A DNA stretch of 62,539 nt, the filler included, from Chrysochromulina tobinii (lineage: Eukaryota), in the NCBI GenBank assembly GCA_001275005.1. It is 7 parts of 7 records of this genome, joined end to end, with 100 filler letters (N's around TTAATTAATTAA, not from the genome) between each part and the next. Parts side by side here need not be neighbours in the genome. Positions count along the whole stretch, not along the records: positions 9,741 to 19,372 come from JWZX01000955.1; 6 more parts are not named here. One strand, written 5' to 3'. The notes beneath the pieces were generated by a model, which ran no database searches, was not told where the DNA came from, and saw nothing but the letters and a program-made list of their open reading frames with translations. The position numbers were made by a program, and so were the translations under genes. Numbering within the stretch: the stretch's first letter is position 1; the number at the start of each line of letters is the position of its first letter. This document shows positions 1 to 62,539 of the stretch, piece after piece.

Positions 1-1417
1 CCCCACCAACAAGGACGCCATCCGAGAGGCGGGCGCCATCCCACCGCTCGTGGCGTTGCTGCGTGCGGGCGCTGAGTCGATGGCGGCGCTGAAAGCGGCA
101 GGCGCGCTGCAGAACCTCGCCAACAACAACCCCACCAACCGGGACGCCATCCGAGAGGCGGGCGCCATCCCACTGCTCGTGGCGTTGCTGCGTGCGGGCG
201 CTGAGTCAGCGGCGGCGGAGGTTGCGGCAGGCGCGCTGCAGAGCCTCGCCGCCAGCAACCCCACCAACAAGGACGCCATCCGAGAGGCGGGCGCCATCCC
301 ACCGCTCGTGGCGTTGCTGCGTGCGGGCGCTGAGTCGATGGCGGCGGAGTATGCGGCAGGCGCGCTGCTGAACCTCGCCGCCGACAACCCCACCACCCGG
401 GACGCCATCCGAGAGGCGGGCGCCATCCCACCGCTCGTGGCGTTGCTGCGTGCGGGCGCCGAGTCGATGGCGGCGCGGAAGGCGGCAGGCGCGCTGTGGA
501 ACCTCACCACCAACAACCATACAAACCGGGACGCCATCCGAGAGGCGGGCGCCATCCCACCGCTCGTGGCGTTGCTGCGTGCGGGCGCCGAGTCGACGGC
601 GGCGCGGAATGCGGCACGCGCGCTGCAGAACCTCGCCGCTGACAACCCCACCAACCAGGACGCCATTGTAGCTTCTTTCGCTGGCGCCGTCGTGCCTCTT
701 GATACATTCCCTGAGTTGCAGCGCACGCTGCTGCGAGTGGCACTTGCGCGGCTACATCGCGCCGAGGCCGGTGAGGATGCTGCTGCACTGGAGGCGGCGC
801 TGGCGGCGGCGACGGCCGTCGGTGCGGCGGACGAGGCAGCGACGGCGCGCGTGCGCTCGAGGCTCGATGAGCAGCGGGCGGCGGCGACCCAGCGCGCGCG
901 GCGTGAGTCGGTCGGGCTGAACGTGCCGCTGCCTGCCGACTTCACGTGCCCGATCACCTTCGACAAGATGAAGGACCCAGTCGTCGCATCCGATGGCCAT
1001 TCCTACGAGCGCAGCGCGATTGAGGAGATCCTCCGCGGCCCACACCCGCTCAGCCCGCTCACGCGCGAGACGCTCGGTACGGCGCTGGTGCCAAACCTCA
1101 ACCTGCGGCGGCGCATCGAGGACCACGAGGCAGAGCTCGATCGGATGGCCGAGCAGGTGGCGGCGCGCATGGCCTCCGCCGTCGCTGAGGCGGAATCGGC
1201 GTCCCAGGCAATCTCCCAGGCGGAGATTGAGGCGTTACGTGAGCAGCTTGCCGATGCCAAGAAGCGCGCCCGAACGGAGGGCGAGGATCCACCCGTGATG
1301 GGCGCTGTGATGGGCGCTGTGATGGGCGAGGATCCACCCGCACCCAAGCGGCGAGCGCCATCACGGCGCTCCGCAGCGGGAAGTGGCGCCGGAGGGAGCG
1401 CAGCGCCATACCCATAG
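1..1417 (+). CDS. Armadillo-repeat protein with C-terminal U-box (5'-truncated)
   Basis: Five or more near-identical 42-aa/126-bp ARM repeats (DAIREAGAIPPLVALLRAGAES..AAGAL.NLA). U-box FTCPITFDKMKDPVVASDGHSYERSAIEE...SPLTRE...LVPNLNLR at about 935-1110. Confidence 0.85.
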   Translation, partial: PTNKDAIREAGAIPPLVALLRAGAESMAALKAAGALQNLANNNPTNRDAIREAGAIPLLVALLRAGAESAAAEVAAGALQSLAASNPTNKDAIREAGAIPPLVALLRAGAESMAAEYAAGALLNLAADNPTTRDAIREAGAIPPLVALLRAGAESMAARKAAGALWNLTTNNHTNRDAIREAGAIPPLVALLRAGAESTAARNAARALQNLAADNPTNQDAIVASFAGAVVPLDTFPELQRTLLRVALARLHRAEAGEDAAALEAALAAATAVGAADEAATARVRSRLDEQRAAATQRARRESVGLNVPLPADFTCPITFDKMKDPVVASDGHSYERSAIEEILRGPHPLSPLTRETLGTALVPNLNLRRRIEDHEAELDRMAEQVAARMASAVAEAESASQAISQAEIEALREQLADAKKRARTEGEDPPVMGAVMGAVMGEDPPAPKRRAPSRRSAAGSGAGGSAAPYP

Positions 1418-1810
1418 GCGCGTCCTTGTCGTTCTCGCTGAGAGTCCGAGTCAGCAGAACTCCGGACACGTACTGCGCTGAGTGTGCAGACTAGTGCGAG
1501 AGTTGCGGAAGCGAAGCAGGCCCAACGAACATGTTTCGAGCATGGTTTCGAGTTCGAGTACAGATGAAGTGTGTCCATCGTGTCGTCCAGTTGTGTACCG
1601 TACACAGTCATGTACACAGTAAACTGTATCGCTATCCGATCGGCTATCGCGTCCTAATAAATCTTTTATAATTTTTCGCAGTACATCGCATACAAGTAAT
1701 CGCTGAAGAACAAGCCCGGTCACGAACATCGTCCCGCCGATTACAAATAAACTCCACTCTGCCGACAGTATGGTGTGTAGTAGCTAGAGTATTAGGCTCC
1801 TAGACAAATC

Positions 1811-4800
1811 CTAGACACTGCGAGCCTCCATGCCGGCGGCGCGCCGTCGCGTGCGCAGCCTCCGTCGGCCTCGGACCGCCAGCAGCGCGCTCGCACCCAG
1901 CCCGAGCGCCATGCCGAGCGCGAGCAGCTGCCCCGTCGATGCACTCGAAGGCGGCTGCCCGCGCCACGTCACCACCCACGTAACCACCACGCCTCCAAGG
2001 CTGGCCAGCTGCTCGGGCGCCGTCACGGGCGCGTCCGCATGCGTCCAGACGGGTGGTGGCACGAGGGGCAGTGTGCACTCAAGGCCGGTGACGACGCAAG
2101 CCCGCTGCAAAGCCCACACGCGTGACTGAGAGTGGAACGCGCCGAGTTGGGCCGCTGTGAGCGATGGTGCGCCTGCATCGGCGGCGCCACCACTGCTCAG
2201 TGCGCGGTCGGCAAAGGCATGCGTGAGCCGCTCCGCGTGACGAAACACCAAAGGGAGCGCCCGGGTGCCCACCACAGCGCTCGACAACGCCGACGCTCTT
2301 CCTAATATGGTAGCTCTTCTGGTCGATGCGGTGGCGGTGGCGGGGGAGGAGCTGGTGGAGGCGGTGGCGGTCGCGGTGGCCGCCGCCGCCGCCGACGACG
2401 ACGACGAGTCGTCTAGGCGGAGCGCTGCCCTGAGCACCTCGGTGAGCACGAAACGGCACTCGGCCGCCTCAGCCACAACAGCCTTCGCCTTCGCCGCCGC
2501 GCCTGCGCCGATGGCCGAGCGCGTCGCGCCGTCCTGGGCGTCATCGTCGAGGCAGCTGGAGTCGCCCAAGACAAGAATGAAGCCACTCGCGGTGTGAATG
2601 TGAACGAAGCCACCACTCGCGTCGTCGCGGCGAGGCGAGGGAAGGTAGCCGATCACGGGCACCCGCTCAATCGCTGCGCCGCTCGACAGAAACGGCCACA
2701 TGGCCGCGCTCCCCTCAAGATCGGAGCCATGTGGCGCGCCGTACTGGGCATTCTCATCGAGATCGGAGCCACGTGGCGCGCCGTACTGGGCATTCTCATC
2801 GAGATCGGAGCCACGTGGCGCGCCGTCCTGGGCGCTCCCATCGAGATCGGAGCCACGTGGCGCGCCTTGCAAGGTCTGCCGTTGAGGCCGTCGGCTCGAA
2901 GCAGCCCACTGCCGACGCTGCTTGAGCGCCGTCTTGAGCGCCGCCGCTGAGGCGGGTCTCGCCTGCTGATGCGCCTGCTGCTGCTGCGGCTGCTGCTGCG
3001 GCGGCGCCTCTTCATGCTGCTCAGCCTCTCCTACCGGTATGATCGCCGCCGAAGGCACCCGCAGAAGCTCCGCGGAGATGACGAGTGCACCTGATGAGTG
3101 GAGCAATCAGACGCAATCAGACGCAATCAGACGCAATCAGACGCCGCCACCCGCAGGTGCTCCGCGGAGATGACGAGTGTACCTGATGAGTGGAGCAATC
3201 AGACGCAATCAGACGCAATCAGACGCCGCCACCCGCAGGTGCTCCGCGGAGATGATGAGTGTACCGGCGGGCGCACGCGCAAGGGCAGTGCCCGATCGGA
3301 ACGCAAACCCACGGCCGTTGAGAGCCACGCGGCCTGAGTACGCCCTTGCATGCAATTCGAACCCAAATTGGGAAAGAAGCTCATTGAGCATCGGGACGTT
3401 GGACCCGCCCATGCCGCAAGGGTGGTCGGTGTGGGCGAGCTCGTCGCGGTAGTACAGCTGGTTCATCAGGGCGACGTCGTACCTGGGGAGGAGCGAAGGG
3501 TGTTGGCAAGCCATCAGAGGCCATCAGGGGCCATCAGAGGCCATCCGATGCAATCAGAGGCAATCAGAGGCAATCAGGAGCCATCAGAGGTCATGAGACA
3601 CAAACTCACCAGTCCGCTGCAACGACGATCCCCAGCCCACGCTCGTGCACATCGCGCGTCAGCTTGGCCACCTCGTGGGGCATCCAGGGCTCCTCTGGAT
3701 CAAGCAGCAGCAGAGCTCCATACTCGGCCGCGTCGAACGAGGACACGTCACCTGATGAGGTCATCAGAGGTCATCAGAGGTCATCAGAGGTCATCAGAGG
3801 TCATCAGAGGCAATCAGAGGTCATCAGAGGTCATCAGAGGACACGTCACCTGAGAGCGTCTCCACATAGAAGCCTGCCGCACGCAGCGCCGTCGTGAGCG
3901 CGCGCAGGTTCGTGTGCGGGTGGTCGCCGCGGACGTCCATCAGATCGATTGCATGCGCCTCGAGCTCGTCCGTTGGGAAGAAGCCGTTGGGGTAGCTCGT
4001 GCTGTGGAAGAGGTCCAGGAGGAGCCGACGGTGACGTGGCGGGGTTCGTCGAATGCGCACACGTAACGGTACGCGCACGGAGCGCGTGGTGGGCGCCGCG
4101 GTGGGCGCCGTGGTGGGCGCCGTGGTGGGCGCCGCCCCGTAGAACTCGGCCTCTGACGAAACTTCGATGAGGATCTCGCCCGTGACGACGCCTTCCCACT
4201 CGCGCCGTGTAAGGCGCACGGCCAGAGCGACGCCCACGAAGCCAACGCCCGCGTCCAAACTGGGAGACCACGCGAACGACACGTCGAGCACGTCCGCGAT
4301 CTCGTCGTCCGAGATCTCGTCGTCCGCAATCTCGTCGTCCGAGATCTCGTCGTCCGTGAGCTCCGCCGCCGTCGTCGTCGCCGTCGCCTCAGCGCCAGCG
4401 GCAGTGGCGGCGGCGGCCGCGCTCGCGGCGGCGCTCGGTCGGGCGCCCAACACGGCGCGGAGCGGGCGCCACGTGGGTCGCCGCACGTGGCGCGCGCCGT
4501 GTTGGGCACCCGACTCGAGGAGCGTCAGGTTGAACAGGAGAGGTCGAGCGCCCGCGTAGAGCGGCGCGTCGCAATGGGGCTCCATGTAGGGGCAGTCGAG
4601 CAGGTCGAGGGTCGGCGGCAGTGTGGAGAGGTGCGGATGGAACGAGGCCATGGCTGCATGCAAGGCATGCGGGCGTAACGCACCGCCCCCCTGCTCCAAA
4701 TGGGAAGCATGCAATCGCTTAGAGGAGGCATGCAAGGCATGCGGGCATAACGGGCGAGCGCACCTGCTCCAAATAGGAGGCGCCGCGCAATCGCTCAGAG

Positions 4801-6284
4801 GAGGCATGCAAGACCTGCTTGAGCGCAACGGGCGAGCGCAGCACGGCACGCTGCGCGGGCGGCAGCGAGGACAGGAGCAGCGCGAGCACGCCCACGACGA
4901 CGGGGCAGGCGACCGAGGTACCCCACTGATATTGGCAGCCGCCGGGCGGGAAGCTGCGCGCTGCCCAGAATTCCCCAAGGGCCGCCACGTCGACGCCCAT
5001 TCGGCCAGCCCCATGCGGAAGTTCCCACAGCGTCGGACCGCGCGAGGCATATGGGGCGAGCTTGCGGCCCGAGGGGAGCAGTGCACTCACGCCAATGACG
5101 AGCGCATCATCGGCCGGGTTGAGGAGAGAGCCCCAGCCGGGGCCGCTGTTGCCCACACCAGAGACGATGGTGATGCCAGCTCGCGCGAGCTCGCGCACCT
5201 GATGAGGCATGCAATCAGCATGCAATCAGCATGAAATCAGCATGCAATCAGCATGCAATCAGCATGGGGATGCCAGCTCGCGCGAGCTCGCGCACCTGAT
5301 GGCGCGAACGGGGCGTGGGTAGGGGGCGAACGGGGCGTGGGCAGGCTTGGGGCTGTGGAAGGTGAGGGAGGAGTCCCTAATAAGGAAGGGCAGGCTTGGG
5401 GGCTGTGGCACGCCAGCCCAGATCGAATCTCGTGTCGAGAAGATGTGAGAGCTCATTCACACCTTGGCTGCGAACGGCGCGTCACGGAAGTCGGGGCCGC
5501 CGACGGCGAGGTTGACGAGGTCAAAGCGCCGGTGGAGCGCAAAGTTGAAGCCCTCGAGGAACCAGGCGGTCGTCGAGCGCTGCGTCGAGTCGAAGACGCG
5601 CACGATCGTGAGCTCCGCTCCCGGCGCGAAGCCCGCACACTCCGCATGCGATCCGATCGTTCCCGTCATAAAGGTCGAGTGGCCGACACGGTCGTCGGTG
5701 GTGCGCTCGCCGGTGAAGTCGACCATCTCGACTACGTGGCTCGCAAACGGATGGTGCCCATTGAGGCCCGTGTCAAAGATCGCGACGCGCACCCCATGGC
5801 CCGTTGCACCCTGCCGCCACCAGTGCGATGCGTTCAGCGAATTCGTCACGTAGTCGCGGGGCATCCTCCTGGGCCGCTGCTGGCGGCGGCCTGATGTGAG
5901 AGGCCGACGGTATGTGAACCGACGCTCCAGGCCTGCGGAGCTCACCCAGGGGTGCCGCAGCAGCGCACGCCGGGCCCTCGCGGCCTCGGCCGAGCTGGCG
6001 ACGTGGAGCGTCACGACGTCCGTCGGCCAATCTGCGCCCTCCAATCGGCGGCCGATGCGGCCCACACGAGGCAGCAGCCGCCGGCGCAGCGCAAGGCGCG
6101 TCAATGCAGCGTGCTCGGCATGCTGGGCGAGCCGTCGAGCGTGTACAACGACTTGAACTTGGTCTCGCACGCGCGTCGCGCCTGCTGCGCCTGGGCCACA
6201 TACGAGGGCGAGACCAGCTGCGAAGACGAATGGCAAGGTCGGCCGCATTGTGAAGTGCTCGAGCGCCGTGAGAGGTGTGATCAT
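1811..6284 (-). CDS. MBTPS1: Site-1 protease / SKI-1-like subtilase, 6 exons (about 5463-6284, 4764-5198, 3850-4690, 3610-3751, 3265-3482, 1811-3090)
   Basis: Catalytic motifs FDTG, GHSTF and GTSVACPVV. S1P-like segments SRGPTLWELPHG.GR, TPPR.RRLLLDLFHS..YP, GDHPHTN and ADWY. Signal peptide and C-terminal TM plus basic tail. GT-AG introns restore the frame. Confidence 0.85.
2710..2866 (-). repeat. 42-bp in-frame tandem repeat (GAPRGSDLDENAQY, about 4 copies) inside the S1P last exon
   Basis: Directly visible unit gatcggagccacgtggcgcgccgtactgggcattctcatcga. Confidence 0.85.
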
Positions 6285-6316
6285 GAATACAAGCTTTTAA
6301 TTAGTGTGCGAGAGTT

Positions 6317-7747
6317 GTGTGTACACGTGGGTATGAGGAAAGGCTCGGTGGTCCGAAGCGCCTCTCTTTCACCGTGAATTCACAGGTATCGGAGCGGCCG
6401 GGCACAATTCTCCACAACTCTCCGTCTGACTCCTCTTGGCGGCCGCCGCTCTTGCCCCCGTTCGGTCTCCTCGCCCTGCAAGTCGGCTTCCTCGCCGACC
6501 CCATGAATGGCGCCATGAATGAACCCTTGTCGCCCGTCGTGCCCTTCCCCGCGCGCTCGGCCTCCTCGTACTGCACGGAACAAGACGGCTGCGCATCCAT
6601 CGGCGAGAATGTGGTGGCGCTCAATGCCTTCTCAACCACCAGCTACTATGTGAAGCTGGACGGCAGCCTCAAGCCGTGCTCATCATCGTACAGCGCGTGC
6701 AACTTCAGCGACGTGCAAGAGTACACCGAGCAGGAGGCGACGACGACGGGGGCCGTTGCGCAGCCGCTCATCTTCTCCAACTCGGGCGACATGACGAAAG
6801 CCTTTCGCGCGCTGATGGCGGGGCCGGGCGTGAACGCGAGCGCAGCGTACCTGCTGGCGGAGACGACGCGCTACCGCTTCTCGAGGATCCAGTTCGACCT
6901 CGAGCCATCGTGCTGGGCACCGAATGCGTCCGCGTGCCAGTGGCCCACGCGCGCCGATGCGCTCAACTACGTGGCACTCATCAACGCGACGGCGGAGGCG
7001 CTCGCGTCCGTTGGCGCCGACTGTTCGGTCGCGGTCGGCAACTACCCGCAGTCGCAGTGCACGTCTCCGCAGTACGCGCAGTGCACGAGCGTGCCTGATC
7101 GCACGTACTCGGACCAGTGCGAGGCGGGCGCGTGGAACGTCGACGTGTGCAACTGCTGCGCGTATATCCACTTCTATGCCCTGAGGGAGCTGTGCGCGAG
7201 CCAGGCGGCGCAGATCGTCAACATGGACACTTACCAGAGCTACCCGACCAATTTCAGCATATTCAACGCGTCCATCGAGTGGTACACGTCCCACGGGTGC
7301 TCCCCACAGCGCCTGTCCCTCGGTCTTCTGTCGGATCAGATCAACGCGAGCGAGGACGCGGTCGAGCTGCTCGCCGCCGTGAGCGCAGCGGACGTGGCCC
7401 ATGTCGATATCTGGGCGAACCTGTGGGCACAGCCGATGCTGATGGAGGCGTGGAGGGAGCCGCTCGCGGGCTTTGTAGAGGGCGCGCCGCCGCCGCCTCC
7501 CGGTACCGAGTGTCGCTTGGGCCTGCCGTGCTGGGTGCTCCTCTCCCTCTTGGGAGCCGTGCTCGGTCTGGCGGCGCTGCTGCTGCTAGGGCTGGGCGTG
7601 CGGCGGCTTGCGCTCAAGCGCCGTACTGAGCGCCGACGCGAGCTGAGTGAGGTTCTGATCGGGTCGATGGAGAACTCGGAGCCGATCCTGGCGGACGGCG
7701 GCTCGTCGTCGAATCGGAACTCCGCGTTGAATCGGCACTCCGCGTGA
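6317..7747 (+). CDS. Cys-rich single-pass membrane protein, possibly GH18/TIM-barrel-like; start uncertain (first ATG 6504)
   Basis: Long GC3-biased ORF. RIQFDLEP and IVNMDTY resemble GH18 strand motifs. Many N-x-S/T sites. C-terminal TM helix followed by basic residues. Confidence 0.45.
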   Translation: MCTRGYEERLGGPKRLSFTVNSQVSERPGTILHNSPSDSSWRPPLLPPFGLLALQVGFLADPMNGAMNEPLSPVVPFPARSASSYCTEQDGCASIGENVVALNAFSTTSYYVKLDGSLKPCSSSYSACNFSDVQEYTEQEATTTGAVAQPLIFSNSGDMTKAFRALMAGPGVNASAAYLLAETTRYRFSRIQFDLEPSCWAPNASACQWPTRADALNYVALINATAEALASVGADCSVAVGNYPQSQCTSPQYAQCTSVPDRTYSDQCEAGAWNVDVCNCCAYIHFYALRELCASQAAQIVNMDTYQSYPTNFSIFNASIEWYTSHGCSPQRLSLGLLSDQINASEDAVELLAAVSAADVAHVDIWANLWAQPMLMEAWREPLAGFVEGAPPPPPGTECRLGLPCWVLLSLLGAVLGLAALLLLGLGVRRLALKRRTERRRELSEVLIGSMENSEPILADGGSSSNRNSALNRHSA

Positions 7748-7999
7748 AGCAGATCGAACACGAACAGGAGTGCGTGCAGGGGGAGAGCACGCATGAGCTG
7801 CGCTACAGGTGTCAGGTCCGACGGACCGCAGGGCGGAGCCGGGACAGACGCCAGCCCTCAGGGTCCACTGCAGAGCGCGGAAGGCGGAACCGCGAGACCC
7901 GCTTAGAGGCCGATCAAGCTTTTCAAGTTACAAAGTATTCACACCAAACCCCCAAAGTCGCTTCGCAGGTGTGTGTGGCGACTTTGCTTGCGTGATCCG

Positions 8000-8566
8000 A
8001 TGCGCGCGCACCTTCTCCTGGCGCTCGTCGCGCTCGTTCGCGGCTCCGACCTGCATCGATACGTGCAGCAGGACGCTTTCGATACGCTGGAGAAGGAGCT
8101 CGTGTACCGGCCACCTAATGCGCTCAACGCGATCGAAACTGAGACTGGCCAGACGCCATTGATGATGGCGGTTCTGATGGGCAAGACCCAGACCGTGAAG
8201 CTGCTCCTCAAAGCAGGCGCGGATACCACCATCGGCGAGAAGGATGGGTACACGCCGTGCCACGGTGCAGCCTTTCAGGGTCGGCCTGAAGTCATGAAGA
8301 TGCTCCTCGAGCACGGACTGCCCTGCACGACTGATCGGCACAAGGATGGGTACACGCCGCTGCACCGCGCGTGCTGGGGACGCGCCGAGGGGCACACCGA
8401 AACCGTGCGTGTGCTGCTGAAGGCGGGCGCACCAGCCGACCAGATGAGCGACAAAGGCGAGCTGCCCGTTGACTTGACGCCCAACGCAAACACTAAGAAG
8501 CTCATCAAGCATCGACTGCAGAAGATCGCCAATGTCAAGATATCGATGGACAAGGACGAGATGTAG
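8000..8566 (+). CDS. Secretory-pathway ankyrin-repeat protein
   Basis: Signal peptide MRAHLLLALVALVRG. Three ankyrin repeats (GQTPLMMA, GYTPCHGA, GYTPLHRA). C-terminal KDEM, similar to KDEL. Confidence 0.85.
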   Translation: MRAHLLLALVALVRGSDLHRYVQQDAFDTLEKELVYRPPNALNAIETETGQTPLMMAVLMGKTQTVKLLLKAGADTTIGEKDGYTPCHGAAFQGRPEVMKMLLEHGLPCTTDRHKDGYTPLHRACWGRAEGHTETVRVLLKAGAPADQMSDKGELPVDLTPNANTKKLIKHRLQKIANVKISMDKDEM

Positions 8567-9216
8567 CCGTTGTCAATCCATGGCCATGCCAACGACCATA
8601 TTGAAGGCAGGGACGTCGTTGTCGCACGGATATTGCCGATTCCCTTATCTTCTCCAGCCACATCAGTACAGTGCACCAATGACGTGGGAGGTCGACGTCA
8701 CGCCGACGTCTGATTTACACTCAGCAATTCCCCAGTGCCAGTCCGAGGTGGCAGCACTCGATTCATTTGCCCTGATGTTTCCGCGCACCGTGTCCCTGTG
8801 GGGCCCCGTCGCGCGTCGGTCACACCTGTCCGCGCCATGCGGGATAGCGGCCCTCGTGCTTGGGGGTTCGTAAGGCTGGGGGCTCGGAGACTTGCGCGTG
8901 GTGTCGAACAGTACCAGCAGCAGACGCGTTGTGTTGAACAGAAAAGTTGCAGCACGCCTTGAAAATACTTGTACTTGACGGGCACCAAAACAATAGTCGA
9001 CGCCGCCTCATTGCGCCGCCTCCCTCTCCTGCCCGCGACGCTGTGCTCGCCGTCGCGATCTGATCAACCGCGAAACCCCAAGCAGATTGTATCAGAACTT
9101 CATGAAGGTTTGGCAAGCAAGATATCGGCCCCTTTGTCCCTCGAGCTCCAACTTGACTTGACTTGACTTGACTTGATTTGTAATTCCGAGCGCGCCCTCG
9201 ACCGCGCGCGGGGGAC

Positions 9217-9640
9217 ATGCTGGAGCTCATCGACGCATTCACAAACGACCTGATCCGCGACCCGGTGCTCGCGGCCGATGGCCACGTCTACGATCGCTCC
9301 TCGCTCCTCAAGTACTTTGCCGCCCGCAAGTCCGAAGGATGGCCGATCGTCTCGCCTCAGGACCCGGAGCAGCCCATGCGAGAGGAGTTGGGCGAGGCGC
9401 CGGCCGACGTGGTTGCGGCGCTGGCGCAGCTGCGCGCGGACGGCGAGCTGATGAGAAGGGCGCGCCAGGCACGATCCGCCACCTTCAAGAGCCTCGAGGC
9501 CCTCAAGGTGGTGTTCGATGTGCTGGACCCCCTGTCGGAGCTGCTGGCTGCGACGCTGGAGGGTTGGAGGACGCCGGTGGTGATCGTGTTCGGCCAGGAG
9601 ACGAGCGGCAAGTCGTCGCTGCTCGAGCGGCTCGCGATGA
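9217..9640 (+). CDS. U-box fused to a dynamin-like GTPase (3'-truncated at contig end)
   Basis: U-box-like LIRDPVLAADGHVYDRSSL...SP, then PVVIVFGQETSGKSSLLERL, which matches the dynamin-family G1 context. Confidence 0.65.
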
Positions 9641-9740
9641 NNNNNNNNNNNNNNNNNNNNNNNNNNNNNNNNNNNNNNNNNNNNTTAATTAATTAANNNN
9701 NNNNNNNNNNNNNNNNNNNNNNNNNNNNNNNNNNNNNNNN
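9641..9740. other. Artificial contig linker (also at 19373-19472, 38645-38744, 42335-42434, 49898-49997, 56369-56468)
   Basis: Identical 100-bp spacer N44-TTAATTAATTAA-N44 with stops in all six frames. Confidence 0.97.
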
Positions 9741-12700
9741 GCCACCGCCGTGAGCTGCAGACCGCGGTGAGCACCAGCGCTGGCCTGACCAGCGCACTCG
9801 CCAACACCGCCGTCAGCCGCATCGTCCTTGCCTCCGGCACCTACAACCTCATCGCCGAGCTCAGCATCACCAGGAGCGTCATCCTGGAGGCGGCGGCGGG
9901 AGCCACAGTCACCCTGAACGCACAAGCGAGCTTCTCGAGTCCGCGCCGTGTGCTGAACATCAACCCGGGCTCGTCGGGCGTCGTGCAGCTGATCGGGCTC
10001 GGCATCACAGGAGGCTACATCAACTGGGTGCGCGCTCATTTTCAAAAGTTCCCATCGCCCCGATGGGAGACTCACGTTTGTGATCTGCTGGTTGTTTGCA
10101 GGGCGGCGGTGTCTATGTCAGGGGAGGCACAGTGACCATCTCATCGTGCACCATCAGTGGGAACACAGCATCTGTACATCATATGCGTGTTCATGTTCAA
10201 AAGTTCCAATGGCCCCGATGGGAAATTTGCTGACGAGATTGCCTCGACTCTCGCTTGCACAACTGCGAACGCTTCGTTCAACTACAGAGGGTACGTTCCA
10301 CAGAGACCTTGACCAACTTCCCATCGCCCCGATGGGAAAATTGCTGACGCGCTTGCCTCGACTCACGCTTGAACAACTGTGCGGCCGACGCTTCGGTCAA
10401 CTATAGCAAGTACGTGCCACAGCTGAATTTTTCCCATCGCCCCCATGGGAGACTCACGTTTTGCTCGTTGTTTGCAGGGTGGCGGTGTCTATGTCGGGGG
10501 TGGCTCAGTGACCATTGATTCGTGTACCATCAGTGGGAACACAGCAATTGTGCGAGCTCATGTTCAAAAGTTCCCATCGCCCCAATGGGAAGATTGCTGA
10601 CGCGCTTGCCTCGACTCTCGCTTGCACAACTGCGGCCAACGCTCCTGTCAACTACAGGGGGTGCGTGCCACAACTGAAATTTTCCCCATCGTCCTCACGT
10701 GAGACTCACGTTTGCTCGTTGTTTACAGGGTGGCGGTGCCTTTGTCGAGGGTGGCACGGTGACCTTCTCATCGTGCACTATCAGTGGAAACACAGCATTC
10801 CCGGTGCGCGCTCACGCTCAAATTTCCCCATCGCCCCGATGGGAAGATGGCTGACATGCCCAAATCGACTCTCATCTAACAGGGATATGTACGTGCCAGA
10901 CACGCCTGCAAACTTCCCATCGCCCCGATGGGAAAGTTGCTGACGCGCTTGCCCCGACTCACGCTTGCACAACTGCAAACGCTTCGGTCAACTACAGGGG
11001 GTACGTGCCACAGAGACCTTCCCATCGCCCCGATGGGAAAACTGCTGACGCGCTTGCCTCGACTCTCGCTTGCACAACTGCGGCCAACGCTCCTGTCAAC
11101 TACAGGAGGTGCGTGCCGCAACTGAAATTTTCCCATCGTCCTCACGTGAGACTCACGTTTGCTCGTTGTTTTTACAGGGTGGCGGTGTCTTTGTCGAGGG
11201 TGGCACGGTGACCTTCTCATCGTGCACTATAAGTGGGAACAGAGCTAACGATGTGCGTGCTCCTGTTCAAAATTTCCCATCGCTCCTCATAGGAAACTCA
11301 CGTTTTGCTCAATGTTTGCAGGGAGGCGGTGTCCTTGTCGATTCCGGTAGGGTCACGATAACGTCTTCCTCGATCTACGGGAACACAGCGGAAGTGCGTG
11401 CTCATCTTCAAAAGTTCCCATCGCCCCTGATGGGAGAATCACTGACGTGCTTGCACCGACTCACGCTTGCACAACTGCGAACACTCCGGCCAACTACAGT
11501 TTGTACGTGCCACAGATACCTTGCAAACTTCCCATCGCCCCGATGGGAGAATTGCTGACGCGCTTGCCTCGACTCACGCTTGCACAACTGCGAACGCTTC
11601 GGTCAACTACAGTATGTATGTGCCGCATTCCTTGAAAAGTTCCCATCGCCCCGATGGGAAAATGCCTTGTTGACATGTCCATTTTCGATTCTCATCTTTT
11701 ATGATGGGTGCTGCCTCGAACTACCAGGATGGAGTACGTGCTAGCCTGAAACTTCAAAAGTTCCCATCGCCCCGATGGGAAAATTGCTGACGCGCTTTTG
11801 CTTTGATGCTCGCTTGCACAACTAACGCTTCGGTCAATTACAGCAAGTACGTGCCGCAGAGACATTCCAAAGTTCACATCGCCCCAATGGGAGATTTGCT
11901 GACACGCTTGCTTTGATTCTCGCTTTCACAACTGCTAACGACGCTTCGGTCAACTACAGGGAGTACGTGCCGCAGAGACCTTGAACACTTCCCAACGCCC
12001 CGATGGGAAAATGCCTTGCTGACGCGTCTATTTCGATTCGATTCTCATCTTTTATGATGGGTGCTGCCTCGAGCTACCAGTCTAGAGTACGTGCCCTCTG
12101 CGCCTGAAACTTCAAACGTTCCCAGTGCCCCAATGGGATTTTCACATGTTTTGCACTTGTGCGTGCAGGGCGGTGGTGTCTTCGTCAGAAGTGGCATGGT
12201 GACCATCTCTTCGTCCACCATCAGTGGCAACACAGCTCTCAGCGCTGTGCACGTATGTGCAAGCCTTGCCTGCAAATCCCCATCCCTGGGAAAATGGCTG
12301 ATGTGCTTGCCTCGACTCTCGCTTACACAACTGCGGCCGATGCTCCGGTCAACTAATGGATGTACGTGCCGCAGAGACTCAATATTTCCCATCGCCCTGA
12401 TGGGAAAATGGCTGACACCCTTGCCTCGACTCTCGCTTGCACAACCGTGGCCGACGCTTTGGTCACCTACAGGATGTACGTGCAGCAGAGACTGAAAACT
12501 TCCCATCGCCTTGCTTTTGTGACCTGCTTTGTGCCCTCTCGTTCCCCTCTTCAGACCCAGGGGGGCAATGTCTATGTCCAAAAAGGCGCCTCTGTCGTCT
12601 GCTCCTCGGGAACGACCCTCACCGGCGTCACTTGGGAGGGGGGCTCAATAGAAGCAGACCCGACTTGCGAACCAACGGGCGTCATCGTCGGCGTCGTCGT

Positions 12701-13535
12701 CGGCGTGATCCTCGCCCTCGCCCTCGCCCTGGTCATCCTGCACCGCCGTCGCCGCGATATGCGCCGCAAGGAGGCCCAAAAGCCACCGGCGTGGTGGAAT
12801 CCGCACAAACCCGCCTTCTACCTTTTGCCCCGCGCGGCCGTGCTGGGCGCCAGGACCAAGCAGCTGGGGCGTATGCAAGAGCTGCGCGACTCGCTGCAGC
12901 TCGTGAAGCTGGCCATCGACCTGAACGAAGCCTTCCAGGGCGAGGGGCTGATCGAGAACATCCTCATCGTCAGCCACAGGTGGGAGGACTCGATGACGCC
13001 CGACGAGACCGGCGCGCAGCTGGCGGCGCTCCGGGCGCACCTGAGGGCCCACCCCGAGCTCCACTACGTCTGGTTCGACTACGCGTGCATGCCGCAACGT
13101 TCGGGCTCGGCACACCGCTCGGGCACGGACGGCCGCACGAAAGCGGAGAAGGCCGAGTTCAACCTCATGCTCGGCGCAATCGCCGACCTCTACCTGACGG
13201 CCAAGGTGTTGATCCTGCTCGACACCATGTACCGCTCGCGGTTCTGGACGACAATGGAGGGCTGGTGCGCGATGCAGAAGGTGACATCGCAGGGCGTGCG
13301 CCCGGCAAGGGAGGGCGAGTCACGTGTCACCGTCGTGTGCATCCACAACGCGACGCAGGACGACAAACAGGCCCTGCTGAAGATGTCGACCAAGACGCCG
13401 ACGGAGATCTCCAACTTCCTCGCGTCGCCCGACGTGGCGGTGACCAACAAGAAGGACAAGACGACGATGCTGCCGATCGTCGGCAAGACCGACGAGCACG
13501 TCCGGGAGATGATGAGCGGCATGCACAGCTGCTGA
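9741..13535 (+). CDS. Micro-exon-rich receptor-like gene: Pmp-like beta-helix ectodomain, TM helix, HET-like domain (5'-truncated)
   Basis: Large exons at <9741-10027, 10102-10173, 10478-10549, 10729-10803, 11178-11252, 11322-11393, 12169-12246/12252 and 12561-13535. The six middle exons each encode one GGGV(Y/F)VxGGxVTIxSxTIxGNTA repeat, all phase 0. Fourteen 3/6-nt micro-exon slots lie between them. TM GVIVGVVVGVILALALALVIL-HRRRR. HET-like motifs IVSHRW, YVWFDYACMPQ, DLYLTAKV, YRSRFWTTME. Confidence 0.75.
10028..12560 (+). repeat. Array of about 21 homologous intron cassettes (about 70-125 bp), each with a TTCCCATCGCCCCGATGGGAA hairpin or a degenerate copy
   Basis: Repeated consensus GT(A/G)CGTGC...AAGTTCCCATCGCCCCGATGGGAAAATTGCTGACGCGCTTGCCTCGACTC(T/A)CGCTTGCACAACTGCG..CGCTTCGGTCAACTACAG. 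Confidence 0.9.
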
Positions 13536-14085
13536 ACCTGAGGGGTTTCGCTTTGGCTTTAGTCATACTTTTGGAAGAGGGGAGGGGGAAGCGAGGAGGT
13601 GGGAGCGTTGGGGCGCCATCTTGGCGTCCAGAGGCAGATCATTCCGAACAGCAACTCAGGTGAGGAACTATGCTCCATCCTCCATGGAGGGGTGGTCCGG
13701 TCCCTTGAGAAATGTGATTGGAAAGTGTCGTGTGATTTACATGTGCCCGCATGCTGAGGCGCGCGCGGGGGGGCGGGGGGCGGGGGGCGGGTCCTGACTC
13801 GCTGTCTTGGCTGTTGCCATGCCTGCTCGCCCGCGCGGAGAGAGGACCGAGTGGTGCATGATGATTGTCGCGCTTGAGGAGGCAGCCGCGAGGACGAGTG
13901 AGCACGAGGTCGGTTGCGTGTGCGATCATTGATGTGAGCCCGCCGGCGGACCCGAGCGCCGAGGAGCGGAAGACCCGCCGGAACGCGGAAGCGAACGGGA
14001 CGCGAAGGTGGAAGTCGTGCTGTGTAGGGTCTGCACCTCTGGTCTACGATGCGGTCGACGATGCGGTGACACGCGCGGTGTGGCG

Positions 14086-14137
14086 TGGTCTACTATTTTT
14101 TATGTTTATAAGGCGGCCCAACCCTACACCTGTTTGG
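14086..14137 (-). repeat. Dispersed ~52-bp repeat, reverse complement of the unit tandemly repeated at 50081-50306
   Basis: The reverse complement CCAAACAGGTGTAGGGTTGGGCCGCCTTATAAACATAAAAAATAGTAGACCA closely matches 50093-50142. Confidence 0.85.
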
Positions 14138-14244
14138 TGTATCCGACGTAATGTGGGGTGCGGTGCGTCGTTGCGCGCGCATTTCGCATTTGGTTTGGGG
14201 CGCTTCGTCTCTCACCCGCGGGTCCAAGGGGTACCCCAAGTGAA

Positions 14245-14590
14245 GGTCAAAAAACAAAATCTCGCGCCCCACTATGTTGAAACACCATAGGGTAGACGTC
14301 GGTAAGCACCTGAGTGTTGAAAGCAACCCTCCCCCAAGGTCAAATTCTCGCGCCCCACTATGTTGAAACACTACCCCAAGGTCAACATAGTGGGGCGCGA
14401 GATTTTACCTACGCTAGGTCATAATCTCGCGCCCCACTATGTTGAAACTGTACCCTTCTACCCTATGGTGTTTCAACATACTAGATTACACTTAGTGGGG
14501 CGGCGCGAGACTTTGACCTTGGGGGAGGGTTTCTACAACACTCTGGTAATTAGAAATTCCCTATCTTGGTGAGTTTCAACATAGTGGCAG
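14245..14590. repeat. Foldback-like cluster of direct and inverted 23-bp CTCGCGCCCCACTATGTTGAAAC copies (probable non-autonomous TE remnant)
   Basis: Forward copies at 14261, 14347 and 14426. Inverted or partial copies near 14381, 14470, 14493 and 14573. Confidence 0.7.
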
Positions 14591-14811
14591 GCCTCTGCGC
14601 CTCTGGCATGAAAAACCCTAAGCAGGCGGTTTTAATGTAATTATATGTAGTTATGTCATGTACCCACATCGGCCAATCACCACCCTCACGTGTTCGCACA
14701 TCGGCGCCTCCATACAACAATCACAGCACACCATGCAACACACGCCCCGACGGGCCCGCTTCGGCCGCCGGCCGCGCACGCTATATAGGTAGCTGTGATG
14801 CCCCGGGCGAC

Positions 14812-16722
14812 TCAGACGGCGGTGTCGACGCGTTTGCTCAGCTTGCTAATTGGCGCCCCTTGCGGCGGCCCGTCGCCAAAGTACGAGGAGTATGCACCTC
14901 GCTCAACCGCTCGCTCGAGGCGTGACGTGGCCATGTCGTCGTCGGGCGTGCCGTACTGAGTGCCGTACGAAGACTTGGAAGTGAGGCGCCCATCCTTACG
15001 CGATGGGTTGCCTGGGATGAGGGTCGAGTCGTACACAGGCACGTGTAACTGCTCTGCATGTTCGTGGGGCGGCTCGTTCGTGAAGTGCTCGGGCGGGTCA
15101 CGAAGCAGTAGGATGAATTTCATGCGACCCGAGATGCAGCAGTCGAGAAGCACGCAGCAGCCGAGGAACATGGAGAGGCCGACGAGGACCGCAAGCAGTA
15201 GGCAGAGCAAAAGCGCAATGTTGTACAGGCGCGGCGTGGAACGATTGCAGTCGTCTCCAGCGAAGGTGAAGTAGCACAGCATGATGCCCCATGCGACAAA
15301 GAGGATCGCGAGGATCGCAAACGAGACCGCCTTTGCCTGCAGCCTGCCGCGCCACATGGCCACTTCGTAGTGTGAGCGTGGCGGTGGCTGCGGGACGCTA
15401 AAGAGGTCGACAATGAAGCCGAAGAGGGTGAGGACGAGGCCGGTGATCACGAAGACGAGCAGCAGCCAGTGAATGGGCGAGGGGGCCCCCGCCACTAGCC
15501 AGCCCCACACGTCGGACTGGAACGTCGTCCCTGGGTCGAAGGCGGGGCACACGATCTCCCACGAGCTCCACAGCTGCGGCGGATGGAGGTGAGGGGGTGA
15601 GGGGGTGAGAGACACGAGAGGGAGGAAGGGGGAGGGAGGGAGTGGAGTGAAGAGAGGGTGAAGTGTAGGGAGGGTGGAGTGTAGGGAGGGTGGAGTGTAG
15701 GGAGGGTGGAGCGTAGGGAGGGTGAGGTGTAGGGAGTGGCTCACCTCGAAGCCCATGAAGAGGAAGAACCAGAGCAGCGCCGCGGTGTTGACGAACAGGG
15801 CGACGAGCGAGCGCCCAGGCACAATGCACCCGGGCGCCATGAGCAGCTGCAGTAGCCCGACGCAGCACCATCCGAAGCGCGTGTTGCTTCCGGCCAGCGG
15901 GTTGACATAGTGCTTCTTGCCTTCGTCCTGGCCCCGTGGCGGGAGCTTGCGTGCCACCTGCACGGCACCAGCTATGTTGACGGGCAGCTCGCGCTGACTA
16001 CTTTCCTGCCCTTGCCCATCTATCCTGCCCTCGTCATCTATCCTGCCCTTGCCGCCGCCCTTGCCCAAGTCGGCTCCAATCCGGCTGTCGGAGAGCTCGG
16101 TATACTCCACGTCGACGCCCACTGTCTCAACGCATCCGATCATGCACAGTGCGATCGGCGCGCACAGGCAGCGCGAGAGGAGTCGCACGAGCGGCACCGA
16201 GAGGAAGAGCGTGGCGAGGATGGCGAAGAAGAAGGCGGCGGCGACGCTCCATCGATAAAGAAGCGGCGCCGTCTCAGAACAGCTGTAGCGCGTCTTGACA
16301 GTCTCGTAGATCAGGAAGCTGCCAGCAACGCTCAGCAGTAGGAAGAAGACGATGAGCAGGAAGAGGTTGGTGTACGACGGCAGCGACGAGAGCCGTGCGT
16401 AGTGAAGCCACTCGCGGAAGAGCAAATAGACGAAGAGCAGGCCGATGCTGGCGTAAATGACAAGAAATAGCGGGAGCAGCGGAGGGTTTGTGCCATCGCA
16501 TGGCGTGTTCCAGTTCAGGATGCCGACGACCAGCATCGCGATGTGGAAAATCAGCAGCACGAAGATGGCCGTCGCTGCATGCATGCGTCGCCCGAGCCGC
16601 GCGTGCGGTGCGAGCTCCATGCGCACCGGATGCATGATCGGCGTCGCCTCATCCGGGTCGATGGGTCCTCCGCCGCCCGTGCGGAAGCGAACCATGCCAC
16701 GCCCAGGGCTTGGACAATTCAT
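14812..16722 (-). CDS. Multi-pass membrane protein with two similar TM modules; in-frame intron 15574-15744
   Basis: About 8 hydrophobic helices. Repeated C..T.P.LY motif (CSETAPLLY, CNRSTPRLY). GT-AG intron filled with a CCCTACACTCCA minisatellite. Confidence 0.75.
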   Translation of the reverse strand: MNCPSPGRGMVRFRTGGGGPIDPDEATPIMHPVRMELAPHARLGRRMHAATAIFVLLIFHIAMLVVGILNWNTPCDGTNPPLLPLFLVIYASIGLLFVYLLFREWLHYARLSSLPSYTNLFLLIVFFLLLSVAGSFLIYETVKTRYSCSETAPLLYRWSVAAAFFFAILATLFLSVPLVRLLSRCLCAPIALCMIGCVETVGVDVEYTELSDSRIGADLGKGGGKGRIDDEGRIDGQGQESSQRELPVNIAGAVQVARKLPPRGQDEGKKHYVNPLAGSNTRFGWCCVGLLQLLMAPGCIVPGRSLVALFVNTAALLWFFLFMGFEVSHSLHLTLPTLHPPYTPPSLHSTLPTLHPLFTPLPPSPFLPLVSLTPSPPHLHPPQLWSSWEIVCPAFDPGTTFQSDVWGWLVAGAPSPIHWLLLVFVITGLVLTLFGFIVDLFSVPQPPPRSHYEVAMWRGRLQAKAVSFAILAILFVAWGIMLCYFTFAGDDCNRSTPRLYNIALLLCLLLAVLVGLSMFLGCCVLLDCCISGRMKFILLLRDPPEHFTNEPPHEHAEQLHVPVYDSTLIPGNPSRKDGRLTSKSSYGTQYGTPDDDMATSRLERAVERGAYSSYFGDGPPQGAPISKLSKRVDTAV

Positions 16723-16799
16723 CCATCCTGTGTTTCCTTTTTAGGAACTGGAAGCCAACTTTCATGTACTATGCCTGCATGCCAATATGACCGCTTCCA

Positions 16800-18148
16800 G
16801 TAGGTCCGGGAAATCGGTGCAAACCCTGTTCAGGGTCGGGGACCCCTGATCAGCCTCCCCGTGCGTGGCGACCAACCGTGCCCCAATATATTGATATTTC
16901 AAATGAGACCCCTGATCGGAGGCCCAATCCAGAGCGCGTTCAAGGCGGAGAGGAAGCCGGCAAGAGGGGCTGATCAGGCCTGATCAGGGTCGCACTGGTT
17001 GGGGGTCTCAAAGGGCCCCAGCCTCTGTAGGGGCTAATCAGGCCTGATCAGGGTCCGACTGGTTGGGGGTCCCATAGGGTCCCAGCCTCTGTAGGGGCTG
17101 ATCAGGCCTGATCAGGGTCGCACTGGTTGGGGGTCCCATAGGGTCCCGCAGCCTCTGTAGGGTCTGATCAGGCCTGATCAGGGTCGCACTGGTTGGGGGT
17201 CTCATAGGGCCCCAGCCTCTGTACAGCCTCTGTAGGGGCTGATCAGGCCTGATCAGGGTCGCACTGGTTGGGGGTCCCATAGCATCACCCAGAAGACCCT
17301 ATGGGACCGCGTTACTGGCCCAGCATAACGACGCCTTACAGGTGGAGCGGTATGACTAACCACGAGAAGATTAGGAAGCACTTGCACAGGCCCAACATGA
17401 GTTTGGGTATGTGTTAGGAAAACGTACGCGTTACTGGCCCCGCATAACGACGCCTTACAGGTGGAGCGGTATGACTAACCACGAGCTATTACGGAACCAA
17501 GCCACAGGCGTAGCCAACCGCCCACCACAGTGTGGCTTAGGCGGGACGCACTTGCACAGGCCCAGCACAACCCAAGCTGATCAGGCCTGATCAGCCCCTA
17601 CAGTGGCAGGGACCCTATGGGACCCCCAAACATGTGCGACCCTGATCAGGCCTGATCAGCCCCTACAGAGGCAGGGACCCTATGGGACCCCCAACCAGTT
17701 CGACCCTGATCAGGCCTGATCAGCCCCTACCGAGGCTGGGGCCCTATGGGACCCCCAACCAGTGCGACCCTGATCGGGCCTGATCAGCCCCTACAGAGGC
17801 TGGGACCCTTTGAGACCCCCAACCAGTGCGACCCTGATCAGGCCTGATCAGCCCCTACCGAGGCTGGGACCCTCCAGATCCCTGTCCCTCTGCCCGCGAC
17901 GCCTGATCAGGCCTGATCAGCCCCTCCAGAGGCTGGGACCCTCCATCCCTGTCCCTCTGCCCGCGACCGGCGTGCGGCGACCCTGATCAGGCCTGATCAG
18001 CCCCTCCTGACCGGCCTCTCCTATCAAAATCGGGTAGTTTTGCACCTCATGCGCCGGGCACCTTGAAAATCAGCTCTTTAGACCTTTCGACCCTGATCAG
18101 GGGTCACCGACCCTGAACAGGGTTTGCACCGATTTCCCGGATCCTCTC
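16800..18148. mobile_element. Non-autonomous Mutator-like (MULE)/foldback element
   Basis: 49-bp TIR core (16805-16853 vs 18093-18141, 1 mismatch). G...C termini. 9-bp target-site duplication CCGCTTCCA at 16791-16799 and 18149-18157. Inverted arrays of ~60-bp subterminal repeats. No transposase. Confidence 0.85.
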
Positions 18149-18205
18149 CCGCTTCCAAATAAATGCTCTAGTGCGTCTAACCGTTTTTTGCTTTGTCGCC
18201 TCACT

Positions 18206-19228
18206 TCATCTTGCCCTTGCCGGGCTCGGCACCGGCGCGGGCGCCACCGTCGGCCCGCGGTTGGCAATGAGCGAGAGGAAGCAATTGTAGCCGATCTGGA
18301 TGGTGTTGATGTACAGCACGCGCTGCGAGGACGGGATGATACGGAAGTTGATCGCGTGTGCCAGCGGCCACACCATCCAACTACCGGTCACCTGCCGAGC
18401 GCACGCACGCGGCCGAACGGAAGCAACGCGCAGCGCCGTTAGGTCGGGGCGCTGTGTCGGGCAAGGCAACCTGGTAGAACGGGCACCGTCGAGGCGAGGA
18501 CGACGAGCGGGTGGCGGTGGCGGTGTGAGAAGGGGCCCTCGGGGCACTGGCACGCCATCCACCTGGGTCACTAGCTCGTCCTTCATCTTGTCGAAGACGT
18601 TGCCGAGGCCCTTGAGCTCCGCCGCGGCAATGTAGCTAAAGAACATCATGCCAAAGATCGGGGCCCAGAACACCTGGTCGACGAGCACCTTCGCAAAGAC
18701 CACCTGAGCCGATGTGCCCGGGAACTTGCCGTCCAGCCATCCGTAGAAAACGTGGGAGGAGGTGCCATGTACGAGGAAGCCAAAGGAGGCGAGGCGGAGG
18801 AGCCGCAGAAAGTCGAATGAGTCGACTTTCTGGATGACTTTCTGGGCGAGAATGTCGCCGAGCGCGAAGCCGGTCAACGAGGTGAGGGCCTTCATGAGCA
18901 GTGGCGTCTCCTCAAGCAGCTGTTCATAGCGCTTCCACATTTGCATCATAGGCGTGCTGTCGCCCTCGTCGTCGCTTGAGCCTGCCGTCGATCCCATGCC
19001 GCCATCGCCGCCGTCGGCGCCGCGGATGCCGCCCGCTCGCGAGCCGCCCTTCCTGAACATCGGGAACTGGGGCATCGTCTTGCGGACCGCCAGAATCCAC
19101 GAGCGGCCGATGAGCATCTCCGGCGCAGCGGTGCGGCTAGCGGCTACCGGCACGGCCGCGCGCATCGGACAAGCCGGCGCGACCACGAGCGCCGACGCCG
19201 TCGACGCGAGCGCCGCCCAAACGAGCAT
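18206..19228 (-). CDS. Mpv17/PMP22 family protein with bipartite (probably plastid) presequence; intron 18392-18562
   Basis: Motifs PLLMKALTS...GDILAQ, KVLVDQVFWAP, WPLAHAINFRIIPSSQRVLYIN. N-terminal signal peptide ending ASAL plus an Ala/Arg-rich transit region. Confidence 0.85.
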   Translation of the reverse strand: MLVWAALASTASALVVAPACPMRAAVPVAASRTAAPEMLIGRSWILAVRKTMPQFPMFRKGGSRAGGIRGADGGDGGMGSTAGSSDDEGDSTPMMQMWKRYEQLLEETPLLMKALTSLTGFALGDILAQKVIQKVDSFDFLRLLRLASFGFLVHGTSSHVFYGWLDGKFPGTSAQVVFAKVLVDQVFWAPIFGMMFFSYIAAAELKGLGNVFDKMKDELVTQVDGVPVPRGPLLTPPPPPARRPRLDGARSTRLPCPTQRPDLTALRVASVRPRACARQVTGSWMVWPLAHAINFRIIPSSQRVLYINTIQIGYNCFLSLIANRGPTVAPAPVPSPARAR

Positions 19229-20279
19229 GGATGATTGCATGGATGATTGCATTCCCTCTGTGCCGCTTGACCCCAACGGTTATAAAGCGGCCGTGAACCA
19301 CCGCGTGAAGAGACAGACAGCGGAGCCATCAGGAGCCCGGCCAGGGGGGAAGGGGAGATGCGGGGAGATGTCNNNNNNNNNNNNNNNNNNNNNNNNNNNN
19401 NNNNNNNNNNNNNNNNTTAATTAATTAANNNNNNNNNNNNNNNNNNNNNNNNNNNNNNNNNNNNNNNNNNNNGCCCCGGGGTGTGTATGCCGCTCGAGTA
19501 GCGCGTCAGCGGGGCATGGGGATCCCCGGTGATCATGTAAATAGGGTGGAGACGTATCAGATACAGACACCTCTCGCGGCGCGGCGAGGTTTCATTACTA
19601 CATTTAACGAAGTCGTAACACGCTCATATTTTCTATAGATTCTTTGTACCCTTTTGCCTTTGGCTTTGCGGCACGTGGCGGCACGCGCGACGAGCACGGT
19701 ACAACCGCACGCGTAATCAGAGAGTTACCTCCACCCGTCCTCGCTCCTCCGCTCACTCTCGGCCGCACCCCACGGACCCCGGATGGCATCTTGAACTTCC
19801 AACTTGATGCGCACCAGGGGTCGATGCACGTGATCGTGCGGGCTGCCGGGCGCACCAGAGAGAGAGACACTCACTCAGCCGTCCATGTAAACTTTTAAGT
19901 AATTGTAAAGTCACTCCGGTTTTAAAGTCATCAGCGATGCAAATAGCGAGATCGGTACGACGCGGCGGCCGAACGGACGCCGAACCAGGAAGAGTCTACC
20001 AGTCTCTGCAGCGAGTCGCACGTGAACCGCGCTGAAACCCCCGACGGGCCCTCTCTATACGATACACCGCCCAGCGCCAACGTGAACGCGTCATCGTGAC
20101 TCGCTCGATCACACGCCGACCGTGTCCCCGTGCCCAGCAATTATGCTGTGATTTGATCCCAGCCCCGTAGCCGGGACGCCTGTCACAGTTCACCCAATAC
20201 TCGCGGCATACACCGGAAGCGAGGCTTCCTCGCGCCAAGACAGAGGTCTACTCAGGCCAGTGTCAGGAACGTCGGGCTC

Positions 20280-20955
20280 TCAGGCGTAGATCTTGGCATC
20301 GACCGCCCTCGTGTAGTTGTTCATGTCTTCGTAGCCGAACCAGCGGGCAAGCTCCTCGGCGGCGCCTTCGGTCGAGTCGGAGCCGTCGATGCAGTTGCGC
20401 CCGCGATCCGCGGCGTACACAGCGCGGACCTCGTCGACCATCGCCCGACCGGTCTTGATGACGTCCTTGCCCTCCCAGGCCATGGCGACGATCGGGCCGG
20501 AGGAGAAGTAGGCGCAGAGGCCGGGGTAGAAGGGCAGCTTAGCGAGGCCCGCGTAGTTGTTCTGGGCCTGCTCAAGCGTGGGCGTCAGCATCTTGAGGCC
20601 GACGAGCCTGAAAGAATGGGAGAATGACAGAGAATCAGCGTTGGTTTTTCATGAGCGTGGCTTCTCGAGTGCGTCATGCCACTCACTTGTATCCCTTGCT
20701 CTCAAACTTGGAGATGACGGCACCGACGACGCCACGCTCGACGCCGTCAGGCTTGACAAGGATGAGCGTGCGCTCACGTTTGGTTCCCGGCTCGCCAGCA
20801 AGAGCAGTGGCAGGAGCAGGCTCGCACTGCATGGGCGCGGCCGCGTAAGCGGCGAGCGAACTCACGGTGCCAACGGCGGCGAAGGCGAGCGGCGAGCGGG
20901 CCACGGCACGCGCGACGGGCGCGGCCAGAGCACGGCGAAAGACCGAAGAGAACAT
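20280..20955 (-). CDS. Nucleoside diphosphate kinase-like protein with mitochondrial-type presequence; intron 20608-20686; catalytic His replaced by Asp
   Basis: Motifs [43 protein letters not shown]. Confidence 0.85.
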
Positions 20956-21212
20956 CGAGTAAGAGCGGAGTCGGCGGAGTTGTCGGCGATGTGGCGCAGG
21001 CGTTTCATCAAAACATAGGTACCGGTACGAACATACAGGAAACAGTCGTCTATGGGACAGTCGTCGTCCTAGAGATTAAGATCTAGACAGACTTCGCCGC
21101 CTTTTATCAAAATCGATGGATGGCCGCCTGCTCATCGCTATCTCCAAATGCACCCCGAAGACGGCCGATCTCTTCATCCAACCCCGGAGATCAAACGAGT
21201 GCCCTCGCCCCG

Positions 21213-21992
21213 TCACTGCACGTGATCCCAGGCAGATGGGGGACAGCCGATGGGGATCACATCGATCGGCCCCGTCCACGCCTCAGCCCCCGGCTGATCA
21301 AAGCCCTTCTTGCGAGCCACGAACGTGACCGTGCGGCATGCCTTGACTGCCGCACCGAGGGGCAGCCCGCTGTCTGTGTCCATCCCCGACGGCAGGTCGA
21401 CTGCTACGACGGGCTTCTCTGCTCCATTCAGTGCCTCGATGAAGGCGATGCCTTCGGGCCGTAAATGGGCGCTGAGGCCCGTGCCGTAAATGGCGTCGAC
21501 CAGGAGCGATGCATCGCTCCACCCCGCCAACAGGGAAGCTAGGGCGGCACCGTCGGCAACATCCACAATCTCGGCCATGCGCGAACTCTCGAGCACGGAA
21601 AGGTTGATCCCAGCATCTGTCTCGCGCTTGCATGTTGAACGGTCGCCACAGTAAGCCACACGAGCCACATATCCTCGAAGCACGAGATGCCTTGCGAGAA
21701 CAAAGCCATCTCCACCATTGTTGCCTTTGCCAGTGATGATGCCGACGACGGCGCCAGGGCCCGCATCGCGCGCAGCTAGCTCATCGCAGACGACGTCGGT
21801 GAGACCCAGCGCAGCATTTTCCATGAGCACAACGCCTGGAAGACCCATCGCGATGGCCTTCTCGTCGACTTGGCGCACTTCCTCGCGGGAGAGAGAGCGA
21901 AGTGGCATCGCAAACCGTCCACTTTGTCCACTGCGAAGCACGCTGCCCATTACAGCCGCCGCCGATGCGAGCACGGTAGCTCCGGCCGCCAT
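21213..21992 (-). CDS. NAXE: NAD(P)HX epimerase (YjeF_N / NAXE)
   Basis: Motifs LMENAA, GKGNNGGDG, LVDAIYGTG, VAVDLPSG, TVTF...K.G. Confidence 0.9.
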   Translation of the reverse strand: MAAGATVLASAAAVMGSVLRSGQSGRFAMPLRSLSREEVRQVDEKAIAMGLPGVVLMENAALGLTDVVCDELAARDAGPGAVVGIITGKGNNGGDGFVLARHLVLRGYVARVAYCGDRSTCKRETDAGINLSVLESSRMAEIVDVADGAALASLLAGWSDASLLVDAIYGTGLSAHLRPEGIAFIEALNGAEKPVVAVDLPSGMDTDSGLPLGAAVKACRTVTFVARKKGFDQPGAEAWTGPIDVIPIGCPPSAWDHVQ

Positions 21993-22386
21993 CGCGAGGA
22001 CGTGTGAATTTGAGTACTCATTTATAAACATTGGCTGTGAATTTCTGGGTATTGGGGGTGTCCAGGGGTCCCCGAGCTAGTGTTCATCGCATCCGTACGC
22101 CGGTCCGGTGTCTTGGGTGTCGACTTATAAACATTGGCTGTGAATTGGCTGTTGATTTTAACGATTTAGTTAATTTACAAAAGCTGTTTTAGTATTGCGC
22201 AAGGCATGACGGTTGTGGGTTGACGCCTCCCGCCTGACCCTGAGCGGGCTGAGCCCCGCCGGCACCCGGGAGCAGCACACAGTGTGAGCACACGTGTCAA
22301 GCCTGGCTGGTGGCTCGTCGCTCGATTCCGCTCGAGACGCCGTCTGGCACCAGTGCGTGGCACGCGAGGACCGGACCGGACGCATT

Positions 22387-25300
22387 GGCTCTAGCTCAGG
22401 TCAGGGGCCTCAAGCTGGTGTGTAAACTGAGGTCTGGGCACAGTGGTCTGGGGGGAGCCGGGGTCTGGGGCGGGAGCCCCAGCGGGGTGCGGGGCAGCGC
22501 CCCGCATTAGAGATTTTTTTGAATTTAGGTCTTCTTTCAGCGAAATTCTCTACTCAAAACTCATCCCGTCCACTGTGGTATTTACATGTACATCTAACGG
22601 CAGCACCAGTCCAAAATGAGACGCTCACTGCCTGTTGAGATCTCCCACAGCTGGTCTGGGGGCTCCGCACGCTGCTCCTGCACGAGCCGAACCATGCCCG
22701 TCAACGCTCCCTGCCAATGTTGGCGTGCTGCCCCGGCAGCAGCGCGAGGCTCCCCACGGCGCACAATGTTCAGCGGGACTCCACCTACGGGTGGCAGCAA
22801 CATCATCTCGACTTTGTCTCCAATGGCACGCAGCTCAGTTGAATTGAAAGTGTACGTATGGCCTGTTAGTTGGCCACGAGCGTCACGGGCCCCAGCATCA
22901 ACGGCCCACAACTTGAAGATGCGGCGCTCATCGCCCCCACTGACGTCCCGCTCAAACCATTCGACAGCAATCTGCAGATCGCCTACATCATAACGCTCCC
23001 GTCTGTCCACGCCTTCCACATAGTCAACTGCCTTGTACTCTTTCACAATGCAAAGAGCACGGCCGATCCAGTACTGATCAGGGTCCTGCTCGCCGCGATT
23101 CTGCACCGCAACCCAAATCGGTTGGTTGCTCCTCGACAAAATGCGTCTTCAACTGCTCACGCAGCTCTCGTGCCTTTGCTCGTGTTCGGTTTCGGCTGTT
23201 GGCAACGCCGGCGGCATCAGCGGCGGTCAATGCTCGTCTCTTCCCAGGCAAGCGACTCCGACTCGCACTCCGAGCAGCAATAGTTTGAGTCCATCGTACC
23301 CTCGCCTGGCGCCGAGGCGTGCATGCATGACGTGCACCAACAAGCAAACTTGCGCTGCAGGATAACGCCCTCACGAACACCCATGAAGAGGAACGTCTTC
23401 TTCATGCCCGGCATCTTGTCGTACTCGTGGTCTGGCTTAGGCCTGATGATGTCGTTCGTTGGGGTGTAGAGCACGATGACCTGATTGATGGTCTTGCCCT
23501 GATGGGACTCGATGAACGCATCGGTATCGAATCTCATCTTCAAATGGGTGGCCACGTCCTCGGGCGACAGAATGGTACCCTTCTCGAGCAGGATGGTCTT
23601 CATTCCCGGTCGATGGTCCGTGATGTCCTCGCGCACTGTCCGCTTGAGCCATGCGCCGATGCCATCCCACACGCCCTTGCCGTGCCCGGGAGGGCCAAAT
23701 TCCCAGAAGACACGAAAGCTGAGAGGGGCACCCGCATTGTGACCGTCGCCGACTACTAAGCCGCTAGCCCACGACGCGAGGCGCTCACGCAGCTTCGAGA
23801 AGAAGTGCATCGTCTTGCTTGACTTGAAGTGGCTGGGGGCGTTATCCGAGTGCATGTGCCACGCAAAGAATTTCTCCTTGCCCGTCTTCACGTAGTGCTC
23901 CTCCAGGTAGGCAAACGTCTTCTCGAGAAAGGTCTGAGCAGCGTGCGAGTCGTGCGTCTTGTCATCCGAAACGTGGGCAAAGACTTTGGTCTGCAGCTTG
24001 CGGTGGCGAAGGTAGCGGCGCTCAATGAACTCAAGCTCAGGCTCGCTGTCCCCATGAAGCCCGTGGCGACAGACGCCGTATTTCATTTGCTCCGGATCGG
24101 TCGCTGCAGCAACATCAGCAGCTGAGGGCAGCGCGACAACCTGCGCCCAATACGATCCCTTTGCAGGCTCAGTCGCACCTGGCGCTGACGCGATTGCCGG
24201 CTCCACAGTGACTGCAGCGTGAAGGGGAAGGTCGCCACTGCGTTTGACCCATGCATCCGTCTCGAGCCACGACACCACCTGAACAAAGAGAGTGAAGCTC
24301 ATCGGCGACCAATGATCCGATTGGACAGAAACGCCTCCCGGGGGTGGGATGGTTCCATCCATCGCAAAGTCGACGTCAGACTGGACCCATCCCGGCCCAC
24401 GGTTGCGCTCAAACTGCGCCGCCATGTCCTTTTGCCGCATGATAGTGAAGCGATGATGTGGGAACTTGCGCATCGCTGACGCCTCGAAGTCGTCGAGAAA
24501 TTCAACAACTGTGCCGCGTCGCTGCTCGTAGCTGGGCTGACTCGGCTCGCCCGCCTGCCCGTTTTTCGACGAGCGGATACGCAGCCACTTGAACTCGGCC
24601 TGGAACTCGATCGGTGCGCTCGCCTTGATATTGCCTTGACCATCGATCACATGCTTGCGAAGGCCCTTGGACCAGAGCTTGTCAAAGCCGCAGCGCGCGC
24701 ACTTGCCGTTGATGCAGTCTTCAGAGCCGGCGCCGTCGAGTGCCCCTTTACAGAGAGCAAACTTGACCATCTCGGACTTTGACTGCAGTGCGCAAAATTC
24801 GAGCAGCTTCGTCAGCCCTGCCTTGCCTTCCCACTCGTGCACGTCTGAGTCGTCCTCATCCCCATCAGCAAGGGCGTCAGCGTCGGCGGTGGGCGAGTTG
24901 AGCAACGGGCCAAAGTGCTTCTCGAGGGAGTGGTGGACGGTCATGTAGTTCTTGAAGTTCGTGCAGTGCTTGCACTCGCACGTGCGCTCCTTGGTGCGCC
25001 GCACGTACCACGGCCGCAGCCTCTTGAAGAGGGAGAAGGAGATGCGGTGGCTCGAGTAGCGCAGCAGGTAGAGCGAGTACAGCGCGGCATACTTCGAGTA
25101 GATGTACAGCGCCTGCGCACACTCGTACATCCCAATCCCAACGCGCCGGCGCACGCGATCGCGCTGCGACGGGCTACGAGCGCCCTCGGCATTGAACAGC
25201 TCCTCGACCATCGGACGCGCCTTCTCGGCCTTCTCATCTTTGCGCGTCTCACGAGCGGCTGGGCGCAGCGACGCAGGCGCCCGCTCAAGGCGGGCGCTAT

Positions 25301-26197
25301 CCTTGGGGAATGCTGTCGACGTGCGCTGAAGCCCCGGCGCTACCTGCCACTCACCGCGTGCCTTGTAGATGCACGTGTACGAGCGTGTCAGCTTGACACC
25401 CGACACATTGAACTCGAGCACGTATCCGCCTCGTAGTCGATTTCGAGAACGGTACACGGCCGCCCACGCGACGTGGCCGCATCGCCTGGCTTGAGGGGCC
25501 CGTGGCATTCAAGCGTGTCATCAAAGGCGGCGCGTCGAGTGATGGCCTGCTGCAGCACGCGTGGCCTCTTCTCGTGCGTCGCCTTGACGTAGCGCGAGCC
25601 TCGCTGCACACCGAGCCGATCAGCCACACTCTTGATCATACCGTCCTGATCACCTTTCTCCTTCCGTTCAGGGGCAACCGCGCCGAGGATAACGTGCAAG
25701 TCGATGCGCATGGCCTCGGTCAAGCAGCGCTTGTAAACGTTAATGGCCGCTCGAAGGCGGTCGACGATGTAGCCATCGACCTTCGCCTTCTCAATCTCCT
25801 CTGCCGAGTGCTTGAGGTTGAGGTGCTCTGCCACCTCATCCACAACGCCAAACTCGACGGCCATCTCCGCCAGCATGAGAGCAATTCGGTACTTTGACCC
25901 CTGCGCCCAATCCTGCAAGCAGCCAATCAGCCCACGCCTCCTGTGATGCCTCCAGCCGCGTTTCTCGTCGCCGCGAGGGGGTCGCGTTTTGTCTGTATTG
26001 CGCTCGTCGATCTTCACGGCGCGCCTCTTCTCCAACTCCGTCTCGTGCTTGCGCCAGCGAGAGAGCGGCCAATCGCGCCAGTTCTCATCATTATCGGCGT
26101 CTTCGGCGCCCTCGGCGTCGGCGGCGCCCTCGGCCGCGGCGCCCTCGGCGGCGGCGCCCTCGGCGGCGGCGCCCTCAGCACGTACATTGCCCTCGGC

Positions 26198-26228
<31 letters not shown>

Positions 26229-27476
26229 CGTACATTGTCTGCGGGGGCGCCCTCGGCTGCGGTCGCCCCCGCAAATGCCGTCTTCTGCTTTTTGTGCGAC
26301 TTGAGCTTGATTTGCGCAGCTTCCGCTCTGATCTTTGATTGTTGAGCCATGGCTTTGGCAGCGTCGAGCGCGGACTTCGCTTCCTGGTGCGCAAGCTGGG
26401 CCTTTTTCTCACCCTCGTGTGCATTGTCGACGGCCCTGCGAGCATCTTCAACAGCTTTAGCATCGATTGCGGCCTGGCGCACAAGGGCTTGCTGCCGCGC
26501 TGCAGCCGCCTTCATGCGATCAAATGCCGTTGCTGCCTCCACCGCCTCTGCTGGCGCTGCCTCTGGCATCTCTGTGTCGCCACTGAGCTGCTTTGCTCGC
26601 CGCTCGGCCACGCGCTCGACGGCCTTGTGGTGGTGCACATGGTCCTCACACATATGCTCCTCCATGATCTTCATGCGCAGCCCACGCAGCGCCTCGAGGT
26701 GCGTGGGCTTCAGTCCGGTCTCATCGCAGTTGACCTTCACACGCTTGAGTTGACCACTCGCCCAACAGCACCCTACAAGGGCCTGAACCTTGTTGAGATT
26801 CGTGACGACATCGTGGTAGAAAAACGAGACCGCGCCGATGACGACGGGCAGCGCCTCGATGAGCCGCTTCTCCTCTTCGACCTGCTGAAGCCAAATCGAT
26901 GCTTCCTCATCGATCAACTCGTCGACGTCGTTCAGCTCCTGCTCCGCTGGCATCTGCTCCATGAAGCGAATGACTTCGTCGGCCTCGCCGCCGTATAAAA
27001 ACGGCACGCCCAGCGCCAGGATGAAGATCAATGTCATCATGGAGAACGACCCTCCAAGTGTCTCAGCAGAGACCAAATGACCCACCAAGCCTTGTATCCT
27101 TAAGCTGCTTCCATTCATGTCCTCAACATCGGCAACTAAGCCAGTCGATCTCGATCGGGCTGCCGATGATGTGCGTGGACCTCTGGTGCCATCTCCGCGC
27201 GTTCGCGTGCCTTTATGCCCTCGCATGACCCTGAGACGAGGTGCTGAGACGCGACGTCCATGCTTTCCTCCACTGCGCACGGGAGTCTGACCTGATCACC
27301 TGAATGACGAAAACAATTAACTCGGGGGTTTGCAGCCCTTCGCCAGATCTTTGCAGCCCTTCGTTCTACGCGCGACGGCGATTCCAACGGTACAATCGCG
27401 GTCCCCTAACTCCCAGGGGTTCTCAGATTACACACTCGCCACTAGTGGCTGGCGGCCCCTGACCTGAGCTAGAGCC
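22387..27476 (-). mobile_element. 5.1-kb DDD-type DNA transposon (Sola2-like by motif inference)
   Basis: Perfect 23-bp TIRs GGCTCTAGCTCAGGTCAGGGGCC (22387-22409 and 27454-27476), flanked by ATT (or CATT) duplication. Internal transposase. Confidence 0.85.
22594..27118 (-). pseudogene. Frameshifted transposase (ORFs 25388-27280, 23217-25508, 23078-23380 and 22594-23139 are parts of one gene)
   Basis: Catalytic-like motifs DVDFAMD, HSDNAPSHFK and GHGKGVWDGIG. Cys clusters CECKHC, CINGKCARC, CWCTSC. Apparent frameshifts near 25420, 23225 and 23135. Confidence 0.75.
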
Positions 27477-27786
27477 ATTCCCGAGCCGACTCCGACTCTA
27501 CACCGCTACACATGCATAGGCCAACGCCTCGGCCACGCGCCGTACAGCCACTGCGTGCGCGCGCCGTCAGCCGATGAGCGTTCAGCGTTACCGACACTTT
27601 GAGCTTCGATCAGTACTCAATCAGTACCAAGCCGAGATCAGTACACCATGTGTTCAGCGATCAGTACACCGAAGCCTGCGCCGCCCCCGCCTGATGCAAA
27701 GTCGTCGTTTCCCACATGCTCTCACGGGGACGTATCACTGCACAACGACCCGAAACGGCGCGCCTCAGCCTGCGGATCACTACGCC

Positions 27787-28581
27787 TCAGCCTGTGATAA
27801 GCTTTTGGAAGCCCTTGCGCACGGCGCGTACGAATGCCGAGAAGTCGTTGCTCGCGTTCAGCGTGTGGACGAGCCCGGGTAGCTCGGTCAGCGTCGGTTC
27901 GCAAGACTGGACGACGTAGTGATCGCCCACCGTCACACACACCTCGAGGCAGAAGGCGCGCTCTGGGTCGGTAGGGTCGATGCACGTGAAGGTGAGGCGC
28001 AGTCGATCGTCGCCGACCTTGTCGAAGGCCAGACCGAGGCGGGCCTTGTACAGCGAGATGCCGCGGTCGAGCTCGCCAAGCTTATGCTCCATCCCTCGCT
28101 GTGCCTGCTCCAAGATCGCCTCCGACCTCGTGACGAGCGCACGCGACTGCGTGAGCTGCTGCTCGAGGCGCTGCGACTCAGGCGGCAGCACTTGCTCCTG
28201 CGCGTGCAGCTTGTCCAGATCGGCCTTGAGCGCCTCGACCTGCGCCCGCTCGTGGCGCCCCTGCTGCTGCACCACCTCCTCTTCCGCCGAGATCGCCTTC
28301 TGCTTCTCGCGCAGCTCCTCAACGTTCTCTGCGAGGCAAAGCAGCAACAGTGGGGGCCGCGCTCAATAGGGATGGAGCGCATCGAGGCCAGCTCCCGGGC
28401 AGCGGGCAGCACAGCTGCGAATCCACGACGCGCGGCACGTACCCTTGTCCGCCTGCAGCTGCGCCTTTGCGATGGTCGTGACCCTGTCGACCACAGCAAT
28501 CTGCTCGGTCACGTACTCCGAGAGCTGCTTGGAGATCTTCTCGACCTCGCCACGCAGCTCATCGTTCTGGCGGCTGATCAT
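27787..28581 (-). CDS. SPC25: Kinetochore Ndc80-complex subunit Spc25; intron 28329-28442
   Basis: Coiled coil followed by LGLAF...LRLTFTCIDPTDPERAF...YVVQSCEP...LNASNDFSAFVRAVRKGF. Confidence 0.85.
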
Positions 28582-29385
28582 GCTCACGTCCGTCTGCGCG
28601 AGCAGTGTTCGCAGAGGCACGCGCTAGTCACGGGCGAGGCCTTGGGCGGGGCGACTGGCGAGTACCACACCATTTGCAGCGGGTTGGCCAGGTCTGTGTA
28701 GCTTCAAGTTTCTGTGTGCCCAATAAAACGCCCCTTTCATGCCCCTTTGTCGTTCTGAAGGCAGATGGCCATTTACTCGCCCTAGTCTATACTCTCCTCC
28801 GGGCTCGATTAAATTGATACGCGGCCACCGGGACTCGCACGCTTTTCGACCTTAGTCGGACGCACGACGGCTTGTGTGATTGAACCACCGCGCGCCGCGA
28901 AAGAACAGCACTGGCGCCCGACAGAGTGGACACGTTGCGCATGTGCTCGTCCGATGCGAATCAGCGCTAATGCGATGCGCTGCCTCCCCGCCAATCCAGT
29001 GCATGCCTGCGGGCAGGCGACGCTCTGGGACAGTGAGGCACAAGCGGGCACCCGAGTGGCACGCGGGAGCGCGGGCGGGGACGGATGAATTCGAGCCACT
29101 GGTGCGTCGCACAGGGGTGGATGTGGTAGAAAGTAGTGGAGCGATCCATTTCCAGGAAGGTTTCACGGCTGACGGGGCAGACCTCGTGCGCGATGGGCGT
29201 GAAGGCTCCACTCGACTCGCCGTCCACCATCATCAGATACAAAATCTCGGACAGGATCCACACCTTCTGGTAGCTATTATCGTCACACCATGCGTCCCTG
29301 CGTTGGGAGCGGGCGTGCAGGCGGAGGGGGTCGCTTGCCTGAAGAGTGAGGGAGCGACTGGGTCAGCTTCATCAGATCGCGGTGC

Positions 29386-29850
29386 TCACCACGCCCAGCA
29401 GCGACCCATGCGTCGGACGTACTCTTCCTGATTGGGTGCGTCGCTCACGCTCCTGGCAAGCTCACCCAGATGCTCTGCAAGAGCTCGCAGCAAGCCCCAC
29501 CTGTATGGATTCGCAGCCGTGAGCAGATATCGATCGCTGTTGGGCGTCAGGTACTTCGCAGCCGAGTGGCGACGGTTTTTTGGAGCGTCCCGTGGGACTG
29601 CTTCGAGAACTCTGGCGCCGAGAGCCACGAGACGTGCCGGGTCGCTCGTCTCCCAGTCGCGCCACCATGTATCAGCCGCCGCCCCGCTCATTCTCTCTCC
29701 CATCAGCTTGTGGCGGCTCATCGCGCCGATGTGCATGACGTACTCCTGGCTTTTATCGCGCATGAGATCGCATCCTCTCTCAAGGTACGCGTGATCTGGA
29801 GCGATCTTCTCGACCTCGCCACGCAGCTCATCGTTCTGGCGGCTGATCAT
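29386..29850 (-). pseudogene. Chimeric ORF: first 16 codons of Spc25 fused to unrelated sequence
   Basis: 29803-29947 duplicates 28534-28678 (145 bp, 1 mismatch). Confidence 0.55.
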
Positions 29851-30016
29851 GCTCACGTCCGTCTGCGCGAGCAGTGTTCGCAGAGGCACGCGCTAGTCAC
29901 GGGCGAGGCCTTGGGCGGAGCGACTGGCGAGTACCACACCATTTGCAAAGAAGGAAGCGGCGTCGTAATGGGCTCGTCTCCGCTCCCGCTCTCTCGGTCC
30001 TCCACCGTCCCTCAGG

Positions 30017-33000
30017 ATGAACGTGGTTGACGCCTTCGAGGCGGACGCCGCGTCGGCAGTGCTGAACCTGGCACGTCGGGACGACCCGGCGTCGTCGCTG
30101 ACGGCTCTGAGCCCCAAGGACGTTGAGCGCGTGTGGGCCGCGATCGCTCCAGTGACCGGCGCCGCTCTCAATGACTTGAAGCCCGCCATGATGGCGCGAC
30201 AGGCGCAGGAGGTGGACCCCAAGGCGGTCGAGTCGGTCGAGGCGGCGCTCTATATGCTGAGAGCGGTTGTGCTTCTTTCGCGCGCTACCATCGTCGATAA
30301 GGATCGCGAGGCGCCGGAGGTGCTGCTCGACGTTGCCGTTGCCCTGCACGACATCGTGTTCGATCTTCCGTCGTGCAGAGCTTCCGATGCCATCTTCCAG
30401 AGCGCGATGGAGCTGCAGGGGGCGGTCGTCGAGCTGTGCGAGATTTGGTGGCTCGACAATCGCGAGGGGGGCGCCGAGCTCGTCCCACAGGCCATCTCCT
30501 ACATGGGAGTGCGCGTGCTGCACGAGCTCGCATCGACCGCAGACGTCAAGCGGCTTTACACCTTCCGCTCGGCTCTGCAAGTGCTCGACTATGCCGACGA
30601 GTCGGTGCGACCCCTGAAGAGGCTGCTGCTGCACGTGGCGATCAAGCCGCTCGTGCTGCGCGTCTCCGAGGGGCGCAAGCTCGTCGCGCACATCTTCTCG
30701 CTCCACGCGCCCTTCGTGGCCGAGCTGCACCGTGCTATCAAGACCCAAATCCCCACCTGCCGCAAGGCGCAACGCGTCGCGTACGGCGAGGTGTACTTCC
30801 GCGCATGGCGGAACGCGAGCGACGAGAGCCTCGAGCTCCTCGAGCGCGACTGCCTGCAGGACCTCATGTATCACGCCGTCCACGCCTCGTCGACCTCGAT
30901 GGCCAGCTCGCTCCGGCAGGTGCTCGGCTATGCGACGGAGCAGAAGCGGCAGCGCGGCGTGGATGGGATGCTGCTGCGGCTATGGGAGCCCATTCTGTGG
31001 CGCGCGCTCAAGGCGGCCAATCCGCTCGTGCGCCGCAACGCGGCCACGCTCTTCTTCGAGGCCTTCCCGCTGCAGGACGCGGCGCTGCCCGCTGTCGACC
31101 TCGATAAGCTGCTCGCGTCGCAGTTCACGTGCCTCGGCGGGCTGCTCAAGGACGCGTGCGTGGCCGTGCGCGTCGTGGCCGTGCACGGCACGTGCCGTAT
31201 CCTCACCCTCTACTCGGAGCTGCTCCCGGCGCACACGGCCAAAGAGCTCCTGGCCACGCTCACGCGCGACCTCGCGCACGACGCCGCCGCCAGCTCAGTG
31301 CGCGTGGCGGTGCTCGACGGCCTCAAGTACGTGCTCTCGCAATCGGAGCCGTCGGAGGGCGCGCTCCTGCTCAAGCCGTACCTGCCGGTGCTCGCGCCGC
31401 TCCTCGACGACTCGTGCGAGCGCGTGCGCGCCTCCTTGGTCGAGCTGCTCCTCGCCCTCGTGAAAACCAAGGGTGTGGGCGTGCAGTGGCATGCCTTCGT
31501 GAGCCCGAGCGCCGCGCTCGCGCGGCTGCCGGTCGAGCGGCCCGCGATGCAGATGCGCCTGACGCGTCTGCTGCTGCCGCTCTACCTGCCGAGCGGCAAG
31601 CCCGCCGCGCAGCAGGCCAAGACTTCGCGCCTCCTCCGGCTTCTGAGCGATGGCGCCCTCGCGGCGCGCAGCCTGCTGACGCATGCACCGCGCTTCGTCA
31701 CCGCGTCCGCTGCTCTGAAGCTATTACGCGTCCAGGTGTGCGCGCTGCTCTCGGATGCGACCGACACCACGCTGCTCCTCGGAGGCGATGAGGACGAGCC
31801 CACCGACCCTGCCAAGCTGCCAGCGCGCTCCGAGGCGCTCACACCTGCGCAGGCCGCCTCGCGCCTTGAGGCGATCGCCACGTTCGTCGACGCGATGGCG
31901 CCCGCCATGGCGCTGCCATCAGCCGCCTCGAGCGCGGCCGAGGGCGTAGAGGAAGCTTCAGAGGGTGCCGGGGCGGCCAGCGGCGCCGAGGGCGCCCCCG
32001 GCCTCACCGGCCTCTGCTCGGTCCTCACCGAGCCGGTCATGGAGGCGCTCGAGGCACTGGCTCAGACGACCCTCGCTGGCCAGGGAGCGCTCCGCCGCAT
32101 CGCCGCGTGGCTGCCGGCGTCGGCGGTGCCGCAAATGGCGGCCGAGTGCCTGCAAAAGCTGGCGGCGGCCCCTGCGAGCGCCAGCCCCGCCCAGCTGGCG
32201 CCCCTCCTCGCGTGCGCATGTGCGTGGGGTCAGCATGGCGTCCTCATGGCCAGCCTCGCCGCGGCACTGCAGGGCCCAGCTGGCAGCGGCGGCGCGACCG
32301 CTGGCGCCAAGCGCGGACGCCACGCCAGCGTGCCCGCCCTCTCGGCGGCGCTCTCACTGCGCGCATTGTGGGCGGCGCTTGCGACGGAGTCGACGCGCGC
32401 CGTCCTGATCAGCAAGCAGTCGGCGGCTCTCCGAAAGCTGCTGCCACTGCTCGCCGCGCGCGCCGCCACCGCACCGAGCGCCGTCACGAGCGCCGTTATG
32501 AGCGCCGACGAGGCCCTGCTCGCGATGAGCTGTTACGTGCAGCTGGCATGGCATCTGGCCGCCGTCGCGGGCGCTGCTGCAGCAGAGGCCGCCGCGAACG
32601 CTGCCACTGCCGGCGGCAGCCGTCGCCGCGCCCGTGGCGCTCGTCAGACGCGAGCGGACAAGGCAGCAGAGGACGCCGAGGTCGCGGCGGCTGAGGCGAG
32701 GCGGGCCCAAGCGGCGGGCTGTGCGGCCGTCGAGAGCCTCATGCTATGGACAGAGGGGAGCAGCTTGGGCCGTCGACTGGGCAGCCTGCTCATCGAGCCA
32801 AGTCCGGGTGAGGCGCGTGCCAAGACGCGCTCGCGCCTGCACGATGGCAGCGAGAATGCTCTCGCCAACTCGCCCGAAGGTGCACGGGGCGGCAAGCAGG
32901 GCGTGGCCGCCGCGGCGGAGGCCATCGACGCAGACGATGCCGAGGCGGCCAGCTCCGGCGCAGGCATGGCGACGCGCCAGGTCGTGTGTGCGTGGGTGGC

Positions 33001-33763
33001 GGAGGCAGCCGCGCTGGGTTTCCTCACCCCTGCCACGGCTGAGAAGGCAGCTGGGTTCGTCTCGCGCACGATCCGCATGTCCGACGCGGCCGACGCCGCC
33101 GACGCCGCCGGCGCGGCGGTGGCCTCACTGCTGCCACACGCAGCGAAGCTCGTCCTTGCCCTGGCCGATCCCGCCGCCGCCGAGGCCTTTGCGACCGACA
33201 GCATAGCGGTCGGCCGGTCGGCGGCGCCCAGCTCGGCGCCCCCCGGACAGCTCGCACTCTCGCTCGTGCTGCAGCTGCTCGCGTGCCGCCAGGGCACGGC
33301 CGCAGTCTTGCGGGGAGCGCATGCATTGCTCCTCGAGGTGCTCGCATTCGCACCACAGGCCGAGGCGGCGCAGGCGTGGAGCGTAGGCGAGCTGCTCTAT
33401 CGGCTCCTGCGCCCGATCCTCGATGGTATCTCGACGTCAGACGCGGCCGCTTCGGAAGGCGGCCTTGCGTCGCTCGGGCTGGCGCCGCTGCTCGGGACGG
33501 CGCTCGAGGTGATCAGCGTGCGCTCGTCCACCGCTGCCGCCGCGCTGATGCCCGCGCTCTGCCGGCACCTGCGCTCTTTGGATCCGCAAGCGCCGTCGAC
33601 GGAGCAGCTGGTGCATGCAGCGGCGCGGCTGCTGGAGGCGTGTCCACCGCAGCTGCCCGGCGCCGCGGCCGTCCGCGCGACGCTCAGCAGCATCAACGCG
33701 AGTGCCGAGGTGGCGGACGCGCCGCTGTACGCACCTCTCCGTGCCGCTGTGGCGGCGATATGA
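30017..33763 (+). CDS. NCAPG2: Condensin II HEAT-repeat subunit CAP-G2
   Basis: Motifs LWEPILWRALKAANPLVRRNAATLFFEAFPL, YGEVYFRAW, DLAHDAAASSVR, LLDDSCERVR. Confidence 0.9.
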   Translation: MNVVDAFEADAASAVLNLARRDDPASSLTALSPKDVERVWAAIAPVTGAALNDLKPAMMARQAQEVDPKAVESVEAALYMLRAVVLLSRATIVDKDREAPEVLLDVAVALHDIVFDLPSCRASDAIFQSAMELQGAVVELCEIWWLDNREGGAELVPQAISYMGVRVLHELASTADVKRLYTFRSALQVLDYADESVRPLKRLLLHVAIKPLVLRVSEGRKLVAHIFSLHAPFVAELHRAIKTQIPTCRKAQRVAYGEVYFRAWRNASDESLELLERDCLQDLMYHAVHASSTSMASSLRQVLGYATEQKRQRGVDGMLLRLWEPILWRALKAANPLVRRNAATLFFEAFPLQDAALPAVDLDKLLASQFTCLGGLLKDACVAVRVVAVHGTCRILTLYSELLPAHTAKELLATLTRDLAHDAAASSVRVAVLDGLKYVLSQSEPSEGALLLKPYLPVLAPLLDDSCERVRASLVELLLALVKTKGVGVQWHAFVSPSAALARLPVERPAMQMRLTRLLLPLYLPSGKPAAQQAKTSRLLRLLSDGALAARSLLTHAPRFVTASAALKLLRVQVCALLSDATDTTLLLGGDEDEPTDPAKLPARSEALTPAQAASRLEAIATFVDAMAPAMALPSAASSAAEGVEEASEGAGAASGAEGAPGLTGLCSVLTEPVMEALEALAQTTLAGQGALRRIAAWLPASAVPQMAAECLQKLAAAPASASPAQLAPLLACACAWGQHGVLMASLAAALQGPAGSGGATAGAKRGRHASVPALSAALSLRALWAALATESTRAVLISKQSAALRKLLPLLAARAATAPSAVTSAVMSADEALLAMSCYVQLAWHLAAVAGAAAAEAAANAATAGGSRRRARGARQTRADKAAEDAEVAAAEARRAQAAGCAAVESLMLWTEGSSLGRRLGSLLIEPSPGEARAKTRSRLHDGSENALANSPEGARGGKQGVAAAAEAIDADDAEAASSGAGMATRQVVCAWVAEAAALGFLTPATAEKAAGFVSRTIRMSDAADAADAAGAAVASLLPHAAKLVLALADPAAAEAFATDSIAVGRSAAPSSAPPGQLALSLVLQLLACRQGTAAVLRGAHALLLEVLAFAPQAEAAQAWSVGELLYRLLRPILDGISTSDAAASEGGLASLGLAPLLGTALEVISVRSSTAAAALMPALCRHLRSLDPQAPSTEQLVHAAARLLEACPPQLPGAAAVRATLSSINASAEVADAPLYAPLRAAVAAI

Positions 33764-34511
33764 CGCCCGTTCTGAACGAGGCGCGCGCGCAAGGGAGAAG
33801 CGTTGAGGTCGGCCGAGGGGGAGCGTGGGGAAGGGGGAAGAAGAGATCGCATGGACGCGGCGTGCGTGCTCGTGTGTGGCCAAGAGGTACTGTACTAGGT
33901 GCGCAGCACCGCAAGTAATAGAGTGGGCGTGACACTTCTGTTGGACATGCCCGATGCGCGGTAGGCGGCGCTGTTGGCCGACTGACTGAGGAACGGGACT
34001 GTGATGGGTGGGGAGCGGGAGACGGAGAGGTCGCGCGCTCAGTGTGCTGTGCTCCTGTGCGCCGTGCACACTGCAGGCCGGGCTGCGGAGAGCGGGAGAG
34101 GGCGCGGGTCCGGGGCCGGGCGCGCGCGGGAAACCGATCGCGAAGGCGCGTATTCTATACTCACGTCACCCCGCCCGTCCCCCGCCCGTGGGCCCGGGCG
34201 TATTTAATATTCTTTCCTTTCAGTGCCTAGGCGACGTGGTCCCCGCGCCACAACGCCACGTCCCACGACTCACATTTGAAATCACCAGTTTGACACCGGT
34301 CTCCGCTCAAACATTTGAGAAAATTAACACAGTCCTTTTTCGTCGCGGTCCCCTGCAGCGGTCCAGGTTTCGATCTTCGTGCTGTCCAACAGTAAGAAGC
34401 AAAATTGGATCTCCAGCGCTTTCACAGCCACTAAAAATGCGAGCACGCCACATTTTTCCATGCGGCTTCCGACAAGATGTTTGCGGCAGAACATACGCAG
34501 CCACTTTCACA

Positions 34512-35840
34512 ATGCGAGCTCGCCACAATTTCATGCGCCTTCTGACGAGAATGATGTTTGCGGCAGTACATACGGCCTCCGCGGCCAAGGCTCGCAGGAT
34601 GTCACCCGACGCGGCGTACAAGGCGGTCACGAAGCAGACGCATGAACGGCTCTTCATCCTTCTCTCAGAAAGCGACTTCTCCAATGCCGAAGGCCAGCAG
34701 CATCGTGCAAGCTTTGACGTCGCCGCCCGGGCCTGGGACTCCGACAACATCACATTCGTCCACACGATTTACGACTCAACTACGGCCATGTCGCAGCAGG
34801 CTGGCGCAACCAAGCCTCCAGCGTACATCTTGGTGGTGCGAGAGTGGTTCCCACGTCACGTCACACACACTGACCCAATGTCCTCCGATGAGATTCTGCA
34901 CTTTCTACACTTTCAGCTGAGCTTTCGCGCCGGCACGCTGCACCAAAGCGCCAAGTATTTCTCGGCGAGCTCCATGGCAGCCTACGCAGCTGTACGCCCC
35001 CTCGGCTCAATTGTGCTCGGCCTGTGCGAGACGCAGGCGCAGGAGCAGGAGATTGCGTTTGCAGCGCGGCGCGCCGCCGTGCCTCTCTTCCTGCGCTTGG
35101 GCAACGCATCCGTCGCGCGCTCGCTGGGCGCGCCCTTTCCTGCCGTGCTCGTTGTGCATGGGCACAAGGAAAGGAGCACCTCTGAGGTGGCATGGCCACA
35201 CTTCAAGCCACATTATGACCACGGCGAGTATTTTTGGCACGGCCTCGAGAATTTCCTGACCGAGCGTGCCGTGCCGACGCTCGTGCCCATGTCCAGCGGC
35301 GACGGGCGCTTCCGCCGAAGTCTGCGGGCCTCTCGCTACCAACTGACTGTGTACTTATTCCACAACCAGCGAGGGCGTTGGCAGGCAGCACAGCTTGAGC
35401 CGGAACAGGCGCGCGCGGTGAGCTCGGAGAGCTCGGCAGCTATGGAAGCGGTGCGTGCGGTGGCGCCGAGCTTTTTGGGCGTAGTATCCTTTGTCTCGAT
35501 CGATTGGTTCGACGAGGGGGCGCGCGAGATGCTGCAGGCGACGTTGGATGCTCTCTCGTCGTCCGCGTCAACGAGTGAAGCACGAATGGACGAGGGCTCG
35601 TTGCCGTGCCTGCTCGCCATCAAGGGGCGCTTCGGACGACACGCGAGCGAGCGGAGGCCGTGGGCGAGGTGGGAGAAATTGCAGTTGAGACGCAAGCACA
35701 GAGGTAGGGTCGACCCGGCCGAGATGGCAGCGGTGGTGCGGGCCTTTGTCGACAAGTCGCTCACCGAGGCGGCGGTGCTCGCCACTCCGCCGCCGGATGT
35801 CAAAATCTGGCGAGGCCCCGACGAGAAGAAAGAGTTGTGA
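34512..35840 (+). CDS. ER-resident protein, possibly non-catalytic thioredoxin-like (PDI b-type) domains
   Basis: Long ORF with C-terminal KKEL. Segments such as VAPSFLGVVSFVSID and LPCLLAI resemble Trx-like folds. No CxxC. Confidence 0.5.
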   Translation: MRARHNFMRLLTRMMFAAVHTASAAKARRMSPDAAYKAVTKQTHERLFILLSESDFSNAEGQQHRASFDVAARAWDSDNITFVHTIYDSTTAMSQQAGATKPPAYILVVREWFPRHVTHTDPMSSDEILHFLHFQLSFRAGTLHQSAKYFSASSMAAYAAVRPLGSIVLGLCETQAQEQEIAFAARRAAVPLFLRLGNASVARSLGAPFPAVLVVHGHKERSTSEVAWPHFKPHYDHGEYFWHGLENFLTERAVPTLVPMSSGDGRFRRSLRASRYQLTVYLFHNQRGRWQAAQLEPEQARAVSSESSAAMEAVRAVAPSFLGVVSFVSIDWFDEGAREMLQATLDALSSSASTSEARMDEGSLPCLLAIKGRFGRHASERRPWARWEKLQLRRKHRGRVDPAEMAAVVRAFVDKSLTEAAVLATPPPDVKIWRGPDEKKEL

Positions 35841-36606
35841 GAGCGACACTGGAGCCCTGCGCAGCAGTGAGTAGACAGGAGCTGCAGCTGGGCCTATTAG
35901 TACCACTGCCCGGCCGTCCTGACGAGTCAATGTCGAATGTGTGGGCAGACCGCGGCTGACGGGGGGCGGTTGTTCCACGTTCGCGTGGACGGTGGAGCGT
36001 CCTCAAGATCTGTCAATGCGCGTTGCGACCCGGAACGCAATTAGATTGTAGCCCGATCCCGGTCGCGGTGGCCGACTACCGAGTACCGTTCCGTACGGTA
36101 TCGCCATACCGAGCTTACCCCCCCGATACAGTGTAGCGGCGCTGCAGGTGGACCGGTCTCCCTGCCTACCGACGTATCGCGGTAGACCGCGTATGTCGTA
36201 TACCGTACCGCGCGCCGACGTATGGCGTTGCCGTAGTTGCATAGTATGGTACGAATCCCCTAAAGATGTGTTCCTATCCGGCGGTTGAACCCGCTTCTCC
36301 AAAGAATTCAATTGCCGGTCTCGACATTTGCCATTTTTACCAATCACCCACCAAGATGCTGCGAGGATTGTTAGTTCGTTGATGGCTTATAGCCAACAAG
36401 CTCACCAATGGCAAAGAGCCAAAACATTCCCGGCCACCAGCGCCCCATGATCGCTATCGCGATGGCGCACCCCCGCGTCCAGGCATCTTTCTTCTGTCCG
36501 TCTGGGAAAGGGCTGGGAATGCAGTGTGCTCCCACCCGACCGCCCCGGTAAGCGATGGTGGCGGGGCGTGGTCTGCCTTTTAGCCTACCAAGAGCTACTG
36601 TACGAC

Positions 36607-38644
36607 CTACGTTGGTGGCAACGGTCTGTGCATAAGCACTTGCAAGAAACCCTCGTCTTCCATCGGATGGTCACGGTCGCTCGCGCCAGTAGACGAGCCG
36701 TGAAAATGGACTGTGGGTGCACTGCTTGCAAGCGCGTCCCGGCCACAGCAGATCATCGATCGCAGTAGCACTGTGTGGACGAACGTGGTGTCAAGCACAC
36801 CAACGAACGCATCGACGAGGCCACCCACATAGAAATCGATGGCTGTGCGCGACCAGCTGCCTTGGGGATCTGCGGTGCTCCTCGGGCAAGCCTCGTCGCC
36901 TCGTGGCTCACCCACCGCACAAGCAGCATCGAACTGGACGTGGCCGATGGCGCCGCCGGCGTCGCTGTGAACGACCCTGCCCTCAAGCTCAGGCGTGAAG
37001 CTCACCAGCCCCACAACTCCGGGAGCATCGCCGAGGATCAGCACACCTGAGGCGTTGGAGGGCAGAGGTGCGAGCAAGCTCTCCCTCCTCGCCAGCAGCT
37101 GTGTACAGAGCAGGCCAGCTGCCAGGGTGCCATTGCCAGGCAGGTGCTGCAGCTGATGACGACCGCAGTGCTCACGTGCCGACTTGGCGCATCCACGCCC
37201 ACCGCACACGGCGAGCGCATCGGCATACGAGGGTGTGTGCCCAAATGGCCGGCCGAAGGCGCTCGCCTTCCAGTTAAAGCACGGCCGGGCGCCCCGGGCG
37301 CTGCTCTCGCCGCAGTTGATTTGAGTGGCGTCGCACCCCTCGCATTCGACGAGATAAGATTCGAGCCGCCGCCAGTGCTCTGCGAACGAGAGTTTGCCCG
37401 AGGTCTCAGCACCCATCCGAGGCAATCAGAAGGCGATCGATGGCACTCAGAGGCCCTCAGAGGCCCTCAGAGGCCCTCAGAGGCACTCACCTGCAAACGA
37501 GAGCGGCGGTTGCAAGGCAGCACGGGCCCAGCTGCGTGAGGCGCTCCCGTTGCGCTGTGCTGCCAGTGCGACCCAATCTGGGTAGCCTGTGCGCACATGA
37601 AGAGCACTGACAAAACTGAGCGCATCGAGCGCGAGCACGATCGGCGTGATGAGAGCCTGAAGACTAGGCCGTGGGCGCAGCAGCGCAAAGGCTTCGCATT
37701 TTAAGTTGATGCGACTGCGGAGGGCCCTCCCTTGAGAGGGTTCAATGCTCCCCATAGCAACCGCCGCCGTGTATGGCAGGTGCAAGGCTGATTGTCGTGA
37801 CGTCGGGTCGCGGATGCGTCGCTCCGCTCGCTCGCTCCAGCAGCCACCACCCATGTTCGCTCCGTCGGCCCATCCACCTCCCCACGTGATACCCGCCTGG
37901 CCACTGAGCACGGCCGCAGCTGGTTTGCCCGACGGTTGAAATGCCGTCATCTGGCCCGGATGGATCGGCCTCACGAGTAGCCATCGGGCGTCCTGCTGTG
38001 TAATTAGCTTGAGGAGGCTCCCATTACGTTCCTCCTCTTCCGTCCCGATCAGGTGCCCCTCCGGCGACCACCGGAGCTCATGCCTCTCACAATTGATGCC
38101 GTGCTTCAGGCAGCGATGAGTGATCGTCACAGGGCTGCTCACGTTGAACGACGCCATGCGCGCGCGAACTTTAGATTCTGAGGCGGGTGACCAGTCCCAC
38201 TCGCATGCTTCCGACTCGAAGAAGGCACCCATATCGAAGTAGGGTGCTGGCTGCTCGACCTTTTGTCTTCGTCGCCGTGAAGAAGCGTTGGCCACGTCAT
38301 CTTTGATCTGTGTCGACCAGGCCTGATCAGACATCCACAGATACGTGGCTCGCCCGGACGCAAGACCGAAGCGCAGCAATGCAAGCCAGCGGCTGAGGTT
38401 GTTGCCAAGGCCCCACCATCGGAAGCGGATGTCGAAGACGATGACGCGATCCAGTCGCTCGTGCAGAAGTCGCGCTCGGGACATGACTCGCTGTGTGCAT
38501 GCGCACCTCTCTTGATAAACATTGCGCTCTTGCTGCAAGCGCGACTGCATTCCAACGCGCCCACGAACTCGCTCTAGGACAGCAGGCGCTGCGCGCGCTG
38601 GCTGCGCGCGCGCGGCGCGGCGCTGGCTGCGCGCGCGCGGCGCG
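36607..38644 (-). CDS. Putative fucosyltransferase (GT23/O-FucT-like), 5'-truncated; intron 37380-37490
   Basis: Motifs WWGLGN, ALHVRTG, LILGD, DFYVGGLVDAFVG...TF, which resemble alpha-2/alpha-6/O-fucosyltransferase motifs I-III. Confidence 0.6.
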
Positions 38645-38744
38645 NNNNNNNNNNNNNNNNNNNNNNNNNNNNNNNNNNNNNNNNNNNNTTAATTAATTAA
38701 NNNNNNNNNNNNNNNNNNNNNNNNNNNNNNNNNNNNNNNNNNNN

Positions 38745-41700
38745 CGCCGCCCTTGACTCCGTCGAGAGTCTCGGAGCGGCACGTGTAGATGACCACCGGA
38801 TTTGAGTGCACGTTGGCCTTTCGCTCCTCATCGCTGCGGTACTGCTCGAGATTGTTCGCCTGGTAGAGGCTCTTGCCAATGTTACTCGCGCTCAGCTCGT
38901 CGTACGCGTCGAGTAGAAAGAGCACTTCCGCCTCGCCCTTGCGCACGTGCTCGCGTAGCTCATCGCACTGGGCCTGTGTCAGCCCGTACTGCTTCTTCAG
39001 CCCTTCGGCCCAGAGGTCAGTCATCGGATTGACGAGCGATCCGAGGGGCACCAGCAAAACCACGACGGCCTTGAGCTGTGGATGCTTCTTCTTGCGCAGC
39101 TCGCGGTACTCGGTGCGAAGGTAGGCGAGCAGCTTCTTCAGGAAGGTGGACTTGCCCGAGCCGGCGGCACCCGCGATCAGCAAGCACGACCGCCTCGGCG
39201 GACTGCCCGTCGCCACCGCTGGGCCGCTTGCAGCCACGGACGCTGCCTTGGGCGCAGTGGTAGGCGTTGTCTCGGGTGCCGCCACGGACGCTGGCTCGGG
39301 CGCCTCGGACGCTGCCTCAGGCGCGGGCGCGGGCGCTGCCATAGACGCCGTGTTGGTCACTGTCTCAGGCGCTTCCTCGGGCGCTCCTCCGAGCTGCTTT
39401 GAAGACACCTCGACATCTTCTCGCGTCAGAAAGCTCACCAGTCCATGGGGCGCCACCTCGCAGTCGCGGCCGAGCAGCTCAAACGCTGGATTATTGACCC
39501 CAACCTCGAACTTCCCGCGCTCGTCGGCAACCACACCTCGAGCGGGGATGTACACGACGTCCTCCAGCTGCAGACGAGAAGTCTGCTCCTCCTGCTCGAT
39601 GCGCTCCTGCAGGACGTCCAAAACGGGCCGGCCCAGCTTCCGCTCGAGCGACTGCTGCAGCGCGGCCACCGAGCCCTGCACGGCGTCGAGCTTACTGCTC
39701 ATGCCGGCGAGCTCATCTTGGAAGCCGACCAGGAAGTCGAGGACGACGTTGAGCTTCTCGCCGAGATCGCCGCAGCCCTTAGCCGCCATGGCCAATGCCT
39801 GCCGCTCGGCATGGCACTCGTTGAGCACCAGTTGCTTACGGAATGGGTCGTCCTCCTCCTCGGCGCGCTTCATCTTCTTTTCGAGCTCCTTGAGCTTCGT
39901 CTGCATCGCGAGCTTGATATGCCGCTGCTCCGCCTCCCACGCGTGCGCCAGCTCCGCCTCGCTCGGCCCCTTGCTCTTGCAGCCGAGCAGCGCCTTGACG
40001 CGCTTGTCGGACTCGTACACATGGCGCGTGACGAGCTCTTGCGTCATCGACTCAAGCAGCGCGGCCGAGCCCTTCACCTGCAGCAGGCTGAGCGCACGGC
40101 GCAGCCGCAACGCCGCTGCGACTGCCACCTCACGGATGCGTGCGGCACGCGCCATGTCCGAGAGCGAGGCTTCGCTAGCACGCGCCATCAGGCTGCCCAT
40201 GAGCGCCTTGCCCTGAGCGAGAATCTCGCCGCCCAGAGCATCACCATCACCTCCGAGCTCGAGCTCATCGAGCGCATTACTCGCCGCGTCCACCATGTCC
40301 TCAACAGCCGTCTTCGCCTCCTCAGCAAGCTCGCCCAAGACCTGCAGCTTGAGGCCCTCCACCGATTTTCCAAACGCCTCCTTGACCTCGCCGAGCACGT
40401 ACCGCTTGAGAGAACGAAGCTCGGATGATGAAGCATCGCTGAGCTCGGAAAGCTCCTTGGGCTCGGGCAGCATGGCCTCGCGCACGCTTCGGATGGTTTC
40501 AACGAGCTGTGGGGAAAGGGGGGAGGAGGGGTTGAAGGAGAGGAGAGGAGAGGGGATCGTCAGTGAGGGATTAGCTGGGGTCTTTCTTTGGGTCAAGCGC
40601 GGGGCTGCCTGGCAGCTTGCCACCTGCTGCTTGTTCAAGTCCTCGAGCAGCGTGTCAAGCGATCTGGCATATGCCTTGATCTTTGCCCGAGATCCACGTA
40701 ACTTCTCACGTTGTGCCTCCGTGGCGTCCCTCTTGTAAGCAAGCAGAGCGGAGGTGATGGCGGCGTTGCCCGCGACCTGCAGGTCGGGCAGTTGTGCACT
40801 CAAGATAGCCTCAGAGACATGTTTAGTCAGCCGGACCGCCTTCTTGAGCGCCGCACAAGCTGAGCCGGTGCGATGCGCGAGCATCGTGAGTAGCTGCAGT
40901 GCCTCGTCCACTGCCGCCACTCCGCCTTCTTGCGGCGTGCGGGCGGTCTGACCGGCGCCGCTCAGCACGGCCGACTCCATAGCCTCTCGCTTAGCTTTCT
41001 CAAAAGCATCTCGCATAGCTTCCTCAATAGCCTCTCGCATAGCTTTCATCGCGCCACCTACCGTTTCAGACCGAAGTATCTGTACGAGTGTCTCGACCTC
41101 AGCATCGAGCATTTGAACGAGTTTGTTGGCCTCGGCTATGGACGCCTTCGACTTGTCGACATCTTGGGTCATTAAATTGGCCACATTGTTGAGCAGCCGC
41201 ACCGCGTCATTTACACTTGGCGACTCAGCGCCCTCCGTTGAGTCGCCATCGAAGGACACGATCTTGACGACGATCTGCTGCAGGGCGCCACGTAACTTCT
41301 CGCCCGCGGCACGCAACTTCTCGCCCATCTCGCTCTGCAGTCCCGTGTCGCCTCCGGCCATGCAGCCGAAGATGGCCATCTCGAAACCCTTGCGTAGCGC
41401 ACCCAGTGAGCTCAGGGCCTTGGCGTAGTGCAGCAGCTTCTCCACCACCGTCTTGACGGTCGGCAGCGTCCCGATCTCGGCGATCTCGGCGATCTCGGCG
41501 CATTTGCGTTGCAGTCGCTCCTCAGTCTCGGCGCATTTGCGTTGCAGTCGCTCGATGGCCCAGAGCAGCGCGCGCTCGGCAAGCTGCCCGACGAGCTGCT
41601 TGGGCGAGGCGAGGGCCTTGAGCATGTGATGGATCTGAGAGCGTGGGCGCACAGCATCAACAAATCCGGTCAGAGGATCAGTGCCACAGAAACGGCAGTC

Positions 41701-42334
41701 GGGCATGGGAAAAAGGGAGCGTGGAGAGCACAGCCAAGCGAGCAGTCGCGCGCGCCACCCAATTGATCAGCCTCATGAGGCGAGAAAGGGAGGTGGCAGT
41801 GGCACACCTTTTCAAGAAAGCGACCAAGCTTCTCGAGGCCTGCCTTTGCCGTGGCCAGCACCGGCGATGCCTCCTGCAGCAAGCCGAGCGCGGCACGAAT
41901 GACCCCATCCACCTTGCTCAGAGCGGATGGATCGCTCTCTTCTGTCAGCAGCCTAGCGACCTTCTCATCAACCTTCTCGCACGGACCTTGAAGGGTGCGC
42001 TCAAGCTGGTGCTCGATACCCGAGAGCACCTCGGTGCAGGCGTTGCTCGCGTACATCGTGAGGCTCTCGATGTACTCGCTCATCGTGCACTCCTCCGTCA
42101 AGAGCGACACGGCCAGCTGTGTTACCGCCGTGCACGCCGCCGCAAAAGGCGAAACCACCGCCTTCATGTCAGAGCCGTACGACATCCAGCCACGCAGCCC
42201 AAGAAAAGCCTGGGTTGGGCCAAAGAGTGATGCGCCATCCTGGCCGTCCCACAACCACCTGATCAACTTCAGCCGAGCCTCGGCGGCCGATGGAATTGTC
42301 TGCAAGTGTCGCGTCTGCACGAGGGCCGCGGCGC
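38745..42334 (-). CDS. Large helical/coiled-coil protein with NACHT-type NTPase (truncated at both ends); introns about 41635-41807 and 40507-40623
   Basis: Walker A LLIAGAAGSGKST, NACHT-type Walker B FLLDAYDE, then VIYTCR. Confidence 0.75.
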
Positions 42335-42434
42335 NNNNNNNNNNNNNNNNNNNNNNNNNNNNNNNNNNNNNNNNNNNNTTAATTAATTAANNNNNNNNNN
42401 NNNNNNNNNNNNNNNNNNNNNNNNNNNNNNNNNN

Positions 42435-43100
42435 TTCCGCGCCGCCTTCCGCGCCGCCTTCCGCGCCGCCTTCCGCGCCGCCTTCCTCGCCGCCTTCCGC
42501 GCCGCCTTCCGCGCCGCCTTCCGCGCCGCCTTCCTCGCCGCCTTTCTTGCCCTTGCCGCCTCTCTGCAGGCCGCCTTTCTTGGGGCCTTTCTTAGTATCG
42601 CCTTCCATGGCGTTGCGGAAGATTGGCGCCTCAAAGTCATCTTCGTTGTTCTTGGCAATGGGAAGCGCGGCAGCGCCGCCCTCATCCTCATCCTCATCGA
42701 CATCGTTTACGACTCCGGGCCGTCGGCGCACTGGCGCGGCAGCGCCGCCCTCATCCTCATCCTCATCGACATCGTTTACGACTCCGGGCCGTCGGCGCAC
42801 TGGCAAGAGGAACCTGTCGTCCGTTTCGTTCCCGGGGCCTTCGTCGGGCATGTCCGTATGTGCGCCCAACAGTGCAACGTGACCATTATACGCCCGGAGG
42901 CAATGTAGGTTGCAGAAGTAATAGCCATTCACCGGCATCACCACCGCTTTGCACAATACCCATGAGTGAACCGGCATATTGTGACCCGGCTCATAACGCT
43001 TCAGCAGGCAGCTGTGGACCAGGCCACTGGCTTCTTGACTGCAAGAGCCGCACCACTCCATTTCATCATCGTCAGCGGGCACGTCGTCGTCGTCACTCAT
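42435..43100 (-). CDS. Cys/His-rich protein with acidic and EGGA repeats, probably TE-derived (3'-truncated)
   Basis: CGSC...HSC...H...C...FCNLHC. Duplicated PVRRRPGVVNDVDEDEDEGGAAA. (EGGA)n tail. Confidence 0.4.
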
Positions 43101-43140
43101 GGGTGCGCCTTGCGGATGCGTCACGTCCTGGCGCGAAGGT

Positions 43141-43232
43141 GGGTGTAAAGGTCCGAAACTTCGCACCCAATGGGTGCGAAGTTTCGGACCTTTGCACCCA
43201 CGTGGGTGCAAAGGTCCGAAACTTCGCACCCA
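43141..43232. repeat. Three alternating-orientation copies of a 29-bp unit GGGTGCAAAGGTCCGAAACTTCGCACCCA
   Basis: Forward/reverse/forward arrangement directly visible. Confidence 0.85.
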
Positions 43233-44384
43233 TTTCGGTAAAAAGACACAGGGGGGAGCCGGGAATGGGTACTTTGGCGTACAGTACCGGGAGCTGTGTT
43301 GGTACACGACTGTCACACGTCACACGAACCACCACGTTCAGACCGTCGGTCTCCCCTCTCCCGCTTATCTCCCGCCTCACGCGGCGGCGCGTCCTGCTCG
43401 AAGAAGACCGTGAGTCTCGAAGAAGTAGAAGACCGCGGAACTCACGCACCCGGCCCGGTCAGCGGAAACCGCGGACGCCACCTACGGACGCCTCCCACGC
43501 AGACGGGCGGGTCGGCGGCGGGCGCAGGCCTGCGGCGCACGCCGCAGCCGGGCCGGCACGATCGGTGCGAGGCTCCAAGGCAGCCTCTGTGGGTAACGCA
43601 CACGCACCAGGCGGGGAGGCGACGATGCCGGGGCGCGGCGCGTGGAACCAAGATGGCGGGGCGCGGCGCGTCGAGACAATCGCGCCATCGTCGCCTCCCC
43701 TGGTTCAGCTCGGATGCCGTCCCACATCGCCTTGCAAAATGCTCCCGTGCCCGTCGGGGCGGCGTTGGAGACGCCGGCGGCATCGAACCTGCGTGCACCG
43801 ACGCGCCCGATGGCGCGCGCCCCCGTGGGGAACGCAAAGACGCACTCGACACCGTCGCAAGACGACGGTGTCGAGCACAAGTAGCTTATGTCGCCGCCGC
43901 CGTCGCCTCCTCCGTGGGTGTCAAGCCGCAGGTCGAGGCATCCGGCGCCGGTTGCGCCGCGCAACGCGCTTCGTCGGCGCCTTCGCCGCCGCACCTGCAC
44001 AGCACGCGCGCGCGCTCAGCGCCATCGATCCGTGCTGCAGGCACGAGCTGGCCCAACTTGGGAGTATGAGCGCAGCTCCTCCGTAGCGCGCGGGCTTCAA
44101 GGCGCGCGGCGAAGGGGGCGCGCAGGTCGATGGCAAACGGAGAGATTCTCGGGAGCAGCTCTACCCTCCAACGCGCCTGGAGCCGGCCGCAGCTAGGCGT
44201 AGGCGCGCGCGCACGCACCCGCGGCTGCCCAAACAACCAAAAAACCGACCCCTCTGCATGGCCACGGAAAACATTTTCTTCGAACCTACTCGAAACCTAC
44301 GCCGACCATATGATCTATTGAAGGCATCCCGGGCTTTTCTCCCGACTCTTTTCACCGCTTTATTTCGAGGTTTCTCATCAATAG

Positions 44385-45396
44385 GACCATCGCACCGGAG
44401 TGGCTGCTGGACAGCTGCGTGCACCGCAGTGTTCATAATTTCTCTACTTTCAACTGCGGAAATGTGTACGGTTTCTACAACAACTTCTTCGCTACACGCG
44501 TGGGCTTCTGGATGCGCGACGACGTGCAAGACTTTCTACGGCATGCCGACCAGTCCCATCATATCTACGTCCACAGGTGCCCACCTCTCCCAATTCACAA
44601 TTGTCCTTCCCGCTGTCCTCCCCGCTTCCTATTTGCGACTCCTGCGCCCTTCAGGTGGAACGACATTCTATGGCAGTCGGCCGCTGTTCAGATTTTCTTG
44701 CCACCTAACCGGGTGGAGATGAATCGCGACTTTGCATATGAGCACGTAACCTTTGGCAAAATTAATATCACTGTGCAGTTGTCGTCGGAGATGCACGACA
44801 AGAATGACAGTAGCAGCAGCACAGGCAGCAGCAGAGGGAAGAAGCGAAGCGCGGTCACTACCAAAGTGAGCACGAGATGCATAACATACGGTGGACTTGT
44901 ACTCGGCGAGCGTGGCAATCAAAGCGCTGCGATGGCGCGGCTGCGTAGTTTGATCCAAATGCCGATGTGCCGTGAAACTACCGCCAAGCGTCGACAAATA
45001 CGTGCGTGTCTTGTGTCGGACTTCACAGGCACGAGAGCGATTCTGGTTGGCACTGTCTCCAACCAGGGAGCGCACTGTAGCCATAGGGAACCGCGGCCCT
45101 TTTACTGTGCGGGCAACGCGACCTCTGGCGACTATCCTATGCCATCACAGCAGGCACAAGACTCTCTTGCAAGAACAAAAATACCTCCGCAGCAGAGTGA
45201 GCCGTCGAAGTTTCGGCTGCATCCAGCCATGATCATGCATCCAACCGACCGTGACAATTTTAGGCTGGATGCAGAATGTTCATGCTCGCCCAGTTGGAAG
45301 ACACGGACCAGCGATTACAAGAAATGCCTGCTCGATATGCGCACACGTGAGCTGAACAACCCAGTGCATGCTCATGTACAACAACGCAACCATTAG
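44385..45396 (+). CDS. GT15 (KRE2/MNT1-like) mannosyltransferase 3' portion; intron 44577-44654; 5' exons not found
   Basis: FYNNFFATRVGFW...FLRHADQSHHIYVHR|WNDILWQSAAVQIF...DFAYEH resembles the GT15 NF...RWGD...Y.H block. Confidence 0.55.
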
Positions 45397-45528
45397 AGAA
45401 CCCATCACTATCGATTAATAGAAGGTGACCGTTGCGTGTTCACAGAATGATTCTCACGCCTCCTCGCACGCACAAACACGCCTTATACAGGGCCACCGAC
45501 ACCACGCGGTTCGGCGAGGGGGATAGTA

Positions 45529-46383
45529 ATGGTAGAGGCGTTCCGTATGTCTCTCGCGACGATGCTCGCAATCATCGTGTCCGCCTCGCTTGTGACGAGC
45601 ATGCGCACGCAACAGACAGTTGACCTCGAGAGCGTGCTGCGCGCGGCATATCACGAGAGCGGCGCCGTTACCGAGAGTAAGGCAGCCCTTCTGGGCCTCG
45701 AAGAGCCCGTCAGCTTCCTCTCAGTGGGCGATCGCAACGCATCCTCGTTGCTCGTTGTGCTGCTGCATGGGATGGCCTTCACCGCGAGCACCTGGAAATT
45801 CGTTGGCACACTTGATGCCCTTGCCAATGCGGGGATCCCCGCTGTGGCGCTCGACCTCTACGGCTATGGTGGCCAATACGCTTCGGCCAGCGTGCGCAAG
45901 TCATTGCTTCGCCAATTTCTGCAAGCCATCGGCTGGTCGCACCCCGTCGTAGTCGTGGCGGCCTCTATGGGTGGCACAGTCGGTGCACCCTTTGTGCTTC
46001 AGGCGCCGCATGTTCAAGCAGTCGCAGGCTACGTGTCGGTGAGTGCGCTGCTGAGCGGTGTAGGCGTCAGTCACAGTAATGTGCCAGCGTTGCTGGTTTG
46101 GGGCGACCAGGACTCACCGAACTCGAACAAGGCCATCGCGCATGAGAACATGTTCACGACACATCAGAAGGTCGTGTTGCCCGACGCACCTCACCCGTGC
46201 TACCTGAAGTGGCCCAAGGCGTTCAACGCCCTTCTGGTCGCCTTTGCAGCTGGTCCCCAAGCCAGCGTGACGCAGGCCGACCAGGCTTTGCTCGCCGAGG
46301 CTGGGGTGCCGGCACTCAAGGTGCACGCGGCGGCTTCTGGGAGCGCTCGTGGTCGTGCCGTCAAGGCGAGCCAGGAGCTATGA
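45529..46383 (+). CDS. ABHD14-like alpha/beta hydrolase with N-terminal signal or anchor
   Basis: Motifs LLHGMAFTASTW, AVALDL, AASMGG, PALLVWGDQD, APHPCYL. Confidence 0.85.
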   Translation: MVEAFRMSLATMLAIIVSASLVTSMRTQQTVDLESVLRAAYHESGAVTESKAALLGLEEPVSFLSVGDRNASSLLVVLLHGMAFTASTWKFVGTLDALANAGIPAVALDLYGYGGQYASASVRKSLLRQFLQAIGWSHPVVVVAASMGGTVGAPFVLQAPHVQAVAGYVSVSALLSGVGVSHSNVPALLVWGDQDSPNSNKAIAHENMFTTHQKVVLPDAPHPCYLKWPKAFNALLVAFAAGPQASVTQADQALLAEAGVPALKVHAAASGSARGRAVKASQEL

Positions 46384-46538
46384 TCGATAGCCGGGCATAT
46401 ATACCCAGGGAGCACATAGGCGCACAAGGCAGACCGGGGGCGGTATCATACCCCGGGTATCCTCGCCGGCGGTATCGCCACTTTTAGTCGAATAAGGAAA
46501 ATTAAATTTCCTTACTACGTAGGAAAGTTACAGGAGAG

Positions 46539-49500
46539 CTACCCCGAGCGATATAGGTCCACGATCCTCGCCGCCTCTGCCGACGAAGCCATGTTCTTGT
46601 TGTCCCAATGAAGATTCCTATTGGAGGGCGAGCGCTTGGCGCGGAGCTTGCCCGCCAGGTGCTTGCCGGCAGCGGGTTCAAAGCCGCACTCGTATAGCTG
46701 GAGCTCCTTAAGAGTATGGTTGCCTTTCAGGGCGTCGCAGATGGCTTGGATGCCTTCCTCTCCCAACTTTTGGTTCCAAGAGAGATCCAATTTGATGAGC
46801 GAGCGATGGGCCGCGATCTCGGGCGCCAGCAGCTTGGCGTCCTGCAACGTCAAATTCCACTCTCGAAAACTCGCCTCGGTTTGGTCTGCCTTGAGACCGC
46901 ACAGGGTGGCGAGGTTGGGCTTCTGCCTCTTCAACTCAAGCAGCATCGCCACGGTCGCATCGTCGAATCCGTTCCCAAGTAGCGCGACCGACGTCAGCAA
47001 GCCAACGCCCGACTTGAGGTACTCGGCAATCGCCTTACCGCCCGTGGGCCCAAGGTCATTGCGCCCGAGATCGAGCGTTTGCAGCACCAGGAAGCGAGGC
47101 AAGACCTTGGCCAACTCGACGCCGTCGGCAGGGCCCCAATTGAGCCCGCGGAAGTTCAGCGAGATGACCTGCGTGCTGATGGACTCAAAGAATGCCCTAT
47201 AGAGCTCGGCCACCTTTTCCCAGTCCGATGGGTTGGTGAAGCGCTGCGCCGTCTCAAGCAGATGCCGGACCCGCTCCGGAGACGGCGGCGGCGGCCGCTG
47301 CTGAGCACACACGTTTGCAAGACATGCTTCGGGGTCGCTATCACTGGGCCCGTACTTGTATTCCATGGCCTTCTTCGTGCGCCTCGCGAGGTCGAGACGC
47401 AGGAAGGCGGGCTTGACGGCCGCGCTCACCTGCGATTCCATGAAGCACCATCCCGAAGTGGCGTACGGGATGCCTTCGAACCCCTCAGGTACCTCGGTTT
47501 GCATCCAGACGACCGTGCGCGAGTGGCCGTACCACACCGTGGAGAGATCCATGCCTTGTCCAAAGAGCGTCGTCTCAGCGTCAGTACGCGGCTCCTGGTG
47601 CAGGCTCGGAAAGTCCCAAAACATCGCAAGTTCTGGAGGGCCGAGGTCGCGCTCCTCGAACGCATCGGCCAGGTTCGATCCGATGCCGCTCAGGCCGAGG
47701 TATAGCTCGGCGACCACCGCCACGATGCCGAGGTGGTACCCGTTCGGGTCGGGATGGTCCGGATCGCGCCCTTTTCGAACCTTCGTGAGCCACTTGTACG
47801 AGAGCGAGACGAAGAGCAGGCCAAAGTCGTCGCCAAGCGCCAGCGCGACCCTCCGCAACTCATCCGCCGTCCAGAACGCCTCGGGCGGAAGGTCCTGCCG
47901 GCGCGCGAGGCGGCCGCCGCGCTTGTGCAGGCCGATGAGCCAGGTGCCCTTGACGGGCGCGATCGCGCCGCTCTCCACCGACTTGAGCAGCGTCTCAACG
48001 CCAAAATAGGGGTTCTCGCTGGCGGCGGCGGCGGCTGTGCTCGGGTTCGTATTCTTGGCGGTGCTCATCTGCGTCTGCGACTGGGGCATGGGCGAGCTGC
48101 CGAAGCCGACGGAGAGCGCGCCCTGGGCATGGGTTGCTTTCGAGGCGGAGGCGCGCCTCGCATTCAGAGGGTCCTTCTCGATGAGCTCGGTGGTACTCCG
48201 CATCACGCGCAGCAGGTTCTTGATGCCGGTCATGTAGCCGTCCTCCTCGCATGCGGCGGTGCCCTTCCACGGCCTCGTGTGGTCGGTAGAGGTGCCCGGC
48301 GCCAGCGGGGACACGAAGCCAAAGTTGATCATCTTGAGCTTCACCTGGGGCGAGATCGCGATCCGAACAGGGCGAGATATGATCTGGCAAGGGGGGTGGC
48401 ACTCAAGGGGCGAGAGGCACCTCCGAAGCCCTCAGGGCGAGCTCAGGGGAGATCAGGTACGAGTGGCTCTTCCGAAGCCCTCGAGCGCAGCACACACGCA
48501 TACCTTTTCGAGGCGCGCCTTGTCATCGTAGAAGAGCAGCAGGCCCGAACGGAGCATGAGGTGCGACGAGAAGAAGGAGGAGCGCAGCAGCGCCGCGATG
48601 AGCGTCTCGAGCTTGACTACGAACTCCTTGGCGAGCGCGGCGTCGTACTGCAGAAAGGTGGCCAAGGCCTTGCACACGTCCGATTCCTCCTTGAGGGTCT
48701 CGAGGTATTTCCCCACAGGCAGCGGCAGATCGGCGAGCTCACCGTTGACGACGGTTCGAGAGGCATCGATGCGGAAGCCGAGCTGCGCTGTGGAAGCATG
48801 CTCGTCGAGGAAGGTGAGGTAGCGTAGCAGCGACACGCCTCCCGCCGCCTTGTCGGCCTCGGTCACAGCGCCCGGGTCGAACTCAAGCATCCGATCGAGC
48901 CTCTCCGGTTGCAGGTCCGCCTGCGCCTCGGGTGCAAAGTCATCCGCAACAACGGTACGTACGCCCATCAATATCCCCATCGCGCACGGCACCGTCATGC
49001 CTGCTGCAAGGTCCTGCATCCGGATCTCAAATTGCTCCAGATGCTCCGCCACCGCCTCCGCCGGCGCCGGCGCATTCTCGGCGTGACTCGCTTTCGGAGA
49101 CGAGGGAGGGCTACCGCCGCGATCTTGAGCACCGGCCTGTGCGACCCCTGCCAAGCTGCGATCACCCGCGCTCGGGATTCGGAAGAGGGTGACCGCCCGC
49201 GCGGCGGCCCGAAACGTGATAGGGCTCCTGGTACCCTGGCGCGTGACCGAGCGCCGGAACGACGACCTCTCCTCGGGATTGGCATCGTCGTCCGCGGCGC
49301 TCTTGACCGAGTAGATGGCCGGGACGTGGTTGGCCAGGTGGCTACACGCACCGATGGCGCGAAAGATCTGCGCCTCGCGCGCCGAGCAGAGCTTGCGCAT
49401 CACGGCAAGCCCCTCGCGCTTCCAGGGGTTCGGCAAGCCGATCGCCTTGGCGAGGTGGGAGGGGCCCGCGGCAGACTGCGCCATCATCGCCGCGCGGTTG

Positions 49501-49897
49501 GAGAAAGCCTGTTCAATCTCCTTGGGCGTCACCTCGACGTGCATCACGGGCTGAGGTGGCAGCACTTGCCTGTCGCCGTCGGTGAGCCACTTGTGCGCGC
49601 GCAGCTGCATGAGCGTGAGCCGGCGCTCAATATCGCGCGTGAGCAGCCCCTCAATGACCGCTCCAACGCCGGGCGACACCTCCTTTGGCGCTGGTGTGAC
49701 CTCCTCCGCCTGTTGGATTTGCTCCATCAAGAGCATCACCGTCGGCGCGTTAAAGGGCATTCGGCCCGTGAGCCAAAGATACATGGTGATGCCGACGGCC
49801 CAAAGGTCGACCACGCGGTTGTCGTACTGGCCCGACGAGTCGCGGCTGCACAGCTCGGGCGAGAAGAACGGAGGCGTACCCACCGTCTTCGCAGCGC
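46539..49897 (-). CDS. Multidomain protein: Ser/Thr kinase C-lobe, degenerate inositol-polyphosphate kinase, HET-like domain, RNI-type LRR (5'-truncated); intron 48345-48503
   Basis: Kinase GTPPFFSPE...DLWAVG. IPK-like QDL...PCAMGILMGVRT, STAQLGFRI, SGLL, MINFG, EDGY. HET-like SLSYKW...DHPDP...FWDFPSLHQ...YATSGWCFME. LRR LQTLDLGRNDLG, LIKLDLSWN. Confidence 0.75.
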
Positions 49898-50080
49898 NNN
49901 NNNNNNNNNNNNNNNNNNNNNNNNNNNNNNNNNNNNNNNNNTTAATTAATTAANNNNNNNNNNNNNNNNNNNNNNNNNNNNNNNNNNNNNNNNNNNNCTG
50001 TGGTGCGCGTCGGAGACGACGGAATCCTCTGCGACATCGAGAGAGCGCTTGCCATGCACGAAGCTGGCGACGAATAGATA

Positions 50081-50306
50081 GACCATTCAATCCCAAACAG
50101 GTGTAGGGTTGGGGCCTTATAAACATGAGAAATAGTAGACCACTCCCTCTTGGGTCAACCATTCATTTCCCAAACCGGTGTAGGGTTGGGGCCTTATAAA
50201 CACCACAAGAAAAATAGTAGACCACTCCCCCTTGGGTCAAGACCATTCAACACCATTCAATTCCCAAACAGGTGTAGGGTTGGGGCCTTATAAACATGAA
50301 AAATAG
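50081..50306 (+). repeat. Three tandem ~80-90-bp AT-richer repeat units
   Basis: Unit CCATTCAAT(T)CCCAAACAGGTGTAGGGTTGGGGCCTTATAAACA...AAATAGT. Confidence 0.85.
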
Positions 50307-50589
50307 TTGCGAGCGGTAGGGGGGTCATTTCCCCCGGTGTGGGTCCTTTAGGCAACCATGCTATCGGAATCATACCTAGAGACCGGTAGACGCGGTGAGC
50401 TCCGGCGAGATACCGGGGGATTCCTACGGGAGATCCGGCGAGGTATACGGGAGCTCTGGCGAGGTACCGGGGAATCTTTGTGGGAGAGACGAGAGTGTTT
50501 GTGACCCTGTTCAGTCTAAACACCAGTCTTCAGCCTCTCGGGACTCAACGACCTCTATGCCTCCGAGGTCCCCCTCAGGCAAGTTCTTC

Positions 50590-50982
50590 CTAAGTTCTTC
50601 CTTGAGCATGGCCTTGAAAATCGCGAACGGCGCTCACGTACACAGGCGCGGCAAAGGGCAAAGGAAAAGGCAAGGGAGCCGCGAAAGGATCCACGCCCGC
50701 TAAAGGCAAAGGCGGGAAAGGCGCCCCTGGCAAGGGCTCGACCGGCAAAGGCACATCGGGTCTCGCATGCGCCGTCTGCGGCAAAGCCAACGTGCTCACG
50801 AGCGTGGTGATGGACACGATCGTGCCCTCGTACCACTTGTCCAGCTCGGGCTGGTTCTTGACGCCCTGCCAGAACACCTTGATGCGCGTGCCGATCGGCG
50901 CGTCGATCAAGATCACCGGTTCCTTGGGCGCAGGTACTCGCGTCTGGTTCTTGGGCGGGAGCGCATAGTCTAGGGGGGTCAA
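50590..50982 (-). pseudogene. Fragment with a Tudor-like domain
   Basis: IGTRIKVFW...DKWYEGTIVS. No clear start codon. Confidence 0.4.
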
Positions 50983-53522
50983 GCATTCTTTAACCCTATT
51001 ACACCGTTACAATCTATTACACTGTGTACCCAATTTGAAATTACAATTGTAACCCTACCGTTACAATTGTAATTGGCTTTAACCCAATTTGGAATTTACC
51101 GGTGTGACACGCCATGTTGGTCGCTTTCAACCGTTCCACGAGCTGCCATACTCTAGTTCACAAACCAGCCCAAAACCCCAATGTCGCCTAAAAAAGCAAG
51201 CGCGGGAAATGCCCCCTGAGACTCGAACCAGCTTATTTTCACTGTCTGGCTCCACCGTTGTCCATTCTTTCCTCACCCTCCCCCGCCCCGGGGGCCTTGG
51301 CACTAATTGATTTATGTAGGGCTGAGTTCCAAAATTACCCTAATGAGTGCGAGCGCAGTCATGCATGCCGCAGTGCGGCGCGGAAGTGCGGGAACCCCGG
51401 GTTGGTGAGGAAGCGTGCCAACTGGCCGGCCGGGTAGGCAAGGTGGAAGTGCAGATAGCCCACGACTATCTTTTCTAGCTATTGAATACACACCATTCCA
51501 GGTCGCTCTGCATGGGCCGACGACGACATGCGAATGCTGCGTCTCGGGCCCATGAACGTGCTCCAAGGTGTTGACTGCAGTGTGTGGCTGCAGTTACCCC
51601 GGGGAGAAGGCGCGTCGCGAGTTGCGACGTCGTCTTTCGTCGGCTCTGCTCCTCGCCGGCCCGTACACGTGCACCGTCACTCGGGTGCCCGGCGACGACC
51701 GCCGCGATCGGCTGATACTTACACCAAAGAGTGGCCTAGTGGTGAGGATCAGGGATCTGTGCTCGGTCTGGGCCCATTCGGAAGCGTTCCGCTTCAGCGA
51801 TCAGTCAAAGTTGGGATCGATGCGCCATATTTTGCTTCGTCATTTCCCATCAAGTTTCGGCGTTCTCTCATGGCGGCCGGCCTTCAGGCTCGGTACGTCC
51901 TCGGCGCCCTTTGCTGGCGCTCTCTTTGATCCTGGAGCCGTCCCGAGTGGCTCAGGCTGCACACGGTGTCGGAATCGATCGCCGGGAAAGGTGTGGCTGC
52001 CATAAGCGCGCGCGCACCTTCAGCCACCTCTCCATCACCGTCCTCCTGCTCTTCCTTGCACGCCATGTGCATGTGCGGCGCCATTCCATGCATATCTTCG
52101 CCTGCTGAAGCATCTCTTGCTTACGTTTGGTCGCCTGCTGATCGAAGGAACATTCGGCCACCTGAGCTTGCCATCACATATCGTCAAATTGCTGCTCATG
52201 ACCACGTCGAGAGCAGCCAGCTGACTGCAGTGGTAGAACCTTCAGGACGGGCGTTGTTCTTCGGCTCTGGCCACGCTCCCGGCGGCTATCGATAGCTACG
52301 GGCCGAGCTGCGCGCGGCTCTCAGTGGAAGTGTGGCCGCAGGAGGTCGCCGAGAGGAGCGCAGTCGCACCGCGAGCGATGTGTATGCGTGTCGTGTGCCA
52401 GAGTACTTCATCGTCTTATTCTCAACTCTCGCGAATTCTCAAAGGAGAGGGCGCTGTTTCGTTGTGTGTGCGTTCCTTACCACCCACGGGTGTGTTGGGA
52501 ACAGTTGGGACCCATCCCAAACGAACTTCGTCTAGGTCCTCTCCGGGAAGTTAAACGTACCGACGTACCCGCTATCCCTAGCCAAAAGCGAAAAGGGTCG
52601 AATGACGGTCGAAGTACATGATCGGCCAATGGGATATGAGGATGTCGAGGGCGGCAGCGGCAAGGGCGGCAGCGGCGTGAGCGGCGGCAGCGAGGGCGGC
52701 AACAGCGAGGGCGGCGACAGCGAGGGCGAGGACGGCGGCGGAGAGGGCGTCGGCGGCGAGGGCGTCGGCGGCGAGAACGGCGGATGCGTCCGGCGAGGGG
52801 GGCGGCGGCGAGGGGGGCGGCGGCGGCCGGTGTGCTACGCCAGGCGGCGTGCGTGTGCTTGGCGACGCGCGCGCGCGCGGGAGGGCTCGCGCGTGCCGTT
52901 GGTGAACTGCTCGGAGGCGGCGACGCGGTCGTCGAACGGCAGGCTCATATCTAACAGGGCACCTGCGTTGGGGAACAAGGGCACGAAAAGGCGGCACCCG
53001 AGCACACACACGTTGTGTGTGTGCACGGGGCGCGGCTGCCTCTGAGCCGCCGCCGACGCGCTCTTGCCATCGAGCACGGCATCGACGGAGCGCTTGAGGT
53101 TGAACCACGCTTTCTGATCCCTGCTGATCAAAACCCTGCTCCGAGAAGGCGTGCGAGCATGTAGCTGGGTCCACGCCATGTAGCCGCGCGTAGCACGCAC
53201 GCAGGAGTGCGACGGGCGACTTCATAGCTCTACGAGGAAGATTGGCTAGCAGCGAGCGGACCTTGGCGAGCGTGAGCTCCAATGTGAGGGCGGGGATCTC
53301 AACATGAAGCCTCACGCCCACCTCGCAGCTCGAAAGTTGTAGCTCCAACCTACGAGTATACGACCGACGGTCCCAGTGTCAGAGCAGGCTAACTAAGCGA
53401 ATTCCGAAGCGCATTCGATTGGGACCGCCACGCACCTCACGCACGGACGAGGCGGCCGAGCCTCATCGTCTGGGACTGCCTCCCTTCGCGAAGCCCGGAG
53501 GACGCTTGAATTTTTTTGTCCA

Positions 53523-54420
53523 CTATTTTTTGCTCACAAAAACGCGAGTGTGCCACGAAATCATGCCCAAAACGACGCGTTTGGCCACCGCGGAGTCGAG
53601 GTTGGTTGGCGGCGTCGCCGCCCGCTTGATGTCGTAGATCTCGCGCACCGAGGGGTCCTTGACGGCGATGAGGTCGAGCATGTCGACCTCGGCGGCGTCG
53701 CTTTGGCGGGAGGTCGGGGGCACGTTGCGCTTGATGGCCTTGTACTCCTTGATGTGGTCCTTGAGGGTTTTGAGGGTAAGCTCGGTGCCGCTAGGGACTC
53801 CGTCGCGGATCACGCGGGCGTATTGTGCGGCGACCAGCGCCTTGTCCTTGGTGTTGGCGTTCTGGGCCCGCTTGCGGAGGGCGGTGAGGAGCGTGTAGCC
53901 GCTCCCGTCAGCCTCGTCGATGAGCTCGTCCGAGGAGATCGAGTGCCCGAACACGTACGTGAGGGAGGTGAGCAGCTTGCTGTCCTCGAGCTCCACGGCG
54001 TGCTCGGACAGGACGGTCGTGTCCTTGAGCTCGTCAGGTATCTCGGTGAGCGTCGGGAGATTCTTGTTGCCGTGGACGGGCGTGCCTGCGGTTCTGCGCG
54101 CGACGTCGTAGGCGGTCACGCGCTCGGCGGTTGGTGGGCACGGATTCTCGAAGCTGTAGCCGTCCTTGATCTTGTTGGAGATGAAACTGACGCATTCGAG
54201 GGAGTCCACGGCGAGCTTGCCGTTGGAGAGCACGGTGGCATGCTGCTTGAAGAAGGCTTGGAAGCGGCCCGTGCGTTTGTAGAACTTGCCGACTTCGTGG
54301 AGGAGGCCTTCGATGTGGGCGTCGTTGTCGTCCGTCCAAATGATTGGGGTGCCGTCGGAGGTGACGGGGACGAGCTTGTCGATGGTGTTGGATAGCGTGC
54401 TGTCGCCGTCAGTAGACATG
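53523..54420 (-). mobile_element. Orphan coding ORF, possibly a truncated LTR-retrotransposon gag-like gene
   Basis: Strong GC3 coding bias over about 280 aa. Ends abruptly in AT-rich sequence. No pol, LTR or PBS confirmed. Confidence 0.3.
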
Positions 54421-55149
54421 ATGGCGAAGAGGGTTGTGCTTGTGGATCGGGACACTGTCCACCGTATACCACGTCGATGAGCGTGCGAAGCGCACACCAG
54501 GGGACACCGGACCGGGTCGGTGTAGGAGAAGGAAGCCTTCGTGTCCTAAATAACGACTACCAATACAACGCCGGAAACTAGGCGGCGTTGGGAACCTATA
54601 CAGTATACACTCGAGGACCGCGCTCAGACGCTCCCTCCACGCTGTACCGTAGGGACCCTTTACAGTACTAAGACCTTGCACAAAGCTCACCGCTCATGCA
54701 GCTTGGTTAACAGCTTGGTGCTCGCCTTCGTCCGATGTGTGAGTCACGATGAGCGAGTGGGCCCCAGAATGCATGCCAGAATGTGAATCTTAGTACTTAG
54801 AGGTGCCCGGGACACGGCCGCGGCGCCACGTCGTGTTCGTTGCATTTAGGCGCCCGGCCTCCATGCATGCTCCCCGACGCGCCGCTGCTGCTGCCGGAGG
54901 CGCGGCCCTCGCCGTTGCTCGACCCTCACCAAATCTCACCACCCACCTCACACGACGCCTGCACCACTCTCCGAGTCCCCCCAACCCCACGCCAGGGGTC
55001 CCTTTCACATGGGGATCTTGTTTAGATGAAACCCACTCCGCCGTTGCCCACGCCATCGCCCCCTCCTTCGTCTCCTTCCTTGCGAAGCTCATAGTCGCTC
55101 AACGGATGCTTACCTGCGTCGACGTGATCGTCATGAGAGTCAGTAACGA

Positions 55150-56050
55150 CGGAGAGGTCGGCAGCGGAGCATGCAGAGGAGCTCGACCGCTCAGTGCTCA
55201 GCTCGTCGCTCAGTGGCCTGGGCGGCTCGATACTCGGCACAGCGCCCGATGGCTCGACGATCGGCTCGGCGCTCGACAGATTGGTGCTCGGCTCTGCGCT
55301 CGACGGCTCAGAACCCGGCTCATCCTCGAGTGGCCTCGGCGGCTCGATTTCAAGCTCGGCTCTTGACTGCTCGATGCTCAGTGGCCTTGGCGGCCCGACG
55401 CTCGGCTCGGCGCTTGACAGCTCGATGCTGAGCCCGGCGATCGATGGCCTCGGCGGCTCGACGCTCGGCTCGGCACTCGGTGGCATCGACCGCTTGGCGA
55501 TCAATGGTCTTGGTGCAATGCGCACTGAGGCTGCTTGCGTGCAAGATTACAGCGAGTCCGAGGACATTGTGTTCCCCAGTGGCGAGGCGCCCAAGAGGCG
55601 TTACGAGTTCAAGTCCAAGATGAGATCGACTGACGGCTCAGCGTTCAAATGTCTCCAGCTCGGCAAGGCGCTCGATGATTACGACAGCTTGGTGCTCAAT
55701 GGCATCGGCAGCCGATCTGCTCAGCGATTGACTGCTCCACGCTCATCCCGTCGATCCGTGGCCTCGGCAGCTCAATGCTCAGCTCGGCGCCCGAAGGCTC
55801 GATGCTGGGCTCAGTGCTAGACAGCTTGATGCTCAGCTCGATGCTCAGTTCGGCGCTCGATGGCCATGGCGGCTCGACGCTCAGCTCAGCGCACGATGAC
55901 TTCGGTGGCTCACAGCTCCGCTCGGCGTTCGATGGCCTCGAATGCTCGGCAGTCGGCGTGGCGTTCGTCAGCTCGACGCTCAGCTCGGCGTTCAACAGCT
56001 TGACGCGTGGCTCGACGCTCGATGGCGTCGGTAGCTCGGCGCTCAACCCC
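55150..56050 (-). repeat. Degenerate SSAEPSVEPPRP-type coding repeats, with frameshifts
   Basis: Recurrent gctcggctcggcgctcga / tggcctcggcggctcga units. Confidence 0.6.
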
Positions 56051-56468
56051 GGATAGTCGGTAGCTGTTTGTCGTGTGTTTTCCAAGGGAGTTGGTTTCGT
56101 CTTCTCTGTGCATCACACTTGTTAGGGATGTTTAAAGGAAGGGTCCGATTTCCGAAACGAACGCGACGTCGTTCCTGCAGGGATTCGGGCCGGCCCGAAT
56201 CCGCAGAATTTTTTTTTTGTTTTTTTGGAAAGGTGGTACTCTGCAACGAGACGCCGAGGTCGAGAGTTTTCAGAGTTTTTGGGGGAGGCGACAATTCGGT
56301 GCCGGTAGAATCCCACAGCGGCGCCGGGTCCCATTGGGAGCCGGCGCCATTGGCCAGTGCTGGCTGGGNNNNNNNNNNNNNNNNNNNNNNNNNNNNNNNN
56401 NNNNNNNNNNNNTTAATTAATTAANNNNNNNNNNNNNNNNNNNNNNNNNNNNNNNNNNNNNNNNNNNN

Positions 56469-58322
56469 CCTCCGCCGCGGCCTTGTCGGCGGCCGCCCTC
56501 TCGGCGGCCGCCCTCTCCACCGCGGCCTTCTCCGCCGTCGCCTTGTCGGCCGCCCTTTTCTCCGCCGCCACCTTCTCGGCCGCCGCCCTCTCCGCCGCCG
56601 CCCTCTCCGCCGCTCTCTTCTCAGCCGCCGCCCTCTCCGCCGCGGCCTTCTCCGCCGCCGCCTTGTCGGCCGCCCTCTTCTCCGCCGCCACCTTCTCGGC
56701 CGCCGCCCTTTCCGCCGCCGCCCTCTCCGCCGCTCTCTTCTCCGCCGCCACCTTCTCGGCCGCCGCCTTCTCTGCCGCCACCTTCTCCGTCGCTCTCTTC
56801 TCTGCCGCAACCTTCTCGGCCGCTGCCTTCTCTGCCGCTGCCTTCTCTGCCGCCACCTTCGCGGCTGCCGCCTTCTCCGCCGCCGCCTTGTCGGCCGCCG
56901 CCTTGGCCGCTTCCGCCTTCCAATCCCTGTGTGGAAGCGCACGGGTGAAGCGCACGGGCGAACGCACGTGTCGGCGCTGAGCAGTGGTGCCCAGCACGGC
57001 GCGCCATCGCATGCAATCGGTGGCAATCAGGAAGCGCGAGGGCACAGCTTGGGAAGATGGCAAGGCAGTCAGTGGCAGAGGAGGCAGCAGCGCCCTCTCC
57101 GAGGACGACGGCGTGGGGCGACGGCGTGGGGCGACTGCACGCTGTTGGCGCTGTGCAGGGGCGCCCAGCACGGCGCGCCCTCGCATGCCATCAGGAAGCG
57201 CGAGGGCTTGCGAAGGGTGGTCGTGAAGATGGCAAGGCAGTCAGAGGCAGTGGCAGCAGCGTGTGGCGCGGCCGGCGCGGCCAATCGCAGCCGCGACGAG
57301 TCGCAAACCAGGCCGCGAGTCCGCCGCCGACACCCGACGTGCCCACCACGGCGCGTGGGATGTGCCCGTGCGGACTCCGTCCTAAAATCTTAAGGATGTG
57401 CGTTCGCGACTCGCCGTGTGGCCCCATGGGGGGTACGCTGCGTCCTCTCGGCTTCATCCCATGACGATTGGCCGCCATTCGTTCGCCGAGCGGCCGAAAA
57501 CCCGTGGTCCGCGTGCGCCCAAGACGGCGCCTCTGCACATCCGCTCGGCAGCGATGGGCAATCAGTGTGCATGCGCGCGGCGTACCGAGGCTTGCTGAGG
57601 AGCGCCACGACCTCGCTCTTGCCCTGCCCCCGTGCGTAGTCGATGGCCGTCTCGCCGCCCTTGGTTCGAAGCGTCGGATCGGCGCCCCCTTCGAGAAGGC
57701 GCTTGGCGATCGCGAGGCGGCCCCAGAGTGCCGCGGAATGCAATGCTGTCCGATCGCCGTTGCCCTAAAGACAAACGAGAGGCCAAACGGAATGACTACA
57801 TGGAAGCGGATCCATCGCATGTGCTGGGGGAGGGCATACTCGAGGCTTACCTTGGCGTTGACCTCGATCGCCTTGGCCTCGAGGAGGAGGCGGACGCACC
57901 CTTCGTGCCCGTTGCATGCCGCGTAATGCAATGCTGTGTATCCGAGCTGTGGCAAATGAAGCACACGCGGCGTCATCGAGTGCCAGAGCCCGCGAGGAGC
58001 GTGGGCGAGCACGCGGGGGTGCGGCGCGCGCCATGCGACGAGGACGCGTGTGCCAAGCTCGGCCGGGTGGCGGGGTGGCGGCGCAGCCAGCGCGGCTGCG
58101 CGCGCCGTGCAGCGGGCTGTGGGGACACGGCGCCGTCTCGGGCGAGCGCGGCGGCGAAAGCAGCAGAGGCGGCGAGGACGCGGGCGCCCACGCGAGGCAC
58201 ATGCGGCGGCGCACCCCATCGCGCCAGTTGACGTTCCCTCCAAGGCCGATCAGCCGCGTGAGCTCCGCCTCGTTGCCGTCCCTTGCGGCCTCGAACACGG
58301 CCTTGCCCATCGAGTCGCTCAT
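56469..58322 (-). CDS. Ankyrin-repeat protein with long (E/D)(K/R)AAA helical tail; exons 58215-58322, 57851-57946, 57586-57764, <56469-56926
   Basis: Ankyrin repeats [25 protein letters not shown]. Phase-compatible GT-AG introns. About 30 pentapeptide repeats running into the gap. Confidence 0.8.
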
Positions 58323-58984
58323 CGCGTCCGCCGCGCTCTACAGGCCTTCGCCCGCTCGGACACCTGCGCATTCGGGGGGGCGCGCGCGGCTCCGCTGTGA
58401 CGCTCGGGAGGCGGCGGCGTGCACTCAGTCGCGGTGCGCATGCAGCTCGCCCACACGCCCCTCGGAGCTCGGGTGGCCGCGGCAGCCGTGGCGCGAGGGC
58501 GCGTCGCGGACGCTCGCAGCGACCACGGCGCGCAGTCGAGGCTGCCGCAACGCCTGGCTCCCGAGGCCCCGAGCGGCGTGGTGTGGGCGTGCGAAGCAGC
58601 GGGCGAAGCAGGCCATCGGGCTCGACGAGGGCATTGGGTAATGCGCGCCCGCACGGAGGGATTGCCGAACTCACGTCCACCTTTGGCATTGACTTTCCGC
58701 AAACTTAGGCCCTCTGTGAAAAGCTCTTTGCATCGTCTGTGAAGTGCCCGTGTGCGCGCGGAGCGGATTTTTTTCCACGGTCTTCGGAGCTACTGCTGCG
58801 TAACTATAGTGTATCGCGGCCAGCGCAAAAGAAACGTCGCGACTCAATCCAATCTAGAGCGAACGTGCCCAAAACGACGCGTGCGGCCCCTCCTAGTAGC
58901 AAAGGAGACGTCGCGACTCCATCCCATCTAGCGCCTAAGTTCGCTCGGCTCTCTCTCTCTCTCTCTCAGATCGCTCACCGTGCC

Positions 58985-61815
58985 TCAGGCCTTGCCCTTG
59001 TACTTGAAGGAGTGCTGGTACGACTCGAGCAGATCCTTAAGGACGCGCTGGCGGCCAGGGTCACTCGCGGCGTGGACGGCCTGGACCTCGACCTCGGTGC
59101 ACATGCCGAGGAGCGCGTGGATGCCCGGCAGCAGCTCGCGCTGGGCGGCGGGCGGTAGCGGCCGCTCACGGCACACCCCGAGCACATCCGCCAGCAGGTA
59201 CGAGCCGTGGCGCACGAGTACTTTCTTGTGGGCGGCGAGCAGCTCGTAGAGGCGGCGCAGATTGCGCACGCACTCAAGGGGGAAGGCGCCCGCGGCGACG
59301 CCCTCGCTCGTCGCACCGGCCGCGCCGTGCCGGGCGCCACGCGCCGTGTCGGGCACCTCGCTCGTCGCACCGGCCGCGCCGTCCGCCGAGCTCGTGCCCG
59401 TAACCACCGCCTCCGTAACCACCGCCTCCGTAACCACCGCCGCCGTAACCACCGCCGCCGTAACCACCGCCTCGGGCCACGCGGGGTTGAGAGCGGCCGC
59501 CGCTCGGCTGCTGTACGCGGCGGTGAGGAGCAAGCCTCGAATGGTGGCGATGAGGAGCGGCACGGCGCGGTGCACGAGGCGCGATCGCTGCCGGAGCAGC
59601 GCCACGAGCAGAAAGTACGCGCTGTTGAACGTGACGGGCGTGGGCAGCTCGGACGCTCGGGACGGCGCGCACCTGATGAGGGAGGCAATCAGAGGTCCTC
59701 ATCAGAGGTCATCATCAGAGGTCATCATCAGAGGTCCTCAGCTCGGACGCTCGGGACGGCGCGTACCGCAGCTCGAGGTGGTGGCCAGCGGCACTCGCGA
59801 TCGCAAGCATCAGTGGTGCGCCGTCGGTGGGCGCGAGCCGAAGCTGGTCGTTGGTGACGAGGGCGGTCAGGGCGAGCAGGGCGCACGTGCGCACGCTATC
59901 GGCCGCGCCGTCTTGGGCGCTGCTCGTCGCTCCGTGCCAGCTGCCGCGCGCCGCGCCCGACACGGCGCCGAGGGGCCCGGGGCGTGTGGCGATGCCCACG
60001 AGGACGCGCAGCAGCTCGGGCTTGCGCGCATCGAGGTGCGCGCGCTGCTGCGGTGCGCTCGCCGCCCCGATCAGGGCAAGCCCGAGGAGAGAGGCGCACA
60101 CGCGCGCCGTGGTGGGCGCGCCGTCGTGGGTGACGGCCGCTCGCGCCGTGACGGGCGCCACCTCGGCCAGCAGGGCGCCCATCATCCACGCATAGGTGGC
60201 GCCGTCCTGGTCGCCGCCGCTGAGCGTCAGCCGTCGGAGCATCCCAACGGCGGAGTGCGCGTCGGCGGCGCGCACGCGGCCAGAGGGAGAGAGGCGCACC
60301 GCGGTGGCGGAGTGCTCGAGACGACGCGCAAGGAGGGCGAGGAGGTGATGTCGATCGTCCGAGGGTAGAGCGGCGAAGAGCACCGCGGGGCGCTCACTTA
60401 GAGCGTCGAGAAGCGCGAGGGCAGCCGCCCGTAACCGCCGACGCGCTGTGCCGAGCGCGAGCGCTGTGCCGGGCGCGGGTAGCGCCGTGCTGGGCGCGAA
60501 CGGCGCCGGCGCCGCGCGTTCGAGGGGGCTCGCGCCGTCCTGAGCGCGAGCTGCGAGCGTCGAGGCTGGGGGGGCGTCTGACAGGATCCCCATCGCATAG
60601 AGCAACGCGCTCCGCAGGCGCGGCGGCGGCGGCGGCGCGGCCATAGGTGCTCGAGACGGCGCGTTGTCATCGTCCTCAGCGGCGGGCGCGCCCAGTACGG
60701 CGCTCAGCTCCGCGTGAGCGTCGAGCGCATTGAAGCATCTGGTGAACGCGGCGACCGCCTCGAGCGCCGCCGCGAGCACCTCCGCCTCGAGCGCGTCCGA
60801 AGGCTCACGACGCGCCCGCAACAGCGCGTCGAGGAGCGCGAGCGGAGGGCACGGCGCGCTCGGCACGGCGCCCGTCATAGCGCCCGTCACGGCGCCCGAA
60901 ATGGCGATCGGCCCGGCGCTCAACACGGCGCCCATCAGGACCGATCGGAGTTTCGTCACCCAGAGCGCCGCGGCCTCGCAGTGCGCGCGCGTCGTGGCGG
61001 GCGGTGCGGCCGAGTGCGTCGCCGAGTGCACGGGGGCAGGAGGGGCGCGGGAGGGGGGGGGCGGAGGCAGCGACGCCGTGATCGCGTCCAGATGAGCACT
61101 GAGCGCCCAGAGGGCCATCGTCTGAGCTTGCTGCGTGTTCACACCCACCGCCGGCTCGGTGTTCACAGCCGCCGGCTCCGAAGCTGGGGCCGTTGCCCAG
61201 AGCGCCTGGCGTACATCCTCGAGCCAGCGCGACCAGCCGCCGCCTAGCAAGGTCGGCGTGAACGTGAACGCACCGCGCGTGGCAAGCGCCGCGCCCGTCA
61301 CAGCGCCTACCAGCCTCGCGCACTGCCGCTCCGCCTCCGCGCGCGCCGTGTCGGGCGCGCCGTCGTGGGCGGCGCCACGCGCCATCGCTGTGGGGAGTCG
61401 AAGCGCCCATTGGAGGACACGGCGGCAAGCGCGGCCGCCGATCACCTCCCGCGTCACAGTGGGGGAGACGGCCGCGAGTGTCGCCGCGAGGCGCAGCACA
61501 CCGACCAAGGCCTCTTCCAGGTACCTTCCAAGAACTTCCTGGTACTTTCCGGGAGACGCGCCTGGCTCGACCGGTAACCCGCCATCTGCTTTTGAATGGT
61601 CGAGCTGTGAATGGGCGAGCTGTGAATGGGCGAGCTGTGAATGGGCGAGCTGTGAATGGGCGAGCTGCCCCAGCACCAGCACCGCGGGGAGCAGCCAACG
61701 TACCTGCTCGAGCGGAGAGATAAGGGGGGAGGGGGCGTCGTGGTGAGCGCTTGCATGCAACGCACGCCATCAGAGGCAATCAACGCACCTGCTCGAGCGG
61801 CACCCACTCCAACTT
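58985..61815 (-). CDS. URB2/Npa2-like ribosome-biogenesis protein, 3' part; exons 61789-61815, 59767-61703, 58985-59672
   Basis: C-terminal block ECVRNLRRLYELL...LLPGIHALLGMC...LKDLLESYQHSFKYKGKA resembles the Urb2 domain. Confidence 0.7.
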
Positions 61816-61860
61816 CTGATGAGGGACACAATCACATGCAATCAGAGGCACTCAAGGCAC

Positions 61861-62504
61861 CTGATCGAGATGACGCCGAGAGGCTGGAATGGGTTGGACA
61901 TCTCGGCCGCGTAGTAGTAGAAGAGCTCGCCGTCGCACAGGCAAAAGTAGCGCCTCTTCCAGGACGGGACCCGCCGCCCCTTTTTGTAGAGATGGCCCTG
62001 CGAACCGAGGCCACGGGATGCGATGAGATGAATTGGGAGATGCGATGAGATGCATTGGGAGATGCGATGAGATGCATTGGGATGCGATGAGATACGCCGA
62101 GTGACCACTCCGGGGTCACTCGGCGTCAGAGTGGTCACTCGGCGTCACTCAGCCGTCACTCAGCCGTCACTCTGCGGCCACTCAGCGGCCGCTCTGAGGA
62201 GCTCTCAGCGGCACCCACCTGCTTGGTGCACACTCGATGGAGTGACTGGTGCAGCGCCGTCTCGTCTTCGCCGAACTCGGCGCCGTGTTGGGCGTCTGCC
62301 TCCACAAAGTAGCAGAAGAGCGACGAGGCCGCCAGCGCCGGGATGGCCACGCACTGCTGCAGGTAGCGCTCGAGCGCCACGCGTCGCTCCTCGACGAAGC
62401 TCGGGTGAAGGTTGCCGAAGGCGCGCTTCGCTGGGAGGGCCTGCGGCACTAGCGGGCCGAACTCCTTGCGCAGCAGCTGGTCCAGCAGGTTGAAGTGCTT
62501 GTAC
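61861..62504 (-). CDS. PX domain plus partial PH domain exons (62219-62504, 61861-61997)
   Basis: PX: YKHFNLLDQLL...LPAKRAFGN...VEERRVALERYL. PH: QGHLYKKG...SWKRRYFCL...LFYY. Confidence 0.8.
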
Positions 62505-62539
62505 CTGTGGGGAGAGGCGAGGGCGCCGTGGTGAGCGCG

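What the first reader, a model, noticed from the sequence alone, without database searches (positions are those of the whole stretch)
10102..12560. Arrays of single-codon (3-nt) and 6-nt micro-exons encoding the variable loops of a repeat ectodomain
SEEN: what look like long introns between the beta-helix exons are chains of short introns separated by tiny AG|exon|GT(A/G)(C/T)GT units. These are AGG 10288-10290 (R), CAA 10407-10409 (Q), GGG 10658-10660 (G), GGATAT 10883-10888 (GY), GGG 10998-11000 (G), GAG 11106-11108 (E), TTT 11500-11502 (F), TAT 11613-11615 (Y), GATGGA 11728-11733 (DG), CAA 11844-11846 (Q), GGA 11960-11962 (G), TCTAGA 12081-12086 (SR), GAT 12473-12475 (D), plus GAT 12359-12361 with a broken acceptor. 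All 14 are multiples of 3, phase 0 and stop-free. The flanking cassette DNA is conserved while these 3-6 nt vary. Loops carry 2, 1, 3, 0, 6 and 2 micro-exon slots, always between ...GNxA-x and GGGV, the loop position of Pmp-like repeats. KNOWN: phase-0 micro-exons diversify Schistosoma MEG proteins, and repeat-exon shuffling is reported for brown-algal LRR genes. INFERENCE: loop length and sequence can be varied one residue at a time by exon skipping and/or unequal recombination between cassettes, giving a combinatorial receptor repertoire. I am not aware of this being described.
Basis: partly seen in the sequence, partly recalled or inferred. Interest (0 to 1): 0.96.

Follow-up and report, generated by a model that had tools for sequence, protein, structure and literature searches.

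The report
Single-codon exons build receptor loops
A haptophyte alga's gene for a beta-helix membrane protein really contains exons only three or six bases long, and RNA shows them spliced in one codon at a time between the coil exons, which likely lets loop length and sequence change module by module.

Summary
All 14 AG|3-or-6-nt|GTRYGT slots lie at the stated coordinates, between 72-84-nt coil exons of a 5'-truncated gene. The gene is from a Chrysochromulina-like haptophyte and encodes a beta-helix ectodomain, one membrane helix and a conserved cytoplasmic domain.

Exact-match RNA contigs show seven slots in use (rebuilt). They join exon4|GGATAT|GGG|GAG|exon5, exon3|GGG|exon4, AGG|CAA|exon3 (upstream intron retained) and GAT|last exon. 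One contig splices past the last two slots, and one join (+2 nt) is unexplained. No contig spans the six-slot array.

A paralogue (genomic L009) has transcript-like contigs that join GGG|GGG and GAT|TAT|exon, retaining only an intron with a GC donor.

Across the window and 23 related metagenome loci, 76 of 76 cassette ends are followed by a slot that is a multiple of 3 nt. Absence of stop codons is not significant. In a duplicated three-cassette unit the slots differ at 9 of 12 positions, against 43 of 324 elsewhere.

Combinatorial exon skipping remains weakly supported. I found no paper describing this. Earlier notes of this scan report similar single-codon arrays on other DNA, all without RNA evidence. 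I rate it a new variant of micro-exon genes.

The parts
9743..10027 (+). First exon present on this contig (the gene is cut by the contig start at 9741). It encodes the N-terminal cap of the beta-helix and ends ...GITGGYINW.
   Evidence: Open frame. It is 97-98% identical to Chrysochromulina-named proteins P0027 and P0028. The donor is GTGCGC at 10028.
10102..10173 (+). Coil exon, 72 nt, phase 0 (GGGVYVRGGTVTISSCTISGNTAS).
   Evidence: Exact-match RNA contigs cover it (records 2, 3, 7, 8).
10288..10290 (+). Micro-exon AGG (R).
   Evidence: RNA contig X12 record 3 reads ...ctacag AGG CAA GGTGGC, with the upstream intron retained. The rebuilt sequence has the same length and the single mismatch that the aligner reported.
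10407..10409 (+). Micro-exon CAA (Q).
   Evidence: Same contig as AGG.
10478..10549 (+). Coil exon, 72 nt.
   Evidence: RNA contig X12 record 4.
10658..10660 (+). Micro-exon GGG (G).
   Evidence: X12 record 4 equals exon3+GGG+exon4 exactly.
10729..10803 (+). Coil exon, 75 nt.
   Evidence: X12 records 4 and 6.
10883..10888 (+). Micro-exon GGATAT (GY), after a second cassette type whose acceptor reads ...ctaacag.
   Evidence: X12 record 6 (117 nt) equals exon4+GGATAT+GGG+GAG+exon5 letter for letter.
10998..11000 (+). Micro-exon GGG (G).
   Evidence: X12 record 6.
11106..11108 (+). Micro-exon GAG (E).
   Evidence: X12 record 6.
11178..11252 (+). Coil exon, 75 nt. It is followed by a simple 69-nt intron with no slot.
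   Evidence: X12 record 6.
11322..11393 (+). Coil exon, 72 nt.
11394..12168 (+). Composite intron with six predicted micro-exons: TTT 11500-11502, TAT 11613-11615, GATGGA 11728-11733, CAA 11844-11846, GGA 11960-11962 and TCTAGA 12081-12086. It is a duplicated three-cassette unit (11394-11733 against 11734-12086).
   Evidence: Sequence. Period-344 repeat. Slots differ at 9 of 12 positions against 43 of 324 elsewhere, Fisher p = 4e-6. Splicing is NOT shown: only an unspliced contig over 11640-11771 was found.
12169..12252 (+). Coil exon, 84 nt, using the donor cac|GTATGT at 12252/12253.
   Evidence: X13 record 11 runs from 12169 to 12252 and then joins 12561.
12359..12361 (+). Dead slot GAT. The acceptor is mutated to ATG.
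12473..12475 (+). Micro-exon GAT (D).
   Evidence: X13 record 12 joins 12475 to 12555. The skipped stretch is GT..AG and 79 nt long, and the upstream intron is retained.
12555..13535 (+). Last exon. It holds the final coil, the membrane helix (12678-12740), the cytoplasmic domain (12741-13532) and the stop codon. An alternative acceptor lies at 12560/12561.
   Evidence: ORF. 55 homologues at E <= 1e-60. AlphaFold model with pLDDT 86.9. The alternative acceptor is used in X13 record 11.
10914..10934 (+). One example of the intron palindrome TTCCCATCG-CCC-CGATGGGA(A), present in every intron of the gene. A branch-like CTGAC or CTCAC follows it.
   Evidence: 20 matches, 0 expected. It forms a 9-bp stem in the minimum-energy folds of three cassette introns, with z from -1.9 to -2.7.

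Best explanation
RNA contigs show that the 3- and 6-base pieces between the coil exons of this Chrysochromulina-like gene are true micro-exons, spliced into the message in frame, and each is likely handled by removing its two roughly 110-base flanking introns one at a time (intron definition).

The gene encodes a single-pass membrane protein. Outside the membrane is a right-handed beta-helix in which each 24-28-residue coil is one phase-0 exon. Inside is a conserved alpha/beta domain whose fold is possibly TIR-like.

The turn between 'GNTA' of one coil and 'GGGV' of the next is encoded by the end of the coil exon plus 0 to 6 modules. Each module is one intron of a single sequence family followed by one or two codons. 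The intron has a GTRCGTGC donor, a 9-bp hairpin, a CTGAC/CTCAC branch-like site and a CTACAG acceptor.

Shown: seven of the 13 slots with an intact acceptor are used in RNA, and four more in a paralogue. Partly spliced intermediates show that neighbouring introns are removed independently.

Inferred: the modules arose by duplication of intron-plus-codon units (the period-114, 251 and 344 repeats). Gain or loss of a module changes a loop by one or two residues without breaking the frame. The codons diverge faster than the introns because the loops form a variable, probably ligand-facing, edge of the helix.
For: 1. Direct RNA evidence. At 98% likeness, 15 contigs from RNA runs X11, X12 and X13 were laid (X14 gave none). 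They gave 6 joints.
- Record 6 equals exon4+GGATAT+GGG+GAG+exon5 exactly (117 of 117 nt).
- Record 4 contains exon3+GGG+exon4 exactly.
- Record 3 matches retained intron+AGG+CAA+exon3, with the one mismatch that the aligner reported.
- Record 12 removes 12476-12554 (GT..AG) and keeps the upstream intron.

2. A second gene. Genomic L009, from a 25.7-kb contig, has exon|GGG|GGG|GAT|TAT|exon with five introns.
- P0031 reads ...YYDV-G-G-[retained GC-donor intron]-D-Y-GGGFYV.
- P0030, P0281 and P0282 join only GGG|GGG.
- P0280 and P0278 are unspliced.
- RNA run X11 holds the GAT|TAT|exon junction as a loose end.

3. A third case, at protein level. P0142 reads exon...GNTAYGY|intron...VNYS-M-YV, which implies a slot of [T/C]AT. 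P0143 is identical over its first 235 residues and reads GNTAYGY-Y-GGGV.

4. Census. Of 102 profile hits, 14 lacked the profile's 3' end, leaving 76 distinct cassette ends. Of these, 67 are followed by a donor after 3 nt and 6 after 6 nt. The other 3 are an 18-nt slot, a TCT|GTACGC slot and the window's dead acceptor.

5. Slot divergence. Slots differ at 9 of 12 positions against 43 of 324 elsewhere (p = 4e-6). In three further module comparisons the slots differ at 3/3, 1/3 and 2/3 positions, the introns at 23/173, 7/168 and 17/172.

6. Mature relatives have loops of 0-14 residues at this position, rich in G, Y, W, N, S and D, like the slot codons (G18 D10 S8 Y6 L5 F5 W5 of 79).

7. Fold. P0139 and P0025 pass Pfam Beta_helix at 6e-23 and 6e-11. 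In the P0143 model (pLDDT 85.6) the loop residues lie outside the strands.
Against: - The RNA contigs have a depth of only 2-4. They come from two runs of what may be one campaign.
- No spliced contig covers the six-slot array, so 6 of the 13 intact slots are untested.
- One contig joins 10173 to 10476 (exon2+AG+exon3, +2 nt). This fits neither inclusion nor skipping.
- One contig skips both GAT slots (12252 to 12561).
- Absence of stops is not significant, and length by descent explains most of the '3n' rule.
- Adjacent slots are not more alike than random pairs (26 pairs, mean 2.0 against 1.95, P = 0.64). This gives no support to recent local duplication.
- Distal intron positions are as variable as the slots, so faster slot evolution rests on the duplicated-unit comparisons only.
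- Whether P0030, P0031 and P0143 come from RNA or DNA assemblies is not stated by the tools.
Confidence: 0.8

Rival explanations
1. The cassette chains are inert tandem repeats inside long introns. Each composite intron would be removed as one piece, and the 3-6-nt slots would not be part of the normal mRNA.
For: One RNA contig splices 12252 to 12561 in frame, past both GAT slots. No spliced contig was seen over 11394-12168. Unspliced contigs of the locus are present in the RNA runs. The lack of stop codons is not significant.
Against: Four exact-match contigs carry seven slots in frame. The same holds for four slots of the L009 gene. Splice-site letters around the slots are the most conserved part of the cassette.
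Confidence: 0.05
2. The joined forms are DNA, not spliced RNA. They would come from processed or intron-poor paralogous copies, or from DNA carried over into the RNA libraries.
For: Some family members have long uninterrupted frames on long contigs: P0139, 574 aa, lies on contigs of up to 29.7 kb. Merged slots such as CATGAT, CAAGAT and CCTTAT exist in genomic loci. The tool warns that RNA libraries can hold DNA.
Against: The contigs match this gene with 0 mismatches, while the nearest paralogous loci found are at most 93.6% identical. Three different partly spliced states of one gene, each with an adjacent retained intron, would need several distinct retrocopies. In L009 the retained intron is the one with the GC donor, which is what splicing kinetics would predict.
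Confidence: 0.05
3. The cassettes are mobile intron-generating elements (introner-like) that inserted next to each other, rather than products of tandem duplication. The slots would be what is left of the exon, or target-site copies, between insertions.
For: The cassette has a central inverted repeat. Cassettes at different loops and in different paralogues are very alike.
Against: All 20 motif matches in the 62.5-kb window lie inside this one gene. Higher-order periods of 251 and 344 nt include exons and several cassettes, as tandem duplication gives. I saw no direct repeats flanking the simple introns when reading the sequence. No look-alike was found in the scan's notes by sequence.
Confidence: 0.12

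Closest known systems
Micro-exon genes (MEGs) of Schistosoma mansoni (abstract of PMC10526429, seen in the search listing)
   Same: Rows of symmetric, in-frame very short exons in genes for secreted or surface proteins. The abstract gives exon sizes of 3-81 bp. From recall, not read here: alternative splicing of MEG exons produces protein variants.
   Different: In MEGs most of the coding sequence consists of micro-exons, the introns are long (up to 5 kb per that abstract) and are not copies of one another, and the one structural abstract listed calls MEG 2.1 isoforms intrinsically disordered (PMC10399815). Here the micro-exons are mostly single codons and sit only in the turns of a folded beta-helix. 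They are separated by roughly 110-nt introns of one sequence family. I found no sequence relationship to MEGs.
Single 3-nt micro-exons of animals, such as RPS24 (micro-exons of 3, 18 and 22 bp; abstract of PMC12207440) and Drosophila homothorax (abstract of PMC7392893). Both were seen in search listings.
   Same: A 3-nt exon that adds one residue.
   Different: These are isolated exons or small mixed groups with unrelated flanking introns. They are not chains of up to six single-codon exons repeated across a gene family.
Plant and streptophyte micro-exons (1-15 bp), including two adjacent ones of 5 and 12 bp that annotation missed (passages of PMC11096116 read; abstract of PMC8831610)
   Same: Very small constitutive exons verified by RNA-seq and overlooked by gene predictors. 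Here too, the Chrysochromulina gene models and the ORF calls read through introns.
   Different: The plant micro-exons are ancient, conserved and of fixed sequence, in housekeeping-type genes. Here the codons are hypervariable and the modules are duplicated.
Exon-per-repeat candidate receptors of the brown alga Ectocarpus (ROCO genes: each LRR is one 72-nt exon; passages of PMC3341825 read)
   Same: One structural repeat of 24 residues per 72-nt phase-0 exon, in a large and variable family of candidate receptors, with repeat number changing by exon gain and loss.
   Different: No micro-exons are described in the passages I read. The repeat type is LRR, not a beta-helix, and the proteins are cytoplasmic.
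Earlier notes of this scan on other DNA: single-codon exon arrays in beta-helix surface-protein genes of AT-rich protists (e1-7156049, e1-7157597, e1-7186016, e1-7185839, e1-9737332, e1-7156823), in a RING gene (e1-7451636) and in front of fungal HET genes (e1-7703538)
   Same: Near-identical short introns separated by single codons, mostly in the loops of beta-helix surface proteins.
   Different: They are unchecked AI notes. Six of the eight say that no RNA evidence was obtained, and the other two (e1-7156823, e1-7703538) mention no RNA data. Here the host is a GC-rich haptophyte and RNA contigs show the codons spliced in.

Membership tests
Micro-exon (general definition) | An exon of a few nucleotides, bounded by an acceptor and a donor, that is present in spliced RNA | tested here: met
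   Seven slots appear in exact-match RNA contigs. Six slots (11500-12086) remain untested.
Micro-exon (general definition) | The exon keeps the reading frame (symmetric, length a multiple of 3) | tested here: met
   14 of 14 in the window. 76 of 76 cassette ends in the window plus related loci.
Schistosome MEG family | Most of the coding sequence is made of micro-exons separated by long introns | tested here: not met
   Micro-exons give 16 of roughly 600 codons. The introns are 68-118 nt.
Schistosome MEG family | Protein variants are produced by skipping micro-exons | tested here: inconclusive
   One contig skips the last two slots and one join is odd. No counts of isoforms are possible from contigs.
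Right-handed parallel beta-helix (Pfam PF13229) with Pmp-like repeats (PF02415) | A match to the family profile above the curated cut-off | tested here: inconclusive
   Met for the spliced relatives P0139 (81.6 bits against a cut-off of 25.9, plus Chlam_PMP at 42.1 bits) and P0025 (42.6 bits). P0143 and P0001 gave no hit. The window's own spliced product could not be submitted, and its first exon alone gave only weak hits.
Right-handed parallel beta-helix | Stacked three-strand coils, with the variable residues in a turn | tested here: met
   AlphaFold model of relative P0143: pLDDT 85.6, regular coils, and the residues between 'NTA' and 'GGGV' lie outside the strands. This is a predicted model of a paralogue, not of this protein.
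TIR (or STIR/HET-like) signalling domain, for the cytoplasmic part | Sequence or fold match to TIR domains | tested here: inconclusive
   No Pfam hit in any of 42 members and no PDB sequence hit. VIA-align gave a best Z of 5.8 (SpbK TIR); many TIR, SEFIR and deoxyribosyltransferase chains scored Z 4-5.8, and only 4 of 48,161 chains reached Z >= 5. Foldseek found nothing at E <= 0.001, and flavodoxin-like azoreductases ranked first. The resemblance of SHRWE...WFDYACMPQ to HET motifs is recalled, not tested.
Introner-type mobile introns | Near-identical copies in unrelated genes, with insertion footprints | tested here: not met
   Within the window, all 20 motif matches lie in this gene. I saw no flanking direct repeats. 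This could not be tested genome-wide, because no genome is held.
Recursive splicing (zero-length exons) | An AG|GT junction that leaves no nucleotides in the mRNA | tested here: not met
   The 3-6 nt between AG and GT are retained in the RNA.

The most novel reading that the evidence does not exclude
A haptophyte receptor family encodes the exposed turns of its beta-helix one codon per exon. Each 'intron + codon' module is a unit that recombination can add, delete or shuffle, and that the spliceosome can include or skip. The codons are under diversifying selection. One gene family would thus generate a combinatorial repertoire of loop lengths and sequences: a splice-based diversity generator for recognition at the surface of a single-celled alga.
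Probability: 0.3. Interest if true: 0.92.

Novelty: new variant of a known kind. Interest (0 to 1): 0.8.

Why it matters
- For splicing. Three consecutive exons of 6, 3 and 3 nt, and pairs of 3-nt exons, are joined correctly. U1 pairing at a donor normally uses the last three exon bases, so the whole exon lies inside the splice-site signals of both neighbours. That makes this a natural test bed for intron definition and for the order in which introns are removed.
- For annotation. Gene callers and the published-style gene models of the relatives read through or skip these pieces. The loops of hundreds of family members are therefore probably mis-predicted (263 hits).
- For protist biology. This is a very large family of membrane proteins with hypervariable loops outside the cell and a shuffled, possibly TIR-like domain inside. 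It is a candidate recognition system in an ecologically important algal group.
- For this scan. Several earlier notes of the same layout in other protists lacked RNA support, and this locus supplies it.

Tried and rejected
- **Own genome:** none is held, so no genome-wide census was possible.
- **RNA contigs at 90% likeness:** dominated by paralogues. Only 15 of 60 joints were shown, and they could not be used for this gene. They did show paralogue loops (SY, NY, SN, QNQDG) and the L009 junction.
- **X14:** nothing was laid, so no conclusion. There is also no contig across 11394-12168.
- **Protein searches for a spliced product of this exact gene:** only the genomic read-through P0144 was found.
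- **tblastn of 198 proteins against the window and 23 loci:** only unspliced or partly spliced matches.
- **Stop-codon depletion:** not significant.
- **Adjacent-slot similarity:** none.
- **Regex census:** it picked false acceptors inside coil exons and inside slots that contain AG. I replaced it with the profile-anchored census.
- **Count of slots per inter-coil gap:** of 38 gaps, 23 had none and 15 had 1-6 slots. The parse is rough, because one window row merges two loops and variant donors are missed.
- **Cytoplasmic domain:** no hit from Pfam, the PDB sequence search or Foldseek. The Atlas gave only a 0.76 lead to an HNOB cluster, which I did not take up.
- **Rfam over 9741-13600:** no match at E <= 1.
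- **The scan's notes searched by sequence:** nothing.
- **Literature:** no paper holds 'Chrysochromulina'+'microexon' or 'micro-exons'+'haptophyte'. 'Introner'+'haptophyte' gave 7 papers, none on this judging by their titles. The searches for 3-nt exons and for consecutive micro-exons gave only the animal and plant cases cited. The library lacks most subscription journals, so this is not proof of absence.
Full report
**What the window is.** The window is several contigs joined by spacers of 44 N, TTAATTAATTAA and 44 N. The finding lies on the piece 9741-19372, and the gene is cut at its 5' end by the contig start. No whole genome is held. The first exon is 97-98% identical to proteins that their sources name as Chrysochromulina. 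The tail is 71-89% identical to its closest relatives, and 80-83% to those named as Chrysochromulina. I therefore treat the host as a Chrysochromulina-like haptophyte. That is an inference from names attached to relatives.

**Check of the observation.**
- There are 11 slots of 3 nt and 3 slots of 6 nt.
- The slot at 12359 has ATG in place of CAG.
- The large exons are 72-78 nt and phase 0. Each encodes one coil, GGGVxVxxGxVTIxSCTISGNTAx.
- Introns are 68-82 nt when simple or last in a chain, and 105-118 nt inside a chain.
- All carry the palindrome TTCCCATCG-CCC-CGATGGGA. It has 20 matches in the window, all within 10049-12405, against none expected.
- Tandem Repeats Finder reports periods of 251, 344 and 114 nt.

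**Direct test with RNA.**
- The run search found 10 runs listed as DNA that hold 0.60-0.65 of the words, and 6 RNA runs that hold 0.13-0.18.
- At 90% likeness the RNA contigs were dominated by paralogues and could not be read for this gene.
- At 98% likeness 15 contigs were laid (X11 1, X12 6, X13 8, X14 0). They gave six joints.
- I rebuilt the contigs from window slices to check the arithmetic.

What the rebuilt contigs show:
- X12 record 6 (117 nt) equals exon 4 + GGATAT + GGG + GAG + exon 5, letter for letter.
- X12 record 4 contains exon 3 + GGG + exon 4 exactly.
- X12 record 3 is exon 2 + retained first intron + AGG + CAA + exon 3. It has the same length as the aligner's reading, and its single difference is the one 'other letter' the aligner reported.
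- X13 record 12 removes 12476-12554 (GT..AG) and joins GAT to the last exon, while the upstream intron is still present.

Seven slots are thus seen in RNA.

Results that complicate this reading:
- X13 record 11 joins 12252 to 12561 in frame, using the donor GTATGT and an acceptor 6 nt downstream. It skips both GAT slots.
- The other end of record 4 joins 10173 to 10476 (+2 nt). I cannot explain this.
- Nothing spliced covers the six-slot array.
- Depths are only 2-4.

**A second and a third gene.** A metagenome scan with the junction pattern returned 121 loci. 24 of them carry the intron motif at least twice. I dropped one, L063, as a chance match, which leaves 23 family loci.

L009 is genomic and comes from a 25.7-kb contig. 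It has exon 1, then GGG, GGG, GAT and TAT, each between cassette introns, then the next coil exon. The third intron starts with GC instead of GT. Its related protein records show three splicing states:
- P0280 and P0278 are unspliced.
- P0030, P0281 and P0282 have only the intron between the two GGG removed.
- P0031 has every intron removed except the GC-donor one. It reads V-G-G-[intron]-D-Y-GGGFYV.

The GAT|TAT|exon junction also appears as a loose end in RNA run X11.

P0142 and P0143 are identical over their first 235 residues. P0142 then runs into an intron whose translation implies a slot of [T/C]AT. P0143 reads GNTAYGY-Y-GGGV. That decoding leans on the family consensus, so it is an inference.

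**Census.** A profile of the 60 nt upstream of the window's slots found 102 hits in the window plus the loci. 14 of them lacked the profile's 3' end. After merging near-identical contexts, 76 ends remained:
- 67 are followed by a donor after 3 nt.
- 6 are followed by a donor after 6 nt.
- 3 are special cases: an 18-nt slot, a slot with a GTACGC donor, and the window's dead acceptor.

No slot length fails to be a multiple of 3. Most of this is shared by descent. The independent exceptions to the 3-nt length (CATGAT, CAAGAT, CCTTAT, and slots of 12 and 18 nt) are also multiples of 3.

The 79 slot codons contain no stop. That is expected by chance about one time in seven (my arithmetic), so it is not evidence.

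Slot residues are G18, D10, S8, Y6, L5, F5, W5, N4 and P4, among others. This resembles the G/Y/W/N/S/D-rich loops of 0-14 residues seen in the 32 relatives with at least two such loops.

**Evolution of the modules.**
- The array 11394-12086 is a duplicated unit of three cassettes. Its slots differ at 9 of 12 positions, against 43 of 324 for the rest (Fisher p = 4e-6).
- Three other homologous modules give 3/3, 1/3 and 2/3 for the slots, 23/173, 7/168 and 17/172 for the introns, and 10/70, 6/73 and 11/71 for the coil exons.
- The slot codons have therefore diverged faster than the introns around them. This fits diversifying selection, or homogenisation of the introns. I cannot separate the two.
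- Against a simple picture of recent one-step duplications: adjacent slots are no more alike than random pairs (26 pairs, mean 2.0 against 1.95, P = 0.64).
- Distal intron columns are as variable as the slot columns.

**The protein.**
- Relatives P0139 and P0025 pass Pfam Beta_helix, and P0139 also passes Chlam_PMP.
- An AlphaFold model of P0143 (pLDDT 85.6) shows regular three-strand coils. The residues between NTA and GGGV lie outside the strands.
- The last exon adds a membrane helix and a 264-residue domain. This domain is conserved in many architectures, including ankyrin, LRR, EF-hand, kinase and TIR partners. It has no Pfam or PDB sequence match.
- The model of this domain (pLDDT 86.9) is an alpha/beta sandwich. 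VIA-align ranks TIR, SEFIR and deoxyribosyltransferase chains highest, but only at Z 4-5.8. Foldseek finds nothing at E <= 0.001. 'TIR-like' is a lead, not a finding.

**Mechanism.**
- Shown: the slots are exons, and the introns on either side of a 3-nt exon are removed independently. Intermediates exist with either neighbour still present.
- Inferred: the short introns, the strong GTRCGTGC donors, the hairpin and the branch-like CTGAC/CTCAC allow recognition intron by intron. Once one intron is removed, the codon becomes part of a normal-sized exon. Modules are gained and lost by recombination between intron copies.

**Comparison and novelty.** The closest known cases are:
- schistosome micro-exon genes (exons of 3-81 bp and long introns; abstract of PMC10526429);
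- single 3-nt animal micro-exons;
- plant micro-exons, including an adjacent pair (passages of PMC11096116);
- the 72-nt exon-per-repeat receptors of Ectocarpus (passages of PMC3341825).

None of the papers I could search describes chains of single-codon exons separated by copies of one intron.

Notes of this scan report the same layout on other DNA, mostly in beta-helix genes of AT-rich protists. Six of those eight notes say that no RNA evidence was obtained. They are unchecked, and I did not test their loci. A further note describes an apparently mobile intron family elsewhere in this genome. I found no sign that the cassettes here are mobile, though this could be tested only within the window.

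I rate the finding a new variant of a known kind, and interesting.

Noticed in passing
window 9641-9740, 19373-19472, 38645-38744, 42335-42434, 49898-49997, 56369-56468: The window is a chain of seven contigs. They are joined by 44 N + TTAATTAATTAA + 44 N spacers, so neighbouring genes across these points are not linked.
   Followed up: partly
window 10173 to 10476 (RNA contig X12 record 4): One RNA contig joins the last base of exon 2 to 'AG' + exon 3, two extra bases that break the frame. This fits neither inclusion nor skipping of AGG and CAA. It may be a splicing error or a non-canonical site.
   Followed up: partly
L009:1230-1240 (genomic paralogue): One cassette intron starts with GC instead of GT. 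It is the only intron retained in the otherwise spliced P0031 and P0030 forms, so it acts as a natural weak-donor experiment.
   Followed up: partly
window 12741-13532: The cytoplasmic domain has invariant residues S78, H79, R80, W81, P87, D88, W111, D113 and Q119, among others. In other proteins it is attached to ankyrin, LRR, EF-hand, kinase or TIR parts, and it has no Pfam family. Its predicted fold is weakly TIR-like or flavodoxin-like.
   Followed up: partly
proteins P0139, P0201, P0202, P0212 (relatives, not in the window): A 574-residue family member is an uninterrupted frame on contigs of up to 29.7 kb. Some paralogues therefore seem to have few or no introns, yet they carry loops such as YSW, TDW and YYYGG. 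They may be processed copies that record spliced loops.
   Followed up: no
proteins P0305 against P0029 (relatives): These near-identical records differ by a 4-residue tandem duplication (YVSN YVSN) at the end of the first exon. It is another small in-frame length change at the same turn.
   Followed up: no
window 9184-9640 (end of the preceding contig): An open frame begins with a U-box-like stretch and runs into a P-loop of the form GQETSGKSSLLE, which is dynamin-like. This reading is from recall and was not tested.
   Followed up: no
window 14812-16740, minus strand: A 642-codon open frame with many hydrophobic stretches lies on the same contig as the gene studied. I did not examine it.
   Followed up: no

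What the first reader, a model, noticed from the sequence alone, without database searches (positions are those of the whole stretch)
9741..13535. Toll-like-receptor analogue: beta-helix ectodomain + TM + cytoplasmic HET-like domain, one repeat per exon
SEEN: six 72-84-nt phase-0 exons each encode one GGG(V/A)xVxxGxVTxxSxxIxGNxA repeat. They are followed by a single TM helix with a basic stop-transfer segment, then SHRW / WFDYACMPQ / LY..AKV / YRSRFW..E motifs. KNOWN: the fungal HET domain (PF06985) is a cell-death effector of allorecognition, related to the TIR fold. GGA/FxxN repeats form parallel beta-helices in chlamydial Pmp adhesins. INFERENCE: a cell-surface non-self or pathogen sensor in an alga, coupling a variable ectodomain to a death or signalling effector.
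Basis: partly seen in the sequence, partly recalled or inferred. Interest (0 to 1): 0.82.

Follow-up and report, generated by a model that had tools for sequence, protein, structure and literature searches.

The report
Single-codon exons diversify algal surface receptors
A freshwater alga carries a large family of surface proteins whose repeat loops are coded by spliced exons only one or two codons long, and this copy ends in a predicted TIR-like signalling domain, so it is likely a highly variable sensor of foreign cells or viruses.

The parts
9741..10027 (+). 3' part of exon 1: N-terminal cap of the beta-helix; the 5' part (ATG, hydrophobic signal-like stretch) lies beyond the N linker and is seen in L038 8921-9092
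   Evidence: 263 family proteins found with this piece
10102..10173 (+). rung exon 1 (72 nt); family donor position 10183 reads AT, an in-frame cryptic GT stands at 10174
   Evidence: intron seen retained in one RNA-run contig (X12 record 9)
10288..10290 (+). microexon 1 (R)
   Evidence: donor use fits X12 record 9
10407..10409 (+). microexon 2 (Q)
10478..10549 (+). rung exon 2 (72 nt)
   Evidence: X12 record 10 ends within 2 nt of both borders
10658..10660 (+). microexon 3 (G)
   Evidence: inclusion fits the 3' end of X12 record 10, weak
10729..10803 (+). rung exon 3 (75 nt)
10883..11108 (+). microexons 4-6: 10883-10888 (GY), 10998-11000 (G), 11106-11108 (E)
11178..11252 (+). rung exon 4 (75 nt)
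11322..11393 (+). rung exon 5 (72 nt); no microexon between rungs 4 and 5
11500..12086 (+). microexons 7-12: 11500-02 (F), 11613-15 (Y), 11728-33 (DG), 11844-46 (Q), 11960-62 (G), 12081-86 (SR)
   Evidence: the Y and DG cassettes are 99% identical to cassettes of other genes
12169..12252 (+). rung exon 6 (84 nt)
   Evidence: X13 record 20 matches exactly these borders with 0 differences
12359..12361 (+). microexon 13 (D), acceptor damaged (TG)
12473..12475 (+). microexon 14 (D)
   Evidence: X13 record 21 leaves the genome exactly at its donor
10028..12554 (+). 21 related introns (68-118 nt), most with a central hairpin TTCCCATCGCCCCGATGGGAA; left half follows the upstream exon type, right half the downstream exon type
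   Evidence: no Rfam match
12555..12680 (+). start of last exon (two acceptors, 12555 and 12561): C-terminal cap of the beta-helix and short stalk
12681..12770 (+). single TM helix (12681-12737) and basic stop-transfer stretch
   Evidence: sequence
12807..13535 (+). cytoplasmic HET-like domain with predicted TIR/deoxyribosyltransferase-type core (about 12942-13397); invariant Glu151 at 13257-13259; stop at 13533-13535

Best explanation
This gene is one member of a Chrysochromulina family of single-pass surface proteins in which each beta-helix rung is one exon and the loop between rungs is coded by spliced exons of one or two codons; it likely works as a variable non-self receptor whose predicted TIR-type inner domain would signal or kill when the outer domain is bound. 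Mechanism: (1, shown) every exon is phase 0 and sits in a cassette running from one intron hairpin to the next, so cassettes can be added, lost or swapped without breaking frame; (2, shown in a paralogue) single-codon exons are spliced into the message; (3, shown) the codon is the most variable part of the cassette and cassettes are mostly closest to those of other genes; (4, weakly shown) microexons are optional, so one gene would give many loop variants (2^14 = 16,384 if all were independent, an upper bound); (5, inferred) the loops, rich in G, Y, S, N, D, form the binding surface; (6, inferred) binding clusters the inner domain, which would cleave NAD+ or a related nucleotide with Glu151, while paralogues send the same kind of input to a kinase or an ADP-ribosyltransferase.
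For: Frame: 193 of 195 unique short exons picked by a blind first-AG rule are multiples of 3, and 44 of the 46 that are not 3 nt long. Variability: among 143 unique 3-nt cassettes, 101 have a near-twin; codon mismatch 0.53, held-out intron triplets 0.02-0.22; 88 differences change the residue, 0 are silent. Splicing: L034 equals L001 over 1101 nt with 0 mismatches but lacks exactly three GT..AG introns, one of them between two single-codon exons; a 484-nt contig of RNA run X11 (depth 21.9) is reproduced to the base by joining those two codons to the next rung; a second X11 joint carries a 6-nt insert matching the L006 microexon at 5 of 6 nt. This gene: X13 records 20-22. Modularity: donor-side intron half follows the upstream exon type in 211 of 225 cases; best match of a cassette lies in another locus in 133 of 147. 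Swappable outputs: of 7 distinct genes read past the TM, 3 end in a kinase, 1 in an ADP-ribosyltransferase (E 3e-19), 1 in this domain, 2 in short tails; the kinase gene L001 keeps a remnant of this domain's 3' end just after its stop. Inner domain: 1377 clusters of relatives, pLDDT 96, TIR/NDT-dominated match list, Glu151 in 93 of 93. Precedent for the logic in candidate immune receptors: PMC4986451, PMC10197012, PMC3341825.
Confidence: 0.58

Rival explanations
1. A prey- or surface-recognition adhesin family: the variable loops bind diverse bacterial or particle glycans for feeding or attachment, and the inner domains trigger uptake rather than defence (mixotrophy of Chrysochromulina: title and recalled).
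For: Closest folds are polysaccharide lyases, epimerases and adhesins; many paralogues have long Pro/Ser stalks or short tails; Chlam_PMP repeat hits in paralogues.
Against: Outputs are kinase, ADP-ribosyltransferase and TIR-type domains, and relatives of the inner domain are fused to TIR, Roc, GBP, TPR and ankyrin domains, partners typical of defence proteins (recalled).
Confidence: 0.17
2. A variable coat: loops are diversified so that viruses or grazers cannot bind (evasion), and inner domains are incidental passengers swapped by recombination.
For: Strong residue-changing variation; very large family (summed rung-exon depth 10,000-30,000 against about 85 for single pieces in run X1, a rough measure).
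Against: Inner domains are intact with conserved active-site-like residues.
Confidence: 0.1
3. A selfish intron family (introner-like) cut pre-existing loops into single codons; all microexons are included, and splicing adds no diversity.
For: The 21 introns are one sequence family with a hairpin; introners are reported in a Chrysochromulina MAG (10.1101/2022.06.06.494994) and an earlier scan note reports another mobile intron family in this genome; intron-free paralogues have loops of similar length and make-up.
Against: No copy elsewhere in the 62.5-kb window; 1459 of 1479 matches in 562 kb of loci lie within 900 nt of a rung motif; all sit in phase 0 in the loop only; intron halves are tied to exon type, which fits cassette duplication, not independent insertion.
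Confidence: 0.08
4. The family works as described but this copy is a decaying or reservoir gene that mainly donates cassettes (not exclusive of the best reading for the family).
For: Dead donor at 10183, dead acceptor at 12357-12358, retained intron in X12 record 9, depth only 2-4 in RNA runs.
Against: No stop or frameshift in any exon; in-frame cryptic donor at 10174; rung 6 and the last exon are spliced; L022 and L062 differ at only one site in the window part of the gene.
Confidence: 0.25

Closest known systems
[quoted passage not shown] 2012; seen only as cited in PMC4986451, PMC10197012, PMC3689799)
   Same: Tens of 3-nt exons in a repeat-type sensor domain of an expanded candidate non-self receptor family.
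   Different: Fungal cytosolic NLR with ankyrin repeats, alternative splicing reported; here a unicellular haptophyte, an extracellular beta-helix, a TM helix, swappable inner domains, and alternative splicing only weakly shown.
Ectocarpus ROCO-LRR and NB-ARC-TPR genes (PMC3341825; abstract and section 15 read)
   Same: One repeat per exon (72 nt there), intra- and intergenic exon shuffling, diversifying selection, proposed algal immune receptors.
   Different: LRR/TPR, no microexon layer in the parts read; their LRR-kinases showed no shuffling; here the loop has its own cassettes.
Fungal HET domain (PF06985) and TIR domains
   Same: Order of motifs and predicted alpha/beta core; HET homologues in Haptophyceae and remote HET-TIR likeness are already noted in PMC4986451 (passage).
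   Different: Below the Pfam cut-off; C-terminal and membrane-anchored rather than N-terminal on an NLR; no activity known.
Toll-like receptors and plant receptor kinases (recalled)
   Same: Repeat solenoid outside, single TM, signalling domain inside.
   Different: Beta-helix instead of LRR; diversity built into exon cassettes; kinase, ADP-ribosyltransferase and TIR-type outputs on one ectodomain family.
Chlamydial polymorphic membrane proteins (PF02415)
   Same: GGx(I/V) and xxN repeat motifs; Pfam hit in intron-free paralogues (P0319 E 4.8e-11).
   Different: No autotransporter barrel; eukaryotic exon-based variation.

Membership tests
Right-handed parallel beta-helix (PF13229) | profile match above cut-off | tested here: met
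   29.5 bits vs 25.9 on window 11172-11396; paralogues up to E 6e-23
Right-handed parallel beta-helix (PF13229) | three-strand coil fold | tested here: met
   model of intron-free paralogue P0323, pLDDT 83; Foldseek top hits all beta-helices, best E 3.6e-4. The window's own spliced protein was not folded.
HET domain (PF06985) | Pfam match above gathering score | tested here: not met
   none for the query at E<=1; 5 of 93 homologues at 14.7-20.3 bits vs 22.5
HET domain (PF06985) | three conserved blocks in order (S(H/Y)xW, WxD..C..Q, Y..A..V; consensus recalled) | tested here: met
   invariant or near-invariant S56 H57 W59, W89 D91 Q97, Y129 V134, R145 W147 E151; weak Pfam hits cover HET positions 1-90 of 146
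HET domain (PF06985) | triggers regulated cell death | not testable with these tools
   bench assay needed
TIR domain | flavodoxin-like TIR fold | tested here: inconclusive
TIR domain | catalytic Glu on helix C (Y..S.WC..E motif, recalled) | tested here: inconclusive
   E151 in 93 of 93 within Y.SRFWT..E on a helix after the third core strand; hhalign to one TIR sequence lands on this motif but is not significant
Toll-like receptor | LRR ectodomain | tested here: not met
   beta-helix instead
Toll-like receptor | signal sequence, single TM, cytoplasmic signalling domain | tested here: met
   hydropathy only; signal-like stretch seen in L038; no signal-peptide predictor was available
Codon-sized microexon diversification (Tuber nank type) | arrays of 3-nt exons spliced into a repeat sensor domain | tested here: met
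Codon-sized microexon diversification (Tuber nank type) | alternative inclusion giving many isoforms | tested here: inconclusive
   X13 record 20 skips, record 21 uses microexon 14; depth 2, coordinates only
Codon-sized microexon diversification (Tuber nank type) | NACHT-ankyrin architecture | tested here: not met
   no such domains in this gene
Ectocarpus-type repeat-exon shuffling | one repeat per same-phase exon, exchanged within and between genes | tested here: met
   (identical rungs repeated within L019, L027)
Introner elements | near-identical introns spread over unrelated genes and sites | tested here: not met
   confined to these loops in the window and in 562 kb of loci; loci were chosen by the cassette pattern and no whole genome was held, so the test is partial
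Chlamydial Pmp | C-terminal autotransporter barrel | tested here: not met
   TM helix and other tails instead

The most novel reading that the evidence does not exclude
A single-celled alga has an anticipatory receptor system: over a hundred surface beta-helix genes whose binding loops are assembled residue by residue from optional single-codon exons, reshuffled between genes as hairpin-bounded cassettes, and wired to interchangeable kinase, ADP-ribosyltransferase and TIR-type killing domains, so that clonal cells display different repertoires and those that meet a virus signal or die.
Probability: 0.25. Interest if true: 0.95.

Novelty: new variant of a known kind. Interest (0 to 1): 0.8.

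Why it matters
How protists recognise viruses and bacteria is largely open (stated in the abstract of 10.64898/2026.10.11.758280). This gives a concrete, large, testable candidate receptor family in a culturable alga, with a diversification device (codon-sized exons) so far reported for one fungal NLR family, here reached independently on an unrelated scaffold and stacked on Ectocarpus-type repeat shuffling. It is also a natural test bed for how a spliceosome handles 3-nt exons in series, and for whether HET-like domains are NAD+-consuming enzymes. Public gene models read through these introns (P0208, P0305, P0214), so the family is invisible in current annotation.

Tried and rejected
No whole genome is held, so no genome-wide census and no prokaryote HET set for a profile-profile test. 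PDB sequence searches with the inner domain and its profile: nothing significant. Foldseek PDB and viral libraries: no E<=0.001. ESM Atlas: unnamed haptophyte and ascomycete clusters only, no named hit. PADLOC and NCBIfam: no match to the query. Viral contigs hold neither the domain nor the cassette pattern; the prokaryote-genome scan did not run. Rfam: none. Intron folding: only the local hairpin is consistent, z -0.4 to -2.7. CRISPR-like reading of the 110-nt hairpin array rejected: variable part is 3-6 nt between AG and GT. Fusion with the upstream U-box/dynamin-like ORF rejected. Search for database proteins that are spliced products of the intron-bearing loci: none convincing. All-against-all search for further partly spliced contigs found only L034 among 19 candidate pairs. 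First two parsers mis-called many units, of 404 unique intervals 42 gaps, 67 without a recognised branch motif, 1 without AG and 31 micro-type units with exons over 40 nt were left out of the 195. The rung-variability table caught only 8 exons and is not used; the loop-size count under-counts long arrays and is not used. Depth in RNA runs was not used to rank expression; runs with small shares are not used as habitat evidence. Literature searches without a report of this family: 0 papers; listings, none on it; most subscription papers and bioRxiv supplements are not covered. Earlier scan notes: none on this locus.

Full report
Source. The inner domain and the N-terminal cap hit proteins named Chrysochromulina tobinii and JGI Chrpa1 models at up to 98% identity, so the window is from a freshwater Chrysochromulina (haptophyte). 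It is a chain of pieces separated by six 100-nt N linkers. The gene starts at one such linker; locus L038 is identical to window 9741-19372 and continues upstream with an ATG, a basic then hydrophobic stretch and the rest of exon 1, while the DNA left of the linker in the window is not found there.

Observation. Rungs 4-5 match Pfam Beta_helix above cut-off. Because a spliced protein could not be handed to the folding tool, an intron-free paralogue (P0323, 28-sequence alignment) was folded: regular three-strand coils, pLDDT 83, lower in the loops, matching only beta-helices in the PDB.

What was missed. The DNA between rung exons is an array of ~110-nt units. Each unit reads GT donor, hairpin, branch-like CTGAC, about 50 nt without AG, acceptor, then 3 or 6 variable bases and the next donor. 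That gives 14 microexons and 21 phase-0 introns, 20 of them GT..AG; 11 pattern matches against 0.17 by chance. Fully included they add 17 residues, all in loops; the protein would be 627-646 aa.

The family. The acceptor-NNN-donor pattern found 149 stretches, held as 140 loci, in metagenome contigs and none in viral contigs. Taking the first AG after the branch motif blindly, 193 of 195 unique short exons keep frame; since the pattern favours 3 nt, the fair figure is 44 of 46 for other lengths (6, 9, 12, 15, 18, 21, 24 nt, some CxxC); residues are mostly G (61), Y (35), S, N (22 each), D (20), one stop where a neighbouring AG gives a sense codon (dropped units are listed under Tried and rejected). 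Of 143 unique 3-nt cassettes 101 have a twin within 4 flank mismatches; their codons differ at 0.53 of positions against 0.02-0.22 for held-out intron triplets, with 88 residue changes and no silent one. The donor-side half of an intron follows the type of the exon before it in 211 of 225 cases, and all four left-right combinations occur: the moving unit is a hairpin-to-hairpin cassette around one exon (inference). The best match of a cassette lies in another locus in 133 of 147 cases, e.g. two cassettes of this gene are 99% identical to cassettes of L055 and L019; some of these loci may be alleles. Intron-free paralogues exist and have loops of 2-14 residues of like make-up.

Splicing. L034 equals L001 over 1101 nt without a mismatch but lacks three introns cut exactly at GT..AG, one lying between two single-codon exons; it is a partly spliced RNA or an allele with precise intron loss, and either confirms the junctions. 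Independently, a 484-nt contig of RNA run X11 (depth 21.9) keeps the first introns of L001 and then joins those two codons to the 75-nt rung; length, start and all 30 shown letters are reproduced. A further X11 joint holds a 6-nt insert matching the L006 microexon at 5 of 6 bases. For the window gene only coordinates are available, at depth 2-4: X13 record 20 fits rung 6 border to border with no difference and continues as if both following microexons were skipped; record 21 leaves the genome exactly at the donor of microexon 14; record 22 begins at the second acceptor of the last exon; X12 record 9 retains the intron with the dead donor; X12 record 10 fits inclusion of microexon 3 but its 5' end (10476) is not explained by any canonical isoform tried. 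So splicing of microexons is shown, optional inclusion only hinted. The RNA runs also hold unspliced introns.

Swappable outputs. Of 7 distinct genes whose last exon was read beyond the TM, 3 carry a protein kinase, 1 an ADP-ribosyltransferase, 1 this domain, 2 short tails; the others end open in Pro/Ser stalks. L001 shares signal region, cap and TM with this gene and keeps a remnant of this domain right after its stop, a footprint of domain replacement.

Comparison with print. Codon-sized microexons diversify truffle NACHT-ankyrin genes (Iotti 2012, not held; seen as passages in PMC4986451, PMC10197012, PMC3689799). One repeat per exon with shuffling is known in Ectocarpus (PMC3341825, abstract and section 15). 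HET relatives in haptophytes and the HET-TIR link are in PMC4986451 (passage); HET enzymatic activity is called unestablished in PMC10197012 (passage). Introners are reported in a Chrysochromulina MAG (passages). No paper on this family turned up; supplements were not read.

Verdict. Real, and stranger than reported: a new variant of a known kind. Odds: architecture 0.9, microexons spliced 0.95, combinatorial inclusion about 0.55, non-self sensing about 0.6, NAD+-type activity about 0.4, this particular copy impaired 0.25. Interest 0.8.

Noticed in passing
window 9641-9740, 19373-19472, 38645-38744, 42335-42434, 49898-49997, 56369-56468: Six identical 100-nt linkers (44 N, 12 bases with stops in all frames, 44 N); at least the first joins pieces that are not neighbours in L038/L022/L062.
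   Followed up: partly
window 9217-9640 (+): Truncated ORF with a U-box domain (E 3e-5) followed by the start of a dynamin-like GTPase; cut by the linker, not part of the receptor gene.
   Followed up: partly
L001 2490-5180: Beta-helix receptor kinase paralogue; a remnant of the HET-like domain's 3' end and the same 3' flank follow its stop. Its first introns are retained in abundant RNA-run contigs (depth 22-46 in three runs), suggesting slow or detained splicing; one microexon has a GC donor.
   Followed up: partly
L041 10830-12692: Paralogue ending in TM plus an intact-looking NAD:arginine ADP-ribosyltransferase domain.
   Followed up: partly
L004 3632, L019 7824, L027 7387, L028 531, L033 848 (oriented coordinates): Longer microexons of 15-24 nt that code CxxC or CxxxxC motifs, several arising from a new upstream AG in the cassette; would add disulfide-closed loops.
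   Followed up: no
joint 10173-12169 in runs X1 and X11: A rung-to-rung junction whose 15 inserted bases read as four common microexon words in a row, present also in the run guessed to be DNA: possibly an intron-free gene copied from a spliced message. No matching locus among those held.
   Followed up: partly
L037/L042/L043, P0204, P0205, P0304: Genes with two or more complete beta-helix modules (cap, rungs, cap) in tandem, separated by Pro-rich linkers.
   Followed up: no
L040, L053, L069: Orphan microexon cassette beside a microsatellite-like tract with no rung exon; L069 holds it twice as a 370-nt inverted repeat.
   Followed up: partly
window 16805-18141: Fold-back element: 49-nt terminal inverted arms and inner inverted arrays of a 64-nt unit with a palindromic core; looks like a non-autonomous transposon.
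   Followed up: no
window 14251-14537: Cluster of 25-40-nt direct and inverted repeats, MITE-like.
   Followed up: no
P0020, P0022, P0026, P0033, P0065: The HET-like domain is also preceded by a conserved ~70-aa helical module resembling a SAM domain (recalled, untested), an oligomerising partner as in SARM1.
   Followed up: no
window 1-666 and 7991-8566: Armadillo-like repeat ORF (129-nt period) at the window start; ankyrin-repeat ORF left of the first linker.
   Followed up: no
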